Origin: Cystobasidiomycetes sp. EMM_F5
Lineage: Eukaryota
Direction of reading: 5' to 3'
Assembly: GCA_051047955.1 (NCBI GenBank)
Contig: JBPGPT010000002.1
Location: 930,001 to 994,000 of the forward strand
Length of the DNA: 64,000 bases
Shown: piece by piece, positions 1 to 64,000 of the stretch
Position numbering within the stretch: the first letter of the stretch is position 1
Layout: every line of letters starts with the position of its first letter
Program-made: the position numbers and the translations under genes
Notes under the pieces: generated by a model
What the model was told of the DNA's origin: nothing
What the model saw: only the letters and a program-made list of their open reading frames with translations
Database searches by the model: none

Positions 1-848
1 CCAGCATGTCGCGAGCCAAAAAGAGTGCCAACGGAGCTGATGCGGAGCGAGGGGGCATTCTGGGTTTGATGTGATATGGCTTTGGCGGAAGAGGCGGAGG
101 AGTGTCTTCGTTGTGCACGCTGGTGAGAATGTCAGGCGAACTGTTGCATCGTTTGGGCGCACCAGGCGAAGAAGCCAGAATGATGGGAATCGCCAGATGT
201 GGGGTAGCTGACAGATAGAGGCAATTTGCACGATCTGGTGTCGAGGTATAGGACAAATCGTCGCTTCCACCATTAATGATGGGAGACGCCGTCGGTGTAC
301 TCAGGTCCAATGTAAAAGCGGATTGCGGAGTCGTGGGAAAAGGACTGTGCAGGGATGGACTGTGTGTTCCCCAGAACATGCTTCGAGATCGCAATGATGG
401 GTTTGGAGAGGGAGTAGAGGGAGGACTGACGGGTATCGCAGCTTGCTCGGCTTTCAGTCTTGCAGCCTCAGCAGAAAGAGCCATTGCATCGATGCAACCA
501 AAGTCTGGCTCGTCATCGTCGTCTGCAGTGCTGAGGCTTTTGAGAAGAGCCAGCGTAGCCTTCCACGACCGACGTGCGGTTGGTGACGATGACGACGATG
601 TGCCGCTTGATGAAGTAGACGAAGCGAGGGTAATGATGGAGCCGGATCGATCTCTAGGCGTGAAGGGCGAATCATATGCCTGCGCACAAGGTACGTGTCA
701 CTGAGTTTTGCATAACGGATTCGAAAGTGCGAATGCTTACATCATCAACAGGGGGCAGAGTCCTGAGCTTCCTTGGTCCGATGCTGGACAGCCATGTGCG
801 AACGGTCGTCATACTTGCCACTACGAGCGATGAATCTAGACTACCCAT
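1..848 (-). CDS. 5' part of a Ser/Pro-rich hypothetical protein (runs off the left edge)
   Basis: ATG at 848, intron 740-680 (GTAAGC...GCAG), then an open low-complexity frame (MGSLDSSLVV...AYDSPFTPRDRSGS...PPPLPPKP) to position 1. No family recognised. Confidence 0.55.
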
Positions 849-1231
849 GTATACGCCTTAGTCGGTCTACTATGCGCGCAGTATGCGTGGACGCTACAGC
901 ACGGGCTAGGCTTACCTCGTGGAATGGCTTCCCGAATCCACTCGCAAGCGCGCGATCAACGCGTCCAGCTTGCTCAATTAGTCCTAGTGGTCTAGAGTCG
1001 GAAGAAATAAAGAGGGAACCGTTTCACAGAGCCCAGACGGAGCCAGCGCGCGCGAGGGAGGCAGGTCCAGGGGTGTCTAAAGGAGGCCGTCCAGGAGGCC
1101 CTGAAGGAGGGTACCACTTTTCACGCTGCATCGCTAGCATAAGCAAACATGTGCGAGGTACATGCTTTCAGCTGCATTACTGTCGACCATGATGCGATGA
1201 GTGAGTAGTATTCGTACTCAAGTAGGTACCG

Positions 1232-2312
1232 TTACGAGACGAGTTGCACAATTTGAGCAGTGATGTCTTTGAGGAGAATCGAGCTCTGAGTCTTCTTGTA
1301 CCGCTCTACTAATCCAACTCCGCTTTCTGGTCCATCCACGACCTTGACAAACTGCGAGTCGACGGGAAGTCTGCCTAGAAACCGCAGCTTCTCTGCAGGT
1401 CTCCCCTCCTTTTCTGCCTTTTCAGTCTCTAGCCGACAAAAGTCTTCGCCGCCGCCTCGACCAAAGATGTTGTGAATGACAGAGCAGTGCGGGCATATGT
1501 ATCCCGACATGTTCTCGATGAGACCCAACACGGGCAACCCTGTCCGGCGCGTAAATGACAGTTCCTTGGACACATCGGAGAGAGACACTGCTTGCGGGGT
1601 AGTAACGAGGATTGAGTTGAGAGTTGTTGACGTGCTGGACTGGAGAGCGGGCATCAGATTCTCCAGAAGGGATATGTGTTCGTCCGAAGTGCCTATATTA
1701 TTTATGTCAGCTGTGAGTATGACGCAGCTTCAACTCGAGTAAGGGTAGATGATTACCCGGAGGAGTGTCGATAATGAGCCAGTCGAGCTCTCCCCAGCGT
1801 ACATCTGCCAGGAATTGGCGTATCATTGCCGACTTTTTTGGTCCACGCCACACGACAGCCTGTCTTGAATCACGAAGCAGGAATCCGATACTCATGACTT
1901 TGAATTCATCTCTGCTGTCGTCTCTTCCGTGCACTCCATTCTGCGCAGTCTCTTTGCCTTCTTTGCTGGCTTGTCCGTTCGTCTGGCTTGCATCTTTGTC
2001 ATCGTCCTGGCCAGCTTTCTTCAATGGCAAATAGACGGGGACCCAACCATCCGCGCTCTGATGGACCGCAGCTCCATCCAAGCCCAGCATTCGCGGTATA
2101 GATGGCCCAGTCAGATCCACGTCCAGCAGCCCTATCCGACGAGGTTGCGAGTCTTCTGATTCATCGTCACCGGCTGGCCTGTCGAGCAGCGAAAGTGCGA
2201 GCTGGACGGCAACGCTGGACTTGCCGACACCGCCTTTGCCAGACAGGACGAGCAGGACGTGCTTGATGCTGCTCAGCCGCCGCGAGAGCTTGGCCGGGTC
2301 GACGGTCGACAT
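1232..2312 (-). CDS. CFD1: Cytosolic Fe-S cluster assembly P-loop NTPase Cfd1/NUBP2
   Basis: GKGGVGKSS Walker [24 protein letters not shown] and [11 protein letters not shown] motifs. Lacks the N-terminal 4-Cys extension of Nbp35. One intron near 1693-1757. Confidence 0.92.
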
Positions 2313-2609
2313 TGTTGCGTTGGATGCGGAGCATGTATGACGATATGAAAGCACGCGAACACAGTCAAGGAAATACTGAAAAATCAAAGCTTGAAACGCG
2401 TTACAGCCGGTCAGATTACATGACAAGCTAGTATTGGCGGGAAGAGAGCAGTCTCGGAAAGTGAGATGCAGTTTACCGAAACGCAGTCGAAAGCTAGCAT
2501 CCATCATCCTTCAAAGCTTGACAGAAAGATCGACATCGTCCTGTCTACTTCTCCTGCTCCATCTCTCGTCTGCTTGGGTCATCCGTCCGAAACACCATCG
2601 CACTACACT

Positions 2610-3121
2610 TTACGCCTCTGTGCTCGAAGCGGTTTTCGTTTGCCTTGTCGCAGTCTGACCTTCTCTGAAGCCATTCTTGAACCGGCGAGCGACGTGCTGT
2701 AAGTGATACGACATCAGACATGGCCATTCACCCTGCCCTGTACTCTTTGCTGCCCACCTTCAAGTAGGACATCTTTCCGGTACCAGTCGTCTTTCTTCGC
2801 TTAGCCTTCTGACCCCACTCGTATGACCTGATCTTGGCCGAAGGGTATCCGCACGAAGCACAGGCTGTTGTTGGTACAATTTCACAGCATTCAGTCTTTC
2901 ACTCCGTCACTTGCCAATCCCACATCCACTGACTCTTGTGTTGTTTGTGGAAAGACCGGCGACCGCACCGACGGCACAGAGTGTGCGTCTTTGTCGTCCG
3001 TTTACCAAAGGATTGGGTACCCTGTTACGCATGCGTAAATTCAATCGTCAATTAAGACTGTTCCCTTCGCTGGGCTTTCCGAGCCCTCCATTCCTGCACA
3101 GCGTCAACCGACCTTTGTCAT
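2610..3121 (-). CDS. RPL37: 60S ribosomal protein L37 (eL37); not in the ORF track
   Basis: Spliced across 3 introns: [81 protein letters not shown]...; C4 zinc finger typical of eL37. Confidence 0.96.
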
Positions 3122-3503
3122 CTTGTTAAAGTATCCCTAGTAGATCTGTAGTAGCAGAGTATGCGAGCAGAATGGAGCGAGTAGATCGTAAGCTCGCTGT
3201 TGGCAGTTTACAGAAATTGGCGGGATATTATTCGAAAGTCGACCAATCTATGTCGGATTTTCGAGCAGAGATTGCGGCTTTTGAGGGCGATGGATGCAGT
3301 GTAGCGTCACTTACGGTATACTTCTTACGTCGCAGGTGATACTCGGAATTGATGCACTCTGCCTGAACGAGTCCCTCGAGCCTTTCCGGTCAATCGAGGA
3401 AAAAATCGAAAACTCGAGGAAGCAGGCACGGCTGAGAAAGCTCAAAGGGTTTACTCTCAAGCCTCGAGGACACGACAGCCAGCTCGTCAGAGACTTGTCG
3501 ACC
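3122..3503. promoter_or_regulatory. Shared divergent promoter region of RPL37 and RPS31
   Basis: Two ribosomal protein genes lie head-to-head with about 380 bp between start codons. Confidence 0.7.
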
Positions 3504-4153
<650 letters not shown>

Positions 4154-4887
4154 AAGCCTCGCTGACAATACGGTGTATTCAGCTAGCTTTTTACTCTGTT
4201 CGCTCTGAGGAGCCGTAATGCACGTTCTTTTATGCGATTTTTACGAGGAGACCTGAGCCATTGCCATTCTTTTACACCACCGCCATCTACTTGCCTGTCC
4301 TACCATTATTGCTATCCTTCATTGACTTCTCGCTGTCCCACACACTTCACTCGACGCGCTTCGGCTTACTCAGCAATCGAGGCATGCCACAGCCTTTGCG
4401 AGCCAGACATAACAGCTCTCGACGCAGTGGAATACTGGGCAATTGCAAAGAAGTATCGACAACAACTGCGAGCTACACTGCTTCACGAGCATATGCTGGA
4501 TCAAGCTCGCTGAAAGAGTGACAAACCTGCCTCGAAAGTCCCGACGAGCCACGCTTTCACCTCGCCAAAACAGCCAGGCTCTACAGGCTGCCAGCATAGC
4601 GACTGCGACACTTTGCAGTAAAACACAACATACGGCAGTGCATACGAGCACATCAAGACTACGCCAATTCTGCTATTGCGCATTGCAAATTGTCAAGCGC
4701 GCTCCGCTCCCGTAGATCAGCAACGGACCCTTTGAGACGGCTATCGGGCCAGGTCTCAGTGGAGGAACCGCAGGACAAGTACAGACATACGCACATCACT
4801 ACAGACATGGCAAGGATATCGTCAGTGACGCCGTCGTGCTCGCAATCGCCAGCCCGGCCATCCCGCTCAAGTGGCACCACGCCGAGG

Positions 4888-5782
4888 ATGAGCTACAACA
4901 GCATGCCGTCCAGGCTAGCAACCGCCTTGTTGGCGTTGAGCATGGCTGCGTATGCACCTCAAACAGCATATGCGCAAAACATGAACAACGTCACCTCGCT
5001 CACGGGGACGTGGTCGACAGGCTATGGATCAGTCATGACTGGGCCAGTGCGTCCATTTTCATCCGCTCAATTGCGATGGTGCATGCTAATGACGGCGATA
5101 GGGCTTTGCTTCACCGACAAACTTCACCTTTAAATACCCCAACACGACTGGAATGAGCTACTCATTCACCGACGACGGCTACTTTGAGGAGGCGCAGTAC
5201 CGCTTTGTATCGAACGGGAGTGAGCCACACTGCGTGCAAGCTGTCATTATATGGCAGCATGGAAGTTATATCATCAATTCGAATAACGTGAGCAGTCTTG
5301 AGTATTCGTACCCGAATCGAGCTAATTGCTGCATCCACATGTCAGTCCATCACGCTAAATCCCATCGAGTCGGACGGGCGCATTCAGGTTCAAGATCCAT
5401 GCGCTGCAGAATCAAACGTCATCACCTACTATTCTCAACAAACACTCTTCTCGGGGTGGTCAATTATTGCCGATCCGAATCATTCGAGATATATGCTACA
5501 GCTCCTCCGGTTTGATGGTGCACTCGAACCGAGAATGTACCTCTACTACAGACCGCCAAACATGCTTCCGAGTGCGTAAATTGGCCTTTGCGGGCTTGTG
5601 ATTGCTGGCTGATGATGTACCGGTTACTTGCTACAGCATCCCAGCTGTGGACGTCGGACGCCTACAAGTCTTACGTTGCAGCTCACGGAGGCAGCAGTGC
5701 AGCAACCCGGACGCAAGCTATAAGCCTAGCTGGCATTGTCGCCGGAGCACTGGGTGCATTGACGTGGGCCATCTTTGCGTAA
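4888..5782 (+). CDS. ROT1: ER chaperone Rot1
   Basis: Signal peptide, SLTGTWSTG.GSV.TGP, SYSFTDDGYFEEAQY, WQHGSY, DGRIQVQDPC, PPNMLP and a C-terminal hydrophobic segment. The start may be 4888 or 4903. Confidence 0.9.
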
Positions 5783-6466
5783 TGCAGTGGAGGCGTAGTG
5801 CGCGCGGCTGGGCGTCACACAACGTCTCACACTGTCTGGTCCTGCTAGAGAGAGTGATGCCTCTGCACAAGTCTGTACCAACAAACCATCCCAACATCTA
5901 CCCGATGTCTGGCAAAACACATCGAAGCGATTGGCTAGTCTGCTGGCTGGCTGATTCATCCCTCGTTTTTCACGAATACTTCAGTAATGGACACTTACCT
6001 TATTCTTCCCCTTCAGTCGCAGTACAGTGTTCTGCCTTCTCGACTCGACGTGTTGGACCACGGCTGGATTCGGACGTCGGCTGCAAGACTCAGCTGCATA
6101 TGGGACGAGACATAGACATCCTCACCACCCCCCATTTGTCCTGTCTCCTTACCGCAGTTTTACTTTGGCGCCGACGACATAGATTGACGTGCCCCGCTTC
6201 TGTTTTCGTGTTGTCTCTAGTCTGGCTGTCTCACGCTGTATCATGCAATTCTAAACGAGTGCGAGCAACAGAGCAGCATTACAGAGTGATGCAGTGGTAA
6301 CCTCGATTCACAATATCTACTCTTGACTTCAAGCGTGCATTGTCCGAAATTGTTGCTCCTATGGGACCTCGATTGCGCGTTCCTAGCACCATCATCCGCG
6401 ACCTACAGACCAAGGTCCTTCGACAACTCAAAACACAATAACCCTGCTTCTTTAACACTGGAAGCA

Positions 6467-7598
6467 ATGGCTTCAGCAGCTCAAGTCCTGCCTGCGTACA
6501 GCCAGGCGCCAGGCCATTCCTCCGAACTGGGCGTGGGCACCTCGGCCGCTGGAGGTCCAATGCAGCGTCGTTTTGACCCGTATGCCGTGGGTGGAGTGTG
6601 CTTTGCAGCATACTTATTCGTGCTGATGTGGTACCAATGTGTGCCTCGCCATTCTGCTCGACTTGTACCGTAACACTCTGTCCGGACTCGTATCTATTGG
6701 CGTCGTCATCCGCTCGACCTGGTTTGGAATCTCTGCACCATTGCGTACAATTGGGATATACAGGATAACGGAGGAACGATCCTTGCTGTATCTTCGAAAG
6801 ACTTTGTGATTGTCGGATCCGACACTCGGCAGTCGGAAGGCTACTCTATTCAAACGAGATACACCCCACGCGTGTTTCCTCTGACGAGCACGGGCACGAT
6901 CCTCTCCGTGCAAGGCTTTCAGGGCGATGTTAGCACGTTTGTCAAGCGCTTGAAGCAACGGCTAGAGGTGGGCATTCCGAATTACCGACCGCTGCGTACA
7001 TCGGTCAAAGACTGATGCGTTCTTGGTCACGGCTAGTGGTATCAACACAATCATAACAAAGAAATGGACTTACCTGCTATAGCTCGCTTGGTTCAGACTA
7101 TGCTGTACGGCAAGCGATTCTTCCCATTCTACACCTATGTTATTCGTGAGTGCCTGCGCGTGAAAATAGCAGACAAATAGCGATAGCTGAGTAGAGTGTC
7201 CTTCTCGTAACGGCATGCAACACGCAGTCGGCGGAATCGATCGCGATGGAACGGGCGCCGTTTACTCCTTCGACCCCGTCGGCTCCTATGAGCGAGAGTC
7301 ATGTCGTGCCGCCGGATCCGCTCAATCACTCGTCCAACCCTTCCTCGACGCAATGATCAATGGCAAGAATCAACTGCCACCACCAGGCGAAGCGCCCCGA
7401 TCTCATCTCGAACGCTCAAATCTACCATTGGATCGCGTGCTAGGCCTCGTCACGGACGCTTTTACAGGTGCGACAGAGAGGGAAATCGCAGTCGGAGACA
7501 TGATGGAATTGTATGTCGTTCAAGTCAAGCGGGACGATGGCGGGAAAGCAGTCGGAGTTGACATCGGAGTACTGCGAAAAGCCCTTAAAGAGGACTGA
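6467..7598 (+). CDS. PRE7: 20S proteasome subunit beta 6 (PSMB1-type)
   Basis: RFDPYA|DNGGTILAV, DTRQSEGYSIQTRY, LYGKRFFPFY, GAVYSFDPVGSYERE.CRAAGSAQSLVQPFLD. Confidence 0.94.
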
Positions 7599-7881
7599 GG
7601 GTGAAGCCAAGAGATGTAATATTTTGTGACAAAATGATCATTCCGCAAGTATGGCAAATACAGTGAGCATCGTAGACTTGCTACAGCACATGGCAACATG
7701 ACAGGACGACACAGAAGCTGTTTGCATTACTTGCTCTTACAACCTGAAATTCCAAGTATTACAAGGGCCGACGTCTGAAGCTTTGAAGAGACCAAAATGC
7801 AGCAACTACGGATTTACCACGCAATAAGTGAATGCAAGCACTACACGACTGGGCGTTCTGCCAAATTCTGTCTGAGGTTGT

Positions 7882-9312
7882 TCAGTCTTCGGCAACTGCA
7901 AGGTGAGCAGGTATCAGTATCAACGTCATATATGCCCAACGAACATTGCACATACTCTTGGGCGCCAAGTAGAATTTGATGGAACCGCCTTCCCAAGTGT
8001 ACTCAACGAGCAGAGGGACGTCGTTGCTCATTTGCAGGTTGACGGTGGTCGACAGCGGTGTAGATTTTGCAAAGTTGTTGAGGTATTTGATGGAGAAGTT
8101 GAGTGAGACGCTTTGCGATACGTCTACGGTAACCTCGCGGCTCTCTTCCTCGTCGCCCTTGGATTTACCCTTGGCCTTGCTAGGCTTCCCTTTTGATGAC
8201 TTGGAGCCGGTCTTCTTTCCCTTCTTACCCTTGGGTGCTTCATCTTCCTCCTCCTCCTCCTCTTCGTCCTCATCGTCCTCATCTTCCTCTTCAGACTCGT
8301 CCTTGATGACTGGTTTGACATCCTCGTCCTCATCCATGTCTTCATCGTCAGACTCCTCCTTCTTTGCCTTCACTTTTGGCTTTGCTCCTCCAGACTTTTT
8401 CGACTTGCCAGAGCTGCTCGTCGGCTTGACAGTCACACTTCCAGTGCCAATCTCGCCCTCGGCGGTAAACTTGACGCCTTCGGTGGTGGCCTCAATCTTG
8501 ACGCTCTCGCCGAGGTCCTTCAAGTCTCGCATAATTTTGGCAAATTCCGCCGAGGGCATGCTGATCTTGGCGTCGTAGTCGGTCTCGGGTATGCCCAGTT
8601 GCTCGGAATCAATGTCCATGAGCTTCATCTCGTATTCACCGATACGCGCAGCTCCTGTATACAGCGAAAGGACGCGTCAATGGTCTCAGCGAAGCGTATT
8701 ATACCTCTAATTAACGTCAACGCACGCTTTCCCTGGAATTGCAGGTTCAAAACATCGGCGTCCTCGTTTGCAGACAGCTTGCAGTTGTCATCGTTATTTG
8801 CACACTTGATGATCTTTTGCAAGGAACCGAGGTTCATGCCCAGTGTCATTTCGCGATCGCATCTGAAATCGGTAAAGGCGTCCTTTTGCAGCTCCATTGA
8901 TACGAGGGCTACGTGCGAATTGTCCATGGCTTGTAGTTTCTGCCGTCGTCCGGAAACAGATACCGTAACACAGGTCGCAAGCATCGCGTCGTCAGACATA
9001 ACGGTGCAGCGGCATATAACGTATACTCGGGCAGCACTCACGAGACCCGCATCAGAGCAATCCAGGTTGGCATCTGTAACGAGTTCCTTGACGGCTGTTT
9101 ACATCGGGGAAAAAAGAAGTTGAACAGGCCCGTTCAGTCAGTCTGCAAGTCGTGTCGCACAGTGGGCAGCCGAGTAAGGGCACCATCTAGGATCTTCTTG
9201 AGCAGTTCTGCTTTGTCTAGGGTAGCTTCCTGTTGTTTCAATGTCGCGAACAGTAAACACATCAGTCACAAGTTTCGAGCCATTCGCGTCACACGCTAGG
9301 GCTTACAAACAT
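7882..9312 (-). CDS. POL30: Proliferating cell nuclear antigen with a long charged insertion
   Basis: MF|EATLDKAELLKKILD, LQAMDNSHVALV, YEMKLMDIDSEQLGIPETDY, FSIKYLNNFAKSTPLS, KFYLAPK. Six exons. Confidence 0.96.
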
Positions 9313-9755
9313 GGCGAGTGATTATAATATTGTCCGAGTGACACTGAGGTGCCTTTCTGTCGAGGCTGTTGATTGTCCTTGAATATGTTCTGTTCGGTGT
9401 AAGGCGAAAGGCGCGTACACTGCTTGCGGCGCGTAAATGAAAGCGGCGATCGGGGAGGCAGCAAAACACAGGTCGAAGCAAGCAAGGCAGGCAAAGGGCA
9501 ACAATCACAGCAGTCTTCGCTCGCGGAATACCATCCAAGGTGATCTATCGCCCATCTCGTCGAATTCTAACAGTCATCGCAGCTGCTCAACAGCCTGCGG
9601 AAAAAGGTGCATAGAAGGTAATACAGTAAAAGAATGGCTGAAGTTGCCTTTGAGGCTCCGTAGTAGTTGCAGTCGTGAATTTCGTCTCCTGTATTTTCCT
9701 GACATTGGCCGATGGCCGTTCCTCATCTCCTTCCTTTCCCTGTCTTCCCTAAGTA

Positions 9756-11395
9756 TCAAGATTGGTGCATTGCCGCTATCGCCTCGAATGGCGCGCGTCG
9801 CAGACGTCGTTGCTTCTCGAACCGTTTCGCCGCCGTCGGTAGATTGGATAATGCTGGAGCGACAGCCTGTGATATCGGAATTTGCCTGATATTTGGTTGG
9901 ACAGCCTGAAGATCACGCTTCGAGATATTGGTAGCACCGGTGAGTTTCGTATCCGCAAATACAGACCAAGTATCTTCGTCCGTCCAGATCTCAAAGTCGT
10001 TGGCTGCCGCGCCTGGTTGAACAATTTGCCAAACCAGCCAAGGGATCTGAGCGGCTTTCATCTGCTGTGCCATCCATTTCAGGGTACCAGCTTTGCCAGC
10101 GCCAATAGCTCCAAATTCCTCAAAGAGGATTACTTTGCCTGACGCTGCGGCTCTCGTTCGTGCACCGGCAAGTGTTGCAGCCGTGGCAGCGGCGTCGGTG
10201 TTGTAGTCATGGACAGCGATTATATCGAAATTGCCGCAATTCCATGCCCAATCCGCCAATGAGGTGTCCATAGATATTCCTCCACCATTGGCGACTTTGA
10301 TACCAGATCCCTTTGGCAGGTTCTGCTTGATTCGGCCGGCGCGATCGCAGACCCACCAGCTATCGGTCTGGTCCATGTGACCCATTGCCTCATTTTGCGG
10401 CTCGAATGCATAGACGACACTGTCCAACTCCGACCATTTCTTGTTTCCCATCAAGGAGTTCTTGTGTGAAAGTATGTCTGCAAATCTTGCTGTCAGCGAG
10501 AGGTGTTTTACGACAGTCTGCTGCACTTACGATCTATACGCTTGTCGAAAGCGTCCTTGGCTTGCCATGTTGAGTAAAATGCAGAAGCGTCGGTTATAAC
10601 CTGCGCTCCGGTAGTCCCAGGTGCCGCCACACCGAACGTAGTTGCATACGCATCGGTATCCCACCAGCCAAGAGCGTAACGATCGCCCATAGAGATGATG
10701 AGCTTGATTCCGCGCTGTGCGCACTCGGACATCAGGACATCGATTTTTCTGAGGATAGTGTCATCGTAGACTCCGAGTGTCACAGGCTCAACATCTGGAA
10801 TCTCGTCATTGCCGCTTCCTTTGTTGTTCTGGTAGATGTGGGTGACAAAGATGCGCAGGACGCTCATTCCAGCCGATTTCATGGCGTCTAGTACAGATTG
10901 GCGATCTGCATCTTGTAAGGCGTATATGTAATACGAATTAGCGCCAACGTAGAAGCCCGCCAAAGCGCTCGATGCCGCTTGAGGCAGAGTTGTGGTGGGT
11001 GTAGCAGGAGGAGTTGTAGTCTGGGGAATCTTCTGTATATTTGCTGTAGCGCTCGGAGTAGTGATGGTCATTTGAGTCGGTTTGACTGGCGTAAATTGCG
11101 GGGTCGTCTTGGAAGTAGCTGATGTGCTACTGCTGATTTGCACTTTAGGCGGGTTGACTGATAGAGGCACCACAGGCGCCACGGGTTTGGATGTTGTCGA
11201 CAGCGATGTGGTGGCCGCGACTGTCGCCTTTTGGACAAAGAGCGCCGAGCCAGACATGAGTAGACTGACGCCTATCTCTGCCGAAGCTCCGACTTGAAGA
11301 TTCGGTAGTAGCGCATCGTTTGTCAATGCATGTGTCTGACTGAATGATGAGATTGCAATGGTGACCAGCACTGCAAGCTGGGTAAAGCTCTTCAT
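9756..11395 (-). CDS. Secreted glycoside hydrolase family 5 (mannanase-like) with Ser/Thr/Pro linker
   Basis: Signal peptide MKSFTQLAVL..., GANSYY, VLRIF, GIKLII, AFEPQNEAM (acid/base), AVHDY, LFEEFG (nucleophile). One intron near 10480-10530. Confidence 0.85.
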
Positions 11396-12350
11396 CGTGG
11401 GTTTGTCAGATGTCAGAGTCACGGCAGCAGGTAGGAACGTTAAGATGATGAAGAAGAAGAGAGAGAGCGAGTGTTAGGAAATGGAATGTAAGGCCCTATG
11501 TCAACTTTACTCTGCCGCCTTCGTTAGGTTTCGAGCTTGCGCATAAGGTACAGTGTCCCAAATCACGGAGGGTCGGCAGGAGCATCCGACTCGCCGTCTG
11601 CGCTTTCGGGAAGGACATGTCCATGGATTGCACTGCAGTATCTACCAGCCTCCTGCAGCCTTCTTGCACTTCCATACGTCTTTCCGAATCAGGCACGTCG
11701 AGGTGGCTGGTCGCACATCAATGCCCAACCACCTGCCCGATGAAGACGCATCGTTGACGGAGGCTGGACGCTGGAGCAAGACGACTTGGAGCAGAAGATG
11801 ATTAATCAGGACACGTTAGGAATCAGTCTGATCCTTCGCAGCTTATCCAGCCAACTTGCGCCGGGGTTTCCCCAGGTCCTTCAAGACCAGCAGACCAGAA
11901 CAATGCTGCAACGCTGAGTCTTCGAGCGTTGGCTTGCGAGCGCTGCGAAGTGGACTGATCATGTGCTGACACAAGCTGGTGGAGCTTACCAAGTCATGAG
12001 TCGCGCCGTGTCAAGCGAAGTTCTCCTGAGGTTGTCCAATGGCAATGGAAAGTCCTGCGATTTTTGGGTGGGTGTATTCCTGCACACGGACGCACACCCT
12101 TTCCCATCATTCCTACCGAAATAACACCTTAATGCCGCGAAGGCAGGGTCCGGACCGCGACTTCGGATATTTGCCGACTCCTGACACAAAGGACGGAACA
12201 CTTGCTGCTGTAGAGGCATCCGTGGAGTCATCCGGACCCTAGAGACGCTTAAGGTATATCTTTCACTGGCCAACTCAACCTACCCGCGTTTAGATAGCCA
12301 AGAGACCAATGATCTGAGCTCACACTCCTTTTTCATACCTTTCGCCCCAC

Positions 12351-13880
12351 ATGCAACTCCGATTCCTCGTATTGCTAGCTTTAGAGGCGCTGCAAGTGCA
12401 TGCAGTCACTCTATCACGTATGCACCGACGAGGGGTGAAAGCTGGTCATCGTCATCGTCATAAGCGTCCATGGCCTCAAATTTCTGGAGGCTTTCCTGGT
12501 CCCCTAAATGTTTATGTCAAGGCGTATTTCCCAGACATCTGGCACGGCATCTTACCTCCACCACCTATCGCTTACAATACGATTGTTCAGACTTCCACTA
12601 ATGTAGTAGCTCCCGGCATCTCAGACATCGCAACGTCTAAGGGGGCGCAAACCAGCGTGGCTGGCCAGGCTCCCAACCCGGAGCAGTCCGGTGTGAGTGG
12701 CAGCTCGAAGACTTCGGGTACCTCAACAACAGCGACCAATATTGGCAGCGCAGCTGGCCAAGGTAGCTCTACCAATACCCAGCCGGCAACTTCCAGCGCG
12801 ACCACCAAAGCAAATGGCAACGAAAGCACCTCCACAACCGCGGCGTCGAGCACGACTTCTAGTGCCCCTTCCTTGTCCGGTGGATTCACCAAGAAGGGTC
12901 TCGCGTTGGGTGACATCACAGCGGCCAAAGCGAACGCAGGCAAGGTCGGATGGGCGAAGAATTGGAACTCCGGCCGGCAAGGGCTGACAACAGATATACC
13001 GTTCATACCAATGCTGTGAGTTTCCACAACACAACACAACTTCGTCCGCTGACACCAGCGTCATAGCTGGAACAATTCTGCTTCGAGACTGGCCTCTTGG
13101 AATGCTGATGTTGCTGCCAATCTTGCAGAGCCAAACTCCCTGAAGGTGTTGTTCACGGTAATTTGACCCCTCACAGCAAGAGCACTGGCCGTGTCTGATC
13201 TTTCTCTCGTCTAGTTCAACGAGCCTGAGCCGGAAATGTGCGCACATCAAGCATGCATGGATGTTGGGTAGGTTGGAGCTCCTAATGACGGGCTTTACAT
13301 CGGCTAACATTCCCGATAGGACCGCTGTGAAGACTTGGGGCGACTATGTGGAACAGTATCATGGCAAGGCCACTTTGGTGTCCCCGTCTGTTGACTCCAA
13401 TGAAGCTTGGGGTAAGCCGTGGCTAGACTCTTTTCTATCACAAGCCTCAGGTAAAGGCTACCATATCGATTTGATCGGTCTGCATTGGTATGTCAGCTGG
13501 TCCACCTGTTCTCGATGGGTATGCGACTGACCTCCTGCGTAGGTACGGAGACAGCACCCAGATGGACATGTTTCAAGACTATCTCACTCGCATGTACTCG
13601 CACTTTGGCAACAAGAAGATATGGCTTACGGAGTTCGGGGTGACCGGAACGCAGCAGCAGCAGCACGACTTTTACAAGACGGCTGTGGGCTGGCTGACTG
13701 GGCAGGACATGATTGCAGGTGTGTAGGATGCTCTTATTATTGGTCGGTGTCAAAAGCCCATTGACCTTTAAACCTGCAGGATTTTCTGCCTTTTATTTCG
13801 GACAAGATGCTGTGTACGGCCTCACAGATGGGAATGGGCAACTGACGCTGGCCGGGCAGGGTTTTGTTCTAGGGCAGTAG
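12351..13880 (+). CDS. Secreted GH128 (Asl1-like) beta-1,3-glucanase with Ser/Thr linker
   Basis: Signal peptide, KKGLA, W..NW, FIPML|W, FNEPE, LVSPSV, LHWY, KIWLTEFG. Several short introns. Confidence 0.85.
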
Positions 13881-14124
13881 ACTGGCCAGATTTTGTTGGC
13901 TTCTACCACAGGATGTACGGTTTAGGGTATCTGCAGTATCCTTGTTTTTGCCGAATACTTCAGAGTGAGGCGTATACGAGTGCGTATCTATGCTAGACGA
14001 CTGCCTTTGCAAACGCAGACTTGCCGACTTTGCTCTTTATACGTGTATTGCCCCTATTCTTGCCCTCGAATGACAGCCCAGGTTTTTCAAGCAACATCTC
14101 ATTTTGATTCTATACTCAAGCAGC

Positions 14125-15709
14125 ATGGGACGAGCTCCGAAAGCTACGTGCAGTGTGCCGCATCATGATCCTCTGGGCGTGCAGCTACGAACGGACACTT
14201 CGGGGCTGCTGAGCGCACCGGGCAGACGAGAGAAGCGCAAGGTCAAGAAGGTAGCTCAGGAAGACAAGGTGGGCAATGATAATACGGGCAGACGATGCGT
14301 CGAGACGGGTTGTGGAGCTGAGATTGGCTCGCTTGTCAGAACGGCGTGTTGGATGCAAAATCGTCGAGAGCAATTCTTGCACTGGCAAAACAGCAGCAGG
14401 AAGAGGAAGAGCTGCTCGAGCAAGATGGCCAGCCTGGACAATCGAGACACGCTGTACCATCTGCGTCCACGTCTATGCCGTCCACATCCCGCATGTCGCC
14501 GCAGAGCGATGGCGATGACGATGACGATGAGGACGAGGCCGAACTCGACGAGGATGAGGAGTACGGCGACGAAGAATATGAAGAGCTGGTATGTCATACC
14601 CAGATAGTCATGGATAATGCTGATACCCTGTCAATGGCAGGAAATAGACGAAGGTGACCAGGCTATACTGGAATCTTTCGGCGGCGGAGGCACTCGCAAT
14701 TTGGCAGACCTGATTATGGCCAAGATTCAAGAGAGGGAAGCGAATGACAAGCCGATAGATGGTACGTCCGAGCTTTACAGTCGCTCAGCTTTCGCTGACA
14801 GTCTGCCTGCAGTTCCCGAAGTGTCCCGCAGCACAGGACTGGATCCCAAGGTGATTGAAGTGTATACACGGTAAGTCTGATCATTGCAAGCATTGACAGA
14901 GTGAGCTGAGCTTGCTTTCGACTACCTGCAGTGTGGGCCACCTATTGTCTCGCTATAAGTCTGGCCCTTTGCCCAAAGCCTTCAAGATTCTACCGACATT
15001 AAAACAGTGGCCTACGTTACTATCCATCACTCAACCCGACAATTGGACACCGCACGCCCTTCTCGCCGCCACTCGTATATTCGCTTCGAACCTAGACCCG
15101 AAACAATCACAACGCTTCTATCGTGACATTCTTAGCGATCGCATCCGCGAAGAGATTGCCATGGAGAAGAAGCTATCTGTACATTCCTACCAAGCTTTGA
15201 AGAAGGCACTGTATAAGCCCGCAGCATTCTTCAAAGGTCTGCTGTTCCCGCTATGCGAGAGCGGGACATGCACACTACGAGAAGCCGTCATTATCGGTTC
15301 TGTGCTATCCAAAGTCTCCATCCCCGTCCTGCATTCCGGCGCGGCATTGCTCAAAATGGCAGAGATGGACTACTCTGGGCCAAATTCGCTCTTCATCCGG
15401 GTTTTGCTCGACAAGAAGTATGCGTTGCCCTACAAGGTAGTTGATGCATTGGTTTTCCACTTTCTCCGGTTCCGACGGGACACGAGGGAACTTCCCGTCC
15501 TCTGGCACCAATCCTTCTTGGTCTTCACACAGCGCTACAAGAGCGATCTGACACCCGAGCAGAAAGAAGCGTTACTCGAAGTACTGCGTGCCAAGACGCA
15601 TCCACAGATCACTCCCGAAATCCGTCGTGAGATTGTGCACTCGGCTGCTCGTGGCGAACAGATACAAGAGCCAGAGCTGCCGCTCAACATGGAAGAGGAT
15701 TCGCAGTAG
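14125..15709 (+). CDS. ENP1: Bystin / 40S biogenesis factor Enp1
   Basis: [81 protein letters not shown]. Confidence 0.95.
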
Positions 15710-15886
15710 CATGAAAAGTGAAAGTTTACGCTGATCTTCGATGCTTGAGAGGTGTTGTTGTATGCGTCTCGAGGATGCGCTGTTGTCGTCTGGTCTGACA
15801 GAGTCGGCTATCCGCCTGCATGGGAAAGGTTTCTCTGTGATGATGGAATATCAATCGCTGAATCACACGGCGCTTTTGATCCAAAA

Positions 15887-17271
15887 CTACCGCGTCGGTA
15901 AATCATACGATGAAAGGATCGCGGCCGTCGACGACGTTACTAAGGAGTTGCAGTCCTGGAGTTTCTTCCGTAATCGCGACTGCTTATTTGGCTTTGAAGT
16001 TGACTGCGCAGGGGAGGAGACAGCGTTGACGGCCGCTGGATCCGTGACTCGTAGGGCTGCAGCAGCTTCAGCAAGCTGATCAAATGTGCCGTTCGTATGC
16101 TGACTCGGAGCGGGGCACAGTGAAGCTATCGCACTATCGACCAGCTGGCTCACCACTTGCCGATAATCGGCGAGATTCTTCATAACATCGCTTGCAGATT
16201 GCGGGCCGTGCAGCGAACAGGTCAGATCGTCGTGGGTCGCGAGTAGCTTTTGGCCTAGATGATGTAAATCTGCTAGACCAGTTGATGAGGAAATAATCGC
16301 CGATTGCAGACTTTCCAGTATCGTGCGAGCCTGCTGCATGATCTGTAGGCTTTTCTGGGCAATGACGTGCTCGGCAGGAGTAAGAGGTGTGTCTGGCTCA
16401 TCAAGATCGTCAAATTCGCCATCATCTTCGTCGCTGTCTTCTTCGTCGCTGTCCTGGTGATTGCTTGTCGATGTTCCGTTCGACTCAATCGGCGAGACTT
16501 GCACGAGCTCCTTTGTCTCATCGTATGCATCGTCAAAAGTCTCCAGCAAATCCTTCCAGACTACGCTAAATGCCGCTTGTTCAGTTTTAGGAGTAGCTTG
16601 CTGTATCCGCTCGACCGCCTTCCAGGTGTGACTGGTCAGTGTCAATATTTTTTTACGCTGCGGTCCAGATATACGACCAGTCATCGGTGGTTTCAGGCTA
16701 CTGTATGTGTCACATGACTCGCTGACGAGGTCGTAAAGAGCTTCTAGCGCGGTGCGAACGGCATTTCGCCATGCCGCAGCCAGCAGAGACTCATCGACGC
16801 CTGTTGCAGTAGATGTCGATGCAGCTTCCGGCAAGCTGGCTATACGGAGCACTCCTACGGCGTATACGAGCTTGCCGGTGAGATCTGACAGTTTCTTTGA
16901 GACTGCCTCGACGGCATTCCACGTCTCGCTAGGAGGCGCAAGAGCAAGCGAGAGAGCTGTCGTTTCTTTCGACAAGAGGGTCAGAAGGGAGGTCAGGTCT
17001 GACAATGTTGTAACAGATGTCGGCGAAGGACTCGATATGCCAGCATCAGCGAGGTCATTGACGGAAGCGGGGATAGGGACTGTCGAGGAGGAAGCGAGAT
17101 TTGCGCAGCTGGACTCGAGCAGTACGGCTAGCGTTGAGAGGCCAGCCAGAGCTTGAGCTGAAATGCCAGTTGATCAATCATAATTTTGGTTCGAAGTGCA
17201 GCGAATTTCAGCTTTAGACGACCTGCGACAGCTTTGTTTTATGCGACCATACCTCTGGCGTCTGCTGGCAT
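15887..17271 (-). CDS. GCIP/CCNDBP1-like (Grap2 and cyclin-D-interacting) helical protein
   Basis: LLSKETTALSLA...TSHTWKAVERI...PKTEQAAFSVVW...DDAYDETKEL plus an acidic tract resemble the GCIP family. ATG at 17271, with an intron restoring the frame. Confidence 0.6.
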
Positions 17272-17587
17272 AGGGAAGGATGGGTTTTCGTTCCAGCGCA
17301 CAGCCGCTTCCTGCCAATTGGGATCGTTAAAGGCCTACCGCGTCAGACTTGTCCAGCAGGCTTGACGGCTAATTGACTGTCGAGCAAGATTCCAGCTTTT
17401 CGCTAACACTCGCGCTGAACTAATCAATCTGACCACTGACTGGCTTGTCACTGCCAGCCGAATTTACTGAAGCCTACACCTCGCCGTCACTCGACCGGGC
17501 CATCGTATCCCTTCGAACATATATAACTGGAGTTAACTGGAGTACAGTACTACCCGCAGCGGCTCGACCGTTCAAGCGCAAGTCGTT

Positions 17588-19330
17588 ATGGCATCGTTAT
17601 GCAGTGCGAGACAGGGTCCTGTAGTCGCTGCTTCAACCTCAAAAATTTCGAAAATGTCGACCAAGGGCGGTGCTTCGACAGCCACGTCTGCAGACTCTCA
17701 CTCACCTCGACCTGCACATAGCCCCGCTTCGACATCCCTTCCAGCCATCTTCCACAAGATGCGCCTGTCGAGAGCAGGCAAGCTCTACTTTGCGATAGCT
17801 GTCTCTTCGGCGTTCTTCATTGTAGAGATCGTCATTGGGTTCCGGCAACGCTCTCTGGCTCTGGTCGCTGATGCATTCCATGTCGCGTCGGATCTGATTG
17901 GCTTTTTGGTCGCTCTGGTTGCTGTGCAACTAGCCAATAAAAAACAGGGTCTATCTCGTTAGTTGACATATGGCTCGTGCATTCACTGCGATGGTCTGAC
18001 GAAAAGACTACTTCCAGCTGCATACTCTTATGGTCTGCAACGCGGACCAGTCTTGGGTGCATTTTTCAATGGTTGTTTCCTTTCAGGCCTCGGATTTTCC
18101 ATCGTGCTGTCAAGTATTGAGCGCCTTATAACGCCCGAGAGCATCGAAGAGCCTGTACTGGTTCTGATCGTTGGCTCTGTCGGACTAGCGCTCAACGTGC
18201 TATCTGCCGCAGTCGTTCATGGTCAGTTCCGTGACGAGCGTTTAAAGCGGGCTTCGCTCACATGCTTCTCATTCCCAGAGCACGGCGATGGCGGAGACGG
18301 ACACTCTCATTCTCATTCGCACAACAAGACAGCAACTGTAGCTAATCTGGCTGAGAACAGCAAGGCAGAAGCCGACGATTCTGTACATGTGCAAGATGAG
18401 GAGACGCTGCGTGCGAGTGCTGTACTGTCGCTGAGTGCCAGAGGCGATGAGGTAAAGGATGTTATTGATAAGCAGAGGCAACGACTAACGAAAAGGCCCT
18501 ACAGCACGCACTGCACATACACACGCTACGACCGCCGCGAAACAAGCATGGAATGGACTTGAATATTCTAGGCGTCATGATACATTTGCTAGGTATTTCT
18601 CGGGCTATTGTGTTCCTTCTTAAGCTAAAACCCATCGGTGGTTTCGTTCAGGCGACGCAATAAACAATTTAGCTGTGATGATCGCCGCGGTCATTGTCTG
18701 GAAGACTGGCTTCAACAGAGCAGACTCGATAGCATCGCTTTTCGTTGGCTTCTCGATTATCGCTACTGCTATCCCGCTCATGAAGAGCTCTGGAAGGCTA
18801 TTGCTCGAAGCTGCGCCAAGGGAAATCGACTTGAGGGATGTCAAGGATGATCTTACAAGCCTCGAGGGTGTTGTGGACATACACGAAATGCATGTCTTCA
18901 GTCTGAGTAGGTTGCTCAATGCGTGTCTCAAGCCGCTACTGACGGTCGTTCCAAAGCCCAACGCAAACATATCGCCTCACTCCATGTGCGAGTCGCGCCG
19001 AACACGACTATGGCACAATTTGTGTCCACTGCTCGATCTATACGAGAATGCCTGCACGCCTGGGGCTTGCATGGCGGGGTGACAGTTCAACCCGAGCTTG
19101 CAGAAACAGGCACCGAAGCCATTGGAAACATCGAATCGAGTGGCAATGCATTAGCGGTCGAGGGTGCTGACGCGGGTAGTCACGCCATGACGCCTCGCCC
19201 TTCTCAGCAAGGTGGAAACGGTCATAGCAGCGGAGTGTATCGTAAGACCAGCCAAGCGATAGAAGTCAATAAAAGAAATTGTCAGGTAGCATGTGTAGAT
19301 GACTGCGACGCGCAGCCTTGTTGTGATTGA
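17588..19330 (+). CDS. Cation diffusion facilitator zinc transporter (Zrc1/Cot1-like)
   Basis: SLALVADAFHVASD, YSYGLQR, His-rich loop (GHSHSHSH), HLLGD, DIHEMHVFSLS, TVQPE. Confidence 0.9.
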
Positions 19331-19587
19331 GTGGAGAGATACCTTCAATCCACACGAGGATCCGGACTGGATGGGAGTAAACTGGATCGCTCGAGGTTGC
19401 CTGACTACTGTCAAAGAACACACGCTATCGGCCACACCGGCTCTTGTGAATACCGTGACAAAAGGAACAGATGTTAAATGTGAACCAGTCCTGCTAATAA
19501 GCAGTCGATCATTTCAATATGAGAAATGATTTTCTCGGGAAACAACCCCCTTTCGGTTCCCCGCTTTGCCAAATGTACAGTTTGTCG

Positions 19588-20958
19588 CTAGAATCGGGGA
19601 CGCTCTACGACGCCCGCAACGTTCGACGGTCCAGTTTGAGCGTACCAAACGTCGATGCGAAGCTGTTTGTTGGGTATCGTTGTGCTCGTTGTACCAAACA
19701 CTGATTGATCTACTGTTAAATGCTTCAAAGTGCATATCAAATGTTTTGCATGCACATACTCTTCAAGTCATTTAGCCAGTAGTAGCGGGGATCGCCAGTC
19801 TGTATCTTGACTTCAAGAAACAGACCGCTGGTTGCAGACTCGATTCCGCTGACGGATGGCTGATAAGGACGGTTAGGTCCATTGGTGCGAAGCCACAGAT
19901 TTGCTCCATCAGTAGTCATCGCCGAGTATCCTGTGACGATGAGGAATGCGTTCGACGAACAAGGATTTCCAGTGAAGCGTGAAACGGGATTTCAGGTATG
20001 GTATCAGGCAGTCGACAAGTAAACGAAAACGCAGTCAGCAAATTCATGAATGTCAGCGCATTCAATCTTCTTACTAGACTATTACGTACTTGTATCAGCG
20101 TGAAAGACGCCTGTCTTGTTGTTCACTGTTTTCAAGGATGGCGTTCAGGTCAGAGTTAATTTCCTCTGCTCGCCCGGCACGGCTCGTGCTAAAGGGGTAT
20201 GATAGCACACAAAGCAATCCAATGCGACTTACCTGCGCCTTCGTCACTGCCAAGATTTCGTATGGCTGTGTCCGGCGGTCAGCGGAATTGCAACGGTCTT
20301 CAGCAAGATAACGGAACCTACTGGCCTGTGTAAGGAAACACCATGTCAACAGATGTCTCGCAGGGCTGCCGAGAAACACGACCTACATTGAACTGATCAT
20401 GGCAGTTTTGCGAGATGAGTCGGGTATTTCCGTTAAAATCCCTATTATGCGCGCACAGAGGCTTCACGTACGTATTGAGACGTGATATTACCGCCTATAA
20501 TTGCGATGTCGCGCCGCAAACCATCTCGAGGCAGCAAAGCAGGGAAACGAATCAGTTCTTTCGTCTAATTTCCGCTTTATGCCTCAAACGGAGGCAGTGA
20601 GACGCCTTCCTGCTTTAATCTCTGCTTGTCCGTGAGGGCTTGGAGCACACACCTGGAGTGTAACCATAGTCGAACCTATCACCCAAGTCGCAGTATAACG
20701 TCTGTAATGGCAAGTCAGCAGTATCCACCTTGTGCCAATTCGAGACATACATAAAGATGGCGAAACGAGGGCATTGCCACTGCTCCAGTACCATTCGTGT
20801 ATCCTGTGTAGGTGGCACTGCGTTGTACTTGTCAGTGTTACGAGTATTGCTGTAGCGAGCATGCGCGATGCTTACTTGTCAAGGGGGGATGCTGCTTGAG
20901 CGACAGGCGCCATCAAGCACGCTACTGCCACTGCAAGTCCTGCGAATTTGCAAAGCAT
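19588..20958 (-). CDS. Secreted DUF3237/UPF0311-like beta-barrel protein encoded by many small exons
   Basis: Spliced: MLCKFAGLAVAVACL...TLYCDLGD...TPDGLRRDIAIIGGNITSQY|FN|A|TIRNLGSDEGA|VNNKTGVFHADTRYSAMTTDGANLWLRTNGP...IQTGDPRYYWLND. The last exon boundary is uncertain. Confidence 0.72.
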
Positions 20959-21642
20959 GGTGATTTGTACTGTAATGGCGTAAAGCGGGGAAATTGTTTG
21001 ATGAATATCGGTTCCACTCTTTGACTGTTAAAGGTATGGAATAGGAGTGAAGACGAGAGAGGACTGCCTCGAAGGGCAGTTAGTTGACGGCCAAACAGAC
21101 TGTAGACTAGCTGTGAACCTTTTTCCAGCGGAAGCGAAGACTTTCGGATGGAGCCCCACTTTCAGGTACCGCAAGTATTGATATCCCGATTCTAGTTACC
21201 GGTGAGCCAATGGACGCGCAGCATCATTAGCCGCAAGCGGCCAGTAGTACCGACGCTTTTCGGACTTTCCATTTGTATGTCGCATAAACCTTCACGCAAG
21301 TCGTCTCCGCAAAGCTGAAGAGGCTCGCTTGTCCAAATCATGCACGACAGCTTTCTGCTAAGCTGAACACGAAAGTTGTGGGCATCTACTGTCATGGCAT
21401 GCTACCACACTTGATAGAGAAGAACTGTGCCCCGTTGATTTTTACATCTCGATAAAGGCAGTCCAGAAGGGTGAACGCTGTGCCATGTACGAGCTACAAT
21501 CGAGCTTGTCCCTTCTGTCATATCAGCATGATATTCTGAGCGATGTCTGACTACTGCTGTGCCAAGTCAACGAAGTGCTATCGGCGACACTGTGTATGAC
21601 CTGACCTGTGCTCCAGCGCAGTCAGTCCATTGCCTCGCAGCC

Positions 21643-24600
21643 ATGAACTCGAAGACCCGAAAGACGAAACAAGCGAACCCGGACTCAAACGAGCAGCGTA
21701 GCCTGCGAACTGCATGGTCGCACCGACTTACATACACCAAATACATAGGCTAGGCTGAAAAGTCGTACGTCTTCGTTGGCCGGCAACGACAAGGTCAGTA
21801 TGGCAGACTTGCCCGAGTCGGCCGAGGCCATGAGTACGCATACGCAAAAGCACCCAACATTGCATCTGGCTGTCGATTCATCGCATCTCCTCAAGTCACC
21901 TGCGTCCATGTCGTCGCCCGTTTTGCCTGGCTCCTTCAGTCGCAGCCCCTTAAGCAGCCCCGGTGGGCGAGATCGTTTGCAACCGAGTTCCAGTCTGAGT
22001 CTTTCGGGAGGGCTGAGTTCGCTGCTGCGTACATTCACTCTGGGTAGTGGAAGGGCTAGCAAGGATGTCCATCCTGAAGGTATTAATGGAGGAGACACTC
22101 GCAATGAAAACGTACCTGGAAGTCACCCGGTCAACCAGCAAGCCGAGACAAACGCTTCAAACGAAGTCAGCACATCTCAGTCGTCTAGCTATCTTATGCC
22201 CACCTCCATCGATGCCGGACCGGTCAAAGGTACTGAGCATAACCCAGCCATATCAGCGTCATGGCGAACACGCACAGTCAGTGGGACGACAGCGGGCGCA
22301 CTTGCACCTCACGCAACTAAGTTCAACGAAGTCGGTGTATCATCTTATCACGGTGAAGCAAGGATTGACGGAACTGGGGACGAGTCCGGCAGGCCCAATA
22401 CATACTCCGACGACATGGGTGCGTTCGGGAAGAAACAGTCCAGTATCCCAGGCGCCGCATTGCTCAAGAGTGGCATAAACATGTTTGCTGGCTTTACAGC
22501 ACTGGATCGCATACCACCCATGCTCGGAATTGGTTCGGGCAGCAACAACGAGGCGCTGTATCCTACGGGTCGAAATACGGATCTCACAATACCTTACTTG
22601 AATACTGCAGAAACGCACGACCTCAACCTCGATGATGCTGTGGCTGATGGCCGGATGTTCCGAGACTCTCCGTCACCCGACACGGCACAGTCCACTAACC
22701 GTCTCCGCGTTGGACAGCAAGGAGTTCGCTCATCTTCGCCCATGGCTCCCTCGACAAATGCCTTGGCTGCTCCTGCCATGCACTTCTCCTCATCCACCGA
22801 TACCGGCACCGATTCAGGCGAAGCTGCCATCAATCGCAATGAGCCAATATCGGCGTTGGACTTAGCCAGACCCCAGTTGACCTACCGTCATAGGACGACT
22901 TCGCTTGATCCACTCACATACACAGTCATTGCGAGAAACTCGTCGGAGGCAGATGCGAAGCGCGTAGCAAAGGCTCTCGAAATGCGAGGTCGAGATTTGG
23001 ATTTTCAGCAGCGACTACTGCAGCGTGCGCAACAGAGACATGATGCCATCAGTTCTCCAGAGCGAGTAAGCAATAAGTCGGCTCTTCCGAGTGCCGAGAC
23101 CGTCAGCAGCCCTGTCCAACCCGATCTCGATGACGCTGTGCAAGAAGCCAACAGAGAGAATGACGGTCGTGAATCCGCTTCTGTAGATGATCCGAAAGCA
23201 GGAAGGATCGAACAGAAGTCGCTTCCGTTTCGGCAGGAACCCGTTCCATCGCCTACCGAAGGAAGCGAACGCAAAAAGTGAGCTTCGATTCATTCATGCC
23301 GATAGGATGAGTTTCTTACGTCCTTCGTTGTGCAGGCGTAGGTCGTTGTTGGCACGCTTTGGTCTTTCATTCGACAGTAAGAAGGTGCCGGCCAAAGGCA
23401 AAGACAGCACCGGTGGTCTCGCAGCCGGCAGTAGCTACCAGCCTGCAAACAGTGCCCTTGGTCGCAGCCGCTCGATGGCTTCGCGACCGAGCTCAGTTCA
23501 CACCGATATCGCAGACGCATACGCGCAGGCAGTAGCAGACTCGAGAGCATCCACTTTCACGGACCGGCCTAAAGGCTCCAAGCGCAAGCCTTCAACCCCA
23601 CAATATGTCAAAACGCGTTTGAAAGGCAAAAACAAGCGCGAATTTTCGCATCTATTTGTAGCGCAAGAATTGGTTTTGGTCAGTCCAGAGCAAGCCGGGT
23701 CATTGAAACGTAATGATACTTCGACATTGCAATCACCACTTGCGAGTGGCCCCAGTGATCGCGCGTTACCCACGACGACGAATGCTGCATGGCCGGAAAC
23801 TAGCGCTCCTGGCATGACACCGCACCCTTCCGTTCAGTCCATCTCGTCAACCAAAAGGAAGCATGGCCCAACGAGCCCTGCTGCAGTGTGGAGCTTGAAA
23901 TTTTCTCTTGACGGTAGGTATCTTGCTTGTGCCGGTCAAGATGGTATGATACGCGTATGGGAGGTAGTCGGGAAATCCTACGGCGACGTACCAACACATT
24001 ACTCTGTCGGCGATCAAGCCTCTCCGGCTGACGCTAGCGCTGGAGAGGGTAATTTTGATATGACGGCTGCAGCAGCCTTCGTCGGTATAGATGCGAACAC
24101 TTTGATGAGCAGCAAACGGTCTAGTCGCATATCTGTGGACTCCAGCGCAGGTCGCTGCGCCACGCGGCGTCGTGCGGCCGCCGAGAATCATATGTCAAGT
24201 CCTGCCCCGGTCTTCAGCCCACACCCACTGCAGGAGTGGTCCGGTCACACGGCGGATGTGCTGGATATAAGCTGGAGTAAGGTAAGCGCTGATTGATTCC
24301 AAAGTGCGAAACTTCCTCACATTCACGCGATAATTCTGTCAGAACAACTTCTTATTATCATCCTCTATGGACAAGAGCGTACGACTTTGGCACGTGTCAC
24401 GGAAAGAATGCTTGTGCGCGTTCCAACACCAGGATGTGGTTACTTCCATAGCCTTTCACCCAAAGGATGACCGATACTTCCTGTCTGGATCCCTTGATGC
24501 CAAATTACGATTGTGGAATATTGCGGAGAAGAAGGTACAATGCTGGGTCGGGCTACCCGAACTCCTCACTTGCGTCAATTTCACTTCAGACGGCAAGTAC

Positions 24601-25603
24601 GCCATAGCCGGGACGTTCGCAGGCAATTGCGTACGTAAAATTTGACTGTCTCTGAGAATGCTATTAACCGATCTATTTCGTGGCGCAGCTTTTCTTTGAT
24701 GTTCATGACCTTGGTTTCGTATCAAAACTTGTTACGAAGCGCTCACGCAGCAAAAGCGCAAACGGACGCAAGATTACGTCAATAATCCCTCTACCGAAAG
24801 GCGATTCCTCTGAGCCCGAGCGTATCCTAGTCACCAGCAACGACTCGAGAATCAGGCTTTGGAACATCAGTGGCATTGTCAACGCCACGTCAGGCGAAGC
24901 TCCGAAAGAGCTCTCCGATAAGTGTTTGGAAGCCAAATATAAAGGTTTGGAGAACTCCTCATCTCAAATCAAAGCCATGTTCAGCGACGATGGGCGGTAC
25001 GTGATATGCGGAAGCGAAGATCGCCAAGTGCACATCTGGCAATCTGGCTTGTTAGATTTCCCCGCGCCCTTCTCGCAGACGAGCAAGAAGACTGCTGATA
25101 AGAGCCCGTGCTGCGAGTACTTCACGCCAGCCGGCGGTTCCCACCAGCAATCTGTAGGGATTGTTACCTGCGCAATTTTTGCTCCGCAAGAGACACAGGC
25201 AATACTGCTTCAGAATGGAGATTCCTTGCTTGCAGAAGAGCTTGATGAGAGACTAGTTGGGGATCCTGTTCAATTGTCGCCCTCCGTTTCCAGTCAGCCG
25301 CGTAGCTCGAGTAGACTATCCAATCCGGACAACTCCCAGCTGTCTACGACAATCTCTACGCCCTCTGATCGATCATCCATACACTCCAGTACAAGCAGTG
25401 CAGTCAGAGGCAGGATCATCGTGGTGGCAGATGATACGTCTGGCACCATACGTGTATACCGTAACCAATTAATACCGCCGGCCATGCTCGCCAGATCACC
25501 GACAGACCAGGACAGGGCCGCTTCTACAGCCAAGCGGCGGTTCAGCTTGGTCCAGCGGAGCACCAGTAGACCAGAGGCAAGAAGGCAGCCGTCTGGATCT
25601 TGA
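21643..25603 (+). CDS. WD40-repeat protein, WDR44/Laf1/Dgr2-like, with long disordered N-terminus
   Basis: REFSHLFVAQEL, VWSLKFSLDGRYLACAGQDG, GHTADVLDISWSK|NNFLLSSSMDKSVRLWH, AFHPKDDRYFLSGSLD, LVTSNDSRIRL. Start codon uncertain. Confidence 0.85.
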
Positions 25604-25740
25604 AACGAACCACGTACATTCTTACGTTTTGTTCCTATGTGCAGTCAGGAAAAGTACGCGTAGATCACGAGTCTAGTTCCATGTTGATGTAGCAACGCAA
25701 ATTTGTATGATACAGTCACTTACAAGTCGAATGTATACCC

Positions 25741-26789
25741 TCAACACTTCCATCGACCCTTCTTGCGCTGCGCAATCTGTGAAGCTGTCTGCGCCGCATT
25801 GTTGCCCGAATGCCCTCCAACATTGACCGCCGCTCCACCCGGCCCATACCAGTCCGTTTCGAAATTGCAGATTGCCGCATCTTTTTCGTAGCGTTTCAAT
25901 AGGGTTGCTACGACTTCATTGGCCTTTCTTGCAATCTCTGCGGCATTATCCTCCTTCATGTCCACATCTGGGATATCGTTGCCATTTTGAGAAGCTTTGC
26001 TGGTTGCGCGGATTAAGTTTTGCAGACTAGCCTCTACGAGACGAGTCGTCTTGATGCGCGAGTCGAGCAATGCAATTCTAGCATCAGCGGAATCGATGGT
26101 CAGGTCTACCGTGTCCTTGTTGCCGCTGCCAATGGTAATGTCCTTGAGGGGTATACGCGCTGCTTTGGCTTGCGCTGCGGTAGATACAGAAGAGTAGACA
26201 AGTGTTCGCTTGTATGAGTGGGCTGGCGGTAGATCTGGCAAGTGATCCGGCACGTATGCAGCCCGTCTGGATGCTCTACTTTCGTCATCCGGGAGAAAGC
26301 GATGTGTGGGATCCTCTGTGAGTGGTCGAGTGCTGATATCTGGTTCTGCGAATGCGAGCTGTACAGATATACTGTTTTCTGCATGAAGCAGTCGAGCCAT
26401 CTCAGCTCATGGGCGTTATGGCTCAGCACATCCCAGCTAACCTGTGAGAGCGAGTCTTGCCGCATTGTTCGAGTCTACCACTTGTGCCAAGTCGTTAATA
26501 TGTATACCCTGATTCGCGCAGGCCGTAATGACCTCGACCGGGGACAGCCTTGTCTTTCGGGCCAATTCAGCGTAAGAGTTGGCGAGATGGAGTAGCCCGC
26601 CCAGGACTATGCAAAGGGACAACGTGAGCTTTGACGATGGTCGCCGTACGTGGGTTGAGGTGACCTACGCTTGAAGACCTTGTCCTCGAGCTGGACCAGC
26701 GCATCGGGAGACGCTGCGTCGTAACCAGACTGACGCAGAGTACTGCATATCATACGGCGGACGCACTCCTGCGCAAGAGCTTCATTCAT
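25741..26789 (-). CDS. TAF8: TFIID subunit Taf8
   Basis: N-terminal bromodomain-associated histone fold (GYDAASPDAL...ANSYAELARKT) plus the TAF8 C-terminal motif YVPDHLPDLPPAHSYKRT. Confidence 0.8.
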
Positions 26790-28090
26790 GGTTGGCTTGA
26801 AGAAGCATCGAAAGAAAGCCGCTTACAGACCATTACAATCTGTGACTCTGATCGAGGCATAGCTACAGGCATTCAAGCAGCGGAATACTGAACGAACTGC
26901 TTACGAGATATTTAATCTACATTGCAAGTAATGCTTTTCCAACCTCATTCCGTTTCTCCTGCGCCGTATCTGATTCACCTCGAAGCGAGTCTGAAAAGCC
27001 GACATGAGGGTCCATTTCCACCGACACTCCACTTTGTCCTGAGCATCCCCGCTTACTTACCCCGGCTATGCATGCATCCGACGCCCGCTGCGTGTTATCC
27101 ACCCTGACGCCATACTGACTTGTTCCTGCTGACTTGGTGACACGCCTCGGATCGCGTCTCGGGCCGACGAGCTGAGTGAGCCCTATCGGTTATACGAGAT
27201 TGTGGGTAATAGACTATCTGGCTGAATAGAGCTGGTACGGACGAGGTATGCGCGTGTGTTCTTGCTCTGCTTGTCTTCCGCTTCGTCAACAGGCAATGTG
27301 GTCGCACTTGAACAACAAAGAAAACAAAGCGGAGATGTGGTCAAGTCAAGCACAAGCCGCTCCCCCAATCCCCTGGCAGCATCTCGCTCACTCTGAGAAT
27401 AAGGACGGACAAGGGTTTGTCCGCTTTCACTTTCACTTGAAGCCGTCCACTTCATGCCATGTCAGCCGGAGGGTGCTCGTGTGTATGTCAGTCCACTCTG
27501 ACGAAAGCACTTTTCGCAGAACGATGCATGCCCGTCGTATTCTGACTCTGTTGGTACATCAAGCGGACAACACAGCCTTCCTTCCTATCATGAGGTCGCC
27601 AAACCACCTCTAGCTCATGCCAAGCTGGCTCCCGTAAAGGTCGCTCGCTCGCCCACGGACACCTACTTGGCCAGCAGACACCATTCACTCGAGAACACAT
27701 CCGAATAGTAGGCATGACAAGTTATGGCTGCCTTGTATACCACTGACTTTGAGGACAGCAGTCATGCGGAAGTGACGCATCGTCAGACCTGGTTCAAGCG
27801 TACATTCAGCATTCACCCATCGCCGAGCCGCGCAACTCGAGCAGGTCCTCAGGAAATCTTTGCCCACTTCTGATACATGCCTAGCACAACGTGCCAACGT
27901 ATCGCTTCTGAACGTTGAAAGTTTGGTTGTAGTATGATATGAGTGGTCGTAGCAGACTGAATTGAATGTTATTGCTGCGATGTCGAAGGTCAGTGGTCAG
28001 AGAAGGGGTGGTCAAGAGGTGGTTATCCTGATAGTAAATTGTATGCTGTTGTGTATAACAACGAACAGCTGTTACTTCCGGAACTAGCGT

Positions 28091-30552
28091 CTATTCTGGT
28101 GCTGTCGTAACCTGAACTGCTTTGAGTCGCTCCACAATCTCGCCTAGCTCCAACTTCAGCTGCAGCAACTTTGTCACTTCTGATGCCACATCTCCCTCCG
28201 CCTTGCCGCCCTTGATCGTCTTCACCTTCTCAGCCTGCTCTGCCACTGCCTTCTCCTTTTCAATCAGCTCGTCCGTTTTCGGGCCAGTGAAAGCCGGCCT
28301 TTCTTCCGCTTTCGCCGCCTTTGACGCCTTCTTTTTGCTCTTCTTAGCATCATCAACAGGGACCGATGACTTGTCGCCAAACTGCTTCCTCCACACATCC
28401 TCCATCTCGGGCTTGATCTTCTTGAACAGGTACTCTGCTTTTCCGATTCTGTGGCCGGATAGGATATCCTCTGTGCTAAATGCCTCCGGCAAACTTCGAG
28501 CTGGAGCATTCAGCTGACGAAGTATGCTCTCTTCGGTTGTTGGCATGAAGGGGTGGAGGAGAACGGAGAGCAGGTATATCAAGTTTGTAGCAGTTACCAC
28601 TACGGTCGCACATAAATCGGGATCGCTTTCTAGCAGTGCGTTGGTGAGGTTTGAGCTCTGGAGATATTGATTGCCTCGGCGCGACACAGCCATGACAAAT
28701 TCGAGTCCAGCCCTAAGCTTCATGTCTTCCATGGCGGCCGTGTACTTCTCAAGCAAGTCGTCGACGTCCTTCTTTAGCTCTTGTTCCGATTGTCTCGATT
28801 TGATTGATTTGGGCAGGACGCTGTCGTATTGCGAATTCACAAATTTGACCAGCCGATTCACGAAATTGCCGAGGTTATTGAGAAGCTCCGAGTTGTTGTC
28901 TGCGATAAACTCTCTCCAGGTGAATTGAGAATCGCCTGTTTCCGGTCGTTTACTGATCAAAAAATACCTCCACACTTCACTAGGAATGCCCGTATCTTTG
29001 GCATTCTCCGCAAAAACGCCCACACCTGCAGACTTTGAGAATTTGGTATTCTCATACTGCAGGTATTCAGTCGTGCTGATACTGTTGAGCATCGTCCATT
29101 TCTCCTTAGTCCCGATGAGGTATCCGGGGAAGAAGAGCGTGTGGAAGGGTACATTGTCTTTGCCCATGAATTGGTACAGCGTTACATTATCCGGATTCTG
29201 CCACCATTGCCGCCAGTCATCCGTATAGCAAGCGGTGATACTAGGGTAGCCAATTGGCGCATCGAACTGAAAAGTAGCATTATCGATACTTGAGATTGTG
29301 CATATGATCGAGATAGATGGCGTCGACCTACCCACACATACATGACCTTCTTCTCCCAGCCTTTCAACGGTACGGGCACACCCCACTCAAGATCGCGGGT
29401 AATATTGCGCGGTTTCAAACCATCTCTGAGCCAAGAGTTTGTCATTGCCACGGCATTGCTGGACCACTTGCCCTTTGCGATACTTTCTTTTGACCACTGC
29501 TCGAGCCGCTCTTGCAGCTTATCTAACCGTATCGATTGATGAACCGTCTCCTTAGTCTCAGGTTGCGTCCCGCACAAGGTACATTTGGGAGAGATGAGTT
29601 CAAGCGGATCGAGCGGATTCGCGCAGCTTTCGCACTGATCACCCTTTGCGCCTGCATAACTACATTTGGGGCAGGTTCCTTCGACATATCTGTCACTCAG
29701 GAATCTGTATAGACGAAAATCATGGGAAATCAGCAAATGACGCTGGACTAGATTTGGGTACTGACTTCTGGTCCTTTTCGCAGTACAACTGGATTGCCGA
29801 TTGCTCGACCAGCTCATCGTTGTTGTACAGCTTGAGGAAGATGTCTTGACAGATTCTGAAGTGCAAACTATGGATGAGCACGGCTAGCGCGGAATACCTC
29901 GCAGCAATTATTAGACTCACTCCGTTTGTTGCGGCGTGCTTGTTCTTCCAAAGTGGTCAAAAGATATTCCAAACCATTCGTATGCAGCTTTGTGGATAGC
30001 ATAGTACTTATCACACACTACGGTGAGTGATGGTCAGTACGATATACGTTTCTAATGTTCGGCTATGACGACAGGGCGAAACTCACGTTGCTTTGGAGTG
30101 ACACCTTCCTTGATGGCGCGAAACTCGGTCGTTGTGCCGTACTCGTCTGTTCCGCAAATATATAGAGTCCGCCTGTTTCGCGTCCGGTTGTACCTCGCAA
30201 ACACATCTGCCGACATGGTGGAGCCAATCAAATTTCCAAGATGCGGTGCATTATTGACGCTGCAGAAACAGTCCGACGTTCATAACAGGCGGTAGGATTG
30301 GGTGCTTGTTTCGTCAGCTTGATGTGCATGAATATGGATGCGCAAACAATGAACGCACTATGGCAATGCGGATGTGATGAGGACATTCTTCTCTCCCGCT
30401 TTCGGTAGACTGTATTAGCCGTACGCGCAGCATCTACTCAGTCTTGTTTTGTGAATGGAGCCATGTTTCCAATCTCACATCTTGCCCTGGTCGGTCGCCA
30501 GCGTCAATCTGACTGCCTTCGCATTGATGGTAGCCGGTATTGCGTCAGACAT
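28091..30552 (-). CDS. MES1: Cytoplasmic methionyl-tRNA synthetase
   Basis: [21 protein letters not shown], zinc-knuckle cysteines, [37 protein letters not shown]. Confidence 0.96.
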
Positions 30553-31170
30553 GGTTTATATCGCAGCACAGATACTATTGCAGGTTCTGAATGAAAAGCA
30601 AGCCTTGTTTGCACCTCACAACCGAAGCCGTGACTTGATCAAGCCGCTAATATACATGAAGATTCAACACGCCAGCGTTAATCTATTGCCGCTGCCTAGA
30701 ACGAGATTGTGTACATTGCTCAAGGAGTGGACCCGCTTCACAGCAGTTGCGAGCACCGTCATTACACAACATTTATTGTCGAGTTGGGTTCAAAAAGGCA
30801 CGTGAAGCAGGTCAGTCTCGCAGCAAATATCGTAAAGTCTGTCCATTTCAGCACCACAGCAGACAACGATATGTGCATCTACGTGACAGACAGAATGAGA
30901 ACAACGCCTAGACGACAAAATCAAAAAAAAAGGCGGGGACGGTAAAAAAGGAGGGCGATACGAGCGGAGGCGTAGGGGTCATGCTGGAGCCCTTCACCGA
31001 AAAGATCGATGGGAGGGCAACAGAACGGATGGGAATGAGAAGATGTAGTAGACGTACAGCCTTGTTCCAGCATCTGCCTTTGCGCAAACTTTCCCGGTCG
31101 ATGGCAACCCCCTTGAGGTGAGGTAAAAGGTGGGGAGCAGAGACGTAATGCGGCGAGGTAATGTAGTTGC

Positions 31171-32099
<929 letters not shown>

Positions 32100-32496
32100 G
32101 ATGTGCGTGTGGTTCCACAATCTGCTCGTCGCCGACTTTCCCTAGACTCGGGTTCGCAGCGGTCGAAAATTGTGATCGAGCTGGAAAAATTGAACAGCTG
32201 CGAAAATGGAAATATTCTATCTCCACAATGCAAGCCAGTAAGAGCCCGAGCACCACTTGAGAGTCCTTCAACAACTACCTTCCGTAAAACAATAGACAAA
32301 CTTCGAAGGGCGCTCAAGCGAGAGATTTATTTTCAAAGACGTTGCTAGGCTACAGGCAGGAAAGGCATAGCTAGCTTAAGAATGATGACTGTTTTAGAAA
32401 GGGAAAGGACTGTGTTCAAGCCATGGACTACGATAGGCTACAAGCTCAATTAAGGTATTGGCATCGAAAGGAAAGCGTTTAAGCCAGCCGTAACTT

Positions 32497-34587
32497 TCAT
32501 GCCCAGAGTCCTCGGAAGTAGGAGAGTGCAGCACGCTCGGCGTCACCTTTTTGTTCATGCTTGTCATGGTGACCCTCGTGATCATGGTGATGATCATGTT
32601 CATGACGACCGTGCTCGCCGTGATGTTCGTGACCATCGTGTCCGCGGTGAGCGAACGGCGGTCGGATGAGCGAGTTTACGACCTACCATTCCAAGATTAG
32701 CGTTTGCGACTTGCGCCAACGATGATCAGCGACTCACGTGTACAGCACCTCCCCAAGCTACCCCGTCGCTGATGACAGCCTTAACATACTCATGCTCGTC
32801 CTGGTATGGGTTACCAACAGCGATAGCACGTGTCTTTGGGCCTTTACCGAAACCAAGTCTGTACTCGTAGACGTGTACGCTGAGCGACTCGTTCTTCTCG
32901 GATCCGAGAAGTGTGGGAAGCTCAAACTTGTGCACATGGCCTTCAGGTCCATGAGGCTTGTCTTTGCCTGGACCCGGTCTGCCGGGTCGTCCTGGTGGAG
33001 AGGGCGGGCCGCGGTGAGGGGGGTGAGGCATTGGGAAGCCGACTCCAGAAAAGTCATCGTGCTCATCATCGTGCTGGAACCATTTAGGCAATGCCTCGAC
33101 CATGTTCTTTACACCGCTAGATACGGCACCGAAATCCACGACATCCACAGACCGCGAGGCATTGAGGTAGTAGTCGGTGTGCAGGATAGTCTGAGGGATA
33201 ATATGGTAAGACAGGACCTTCTTGAGCACGCGGTGTCCGAAAGGTCCAAGTAGGAAGAGACGAATCTTGAATGGAATCTTTGCAAATGCCAAATTGGTCG
33301 GAGCAAAGACGGTAAATGGCCAAGCTGCAAACTCCTTCTTGCGATCTTCCTCATCCATATCTTGGCGCAGAGTACTCATTCCAGCCTTTTCGAGTGCCTC
33401 GTTGATTAGCTCTTCCAGAGCACTGGTAACGGCGGGATGAGTCTGCTCGTCCTCAAGGCCGGCGATACGAGAAAGGATGCCTCCGTTATCCATGTTTTGC
33501 AGACCCTCGAAATCATCGCCATGCGATTCATGGTGATGATGATAGTAGGGAGCAATGACATGATCGAGCTCAACCTGTTGCAACGTGGAGGTCAACGCGG
33601 AGAAAGTCAACGGGAACAGGAACAGCTGATCAAGAGGTGGGAGTGGTGGCAGGAGTGGTGCGGAGATCTGGAAGAAATTGCTAGGAAATTAGCCTATTTC
33701 CGGGCCTTCGTTAGGAGCTACATACCAAATGAATGATACCATTCTTGGCAATCAAGGAAGGACCATTGCGAGCCTTTGCGTAAAAGTTCAGTGTAAGATC
33801 GTACGAGGGTGGTGGTGGAAGGAGGTCAAGCTTTGGTCGGAGACGGATCCGGAAAGGAGTGCCATACTTGCGCGTCTGATTGAGTGCAGTAGGTACCGTC
33901 TGCATATCGAGCAGTTCTCCAGCCTCGAGCTTTTCGGGTACGACGTGATACTTGAGGACGGCCGATACAATCTTCTTTATGAAACGACGCTTCTCTTCCC
34001 GAGTTGGCTCCTTGTGTTTGCCACCATCGTCGTCGCCGTCATCAGCATCCTGCTCGGCAGCTTTGAGCATGGCATGGAAAGGATGTTGACCTTGTGCATG
34101 CTCGTGTTCATGATCGTGGTGGTGGTGGTCTGGTAAATCCTTGAGTGCCTCATCATCCGGTGCAAACAGAGTGACCGAGATGTCCTCTTTGCTGAGATAC
34201 TCAATAATCTGGGGCACCGCAGTGGTATCAGCATCGCGTAGGTACGTAAGACTAGGACTGAATGCGCACCGAGTCTGAGAAGTTTGCGACTTTGGCTAGC
34301 TTCTTGAGGGGTGGAGTGCGACGATTCGGATCATCGGCGTGATGGAGAGTGTAGTTCAAGATCTGGCCGATGGTCCATCGACCTGCGAGAGGGGAGTGGG
34401 AAGATTGCTTTCAGTACAGATCAAGCGACTGAAGGGATCACTGGGTCTCACTCAGATCAATTGGCTCGTGGTTGTTTGTGACTACTTTCGTCAGCGGGTG
34501 CTGTTGTGCTCCCGGAGCCGCGATGACTGAGGCGGCGGCAGAGAGGAGCAGGGGCAGAGTCTGCGCGATGCTGGTAGTGAGCAGCAT
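32497..34587 (-). CDS. Secreted fasciclin (two FAS1 domains) with His-rich linkers and tail
   Basis: Signal peptide, VTLFAPDDEA...LKYHVVP...AKNGIIH and FTVFAPTNLAF...LSYHIIP...GAVHVV FAS1 motifs. Confidence 0.88.
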
Positions 34588-35264
34588 GGCTGAGAAGAGA
34601 GCTCGATGGACTGCTTGTCAGTAGAAAGAAGAGGTTGCGACTCAGATCTGGCGGAATTGCCAACACATGCTGCGGATCGTTACCGCAGCCGAGCGAAGCC
34701 GCAGCTGACGAGGCAGTCAGCGAGTGAGCGATATGGGTGCGTCAGGAGGAGATGGCTGATAATAAACGAGCTCATGAGAAGTACATCAGCATCTTATGCG
34801 TTAGTAATGGCCTGCTGTGGTTTTTGTCGAGTATTTCTGGTGATGATGCGCTTTGTTGATTTGAAACGGCGCGTAAACACGGCAATAATCAGATGACGGC
34901 CAGAATATATAATGGGTCAGGGTTTCCAGTAGTCTTCCTGATGGTCATCTACAGACAACCGAGGATCTATACACACTTGCTCGTTGCATGAATGTGCTTT
35001 GCGTTGACACAATTCGGACACAGTCTTCTTCGTGTATCGGTCAATTGCAATCAAGTTGATGATATTGCTGCACTTCGACACAGCAGACCATTCAAATAGA
35101 CATATAAAAGCAATACTGAACTCCCATCATTGCTACGGACCCCGTCGCAGCAGAATCCTGCAGTCCCGCCTGATCGGTCGTTGCATGACCAGCCTTTCGC
35201 TCCAAGACTGACGACTTTGCTCTCCCGCTTGCGCACTCTGCCAGTCGGCACCCAACAGCCCACC

Positions 35265-36846
35265 ATGCGCAACGGCCAGTTCAGTTCCATCAAGCTGTTT
35301 GCCGGGTTGGTAGCAGTGTTAAAACCCGCTTTGCCAGGCTTTGCTGATTGAAATTCGGGTCTCCCATCCAGGTCGTCGCATCCGGAGTTGGCGTATCTGG
35401 TCAGCAAGCGGCTCGGTATACCTCTGTCGGATGCGGGCACGTATCGGAAGCCATCGGGCGAGATTGGGCTGGACCTAAAGGAGAGCGTCCGTGAAGCCGA
35501 CGTCTACATCCTGAAGCAAGTTTGAAATATTGCATGATCGATGGACTGGCGAGGCTGACATGGAGCATACTACACCTGCAGTACCGCGTCCTCGGGATAT
35601 ACGCCTACTAATGGAGCGCTCATGGAGACGCTCATCATGGTTCACGCGTGCAAGATTGCCAGCGCCAGAAGGATTACCGCAGTCGTGCGTTGTCGCTTTG
35701 TGAAAGACTCACAGATGGAATGGCGACTGAGTGTGCATCATTCCATGTTGTCACGTATCCAGCTCCCACACTTTCCCTATGCTCGCCAGGACAAAAAGGA
35801 CAAGAGTAGAGCCCCCATCACTGCCAAGCTTATCGCCAACATGTTGCAAGCAGCAGGTGTGGACCACGTCATCTGCATGGACCTGCACGCTTCTCAAATT
35901 CAGGGCTTCTTTGATGTCCCGGTAGACAAGTGCGTCTTTACAAGTCGTTTGCTATACAGGGCGAAACTCTGCTAACGACCGCTTCTTACAGTGTAAGGCG
36001 CATGTATGACAGGAGAAGGGAATCCATAAACCCGCTCACATAGTCCATGCAGCTGTATGCCGAACCTACCATGGTCCAGTACCTCCGCCAGTCGATTGAC
36101 GTCGAAAATGCCGTCGTGGTCTCGCCTGATGCAGGTGGTGCAAAGCGGTGAGTCGTCTATATTACGCAGGCCGCGTTTCCGCTTACATGACGCACTTAGA
36201 GCATCCTCGCTGGCCGCCAAGCTAAATCTAGATTTCGCCTTATTTCACAAAGAACGCAAGAAGGCAAACGAAGTTTCGCGAATGGTGCTCGTCGGAAACG
36301 TACAGGGCAAGACGGCAATCTTGATAGACGACATGGCCGATACATGTGGTACGCTTGCTCTTGCCGCACAACATCTAAATGAAGCTGGTGCGACATCGGT
36401 CATTGCCCTCGTTACGCACGGTATTCTCTCCTCCAACGCTTGCGAGAAGATCACAAAGAGTAGCCTGTCTCAAGTCGTTGTCACGAATACATTACCGCAA
36501 GAAGAGCACAAGGCTCAATGCGATAAGCTCAAAGAACTCGACATCTCCAACGTACTCGCGGAAACCATCAGGAGAAGTCATTATGGCGAAAGCGTCAGCT
36601 ACTTATTCGATGCAATGCTGTGGGACCCGATCCGATTGGACTGTGAGCACATGTGCTGTCTTGAGAATGATCTTTGGCCACATACTGAGGTGCCGCATCC
36701 GGGATGCAGACGCTCAAACGGAAGAGGAAGCGCACCAGGATCAAGAGAAGTATAGATACTCCAAAGCTCCTGGAATGTCACGGCCGCCTACTAGGCCAGG
36801 GACGCCTCAACCAAAGAGACATCATCTCCCCTCAAATATTGTGTAG
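35265..36846 (+). CDS. PRS: Ribose-phosphate pyrophosphokinase (PRPP synthetase)
   Basis: [87 protein letters not shown]. Contains a GC-AG intron and an inferred 1-nt exon. Confidence 0.95.
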
Positions 36847-37107
36847 CCGTTGCCTTTCACTGTAGAATACTGACTGCAGCGATAATTTGCTGTGGATGCC
36901 TGTCAAGCTTGACCTGTCGCTGATGTGTTACACAGACGAGATTGTGTCTTGTTCTGACGGCTATTCGCTAACACAGCCCAGGTGACATTCCGTCAGACAT
37001 GACTCTTGACCAGCGCAGTCGGGACAGGAGCCTGCCCGCACCCCGACGACTCGTTACACGACGATTTCAGCTACACATGCACATCATTGGGTATCAATCA
37101 CACATAC

Positions 37108-37494
37108 ATGCGGAGGCATAAGCTCCGCCATTCCACTTTTATCCTTGGTCTTCTCGCATTGTGGACAAGCATACACGGAAGGCCTTTGATCGCACTGGAG
37201 CATACCACGCACAATACAATAGCATCGCGCGCGACAGACAGTACCAGCTATCGAGAGCAGGTCGACCAAAATTGGCGCTTATTGGTCATTGTAGCGGCCG
37301 TCACAGGAGGTCTCGTTCTCATTATCGCCATGCAGATTGTCGGGCTACTGTCTCAGACCAAGCGTTCGGGGACCAGACATCGGCTGCGTACGAGAGGGTC
37401 GTCTCCGAGGAGTGGAACAACGACTCCAGATCCAAATAGCCCGGATGACGATCTTGGTCTGAGGGACTTGTTCGGGGATCACGCACACTGGTAG
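37108..37494 (+). CDS. Small single-pass membrane protein with signal peptide (tandem family member 1)
   Basis: Hydrophobic N-terminus, RATD...YREQVDQNWR, a TM segment of about 23 aa and a basic juxtamembrane region. Confidence 0.6.
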   Translation: MRRHKLRHSTFILGLLALWTSIHGRPLIALEHTTHNTIASRATDSTSYREQVDQNWRLLVIVAAVTGGLVLIIAMQIVGLLSQTKRSGTRHRLRTRGSSPRSGTTTPDPNSPDDDLGLRDLFGDHAHW

Positions 37495-37770
37495 ATCGAC
37501 AGACATCAATCATCTCATCAAGAGATATCTCACTAGGTAGCTGTATAGCGAGTTCGCTATGCCAATCCGTTGGTGGAGTCCCCTTCGCTATCATCGATCC
37601 TGTTTGCAATAGAGTGGCGGTACAAAGTGTCCGGCAGGTCAGGAATCTGACGGAGGCACAGGGCAAGCGGACATCAGCATTCACGACCATTACCTATCCA
37701 ACCTATTTGAGTATTCCAAGCTGTTTAATCGATGGTGATAGGCCAGCAACCCAAAGCGCGTCTCGCGTGC

Positions 37771-38073
37771 ATGGCGCAACTCGTCATTCTCGGCCTCCTG
37801 GCTCGAGGACTACAAGCGTACCCATTCAATCATCAGGCAATGCTGGTAGCGCGCGATTGCAACATCTGTGATATGGATGACTCTGCAACTCTGACAACAT
37901 CGCCAGCATCAGCAGCTTCAAGCACATCCGGCTCGCAATCGTCTCAATGGCAACGTAAAGCGGACCAATACTGGCTCGCGACGGAGGGACTGGCAGCTGG
38001 ATGCCTTATATTGATTCTCGTCATTATTTTATTAGCAGTACTGAAAAGCAACAGATTGGCTGCCACTAGATGA
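37771..38073 (+). CDS. Small single-pass membrane protein with signal peptide (tandem family member 2)
   Basis: Signal-like N-terminus, CNIC, Ser/Thr stalk, WQRKADQYW, TM segment and short basic tail. Alternative ATG at 37732. Confidence 0.6.
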   Translation: MAQLVILGLLARGLQAYPFNHQAMLVARDCNICDMDDSATLTTSPASAASSTSGSQSSQWQRKADQYWLATEGLAAGCLILILVIILLAVLKSNRLAATR

Positions 38074-38409
38074 ATGAATCCTAATAATGCTGACTATTTC
38101 AGAATGCAACTAAGTCTCAGCTTGAGAGGCCAGAGTCTTTGCTTACACCAAGCTTGATTTCGCGTACGGTTCCAACAGAATATTCTTCGACTTGGGTACA
38201 CCGCCCCGTGACATCACTGGTCGACTTGTTTCACAAGTTGACGAGGTCGGTACCGTGATCCGCCAGCGCTATACCTCGTCGGGCAGGCCCCTGGATTGTT
38301 CGCTCACTTGCGGATGTCCTCCGTTCCGACTGCAGCTCGTCAAGCGTACAGTGAAGCAATCTCTCGTCATCGCATCAATACACAAGGACTACCTCACCCC
38401 AGACTGCCA

Positions 38410-38601
38410 ATGCCTGCACTGTACAGAAGGCGCGTCAATTGGCACAATCGCGCAATTGCGTATCGTACAACTCTCATAGCTCTGGCCATTGTTGCTGGTA
38501 TACTCCTCATCGGCCTACTCATCGTATTCATCTCCACAACGCGGGCCGCAAAAAAGCAGCGAGAAGCGCAAGCTACAAATAACACAGGAAATACTGCGTG
38601 A
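38410..38601 (+). CDS. Single-pass membrane microprotein (tandem family member 3)
   Basis: MPALYRRRVNWHNRAIAYRTT + TM + RAAKK; about half identical to member 4. The start may lie further upstream. Confidence 0.72.
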   Translation: MPALYRRRVNWHNRAIAYRTTLIALAIVAGILLIGLLIVFISTTRAAKKQREAQATNNTGNTA

Positions 38602-38985
38602 TCTTAAGCGCGTAGAGGCATTTTGATCTTCACAGCGCTTATACATGGATAAGAGTATATACTTTGGTTTTTGACCTTTTAGCAGCATTTTGGCGTGATA
38701 TTTTCAATCCAGAATGAAGAGAATCTAATAGTCCGAACGAGTAAACATGTCGCACAATCTCCACCTTTGTCTCACTAAATTTAGCACCACTTGTGATACA
38801 GTCGGGGCGAAGCAAGCTCACCTGCAGTATTGCCGGACACTCGTGTGGTCACGGATGGAGGTGCAATTCACTCAATCGCCAATCGAAAACTTAGTCAGGC
38901 CGCTGCGTGTTGGTGCGTATGAACTGACGCGAGGGGTATACCTGTTGATATTTGATGATTGATGATTGTCCCCGCAGCCGTAAAC

Positions 38986-39183
38986 ATGCCCTCACTTCAC
39001 ACGCGAGCCACTGACTGGCATGAGCGTTCTGATGCCTATCGAACGACCGTGATAGTTTTGGCAGTCGTGTCGGGGGTTCTCTTCATTGGTCTTATCATTG
39101 CAGTAATATCACAAAATCGTGCCAGTAAAAAGCGGGAGCAAGCCAGAGTGAATAATAACGGTACTACGACAGCTACAACATGA
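38986..39183 (+). CDS. Single-pass membrane microprotein (tandem family member 4)
   Basis: MPSLHTRATDWHERSDAYRTT + TM + RASKK. A possible upstream exon from ATG 38855 joins in frame via intron ~38913-38977. Confidence 0.72.
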   Translation: MPSLHTRATDWHERSDAYRTTVIVLAVVSGVLFIGLIIAVISQNRASKKREQARVNNNGTTTATT

Positions 39184-39986
39184 GACAGGAAGCAATCTGT
39201 ACGTAGTAGGCATGGTCTTAAATAATTCCCGTACGCATGAAACATCTAAGACGAGACAGATGGCTCGTGCACAGTACTCGTTGAGACGTCTCTGTGTTAG
39301 ATAGATCCAAAGATAGATATCATGAGGCAAATTCCAAAGGTTCAGCACCGTTGATTTAGTACTAGTGTATGAACGTTGCCATACTAAGCGCGTACTACCG
39401 CCTGCAATAGAATCAACAACTAGCATTGGAGAGCATGCAGATATCGTAGAGCGCGAGAGCACCAAAGCAGTGGAACAACATTATGTTGAAAGTCAAGACC
39501 AGCGTACTTGAAAACTGTAGATTCCAGCAATCGCGCCAATGTTTGAAACGCTGCCTCGTCTTGCGAGAACATCATATGGTTTCTTTCAGTTGTACGTGCA
39601 GCATAATGCCGCAGTGTATATGTTCAGTGCTGTAACGTCGGAGCGTCAGACCACATAACTTTTATTTGTTAGAATTGTGATATTGATAAGCAACTGCAAA
39701 GCAAGAAAGTTATGCGTGTATCGTTACATCGTCGTAGGGCAACGCCGGCCTGCGTTTATCTATCCAGGTGGTGTTAGTATTTTCAAGATTTTCGGTCATC
39801 AAAGCGAAGTGTTCATTATGCAATGACGGAAGTAATGACGTGGACAGGACATAGAGGGCAAAGAAAGACTCCGTATACGATGATACGGTTATGTTGTGCT
39901 ACATTATTTGGAGATTTGGGTTTAAAATTTGGGTTTCATCTCGAGATTGAGTTGCTATGGCCGACCGCTATGCACGAATGAAGCGA

Positions 39987-40606
39987 CTAGTCGGAAGAAC
40001 CAGTGGAACCACCCTTTTTACCCATCTCGCTAGCCCGCTCGCGATCGCCTCCCTATCATCATATATGGATTCCCATCAGCCTGGCAAGCAAATCGCGGGA
40101 ACGCGCTTGACACATACAAATCCGTGCTCGCTGGACATGCGCTTGTCTGGTGTGCCATCTTGCTTCAATCCGCTGATTTGTATGTCATTTAGTTGTGCGG
40201 CAGTAAGTGGTTGCAGGGGACGGGCGAACTCACTCGTGCTCGGATGGCTTGTAAACCTCATCGGGCTGAGTGGAACCTCCCTCGCGACCCGCTTGTGATG
40301 CGCGTTCTATGATTTCATGGATTTGCGTCAGATGCAACAATGGAGACGGCGGTCAATGAAAGCTAACCTCGATCACCACCGAAGCCGTGCTCAGAGTTAA
40401 GTCTTACCGATCAAGGCAAGTGAATCAACACTATGTTATTGAGACGAATTGAGCTGCATAGACATACCTCTGGTCTGGCTTGCCGTCCTTGGTCAAGCTA
40501 TACGTAAGGAAGGTACGGAATTCTAGTGAGCATACATTATGACGAGCCAAAGGTGGAATGACATGACATACCCGTCGTGTTCCTTGGCAGAGTAGTTCTG
40601 GGACAT
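39987..40606 (-). CDS. Small hydrophilin/KGG-type stress protein made of two ~45-aa repeats; not in the ORF track
   Basis: Six exons splice to MSQNYSAKEHDGLTKDGKPDQRLNSEHGFGGDRERASQAGREGGSTQPDEVYKPSEHDGLKQDGTPDKRMSSEHGFGGDRERASEMGKKGGSTGSSD*. Confidence 0.85.
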
Positions 40607-41042
40607 GTTGATTGTGTTTGTTTTGAGTTGTTTATGAGTTGTCTTTGAGCGCGGAGGATCTGGATGAAGCGAAAGAAAGCAACGCGTCTGGGATTGATGG
40701 CCATGTTTATATTTCGCGAGAATTCAGCTTGTCCAGCTGACGCGCTACGTCACTACTCCGCTTCGAGCATCGCACTTTTTCCGAATCGACCCTAGAACAT
40801 GACGATTTCCGGAGTTTGGATCGTCGATTTCGCTTGAAGCGTGAGAAGTGATGCATACGGATTAGTCAGAAATGTTAGCTTACTTTTAATGGTAAAACTC
40901 ATACGTACTTCATTTTCGATGATCACAAAAAAGTAGTTGGATCGCCGTCGCCACCGGCAACGGACATATTATTTGGGTCTTCTTTCAGATGTCGTCATCC
41001 CGTCACAAACGTAAACAAGGCGCGACGCGCCGACAGAAACAG

Positions 41043-42714
41043 TCAATACACCGGAAATGTCGAGGGATGTAGACCGGCCCAAGCTCTTAGGCCGCCTCGA
41101 AGATCGCGGATTTTTGGGGATGAGGACACGGCCGACGAATCGGTGTTGCTTGTAATCAGATCCCGCAAGGCGCGTGCATCTAGCAGAGAATCGTTACCCC
41201 GTCTGCAAACAAAGTATATTTCTTGCGCGTCCTTTACCGCGTCTTTGAGTATTGACGGATCTCGCACAACGCGTTGATGTGGCACATCTGGCGGCGGACA
41301 TCAGTCAGCATGACAGGCGGAGACACAGACTAGATGCCTTACTAATGGAGCCTGGAATTGAGCATATTCCGAATTCGACGTCTGGGCGGACGTCTAATAT
41401 CCGTATTGGCTGCTGACTCAAAATTGCTTCTCGCAATTCCTGTACAATGTCATGTAAGCATACCATAAAGGCTGGCAAAGATTACCATACCTCTGCATTG
41501 ACCCGCTGGGCATCCTGGCGAGTCCGGACGGCAGCTGAACATACCTCAGGCTGTATGTCCTCCTGAACATCGACGGGGACCCTGCCGCACCCGGGACAAT
41601 CGATGCGTCTTCCCCGTAATTTGATGTTGCGGAACATGGGAGTGGATAGAGTCGAGAAGAGAGTCATGCACGGTTTCAGGTCTGGAGATTCAATGTTAGC
41701 ACTGAAAGCGAAGCCGGCGTTCGAGGGCGGACTTACCATGCAATCCAAGCAATAATTTCAGAGCATCGTTTGCCATTAGCGTACCGATGATGCCAGTCAC
41801 TGTACCAAGTACGCCTTCGTCTTCGCAGTTACCCGAGTTGTCGTGCTTGGACTGCGGATACACGCATCGCAGACATGGGCCGCGAGCTGATTCCGACGTC
41901 CCCGGCTCGCCTGACGTAGGCGAAGGCAAGTTCCACACGCCTGACCAACCCTCCATGCCTATTGCACCACCACTCACGAGAGTGACGCCCGCTTTTACGC
42001 ATGCGTCGGACAAATAGTAGCGCGTTGTCGCATTGTCTGTGCAGTCGAGAACCAGCGAGTAGGCAGAAAAGTCCAGCCCGTTGACGTCGGTAGCTTCTTT
42101 CCGACGTATCAGGCGTATTTGCAGCGTTTTGACTTGAATACGCGGATTGAGACTGATAACGGCTTAATTGTTGCATGTAGATTCTTCCATAATCGACCAA
42201 CCTTTTTATACCAATCTTTGCACTTTCAGCTTTGCTCATGCCGACTCTTGCCGATGTATGGAGAACTTGACGGTGCAAGTTCGATACATCCACAGTATCA
42301 TCGTCGACTATTGTGATGTGACCTGGAAATGCTAACAGGGTCAGTCTTCATTGCGTGTCAAAATCCATTCGAGTCAGCTGACCGACACCTGCACCTGCTA
42401 GATACAGCATTGCTGGACATCCTAGCCCACCAGCTCCTACTATCAGGACATGCGCAGCCTGCAACTTTAGCTGTCCTGCGCTTTGTCAAAAAGCGTCAGG
42501 ATTATATTACCCTGTGCAATAGTTGAGAGAATCCACCTTGAAGACCGATACCCGGGAGGATCATCTGTCTTCCATATCTGCGGTAGTCATCTATCCGCAT
42601 AGGCAGCGAGTCTGTTGCGTTTGACGCATTATCCAGTTCTTCGAGTTCATCTTCAAGGGCCTGCAGTTCTTCGCGCACAACGCGTATACGGTCAAGAATA
42701 TCTTGACGGGTCAT
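41043..42714 (-). CDS. UBA4: Adenylyltransferase/sulfurtransferase Uba4/MOCS3
   Basis: [40 protein letters not shown] and a C-terminal rhodanese domain (VCRRGNDS...DLRGGLRAW...FPVY). Confidence 0.93.
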
Positions 42715-43500
42715 GTTTGAGTAGCTGCCTCAGCGCATACCCCTTCATGGAATCGCAGACAATCAGCTCGCGCGTAAAGTGGTCTATCAGCAGAAAACGC
42801 GGATAGTGGCAACAGACGATCGAGATTTTCGGCAGTCGACAGCACCCTCGGACAGCACTTCTCTGGACAGGATGCCTGGCACACCGTCGGGAATGCCATG
42901 ATGCACCTCCAGATGCACGCCTTACGGCCCCAGTTGCCTGTGCTGAGCTTGCACGCAGCGTCACGTTGTGTCGAGCTGATATCGATGAAGTCGGTAGACC
43001 CTCCTCTTGGGCGCCTCCCGCTTGATGGACCGTTAGATGGTTACGTATGCTCCTTACTTCCATCTTTGACTGCCGCTTGCGCTCCGTGCCATTCCCACTG
43101 TCAGATTACAGGATATTCTAACACTAAGACTCGCATACCCACTCATGTCAGTGGCCGACTCATGCGACGGCTAACGGCCCGGAGACGGTACAATCTTCCC
43201 GCAACTACCTGTTCTTCCTCCCACACTCTGCCGTAAGAGTCAGTGCAACGCACAGACCCTCTTTGACTTGTCTCGGACTGCTGGAAAACGCGACACAGCC
43301 CGGCAGTCGCTGGCAGACCAAGGTCGTCATACGGGCGCCGTCCTGGGCAGAATTTTCACGGCTTTCTCACCTTGCAGCGATTCTTCACAGCTTTTCTTGC
43401 CTTTGCTTCGCCCTGAAGCCCGTGTTCACAGCTCTTTTCGTGACTTTTGACTTCCTTCTTTCAAAGTCCCACTCCGATAATCTCCATCAACACTTTCGTA

Positions 43501-44110
43501 ATGCTATCTTTCAAAACTCTCAACACGCTGCTCCTCGTCCTGTGCGCAATCGTTTGTGCCGGAGCGGCTCCTACTCAACATGTCGCGGGTGTAGCAGAGC
43601 AGACTCGTCAGTATATTCCAGTTATTCCTAGTAGCAGTTCGCTGATGCCAAATTTACTATCATAGATGGACTAGTCAAGCCAAACCTCCTGCCGATGCAG
43701 CCTGCAGGCTTTGTCGAGGTGAAAAAGCGTGGTGAGAACGACATTCCTTGCTTGAGCCTTGCTGAAAAAGCGCTGATGAGCTGCATAAAAATGCTTCAGA
43801 CAACGTCAAACGGGCGGGCGTATGTCCTGAAGGAACCACCTGCCCATCTCAGAGCAAAGTCACGCTGAAGCAGTACACGTATAGGCGCAATCATGGCACC
43901 ACCCATCGTGGCCGGCCTCAGCATTCTCCGTCTCTTCGGGCTCGTGGCCATGGAGGGCCTCAGCATGGTCCGAGTGCATCTGCTAAGCCTTGTACAGACG
44001 GGAATGGCGGATATGGAGGAGATGTTCCTGATCGGGGCCATGAGCACAATCATGGACAGCAATATGGAGCAGGCCGTCAAGGCGGGTATGGCGGGAATGG
44101 ACATTGGTGA
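43501..44110 (+). CDS. Small secreted Gly/His-rich precursor with dibasic cleavage sites
   Basis: Signal peptide. Two canonical introns give an open frame with KR, KR and RR sites and a Gly/His/Tyr-rich C-terminus ending GGYGGNGHW*. Confidence 0.7.
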
Positions 44111-44394
44111 AGAGCATTCGGGACACGTTGATTGGATGAGGCCACTCGATGGGGGACATCTTCTACATAGACATTAGCTTTATATAATCCGTTAGCGCAT
44201 AGAGCTACCAATTAATAGGGTACATGCGTTCTTCCTCACGAGTGGCATCTATCGCTACACGATGACTGCTCAAAGATCTGAACTCGAATACGAAGCTTCT
44301 TTGTTCGTCCCCTATTGTTGCAGCTCCGATCACGAGCATTGAATGTCAAGTCGAGGAGCAGCTCATGCAGCTACGCTGCTAGTGATCTGCAACC

Positions 44395-45423
44395 ATGGAA
44401 GATTCACAAGATAACACCGTGCCAGCCAACGGGGCTGCAAATGGACATAGCAATGCGGAACCCAGTCTCGCAGACAATGACCGAAAACCATTCAAGCCGC
44501 AATACCCTTTGACATCATGGGCAAACACGCAGCAAAACGCAGTCTGTGTAGCGTTCATCCTCGGAGCCGTATTTGCGGTGTCGCTCAGAAACGTTGGTCA
44601 ATTTGCATCAAATGACACATTGCTGGCCGACCAGTGGCAAGGTCGTTTATACGGCGCGCTTCAAAATCCTAGATTAGGTGTCTACGTGGCTTTACTGGTA
44701 GTTTTCCATATGTCAGAGTACCTCACAACCGCAATATGGAACCCACAGAAGGCTACCGTTCGCTGTGAGTCTTGCGAAATTCAATACGCAAAGACTATTT
44801 GGGCATACAACAGCTGACATGCCATCCACATGAACAGCTTTTCTCCTCGACGACCGGAATCACAATGCTGCACATGCCTTTGCTCTTCTGGAGTTTTTAC
44901 TCGAAGAGACCTTTTTCCCGCAAGAATGGCTCGCCATCAAGCATAGTTCCTGGACACTTTGGATAGGTGAGTGCTGTTTCTGGATCTTAGACTTGGCTCA
45001 CTGACTTTTTCTATTTCAGGATTATCCGTCGCGTTACTTGCGCAGACACTTAGATCCTCTGCAATGATCACAGCAGCATCGAACTTCTCGCACCTGGTTG
45101 CGTATACGAAAGCACCCGAACATTCTCTAGTGCGAAGCGGCGTATATGCTTGGTCCCGCCATCCGAGCTACGTCGCGTTCTTCTACTGGGCTCTTAGTAC
45201 CCAAGTCTTCATTGGCAACCCCTTGTCCATACTAGCGTTCGGTGTGGTCTTGTACAGATTCTTCAGCCATCGTATCAAAGGTGAATACAGTCGACTTCTC
45301 CCGAACGGAAAAGTACAGCTGACGTAGGTGACAGTCGAGGAGTGGTATCTCGTGAAATTCTTTGGGCAAGATTATGTACAATTCCAGAAAGAAGTCCCTA
45401 CACGCATCCCTTTTATTCGATGA
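44395..45423 (+). CDS. STE14: Isoprenylcysteine carboxyl methyltransferase
   Basis: FHMSEYLTTA.WNP, AMITAASNFSHLV, LVRSGVYAWSRHPSY, RIKVEEWYLVKFFGQDY...PFIR*. Confidence 0.94.
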
Positions 45424-45684
45424 TTCACAGAGGTGTGTCCATAGGTATACGGTAGTCAGTTCTCAGCACCAATGTCTATTACGCAAAGTAGCAAATTATG
45501 CATCGCAGTATCTGCACGTTGGTCGTTGTGTGACGACTGCCATGAGTCAGAATTTGCTACACAAGCTAACAGGCTGATTGCATACAGCATACAAAGATCG
45601 CACATGACTACCCGGGCGTTCGTCTAACAATCTATATCTATCACTTCACTGTACAGCGCAAGAAGCACGAATTTTGTTACAACT

Positions 45685-47421
45685 TTACTCCGGCTTATCG
45701 CAAGGCAAGCTGTACACGTTTGCTTCGTACCCAGCAATCCGGACCTTTTGTACAGAGAGCTTGTTCTTGGAGACGATAGATTGGTCTGCTTTACTGCGTG
45801 CTGCTCCTTCGATGACCAACGCACTTAATGAACGTCCGTACACTGCCCCGGAATCGAGGCCAAAGCTGAACTTCCTTATATCCAGACCTCGCGAGGCTGC
45901 GTGACCGTATCTGCGGTGTTGTCAAATGACATTGTCAGCTGAAACCGTTTCACTAGGCATGGAGAAAATAGCCCACATCACACTGAGTGGACGGCACTTT
46001 GTGTGTTTATTCTTATTTGCAGCGATCTCTTGCCCATTAAGAATTTGGCAGCCAGCCATGACTCTGTTCCATATCGGGGCCCAAGGCGAGCCTTTCTTTG
46101 TCCCTTTACTGACGGAGCCGTCTTTCAACAAGCTGCGCATTTCCAGCAGAGTGAACGGATCTCTATTCAGAGGAACATTCAGAAGAATCGCCATCTCTGG
46201 ATCGAGATTCTTAGAGACAGTCATGTTGCTATCGTGAGAGCCAACGTGCACAGGCACGAAGCGATCCGAAGCTGCAGACTGTTCCAGAGAGGCACTATTG
46301 GACAGATTGAATTGGTTGGTGAAGTCGATACTATTCAGATCGTCAGATATATCGTCATCATCTCCAGTATCGCTTCCGTCAACTAGCTCGTCGCTAGCAT
46401 CCGTTGCCATGACCGTAGCTGGAGCTTTCGCATTCGGATTATCTTTCCGCTTGATTGCATCGGTGCCTTTGATCTTCTTTTCGCCTTTCTTCCCGCCGGT
46501 ACGCTTAGGTATTGTCCACGGAAGCAAGCCAGCGTGTACGATATAAGTATGAAGCGTGCGGATATGCAGGGTGAGCGATCTTTGCTGCATCCACTTTGCA
46601 GACTCAACGGACAGCGCTTGTGCTATGTGAAAGTGCTCGTCACGCCATTTATGCTTGAGAGCTTCGGGTATGTCTGTCGGAGGGGTATCGGTATGGTCAT
46701 TGAGAGTTTGTGCATTTGTCAAGCCGAGCGAGGCGGAAGGTGAATCCATCCAGTTTCGCCAATTGATGACATCTTGGTCATGATTGCCTCGTACGGCATG
46801 GGCATTGCGTAATGAGCGGATATAGTCGACCGTCTGCAAGGACGCCTTGATTGAGGGATGTTTGGCTACCAGGTCACCGACAAAGACAAGCGTATCGTTG
46901 TGCGTGGATGTTTGCTTGTCGGAAATTTCGAGAGCGTGGAGCATTTCCTTCAACGATTTGACCATGCCGTGCACATCTCCTACGACAATCAGTCGACCAC
47001 TGCCATCAGCATCCCAATTGAGATCTCGGTGCCATAGATATTTCGCAAAGTGCGCCTTCCCAGCTTGATGCAAGTCGTCGAGGGTATCTTCCCCATCTAT
47101 TCCATCTTGCGCTGTATGCATGCCAGCTTCTTCGACTGCCTTGGTGGTCGATACAGAATAGTCGGGTTTGCCGTATATCCAAGGAGCCGGACGGGACTGC
47201 GATATTCCTCGGGCGACATCTTGCAGAGTATCACTAGTTGCTGCCATGAAGGCTGCCAGCAGAAGAAACGCTCCAACGACTACCACCGATAAGGCCCTTC
47301 GAGTCGCCCCTGGCTTCTCCGGTGACGGCAGGACGTGCTCGAGGAGGGTCTGCTGTTCAGGCGGCACAACGCTGCTGCGACGTCGCATACCGCTCGCGAT
47401 AATGCCCTCGCGGGCTGACAT
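45685..47421 (-). CDS. Type II membrane calcineurin-like metallophosphoesterase (Ppn2/YNL217W-like)
   Basis: N-terminal TM segment; VGDVHG, VGDLV, RGNHD, VHAG, YGH and GLDSG motifs. Confidence 0.82.
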
Positions 47422-47771
47422 GGTGCAGTGTTCAAGCAGATGATGGCATCATATTGCTGTGGAGCCATGGATTGAACACTCAAACGTGATTTGCGTCCCA
47501 CAATGAACCGGCCGCAGATTGGATTCACACTTGTCACTAGTAGATCAGATGAATGAGGCTCTTAGAGTGTAACATGCCGACAGAATGCAACCATTGTCAT
47601 TGCCAGCGACGTCATCAATTATGATTTTTGAACGCGCAGTCTCCACATATCCTTAAATCCCGGTACGAAGCTGCAGCATACAGGCCTAATCTACGACCAA
47701 CCACTCGAGAGCCTATTGTGCTATGCGAAGCATTTCTCGCGCCTTACGCGTGCGGCGTTGCAGACTCCTTT

Positions 47772-50695
47772 CTACACGAAGTTGTCGACAAACCTTTGCC
47801 ATCTGGTCAATGGGCCTCTGGCCAGCGCCTTCTGCTTCCAGTACTCCTCATCTGCATCGATCTCTGCTTTACCAGAGATTAGATCGACCTAGGATGCGCC
47901 TTGTCAGTCTGCGTTCGTTGCTCCGGGAACAGAACAATCCGAATCCCACCTCATTCAATGGGATCATCTTCGTGTGGTGACGGAACTTGTAATACTATAC
48001 AAGGGACGCTGTTAGCTGCTAGTCTCATTGCCCTGACACCTCAGACTGAGCTTACGACGAAGATTCCGACGAACGCCACAACTCCGATACTAAAAACGAC
48101 AGCACCATCAGCGATAGAGTCCTGAAATGCTCAGGAAAGCGGCTACAGACTAGTTGGTCATGAAGGTCGACAGAACGAAAGTTGGCTTGCGTAGAGGATG
48201 CGTTAGCGAAATGTTTGGTGCAAAACGGGCGAGGTTTGAGGAAACTGACTGTGAAACTGTCCCAGCCTAGTTCCAAGAGAAACGAAGGCATCTGTAAGCT
48301 TCTGAAATCGTCTGCAATGAGTCCAGCATGTCTCCTTACCTTTGAAGAAGCATACAAAGCCGGTGACGCCCAGGGCCACCCAGGAACCGGCCGTCCCAAG
48401 GGGAGCGCGGTATCGCAGAGTGCTGCGGTCGTATCCTTGAGCTTTCATGGCATTAACGAAGCGAATGTGGCAGTAAGCGATTGACATCCAAGTCAATCCT
48501 CCGAAAAGGGTGACGAGATTGACGAAGTATCCGAAGACAGTCGCGCCATCAGCAGAAACTCGCAGGAAGGCTAGAGCGGTGAACAGCCATGTGACAAATA
48601 GCGAAATGTATGGGCACTATGCATCGTTCTGCGCGTCAGCTTCTTGGCCAGACTTTTTTTCCCTATAATCGATGTGGCGACTTACACCCTGTTTATTGAC
48701 TTTGAGCAGGAATCGGGGAGCTTTGCCCTCCTCGGCCAAAGCGTACAAAGTCCTGCTGGCGATGTAAAGATCCGAGTTTGCGGCCGATAGCACGAAGATC
48801 ACTTGCGATCTGCGGCATTAGCACAGAGTCAACAGCAGGGAGTTCAAGCTTACGAATGGCGGCATTCAGAATACTGGGCAGAGCGTCAATCTTGAATCTG
48901 ACAACGGCAACGACGAACGGAGAAGCTCTGTAGATGGCAGCGAGTCAGCGGAAGCTTGCACACCTTGTGAGACGGTTTGTTTGACTCACGCGGCGCTGGT
49001 GGAAGCCTTGTTGGCGACGAAGAGACCTTGATCATTTGAAGCGACCAGTAGACTGATGCAGAACACACCACCAATGTAGACTTTGCGAGGCGATCAGCAG
49101 ATGTTCGTACATTTTCTAGCGTTTAACTTGATTACGTACAAACAAGAATTCGCCAGAAGGTCTTTTTGATTGCAGAAGGGATGTTTTTGCGGGGGTTTGA
49201 GCACTCTCCAACAGTGACACCCTATTACATTGTAGATTATCACGTCAGTCCGATCTGGTGAGTGTTCTTAAGAGGTTGTGCCCACGATAAGTTCCGTGCC
49301 CATGTAAGCGAAGAGAGCATTGACCATGACGGCCCACCATCCCAAGAAAGCACCTAGGGAACCGTCTGCCTTGTAGCTTGCAAAAGGTCCGGACGGAGGG
49401 GCCCAGTACTTGAACCAGATCACCTCATGTTGGGGATTGGCGCCACTAGTGAGGCAGATTGACATGATGATCAAGCCGACGAGGGTGACGACCTTGATCA
49501 ATGACAACCAAAACTCAAATTCTCCGAAGAAGCGGATGCCTAAGAAGTTGATGATGAGAATGGCGACCATGAAAATCGATAGCCATGCTGCGATAGGAAC
49601 ATCGGCGCCCTTTGGCCAGTACCGGAGCACAATACTTGCAGCGACAATGTTGTTAGGTGTGACGATGAGATACTTGAAGAGATAGTTGTCTGCGGCACGT
49701 CACGCGCGAAATGCCGAATGGCGAAGATTTTGTGGAGAATGCCAAAAATTTGCCACAAGACGGAAGCGTACGAAACAAGTCGCAGCGAATGCCGGACATT
49801 GTATACATATAGCAATTATTTGTGGTTGATGTACGCATGCCGACGTGTTCACGTTGGAGATGTCATTGATTTTTGGCAGAATTCACCGGAACAGAGTTGG
49901 AGAGGGATATGCCGGGGGAGAAGAACCGCAAGGGGGAGCAGAAGACACATAATCAGTACGCTGCCGGACTATAATTCCTTATCATACGCGACCAAGGTAT
50001 CCCAAGCCTAATTTGAGATAACCGGGACGCATATGCATGACGAAGTGTATGGTGAACCGAACCTACATCCAGTGGCGCAGCCAAGAGCGGGATCGACAAA
50101 ACGAGATGCGTAACCAGAGAAGCCTTTACGGTGTGGGATGTGAGTAGCCATCTCTCCTAGGGCACACATGACGAGGTAGCAGATCTGATAAGCATGATAA
50201 GCAGATTGTCGTTTTTATCGTCAGTGATTGATTACGTAGAAAGGCTTAAACGCTTCGACCTCACCATTCCCATGATAGAGTAACCAAGCAGCATGCCTAG
50301 AGGGCCTCCACGTTGAAGAGCTGTACCGGAACCGATAATGAGACCTGTTCCTACGGCTCCACCGACTGTATAAGCATAGCGATAGAGCAAAAATGATGAG
50401 CGAGGTAGCTTTAATCTGTAATATGGACGCTGCACGCACTGGCAATCATGGAGACTTGTCTCGAGCTGAGACCTCTGTGTAGCGTTTCTTCATGACCTTG
50501 GTCTGGCTCTCCGTCGAACTGTGAATGGCCGGCATAGACAAAGCGGGAATCAGTGACTGAAAATTGAGTAGTTGGTGCTCCAGCAGCGAATAGACTCACG
50601 CTCTCCTCTCGGCCATTGAGAGGTGCGGCTTTGCCTCCATCGAAGCCATCGCCGCTTAGCTTTTCTTCTTTGAAGGTGGGCGAGCTGCTGCTCAT
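47772..50695 (-). CDS. APC-family amino acid permease, Dip5-like
   Basis: LHRGLSSRQVSMI, GGAVGTGL, ALGEMAT, RFVDPALG, GYNYLFKY, FGEFEFW, FAYMGTEL, SAANSDLYIASRTLY. Confidence 0.92.
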
Positions 50696-51442
50696 CTCGA
50701 GGACCAGAGGAAGTGTACCAGGTGAGGAGGAAGAAAGGAAGAGGTGTGTATGTTAGGAAGCCAGAGAAATGCAGACCTTTGACAGTCCGACGTCCGTAAA
50801 GCAAAGCAGCACTCCCGCGTTCAACAATCAACGTATTCTGCTCCTTCCGGCAACTTAAACGTCGCCTTGAATTTTCGCAATATAGGGGTTTATCGTGTAT
50901 CAGCTGAGCGGCTTCACGTGTATCTCCTGGGTCAGTGGCGGGGAGAGATGGTCTGGCCAAGCAAACTGTAGAGGCCGAATCTGGAGCTGGCTGTACAGGA
51001 TTACTAAGCAGGCGCATTTGATGTCTGGCATACCGAAACAAGCCACAGAGACCCTGTTGGTACAAATCACCATGATGGTCTGCTTGCCATGTTGTCATAC
51101 ACGTATCGGCTGTCTAGGCGACAACGGCACACTGATATCAAATAGGCTAGCGGAGAAGACGGCGAAGGCGGTCAGAGTGGAGAAAGGAGAGAGGACTGCA
51201 GTATCGAGGGAGGAATCACAGCATATAGAGGAAGGGAAGGAAGAAAACGACGACGCCAAGTAAACACTGCATCGTCGTGAAACGGCGAGCAATGAATCGA
51301 CCGGTTACAAGCGAGGACACATCAATGTCATCATCCAGGTCGAGCAGGAGAAACTAATAAACGATATAGAGGAGGGGTATAGAGTACTTGAGGATAAAGA
51401 GGCGAGATTTGCTTGCTGGGAGGCTTTCCTTGTATTTACCAT

Positions 51443-53202
51443 TTACTTGCCAGCACCAAGATATTGCCATCCGAGCGAAGTAATGGCACCTCCATCATCA
51501 ATCAGCTTGACATTTGGATTGACACCGCCGAGAGCAGGCGTAGTGACTGCTCCAAAGAAGTAGTAGCCCGTAATATACGACTGCTGCTCTAGCCAGCCCT
51601 GCGTCTTTGCCAAAAAGGCAGAAATTTCGGGAATGGACAAGGGTGTCGTAGAGTAGGTAAAGTCCATTGGAGCAAACTCGGTCACCTTGATGGGCATGTT
51701 GAACTGAGCGTGAATGCCAGAGACATAGTTGATGAAATCATCTGCAGACGTGCCATACCAGTGAATGGCAATACCGCCAATACCGCAGTCTCCGCACATT
51801 GACATAAAGTCTACGAGCCACTGTCGGCCGGCATAAGAGTTGGTAGGAGCGGGCGACCAGAGCGTGTATCCCTTGTTGCCGTATGGCTTGGTGATGAGCT
51901 CGCGGTACGCACCGGCAGCATCGGCGGGCGACATTGGGCACTGTCCAGCCTGATCAGGCTCGTTGAAGGTGAGAATGTCCATGCCGGGGTGGATGGCACC
52001 GGAAGCGACTTGGGATGCAAAGCCAGCAGCCTTGTCGGTGCACGTAAACATTGGCAACCAGCTCATTCCAGCTGGCATGCCACCGCTAGGTGGGTACTCG
52101 GACCATGTGTAGGCCTGACCTGCTCCAGCCCACGAATTGATCGCTCCGTATGGGTTACGCCAGTCCCATGCAAGACCGAGCTTCTTGCCTCCGCTATTGT
52201 TGTTGACGACTGGAGGAGTGTATGCAGGTGGAGCTGGCGAAGATGAGCTTGGCGTTAGGCTGACGCTGACCGGTGCTGGAGGAGTGTAGGCTGGGGCAGA
52301 GCTGGACGAGCTCGAACTGGAGCTGGAAATCGAAGAAGAGCTTGGAGCGGGTGCTTGTGGTGCTTGCGAAACAGGACTCGAAGCTGGTGCGGATGGTGCT
52401 GCCGAGGACGGTGCAGACGAGGCGGAAGAAGCAGAAGAAGCGTTTCCGTTACCTGAAGCAGGCTGGCTTCCCTGGTTCTGGCCCGGTCCGCTCGTATCCG
52501 AGACGTATGCGCCCTTCACGCTAGTAATACCGATACTGCCAGTGCTGACTGGAGGAGTGACTGGCTTGGCGGGAGTGAAGACCGGAGGATTGGTGTTTGA
52601 GCCAGTCGACCCAGATCCAGTGGTACCTGTTCCAGTAGAAGCTTGAGACACGCCTTGCTTGGCAGTGGTATCTTGAGATATCGACGAGGCCGGATCCGCT
52701 AGCGGGGTGCTCGACTCGTACACTACGACTTGGCTGTTGCCATTCTTACCAGGTCCGTAGGCGGAGCATGGCTTGAGCGAAGGCGACGCAGAAGGACGGG
52801 ACTCGCCGGCTCTACGCTGGTATGGCTTGCTTCGAGCAAAGCCGCCTGCATCATCGCAACATCCCAGTCGTCGGTTGTGAAAAGCCAGTTTGGGTCGAGC
52901 CGATCACACCAAAAGAGCGCCAATCAGGTACGGGACAACAAGGGTAAACAGCGAATGATGGTGAGAAACGGTCAGCGTTGATGGGATTAACAGACTGCAT
53001 ACAATCACGCACATCGGTCGTAGCCGTACGGAGCATCGTTTGCCTTCTTTACGAGTTCCTCGAATGTGTTGCGAGAAGTCAGCTTGTGGTGGCGGCCAAA
53101 CGAACGGCGGTCGTGAAGTGCAGCTGGGCCAGCGGTGACTGATCCAACGAGTGCGCCAGCGATGGACAGGACTGCGAGTGAAGTCTTGATGATGGGTGCC
53201 AT
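51443..53202 (-). CDS. Secreted GH128 (Asl1-like) beta-1,3-glucanase with long Ser/Pro linker
   Basis: Signal peptide; intron 53012-52846 joins in frame; KKLGLAW, YTW, WLPM, TFNEPD, SPAPT, IHWY and VTEFA motifs. Confidence 0.88.
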
Positions 53203-54513
53203 TATCGCAGTCTCACTCTGCGAGCGTAAATTTCAAAGAGATGGCTCGAGCGTTTTTGCCGTGAGCCTTAGTAGTGCCGAAGGGCGGTGGGTGGGCGGAA
53301 TACTGCGTTGCGTTGCGTTTGCTGTTTATTTGAAACGAAGGGATACTGCCAGACCTGCTAGAACATGGGGTTGCAGAAGTCAGAAAGAGCTCGGCGTCGC
53401 TAGGCAGCCAGGCTCAGAGGACCGCAGCGACCCGCCCGCCAGTTGGGAAGGTCTGACCGACAAAGGGGGGGCCGAGGAGTGGGAGCCGCTGCGATGATGA
53501 TGTTGTATTGTATTGCGCTGGAAATGGCTACGCACCTTGCTTTTGTTTGTTGTGTATATAGGTTAATGAGCGTATACGGGTTGGGTCGAAAAGAGTGTCG
53601 GAAAGTTGGGTGTCGGGGTGGAAATGGTGTCGGTGTCGATGTCGGAGGGGTCTTGCTGGATGGGGTGTCGTTGGTGTATGGGGAGTGAGTGAGAGCTTTC
53701 TTTCACTGCACTGACCAGCCCCGCCGGCATCGATTCCCGACTAATTCAAGCTCCTTCTCTAATCCAGCTGGAATGCTCTTTTCTAATCCCAATTTCTAAT
53801 CAGGCTCGTCCAATACTAATCGAGATTAACAGAATTTGAAGACATTCCTAATGATCCGCAACTCGCGATTAATATTCGGTTCTTTAGTCGCGTGCATGCC
53901 CAAATTCTAGTTTCCGCCAAGAAGACGACATTCCTCAGATGACGCGCACCGAATTAAACATCAACAAACAACATCTCTGCATGACAGAGCGGGTGCTTTG
54001 CGTACAGAGGAATGCAGTTTAGCGCGGTGGATCATTTGAGTCGCTCTGGTGTCACCGTCAAGACAACACGACCTTGACCGCTCAAGGGAAGCGCGAATAC
54101 CGTGTCATCAGATTATGTATATCTGTGCACACTAATCTGCAATAGCTACTGTACCCATACATCCTGTTCTCACCTCCTGTTAATGCAGCCAAGTGTGGTG
54201 TGTCTGGCCTCTCAAGGCTCGCTGCCGATGCAGCCTTTGTCGGGCGAGTGGGAGGCGATGTCGACACCCCACGAGACCGTCTCTGTCGCTGACGCTACAT
54301 ACTGAGAGTCTCCACTGTCACTACTGACTCACTGAACCCCGAGCGCGTGCTGAAAGATACATCGCAACAAGCACAAACCACCTCCTCGCTGACCGAATCG
54401 TAATCTCGCCTCATGGAGCTGAAGAGTGCCAGCTCTGCGATTACATAGCCACAGATATCAAAACAAACTCCGCTCGCATGGAAGTCTTCGTCTAGAATCT
54501 GGTGTTTACGCAT

Positions 54514-57500
54514 ATGACGGTACAATCTCGCAGCAGGCCGTACCAGCCCCCTGCTCGACCACTGAGCAGTCGCGAGTCCCCGTTCAAAAGATACCGTCGG
54601 AAAATCATCAGTATCGTCGTACCCGTCGTGCAAGTCGCGCTCGGCGCCATGGTTGCGGCAGTAATGCTTATCGTCTGCACCGACAACAAGATCTACAGAC
54701 CTCAACCTGATACCCTATCGCGATATCGACTGCAGCTGGGACTGCACAATTCCGCGATAGCACAGCCCTTCCGGTCTCATTCCGCTCATCACCACCACGC
54801 AGGATTCCACCATTCCGCAAAGGCCAGAAAATCACGCAAAGCTGGCGGCCAGAATTATGATCATATTTTCTGGATGGCAGAAATCCCCACATCCTCGAAA
54901 CAGTCGCACTACGGTGTCAGCAACGCGACGCACGTTCAAGATAGTACACCTTTGCACCACAATCTGGGCCTGCGGCAAGGTACGTTCATACAGTCTTGAA
55001 CGTTGACATGATGTTAAAAGTCGGACACTCTCCCTCGTCCGTACAGCTGCAGCCAGTGTCACGACCTCCACCACCTCTGTCGCCGGTGCTGGAATCACTA
55101 CTAGCACAACAGCGCTCGGAGCAGTTACAACTAGCACATCTACCGGCACCTCCGTGACTGGTGCTGCCGGTGTCACTACCAGCACTACCGGCACGTCTGT
55201 GACTGGTGCTGCCGGTGTCAGTACTAGCACTAGCTCAACAGGGCTTGGAGCGGTCACCACTAGTACGACTTCCGCAACCTCTGCGCTCGGAGCGGTCACC
55301 ACTAGTACGACTTCCGCGACCTCTGTCGTTGGTGCTGCCGGTATCACTACCAGCACGACTGCGCTCGGAGCGGTTACGACTAGTACGACTTCCGCGACCT
55401 CTGTCGTCGGTGGTGGCAGTCTCACTACTACAACAGCGCTCGGAGCTGGCACATCCAGTACGACTGCCAGCACTTCTATTATTGGTGCCGCCAGTGCTAC
55501 CACCAGTACTACAGCGGTCGTAGCAGGCGCTTCCATCACAACGTCAACAACAGCAGTTGGCGGCGGTATTACTACCTCAACAAATCTTGCAGGTACTTCA
55601 ACATCGTCAACAGGTCTAGCAGGAAGCACTACAGTGGTTGGCAGCTCTACATCCTTCAGCTTCACAGTATCTAGCGGGCCGAGTGGAACCTTTAGTAGTA
55701 GCACGGCAACTGGCGGTGTCAGCACGACTGGTAAATACACTTCTTCATGAGCCGGCATACGTATCAGGCTGACATTAGTCCTTCTTGCCAGTACTTGGCC
55801 AAACCTCAACTAGTAGCACATCTGTAACACAGCCTTCGCTGGTCGCATCACAAGTTGGAACTACAACTACACTCAGCGCCGCGAGTGCGGTAGTCAGCAG
55901 TACCACAGCCTTGAGTCAAGCGACTTCCACTAAATCAACTACAATGGCATCTTCTGTTACGGATGTAGCATCCAGCACAACACAAATATCCTCTCAGACT
56001 ACCGTTGCATCGCTGACGTCGCAATTATCAAGCGCGACTTCGAAATCGTTAGGAAACACGCAGTCAAGTACCACTACTGCAGCGGCTACGACGACACAGC
56101 CAACTTCTACGCTCGTATCTGCGCCGTCAACCACGACTCAGCCATCGACCTCAATCGCGCAAACTACCACGAAAGCGTCTGATACCTCTACAGCCACTCT
56201 CCCGACAACACAGCAAACTACATCAGCTGCTTCAACCGAGCGTGCTTCCACCTCTACCGCTCTGCCTCCATCGAGTACACGACAGACTTCTGCGATCGCT
56301 TCCGTTTCGACTACAGCACCCTCGTCTACCCTTGTCACCTCGAATACACCCGAAACCCTTTCCACGTCCAGGCCTACAAGTAGCGCCGCGACCAGCGTTG
56401 CATCGGCTGTTTCACAATCCCTTACTTCTGCTGCGAGCAGCGCGGTATCATCGAGCTTGCGGACGACCAGTGCGTCGCTGACGTCCGTGGCAGCATCATC
56501 GAGTAGTGCCTACTCTGCTTCCGCACCAACTTCGTCGATGCCGCCGACCACAGGTCTTATCACCCAAACTCAGCCGACGACAACGTCATCAAGCGACACT
56601 CTGTTCACTTCATCATCACAGTCTAAGCAAAGCAGCACAACAAAGTACGTCATTTAGGTGAATGTATTTTGAAGAAATAGCTAATGCTGCTTTACAGTCC
56701 CTACGCCTGGGTCCCATCCTCCAGCCTATTAGCCAATCCGTCCATGTCGACAAGCACCAATACAGATGGTACAGATACGGCTACCTCCTCTGCAAGCAAG
56801 AGCTCATCTGGGCTGGCCTCAAGCACGTCCGTCGCAGCTCTGCCCTCGCAATGGCCAAGCAAAATTGTACCTCAAACTGACAACAATACCGACACTACTA
56901 CCACAACATCAGGCGGTCAGAGTTCTGCAATGCAGACTGGTCAACGCGAATCGCCGCCAGACTCCACCTTGATCTCTATCCTCCTCACAACAGCATTGTC
57001 TTGGTCGTGGCTCTTGTCGAACGCTGACGCATCTGCTCAGGTATTCGCATACATGCCTGTTCTTCTCGCCGACGTCCTTCATATCAATCAATCCGCTGTC
57101 ACAACGGATTCGTTGGAAGCGATGCAGCCACCGGCATGGAACGGCGATGGCAAAGAAATGTACGTACGATGGGACTCTTGACCATGGACTCTGTGTTCTG
57201 ATCTTTCACCAAAGCCGATCGGTATGGCTGGGATATATTCCGACAAACCAGGTTGACCCCTTGGCGTCCCTGATTATCAACAAGCAAAGTGCTTTCTACA
57301 AATCGAGCAAGAATATAACGGCAGAATTGGTGAGTAGCCGGCGTGTATTAAATCGACCTCATGTGCTAGCTTACACATCATATGACAATTCAGGCAGGGG
57401 CTGTCGACCCTTCGCTCGCTATTCTATCATTCTGGTCTGGAAAGAGCGAAGCGCAGAATGGGGATTCTGGTGTAGCTACCCCAACAACAGATACGAAGCC

Positions 57501-58338
57501 AGGCCAACTTACACAGAAGAAAACGGCCATGATTGCCTCCGCGGCAGCTCTAGGTGCTATAGTCCTCGGAGTTGCCGGGTTCTTTGGATCTCGCTGGTAT
57601 TTGCAGAAGAAGGCTCGTGAAAGCCGCATGGCCCAAAATCACCTGCGTAAGGGTTCTGGCAACGAAGAATTCTCGAGCTTCGATGCTGCCAGGAACAGAG
57701 GTATTAACGATGAAGAGCAAGAGTATATAGCAGACGGCCAGCCCTTTATGCAGGGATTGCCCACGCCTGTCCGTCCGCCGATGCCCTTCACACCTGCCAG
57801 AAGTATGGCCGAGACGATTGGATCGAGATATACACAAGGTGACCAGAATGGTCGCATGTATGGATACTCCCCACCAAGCGGCGGCACTGCACTGCAAAAT
57901 CCATATGGCCGATCCAATCTGGGGCAGGCGACACCTCCGCCTGTTACTGGAAGGTCAGCTCCGACAGGAGCCTTTCCCTTGCCGCGTGACTCGAGCTATG
58001 TGAACACCATGCGCTCGGGATCGGGTAGCAGTGTTCAGTCTGACGTCCTCCAGACTAGGAGAAGGGCTTCATCGCTTGATCTTGCAGATCCTGGGCGGAA
58101 CACATGGTGGCGGCACGAGAGCCAATGGGGACCACCCGAGACTGCACAGCCTGCTGTGCCAGCCGCTTCGAGTCTACCTGAACCTCGATATTCGGGGCGT
58201 CCTCCAGAGTATCGCCCGTATTCGACATCTTCTAGCCGATACTCGACAATGCGGAGACCGACTTTACAGCGCGGTCGCGATGTTCGTAGTGACAGCATCT
58301 CGGCACCATACCTCCAAGATAATAGTCTGATGTTGTGA
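54514..58338 (+). CDS. Msb2/Hkr1-like signalling mucin
   Basis: N-terminal hydrophobic segment, long Ser/Thr region, HMH-like domain (PPDSTLISILL...SAQVFAYMP...LGYIPT...SAFY), TM segment and a tail ending ISAPYLQDNSLML. Confidence 0.8.
55050..55510 (+). repeat. Imperfect coding tandem repeats in the mucin domain
   Basis: Recurrent units GCGCTCGGAGCGGTCACCACTAGTACGACTTCCGCGACCTCTG and GTGACTGGTGCTGCCGGTGTCA, encoding ALGAVTTSTTSATS and VTGAAGVTTST. Confidence 0.85.
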
Positions 58339-58589
58339 GGGATTTTCTTTTCATTATGTAATCATTAGAGCACGTCTTTCCTTTCGTGCCATCTTTCTTT
58401 CGCCAGGAGGACTAAGCTTTTGAATGCGGCTTTTGCTAGTGCCGTTAGAGCAATAGTATACACAGTATTACTGGTAGAATTGAGAACATACAACGTGCAT
58501 CCGATATGCTTTGTTCGCAACATCATCACTTTCGCAGACCCGCCGCCCCTTTGCCGCTGCGCGACTTGAGACATAGCCGTCGACCCAGC

Positions 58590-59637
58590 ATGCGTCCGCA
58601 AACGGTGACGAGCTTGCTTAGTGCGAGCGCACTTTTCGCAACCAGCAACGGTGAGTTGCGTACATTGCTCGCTCACCTGTCAGTACTCTGACGCTAGTCC
58701 GTCCAGTGCTCGCTAGCATCTTTGGCTCGAGTCCAGATATCGAAGTCATTGGGTACTTTCCAGACGATAACCCGCTATCCATCGTCTATAATGGCCCGCG
58801 AGGGAATGCCATCAACTTGAAAATCACAAACCACGCCAAAAACGACATTTCTATCGATGCCATTAGCGGCGCATTCCGTGAAGTCGGAGGCAAAGAGCGC
58901 CATCTAGCCAACGTGAGCCTCCATGGTGTCGGCGCTGAAGCGAGACTGCTGGCTGAGAGATTCCTGCTGCTTTTCATGTAGACTACGACCGCTAAGTACT
59001 CGCTCGTCCTGCCTGGCGGAAAGGTCGCACCAGTCGACGTGTCATACAAGTTCTGGTCAGAACTGAAGCCACAAGACCTGGGATTTGTGGTGTACGTCGA
59101 CTATAGCGACGCTTCCGACCTGAAGAAGGTTGTTCACCGTGCTGTCGGATACGATGGCACGGTTACCGTCAAGGAGCCAGTAGGCAGCTGGTTCGACCTA
59201 CAGCTGTAAGCCAAGCTTCTCATCCACGTATAGACCTCTGCCGATCACGCTGTCTCCGCAGACTGCTATTGTATCCTCTGGTACTCGCCCTCGTTGGCCT
59301 CCCTCTATACTGGGTCTACACAGCATTCATCGCACCACGCATCTTCGGCAAGCCCAAAGGCAAAGGCAAACGAGGCACTACCTCAAGTGGATCTACTGCC
59401 GTTGTTGCAAAATCGCCAACGCCGAGACCTAGCACGCCATCAGATCCGAATGAATGGATTCCCCAACACCATCTCCTCACGCGACGATCCGTTTCGGGCA
59501 GAAATCTCGTCAGCCGAGGCACTGGAGGTGTCACGCCTAATCTGACCAGTGACGGCGAGACTAGCGGCAACGAATCTGCCACTGGCCCAAAAAGTCCACG
59601 AAGAAGCGCCAGAGCAGCCAAGGGCAAAAAAGCGTAA
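58590..59637 (+). CDS. TRAP-alpha / Irc22-like ER membrane protein
   Basis: Signal peptide, FPDDNPLSIVYNG, YKFWSELKPQDLG, YDGTVTVKEP..SWFDLQLLLLY + TM, tail with EWIPQHH. Confidence 0.82.
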
Positions 59638-59868
59638 ATATCAAGACGCAGCGTGCCATGCGTTGAGAAAAGAGCAGGGCGACTGCGACGTCAGCGCTTA
59701 AGATCGGCAAAACAACAGGTCCCAGTTTGCTGAAGAAGGTCGTACTGTGTCTAGCAAAAGCTTGGGCAGCAACGCTGATAGCGTGATTGGAAGCTGCTTG
59801 GTATCTGTATCTAGTCACTACAGTACCATGTTAAACGTCCCATGGTTCGTGCCAAATCTCTTGCCCAA

Positions 59869-61754
59869 CTAATCGTCCATGATGAGCGTCTTGTCAACTT
59901 TTGCAAATTCTTGGAAGAAGACTCTGAAGAGATCTAGAAGGTAACCAACATCGCGTGATCCTGCAGTCTCGCGGATACTGTGCATCGACAGCTGTACGCA
60001 GCCGATATCGACTGCACGCAAACCCTTTTTGGCTGTAGAATCAAAACAACTGCGTCAACTTTGTATATACGCCATTTACAGAAATGACGTACCTGTCAGT
60101 GGTCCGATGGTAGAGCCGCCTGCGAAGACTAACGTATGAGCTGGGTGTCTGTGGAAGACATGAATTAGACTTACAAGCTGAATCGTTTCGGACCTCATAC
60201 TCTTGCAAAGGCACATTGGCCTTTTCTGCAATTTTGCGGAGCAGGAAAGTGGTAGGAGCCGTACTGGTGTACCTGATCTTTGCATTCGTCTTGATGGCGG
60301 GACCGCCTCCCATGACTGGCTTGTGTTCTGCTTGGTGCTTGTTGGCATGATCTGGTGCGGGGTGGATAGCGTGACCCATATCGCAAGATAGTAGATACGA
60401 GTTGGCCAGTGCTTGATCGTATGCTGATGCGTCGCCGGTGACGCGTTGAATGACGGCGTCCAGGAAGTTTGACTCTGCGCCATTGGCGGACACCGAGCCG
60501 ATCTCTTCGTGGTCGTACAATGCCTGGTATGGAAGTCAATGTGTTTACTTAAACGCATGGTCTAGGGATGTAAGAGCCGCACAATTAATGGAATGGCACC
60601 CTCTGCCACATCACCGTCCTTGAAAGCATCGGCCAGGCCTTCGATGGCACAAAAGGAAGAGAAGAGGTTGTCTAGACGAGCTGAAAAGACAAATTCGTCA
60701 TTTGCACCTCCGAGTGTCGGAGGCTGATTATCCACAAGAGACAGCTCGAAATCGTGGATATCCTCTGCAAACAGCTTGCCGCCTTTACCTTTAGGTCCAA
60801 CACCGTCCGCTGTCAAGTGGTCGGCGATAAGTTCGAGTAGGCGGAAGTGGTGATTTGAGGTAATGTCGATTGCAGACTTGTTTACTGGTTCGCTGACGGC
60901 ATTGACTTGTTCGCTGATGAGACCTAGAATGGCCTGCATGCCGGTTTCCTGGTTGTACTTGAATGCATCATTCTGCGTCCGGTCGAGATGAATGGCGACA
61001 GTTGGGATACGAACGAGAGGCTTCTTGATGTGTATCAGGTGCGGCGTGTACGTTGCCTCTGAAGAAGCATTCTTGGCATCGCTGTTTGTCTTTGTGATTA
61101 CGCGCCCGGCAACGGCGAGATCTCTGTCGAGCCATGAGTGCCAATTACCTCCTCCGCTGTTTCATCGGTATTCGTAAGACAATCATGCGCAATTGCGAAT
61201 CGTGCAGTCCATCCACTTACTAGGTCTCCACGCCTAAAATAGCCTCGCGCGTCAATCATAAGTGGAGGCTACGAGATAAGACAGGCTCACCGATGGCCAT
61301 GTAGTTTGTATCAGCAGGCTTCTTGCGCTTGCTTATCGGCCTCAGCTTGAAGTTGCAAGAGTCGGTATGGCACCCGACAATGGCAAAGCCATTTGCGCTT
61401 CCGGGCTGGAACGTCTTGGGCAGAGCAAACGCGATGATGGAGGACTGGTTGCTGGGAGACGGAACCGTTCAAGCACTCAGATGGGAGTGAATAGCGTCTT
61501 GAACCCCACCTACCGCGTGGCAAAGTACCGACCATTCGGCTTGAGGTTCCATCGTTCGCGTTCCGACAAGCGTACGAACCCAGCTGCTTCGAGACGGAGT
61601 ACGGCGTTGTGTACGGCGTGGACTGCGGGAGGATAAGGAATAATGTCAGAACTATCGTGTCTAATATTCTTGCGCCGTACGAGATGCAATTCGGCATACA
61701 GGGTGTCGGCGAGGCTTCCAAATACTTTACGAGTTTGGCTGCTGGACTGGCCAT
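59869..61754 (-). CDS. M18 aspartyl aminopeptidase (Ape4/DNPEP-like)
   Basis: ASPTPFHAV, GCHTDSC, VETYGGG.WHSWLDRDL, RLDNL, DHEEIGS, DMGHAIHP, GGSTIGP, LSMHSIRET. Confidence 0.94.
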
Positions 61755-62398
61755 GGCTTCAGAGTCGATACTGCTCTTCGTGGTGCAAGTGCTTGCTGGG
61801 GATGCTGGCGGTGAATGAGCCTGAGCGGTCTGCAGCGATTCATCAGACACCGTCACGTACAGCGTCAGAGGGCTCAAATATCCAAGAACCGCAGCATGAC
61901 CTACCATTCAGCAGGATTCCGCGTCAACACAACTCTGGCAAGCGTATATGCTGTCGAATGTACAAGGACGGTCAGAGGGAACAGCAAGAGCTACCATTGC
62001 CAATTTACACGGAATGGGAATGCTTTTATGACGCGGTATAGCCTACAAATGGAGACATTCAACAACACAAACCTCATTTCACAGTCCGTATCGTACTTAC
62101 GAAGAGCTTGCAGCCCTCCGCGTCGGAACTTTGCATGCATCTTCTGACTCTGCCTGCAGAATCCTGATCTCGTTTGACGCCTCAAGTCGCAGGGATGGGC
62201 GAGGAGTTTGCGCTGCCAATTCCCTCGGCACTCTTGTTGGTGGTTGCATTCGCAGTCACAGCTCGAGAGTCTACGTTGCTGTTCGCTCGTGCTGAGATTG
62301 TACTCCCACGCTCTCTGATCCCCACACTCTTTACCCAGTCTCAGCTCACACTCGTTTGATCTCGTCCCTCGTTCCATACGCTCATTTTCCATCTCGGC

Positions 62399-63398
62399 AT
62401 GACGTCCCTCAAGATTGGCATTGTTGCTCTCTTCGTGGCTACCCTGACCCGCGCCGAGACGCTCTACCCAGGCTGGGAACAGTACACATCGCCCTCCAAC
62501 CCTCTCCTCGGCAGCGCGTCCTACTACGGCCTCGACCAGTTCCAGCAGTGCAAGAATTATTGCATGAGGACGTCGGGATGTCAGGTTTACAGTACCATAC
62601 TCGAGTACGGAAGGGTGAGTCTTGTGCACAATCAAACAGCTTTGATATACCTTGACGCTTATGTTTCGCATGTCTGTTTGCCAGGCCGACTGCTTCCTGC
62701 ACGGTCACGTAGACAACAACCTCCGTCCGCACATGTGTGACACACTCTATAAAGGGACCTGTGCAAAGTAAGCATGACACGGAAAGCCATTCACGCCGAT
62801 ACTAGCACTAGCTCACATCAAATGACTGCCGTTCACAGCTTCATTGCAGCACATCCAGACCTCTCCATTTCGCAAAAGGAAGCCTGCAAAGATTTTACCG
62901 ACAATGCAGACAGAAAGTGGGCTCGCTGGTACAGCTTTGATCAACCCGGAGACGACTACCAGTACCAAAACTTTGACACTGAAGAACAGTGCTACACCTT
63001 CCTCGCCGGACGGGATGCTACCGTCGTCGTGACGTACTGGGACTCAGGTCTCAGCAAGATTCGTTACACATGCTTCCGCAAGTATGGCATCGTCGTTTCC
63101 AACCTACGCCCGTGGGCATCTACGTCTGGAACTATACTCGGAAACACTTGCGGCCAGAATCTTGCTGCTGGAACATCCCTCTACGCATCCGCTTCCTGCA
63201 TCGATTCGCCGTCTACCAACTTGTCCCCTCTCAAGAGCGGTTGCGTTCCCAGTCTGTACAATTGTGCGCGCTCACTCCTGGAGGAGGCAGTCAGTTCTGT
63301 GACGTCCTGTAGGCTCGCATATGTCTTGTGTCATGCTCAATGCTGACCCAAGTGGATCGAAATAGGACTCCCGACTATTCTGGCAACGTCCATGGTAA
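62399..63398 (+). CDS. Secreted cysteine-rich protein of unknown function
   Basis: Signal peptide MTSLKIGIVALFVATLTRA, CKNYCMRTSGC (PAN/apple-like spacing) and three predicted introns. The last exon is uncertain. Confidence 0.65.
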
Positions 63399-64000
63399 AA
63401 ATTTCGCAGGAACATGTACGAGCTGTTGCATTCATTCCAATACGCGAGTATTGACACTCTTCACTCTACACAGGCAAAGTCGTAGCGGGAGGCAAATGCA
63501 TTTGTGATGGGGATTGTGGTGCATCTACGCCCGTATGCAGTAACGGACACTGCTGCGCCGAGGGAAAGTCGTGGTGCCCGTACACTTTGCAATGCTCGAC
63601 GTCGTGCAGCTCCTCGGCTGCGACGTTGCCAGGCCGAAGAAGGCAGTTGCGCAATGCCATTCCTGCAATCACTTCTCACAACCATAGTCAAGTCTGCAAC
63701 GCGGGTCACATCTTGTGCGAGATCGATGGTAGTGCTAAGGTACTGTATTATCAGGATGAAATATTGTTGCAATACGCTGATATTCATCGAATTATGGTCA
63801 GTGCGTCGATCCTTCATCCGACAAAAAATCTTGCGGCGGCTGTCCGGGATCTGGCGCAGGTAGAGACTGCACTGCTATTCACGGAGCAGCCGACACGACG
63901 TGCCGTCAAGGTCTGTGCGAGATCTCCTCCTGCAAGGGCGGATACAAGCTGTTCCATAACAAGAACGGACACCAAACATGCACGTCGGTACAGGCGCGTC

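Follow-up and report, generated by a model that had tools for sequence, protein, structure and literature searches.

A probable one-nucleotide exon, shared among basidiomycetes, in the PRPP synthetase gene of Cystobasidiomycetes sp. EMM_F5

How can two exons that lie in different reading frames encode a single, highly conserved protein motif? The question is raised by a gene on the forward strand of the window, as the whole 64,000-nucleotide stretch of DNA analysed here is called (positions 930,001 to 994,000 of contig JBPGPT010000002.1, NCBI GenBank assembly GCA_051047955.1); all positions below are those of the window. The motif is PVDNLYAEP of PRPP synthetase. Read from the sequence, the exon on its upstream side ends at 35929 as ...TTC TTT GAT GTC CCG GTA GAC AA, and the codons CTG TAT GCC GAA CCT start at 36053, directly 3' of an intron. 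On translation, the coding sequence before the junction is open in frame 2 and that after it in frame 1, so that the junction is short of exactly one base. In a preliminary description made from the letters of the sequence, it was proposed that this base comes from an exon one nucleotide in length, a T at 35992, set between two complete introns. The coordinates given there for the exon end, both introns, the T and the resumption of coding at 36053 are all exact.

The gene was modelled by homology as eight exons on the forward strand. Exon 1 (35265-35305) opens with the ATG at 35265 and is followed by intron 1 (35306-35371, 66 nt, GTTGGT..CAG), which is predicted from frame and homology rather than from an RNA joint. 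Exon 2 (35372-35515) was drawn by translation, and its 3' end was set by the joint from 35515 to 35582 in a spliced contig (record 17 of run X5). The same contig lacks intron 2 (35516-35581, 66 nt, a GC-AG intron with the donor GCAAGT), covers exon 3 (35582-35684) free of mismatches and joins 35684 to 35763 across intron 3 (35685-35762, 78 nt, GT..AG). Exon 4 (35763-35929) carries the Pfam domain PF13793 (E 5.2e-12) and ends in FFDVPVD followed by AA, the first two bases of an Asn codon. Past the junction, exon 6 (36053-36147) is defined by translation and is covered with no other letters by a contig of a second run (record 15 of run X4), which also joins 36146 to 36199 (flagged 'cut +1') across intron 6 (36148-36199, 52 nt, GTGAGT..TTAG). 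Exon 7 (36200-36642) encodes the catalytic C-terminal half with PF14572 (E 5e-38) and PF00156 (E 2.8e-10), all three domains being above the curated Pfam cut-offs. Intron 7 (36643-36709, 67 nt, GTGAGC..GCAG) is predicted, being required for the ..DPIRLDYAQ.. tail common to the homologues P0001, P0004 and P0005, and exon 8 (36710-36846) ends with the stop codon TAG at 36844-36846.

With T35992 included as the fifth exon, the coding sequence is 1131 nt long and yields 376 amino acids with no internal stop and with PVDNLYAEP at residues 149-157. The model protein is 82.0% identical to P0001 and 83.5% identical to P0005, both non-NCBI proteins of relatives that are most likely transcript-derived, and 55.9% identical to fish PRPS1 (P0006). 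Over exon 7, the last large exon, the nearest proteins are Cystobasidiomycetes PRPP synthetases, with 88% identity to the best homologue, from Cyphobasidiales sp., and 85% to that of Cystobasidium minutum, which assigns the window to Pucciniomycotina rather than to an ascomycete. By its sequence, with Pribosyltran_N at the N-terminus and Pribosyl_synth/Pribosyltran at the C-terminus, the product is identified as a class I ribose-phosphate pyrophosphokinase (PRPP synthetase), collinear over its full length with known enzymes.

The junction itself comprises 123 nt (35930-36052). Intron A (35930-35991, 62 nt) has the donor GTGCGT, a branch-point-like CTAAC at 35972-35976, located at -20 from the intron end, and the acceptor TTACAG. 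Intron B (35993-36052, 60 nt) has the donor GTAAGG, a branch-point-like CTCAC at 36035-36039, located at -18, and the acceptor ATGCAG. Each flanking segment is thus a complete intron of ordinary size, the other introns of the gene being 52-78 nt long. Among the 29 T's of the segment, T35992 is the only one between an AG and a GT, and it supplies the third base of Asn152 in PVDNLYAEP. The preliminary description held that only AA, T and CTG together restore the motif, and the spliced-model translations bear this out. Taking out 35930-36052 as a single intron causes a frameshift with a stop at codon 192, while the alternative TAG acceptor at 36041-36043 leaves 2 + 9 bases and is also out of frame. 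One single-intron solution is in frame, from a donor GTCTTT at 35934, and it produces PVDKCLYAEP. No single-intron solution rebuilds PVDNLYAEP, and an uninterrupted 376-residue product with that motif needs T35992. The splice signals around the T are in themselves unremarkable, as YAGNGTRNG occurs 29 times in the window against 28.9 expected, which is the level of chance. The case therefore stands on the reading frame, an RNA contig and conservation rather than on the motif.

Two other classes of splicing were considered for this segment and rejected. A stwintron or otherwise nested route would use the donor GTGTAA from 35991, the excision of which leaves no AG, and no nested route was found that would yield the observed mRNA. 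A U12 or AT-AC intron is excluded by the donors GTGCGT and GTAAGG.

Transcript evidence was sought in four sequencing runs compared with the window at 80% likeness, each of which accounted for at most 0.18 of the sampled words and none of which is recorded as RNA. Run X4 was taken as RNA from the absence of intron cover, its run type being unrecorded. Its record 15 is a contig of 206 nt at a depth of 2.8, with no other letters and no gaps, that covers 36199-36285 and 36053-36146. In this contig 35929 is joined to 36053 through a single letter T, as the preliminary description expected of the spliced message, and intron 6 is absent as well. The upstream side of the joint is 24 letters long, which is under the 31-letter bridging threshold of the mapping tool. 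Record 17 of run X5, which belongs to a different study, is 176 nt long with no other letters and has introns 2 and 3 removed; being spliced and free of mismatches, it indicates that the gene is expressed. Spliced contigs matching the window exactly thus come from two runs, the T junction from that of X4 alone. RNA support for the T in this organism is thin, amounting to one low-depth contig from one run, and taken alone this contig fits a one-nucleotide exon and an assembly that has dropped a T at an exon edge equally well. Two further joints, from 35929 to 36273 (X4 record 16, 13 other letters in 83) and from 35665 to 35764 (X1, 20 foreign letters), were set aside as candidate isoforms and are taken to come from another organism or a paralogue.

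A second line of evidence comes from the way in which this junction appears in public proteins. The junction was tabulated in the best 120 homologues, of which 79 are NCBI-sourced, 40 are non-NCBI (Logan, JGI, ENA, MERC) and one is a fish protein (UniRef only) that has the canonical junction and was left out of both basidiomycete groups; the two groups were assigned by hand from the table. Non-NCBI proteins are most likely derived from cDNA, since they are uninterrupted open reading frames of an intron-rich gene. Among these 40, the junction is canonical in 36 and aberrant in none, with four lacking it or truncated. Among the 79 NCBI-sourced basidiomycete proteins, by comparison, only 19 are canonical (12 of them from Ustilaginomycotina), 56 are aberrant at the junction and four lack it or are truncated. 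In a control set of 119 proteins dominated by Ascomycota, 112 are canonical, three aberrant and four without the junction or truncated, and the three aberrant ones (P0130, P0133, P0144) are all from Pezizomycetes.

The aberrant NCBI models fall into those with a K plus an extra or changed residue (18), those with VDN deleted (11), those with N replaced by K (9), those with an insertion or retained intron (8) and others (10), with forms such as PVDKLYAEP, PVDK[YWC]LYAEP, loss of VDN, a skipped exon or a retained intron. The K-Y, K-W and K-C forms are the work of a predictor that moves the donor by four bases, from GTAC|GT, GTGG|GT or GTGC|GT, as a slide of four bases restores a frame that is short of one. 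Several pairs of nearly identical proteins differ at the junction and nowhere else. Thus P0013 is 99.7% identical to P0015 of Postia placenta (N against K) and 99.4% identical to P0014 of Rhodonia, P0108 is 99.2% identical to P0118 of Sporobolomyces roseus, where VDN is absent, and P0080 is 99.1% identical to P0063 of Fomes fomentarius (N against KW). That such an exon would be invisible to gene predictors had been anticipated, and 56 of 79 NCBI basidiomycete models are indeed wrong exactly at this junction.

These proteins bear directly on the alternative that survives best, namely that the segment is a single intron with a shifted donor. Here the upstream exon would run on to 35933 (GAC AAG TGC), GTCTTT at 35934 would be paired with the acceptor at 36052, the spliced message would read GACAAGTGC joined to CTGTAT, and the protein would read PVDKCLYAEP. 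Such a model is in frame and free of stops, and several public gene models follow it, among them those at NCBI for Mixia (P0007) and Earliella (P0051). It is nevertheless very improbable. Where this model requires GTGC between 35929 and 36053, the spliced contig reads T, and PVDN-L is found in all 36 of the non-NCBI proteins that reach the junction, PVDKC-L in none. GTCTTT is also a poor donor, and the 119-nt intron that it would define is about twice as long as the other introns of the gene.

The organization of the junction in other genomes, which provides stronger evidence than the RNA, was examined by scanning metagenomes for F-F-D-[V/I/M]-P-[V/I/M]-D followed by AA and then GTNNGT, with whatever lies beyond. 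The scan is conditioned on an intron right after AA, and it is therefore a survey of loci that have intron A; lineages without that intron, those with FFN or FFDC, and a second Pezizomycete paralogue lie outside its reach. It returned 108 loci, all of which have an intron at the position of intron A. Two introns around a single base, with a counterpart of intron B, are present in 101 of them. In four loci (L002, L045, L066, L090) there is just one intron, directly after which come C or T and then TTG TAC GCC, and three loci are truncated, of which L033 still reads ...ACAG C GTGAGT and L011 and L031 are uninformative. The AG-N-GT arrangement, which the preliminary description had singled out as the feature to look for in orthologues, therefore recurs in 101 of 108 loci with N always C or T.

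The two-intron loci comprise 76 distinct sequences, in which the lone base is C in 47, T in 29 and A or G in none, even though any base was allowed by the search. Donor B is GT in 74 of these sequences and GC in two, namely GCAAGT in one sequence common to L025, L028 and L029 and GCATGC in L053, and its position +5 is G in all 76. Intron A measures 45-98 nt, with a median of 57.5, and intron B 44-194 nt, with a median of 56. Taken modulo 3, the length of the whole segment is distributed as 26/25/25, and the segment is accordingly under no coding constraint. When 40 nt or more is required on both sides, strict YAG-N-GTRNG occurs in 73 of the 76 distinct sequences, whereas 0.64% of their shuffled versions contain it, with any of the four letters as the middle base. 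By the best single tblastn match, the nearest labelled protein belongs to Agaricomycotina for 66 sequences, to Pucciniomycotina for eight, to Ustilaginomycotina for two (weakly) and to Ascomycota for none; these labels are approximate, as they draw on about 195 labelled proteins and only 26 of the 76 matches reach at least 80% identity. The four single-intron loci are those of Pezizomycetes, with a best match of 91% to Sphaerosporella brunnea and the next ones to Pyronema and Ascodesmis.

This recurrence speaks to the remaining alternatives. In the first, an assembly or sequencing indel has displaced the third base of the Asn codon from its true place at an exon edge, and the 123 nt would be one ordinary intron. 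An RNA contig with a T between both sides would look alike in that case, and positions 35955-36048 are uncovered by contigs of the four runs. Against an indel, the segment holds two full sets of intron signals, each half is of typical intron length, and many independently assembled metagenomes supply 76 distinct sequences with the same layout, namely an internal YAG-Y-GTRNG and no base next to either exon edge. Since the same layout recurs in so many independent assemblies, an assembly error in the window is ruled out as its source, and an indel in general is even less probable than a shifted donor.

The second is that the frame break is genuine and the gene a decaying pseudogene, as it would seem when read as one intron, with its frameshift and stop at codon 192. 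There is scarcely any likelihood of this, as the 376-residue model has no interruption and shows 82-83.5% identity to P0001 and P0005 of relatives, two runs contain spliced contigs that match the window exactly, and the same apparent break has been kept across Basidiomycota. The last alternative, that one 123-nt intron is removed and the T is then added to the transcript by U-insertion editing or polymerase slippage, would need a T in RNA with no adjacent T in DNA and has nothing beyond that T in its favor, while DNA has a base between AG and GT in 101 of 105 informative loci, always the C or T that the Asn codon demands; its chances are equally negligible. A C or T set between AG and GT in DNA is not what editing would predict, and fungal nuclear mRNAs are not known to undergo insertional editing.

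Taken together, the gene model, the spliced contig, the metagenomic loci and the errors of public gene models agree with the central proposal of the preliminary description. T35992 is very probably a spliceosomal one-nucleotide exon, the fifth of eight, situated between two short U2-type GT-AG introns in an arrangement that was inherited. Its immediate flanks are AG and GT, it is the T of the joint in the X4 contig, and its counterpart in each of the 76 distinct sequences is C or T.

Turning to its origin, the layout is, on the evidence of loci nearest to Agaricomycotina and Pucciniomycotina, inherited and not peculiar to this genome. At this phase-2 position the Pezizomycete loci have intron A and no intron B, whereas the sampled basidiomycete loci, which were chosen for intron A, have both A and B. 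Comparison of these loci makes it likely that intron A is the older of the two and that the layout arose with the gain of a second intron, B, one base further downstream; loss of intron B in the ascomycete line may be an alternative. We lean, with moderate confidence, towards a one-base exon that dates from an ancestor common to Agaricomycotina and Pucciniomycotina at least, and possibly to all Basidiomycota, that came about through the gain of intron B and that has been kept since in a housekeeping enzyme. If this holds, it would be the most widely conserved one-nucleotide exon known in fungi and one that is mis-modelled in most public basidiomycete genomes.

How the spliceosome may deal with two introns that are one base apart can be considered from the signals present. 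When one of the introns is excised, its partner keeps an intact donor, branch-point-like motif and acceptor, as ...GACAA T | GTAAGG after removal of intron A or ...TTACAG | T CTG after removal of intron B. Short fungal introns may be recognised as units by intron definition, and in that event the length of an intervening exon should be immaterial. Intron definition has also been proposed for organisms with short introns and for the single-nucleotide exon of Arabidopsis APC11 (PMC4674806). Introns A and B would most likely be removed one after the other, since donor B pairs with U1 over -3 to +6, a stretch that takes in the AG of intron A. Stepwise removal in either order is plausible, with no intermediate among the contigs of the four runs, all of which lie outside 35955-36048; in the case of a 9-nt potato invertase exon, the downstream intron is removed first, according to PMC4674806. 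That skipping of T35992, a possible control point according to the preliminary description, serves to tune PRPP synthetase output is a bolder reading and much less likely than the ancestral origin, and no sign of regulation was found. No conserved intronic regulatory sequence was found when introns A and B of the window were compared with those of L053, the closest metagenomic relative, as they align poorly outside the splice signals.

The practical consequence is a systematic error, in that 56 of the 79 NCBI-sourced models have a wrong, inserted or deleted residue in a highly conserved motif, and such errors pass into databases, alignments and structure predictions. Conversely, the 76 distinct natural sequences provide a well-replicated test case of a one-nucleotide exon for gene predictors and RNA-seq aligners. 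They also show that in fungi a one-base exon can be kept across great evolutionary spans. As part of a housekeeping gene that is expressed in fungi amenable to culture, the junction offers a natural system in which to ask how two spliceosomes handle sites one base apart, and in which order. Errors in the gene models hint at the layout in the culturable basidiomycetes Postia/Rhodonia placenta, Fomes fomentarius, Sporobolomyces roseus, Rhodotorula mucilaginosa and Trametes species.

Exons of this kind had been called very rarely described. Their rarity stands, but there are precedents in plants (APC11, VPS55) and in fungi (CYP621A and Coprinopsis), so the PRPP synthetase exon is not without company. 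A single-nucleotide exon was reported in Arabidopsis APC11 (Guo & Liu 2015, PMC4674806), and one-nucleotide exons of APC11 and VPS55 have been followed across land plants (Yu et al. 2022, PMC8831610). As in the PRPP synthetase gene, these are constitutive one-nucleotide exons between spliceosomal introns that are essential for the frame, unannotated and conserved over a large clade, and the authors of the plant studies likewise argue for intron definition and stepwise removal (PMC4674806, PMC8831610). The differences are of kingdom and of gene (PMC4674806, PMC8831610), and the identity of the base has no effect on splicing in APC11 while in PRPP synthetase it is limited to C or T by the Asn codon (PMC4674806). 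The plant cases have been proven by mutation, GFP or RT-PCR, whereas the PRPP synthetase exon is known from sequence and one contig (PMC4674806, PMC8831610).

Within fungi, a one-nucleotide exon has been described in CYP621A of Fusarium (Nelson & Syed 2026, PMC12940212). It too is in a nuclear gene, has AG-N-GT inside an over-long 'intron', contributes its base to a conserved motif and defeats gene predictors, and the evidence is of the same type, combining comparison of orthologs with SRA reads (PMC12940212). The CYP621A exon, however, is always G (AGGGT) and belongs to a rarely expressed P450 of unknown function in one ascomycete genus, whereas the PRPP synthetase exon is C or T and belongs to a housekeeping enzyme in at least two basidiomycete subphyla (PMC12940212). 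That paper's claim to the first fungal gene of this sort overlooks the Coprinopsis counts. A long-read annotation of Coprinopsis cinerea (Cell Genomics 2025, PMC12230235) lists 13 one-nucleotide exons, each in a different gene, and these too are exons of basidiomycete nuclear genes, backed by full-length transcripts. The 13 genes are unnamed in the accessible text, and PRPP synthetase may or may not be among them; a list of genes with one-nucleotide exons, sought in the accessible parts of three supplementary spreadsheets, gave no match (PMC12230235). The accessible portion of the Cryptococcus genome paper makes no mention of one-nucleotide exons (PMC3990503), and none of the papers listed in the literature search ties PRPP synthetase to a one-base exon, although the 13 Coprinopsis genes could include it. 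A 1-bp exon is also described in placozoan mitochondrial cox1 (PMC5436844), where it is organellar, unlike the spliceosomal exon of PRPP synthetase.

Two related arrangements help to define what is distinctive in this junction. The stwintrons, or spliceosomal twin introns, of Pezizomycotina are pairs of U2 introns, adjoining or nested, that are taken out in successive splicing reactions; the external intron has its donor, branch point or acceptor broken by the internal one, and the mRNA keeps nothing from between the two. The same literature ties introns one base apart to single-nucleotide intron shifts (PMC5587772, PMC6616335). Introns A and B are not a stwintron in this sense, as before any splicing the signals of both are intact, and a base stays in the mRNA. 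Recursive splicing at ratchet points, to which PMC4674806 also refers, likewise proceeds stepwise through juxtaposed AG|GT sites, the 'zero-length exons', in which a donor directly follows an acceptor; these points split very long introns and leave nothing behind. At the PRPP synthetase junction, by contrast, the introns are of about 60 nt and one base is kept. The PRPP synthetase exon thus adds a new, widely conserved instance to the one-base exons already described, and it stands out both by how widely it occurs in Basidiomycota and by the amount of misannotation that it causes.

Intron 2 of the PRPP synthetase gene (PRS), at 35516-35581 on the forward strand, is of the GC-AG type and opens with the donor GCAAGT. 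When aligned to the window, a 176-nt contig from sequencing run X5 (record 17) is spliced and otherwise identical to the genomic sequence, with exactly 35516-35581 removed. With the GT close by, at 35520, as donor, the reading frame would be lost. Contigs from two further runs, X1 and X3, read through introns 1-3 with zero or one difference (35347-35497, 35572-35722 and 35621-35819). These contigs are genomic DNA from the same organism or a nearly identical one, and they end before reaching the one-base exon.

GC donors also occur next to the one-base exon itself. In four metagenome loci (L025, L028, L029 and L053), the intron downstream of this exon begins with GC in place of GT. The arrangement is AG-T-GCAAGT in the first three and AG-T-GCATGC in L053, where the predicted GCATGC donor is weak. 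Of the metagenome loci, none is more closely related to the window than L053, which a Cyphobasidiales protein matches with 91.6% identity over the best single HSP. Within the window, a motif search found two further CAG-Y-GTAAG strings on the forward strand at 33789-33797 and 26568-26576; the motif occurs at chance frequency.

At the 3' end of the gene, a predicted 67-nt intron (36643-36709, forward strand) is required for reading into the last exon (36710-36846, forward strand), which encodes a C-terminal tail of about 50 residues (..DPIRLDYAQ...PPTRPGTP..). The tail is common to the Cystobasidiomycete relatives P0001, P0004 and P0005; the 320-residue enzymes of Agaricomycetes are without it.

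Since the metagenome DNA scan needed FFD, the second PRS paralogue of Pezizomycetes (Ascomycota) lay outside its reach. Three gene models of this paralogue, from Ascobolus immersus (P0133), Kalaharituber pfeilii (P0144) and Wilcoxina mikolae (P0130), carry an error of the same type as the basidiomycete models at the PVDNLYAEP junction, reading FFNVPVDKLYAEP in two of the three and containing an insertion in the other. Judged from these protein models, the Pezizomycete paralogue may possess a one-base exon as well.
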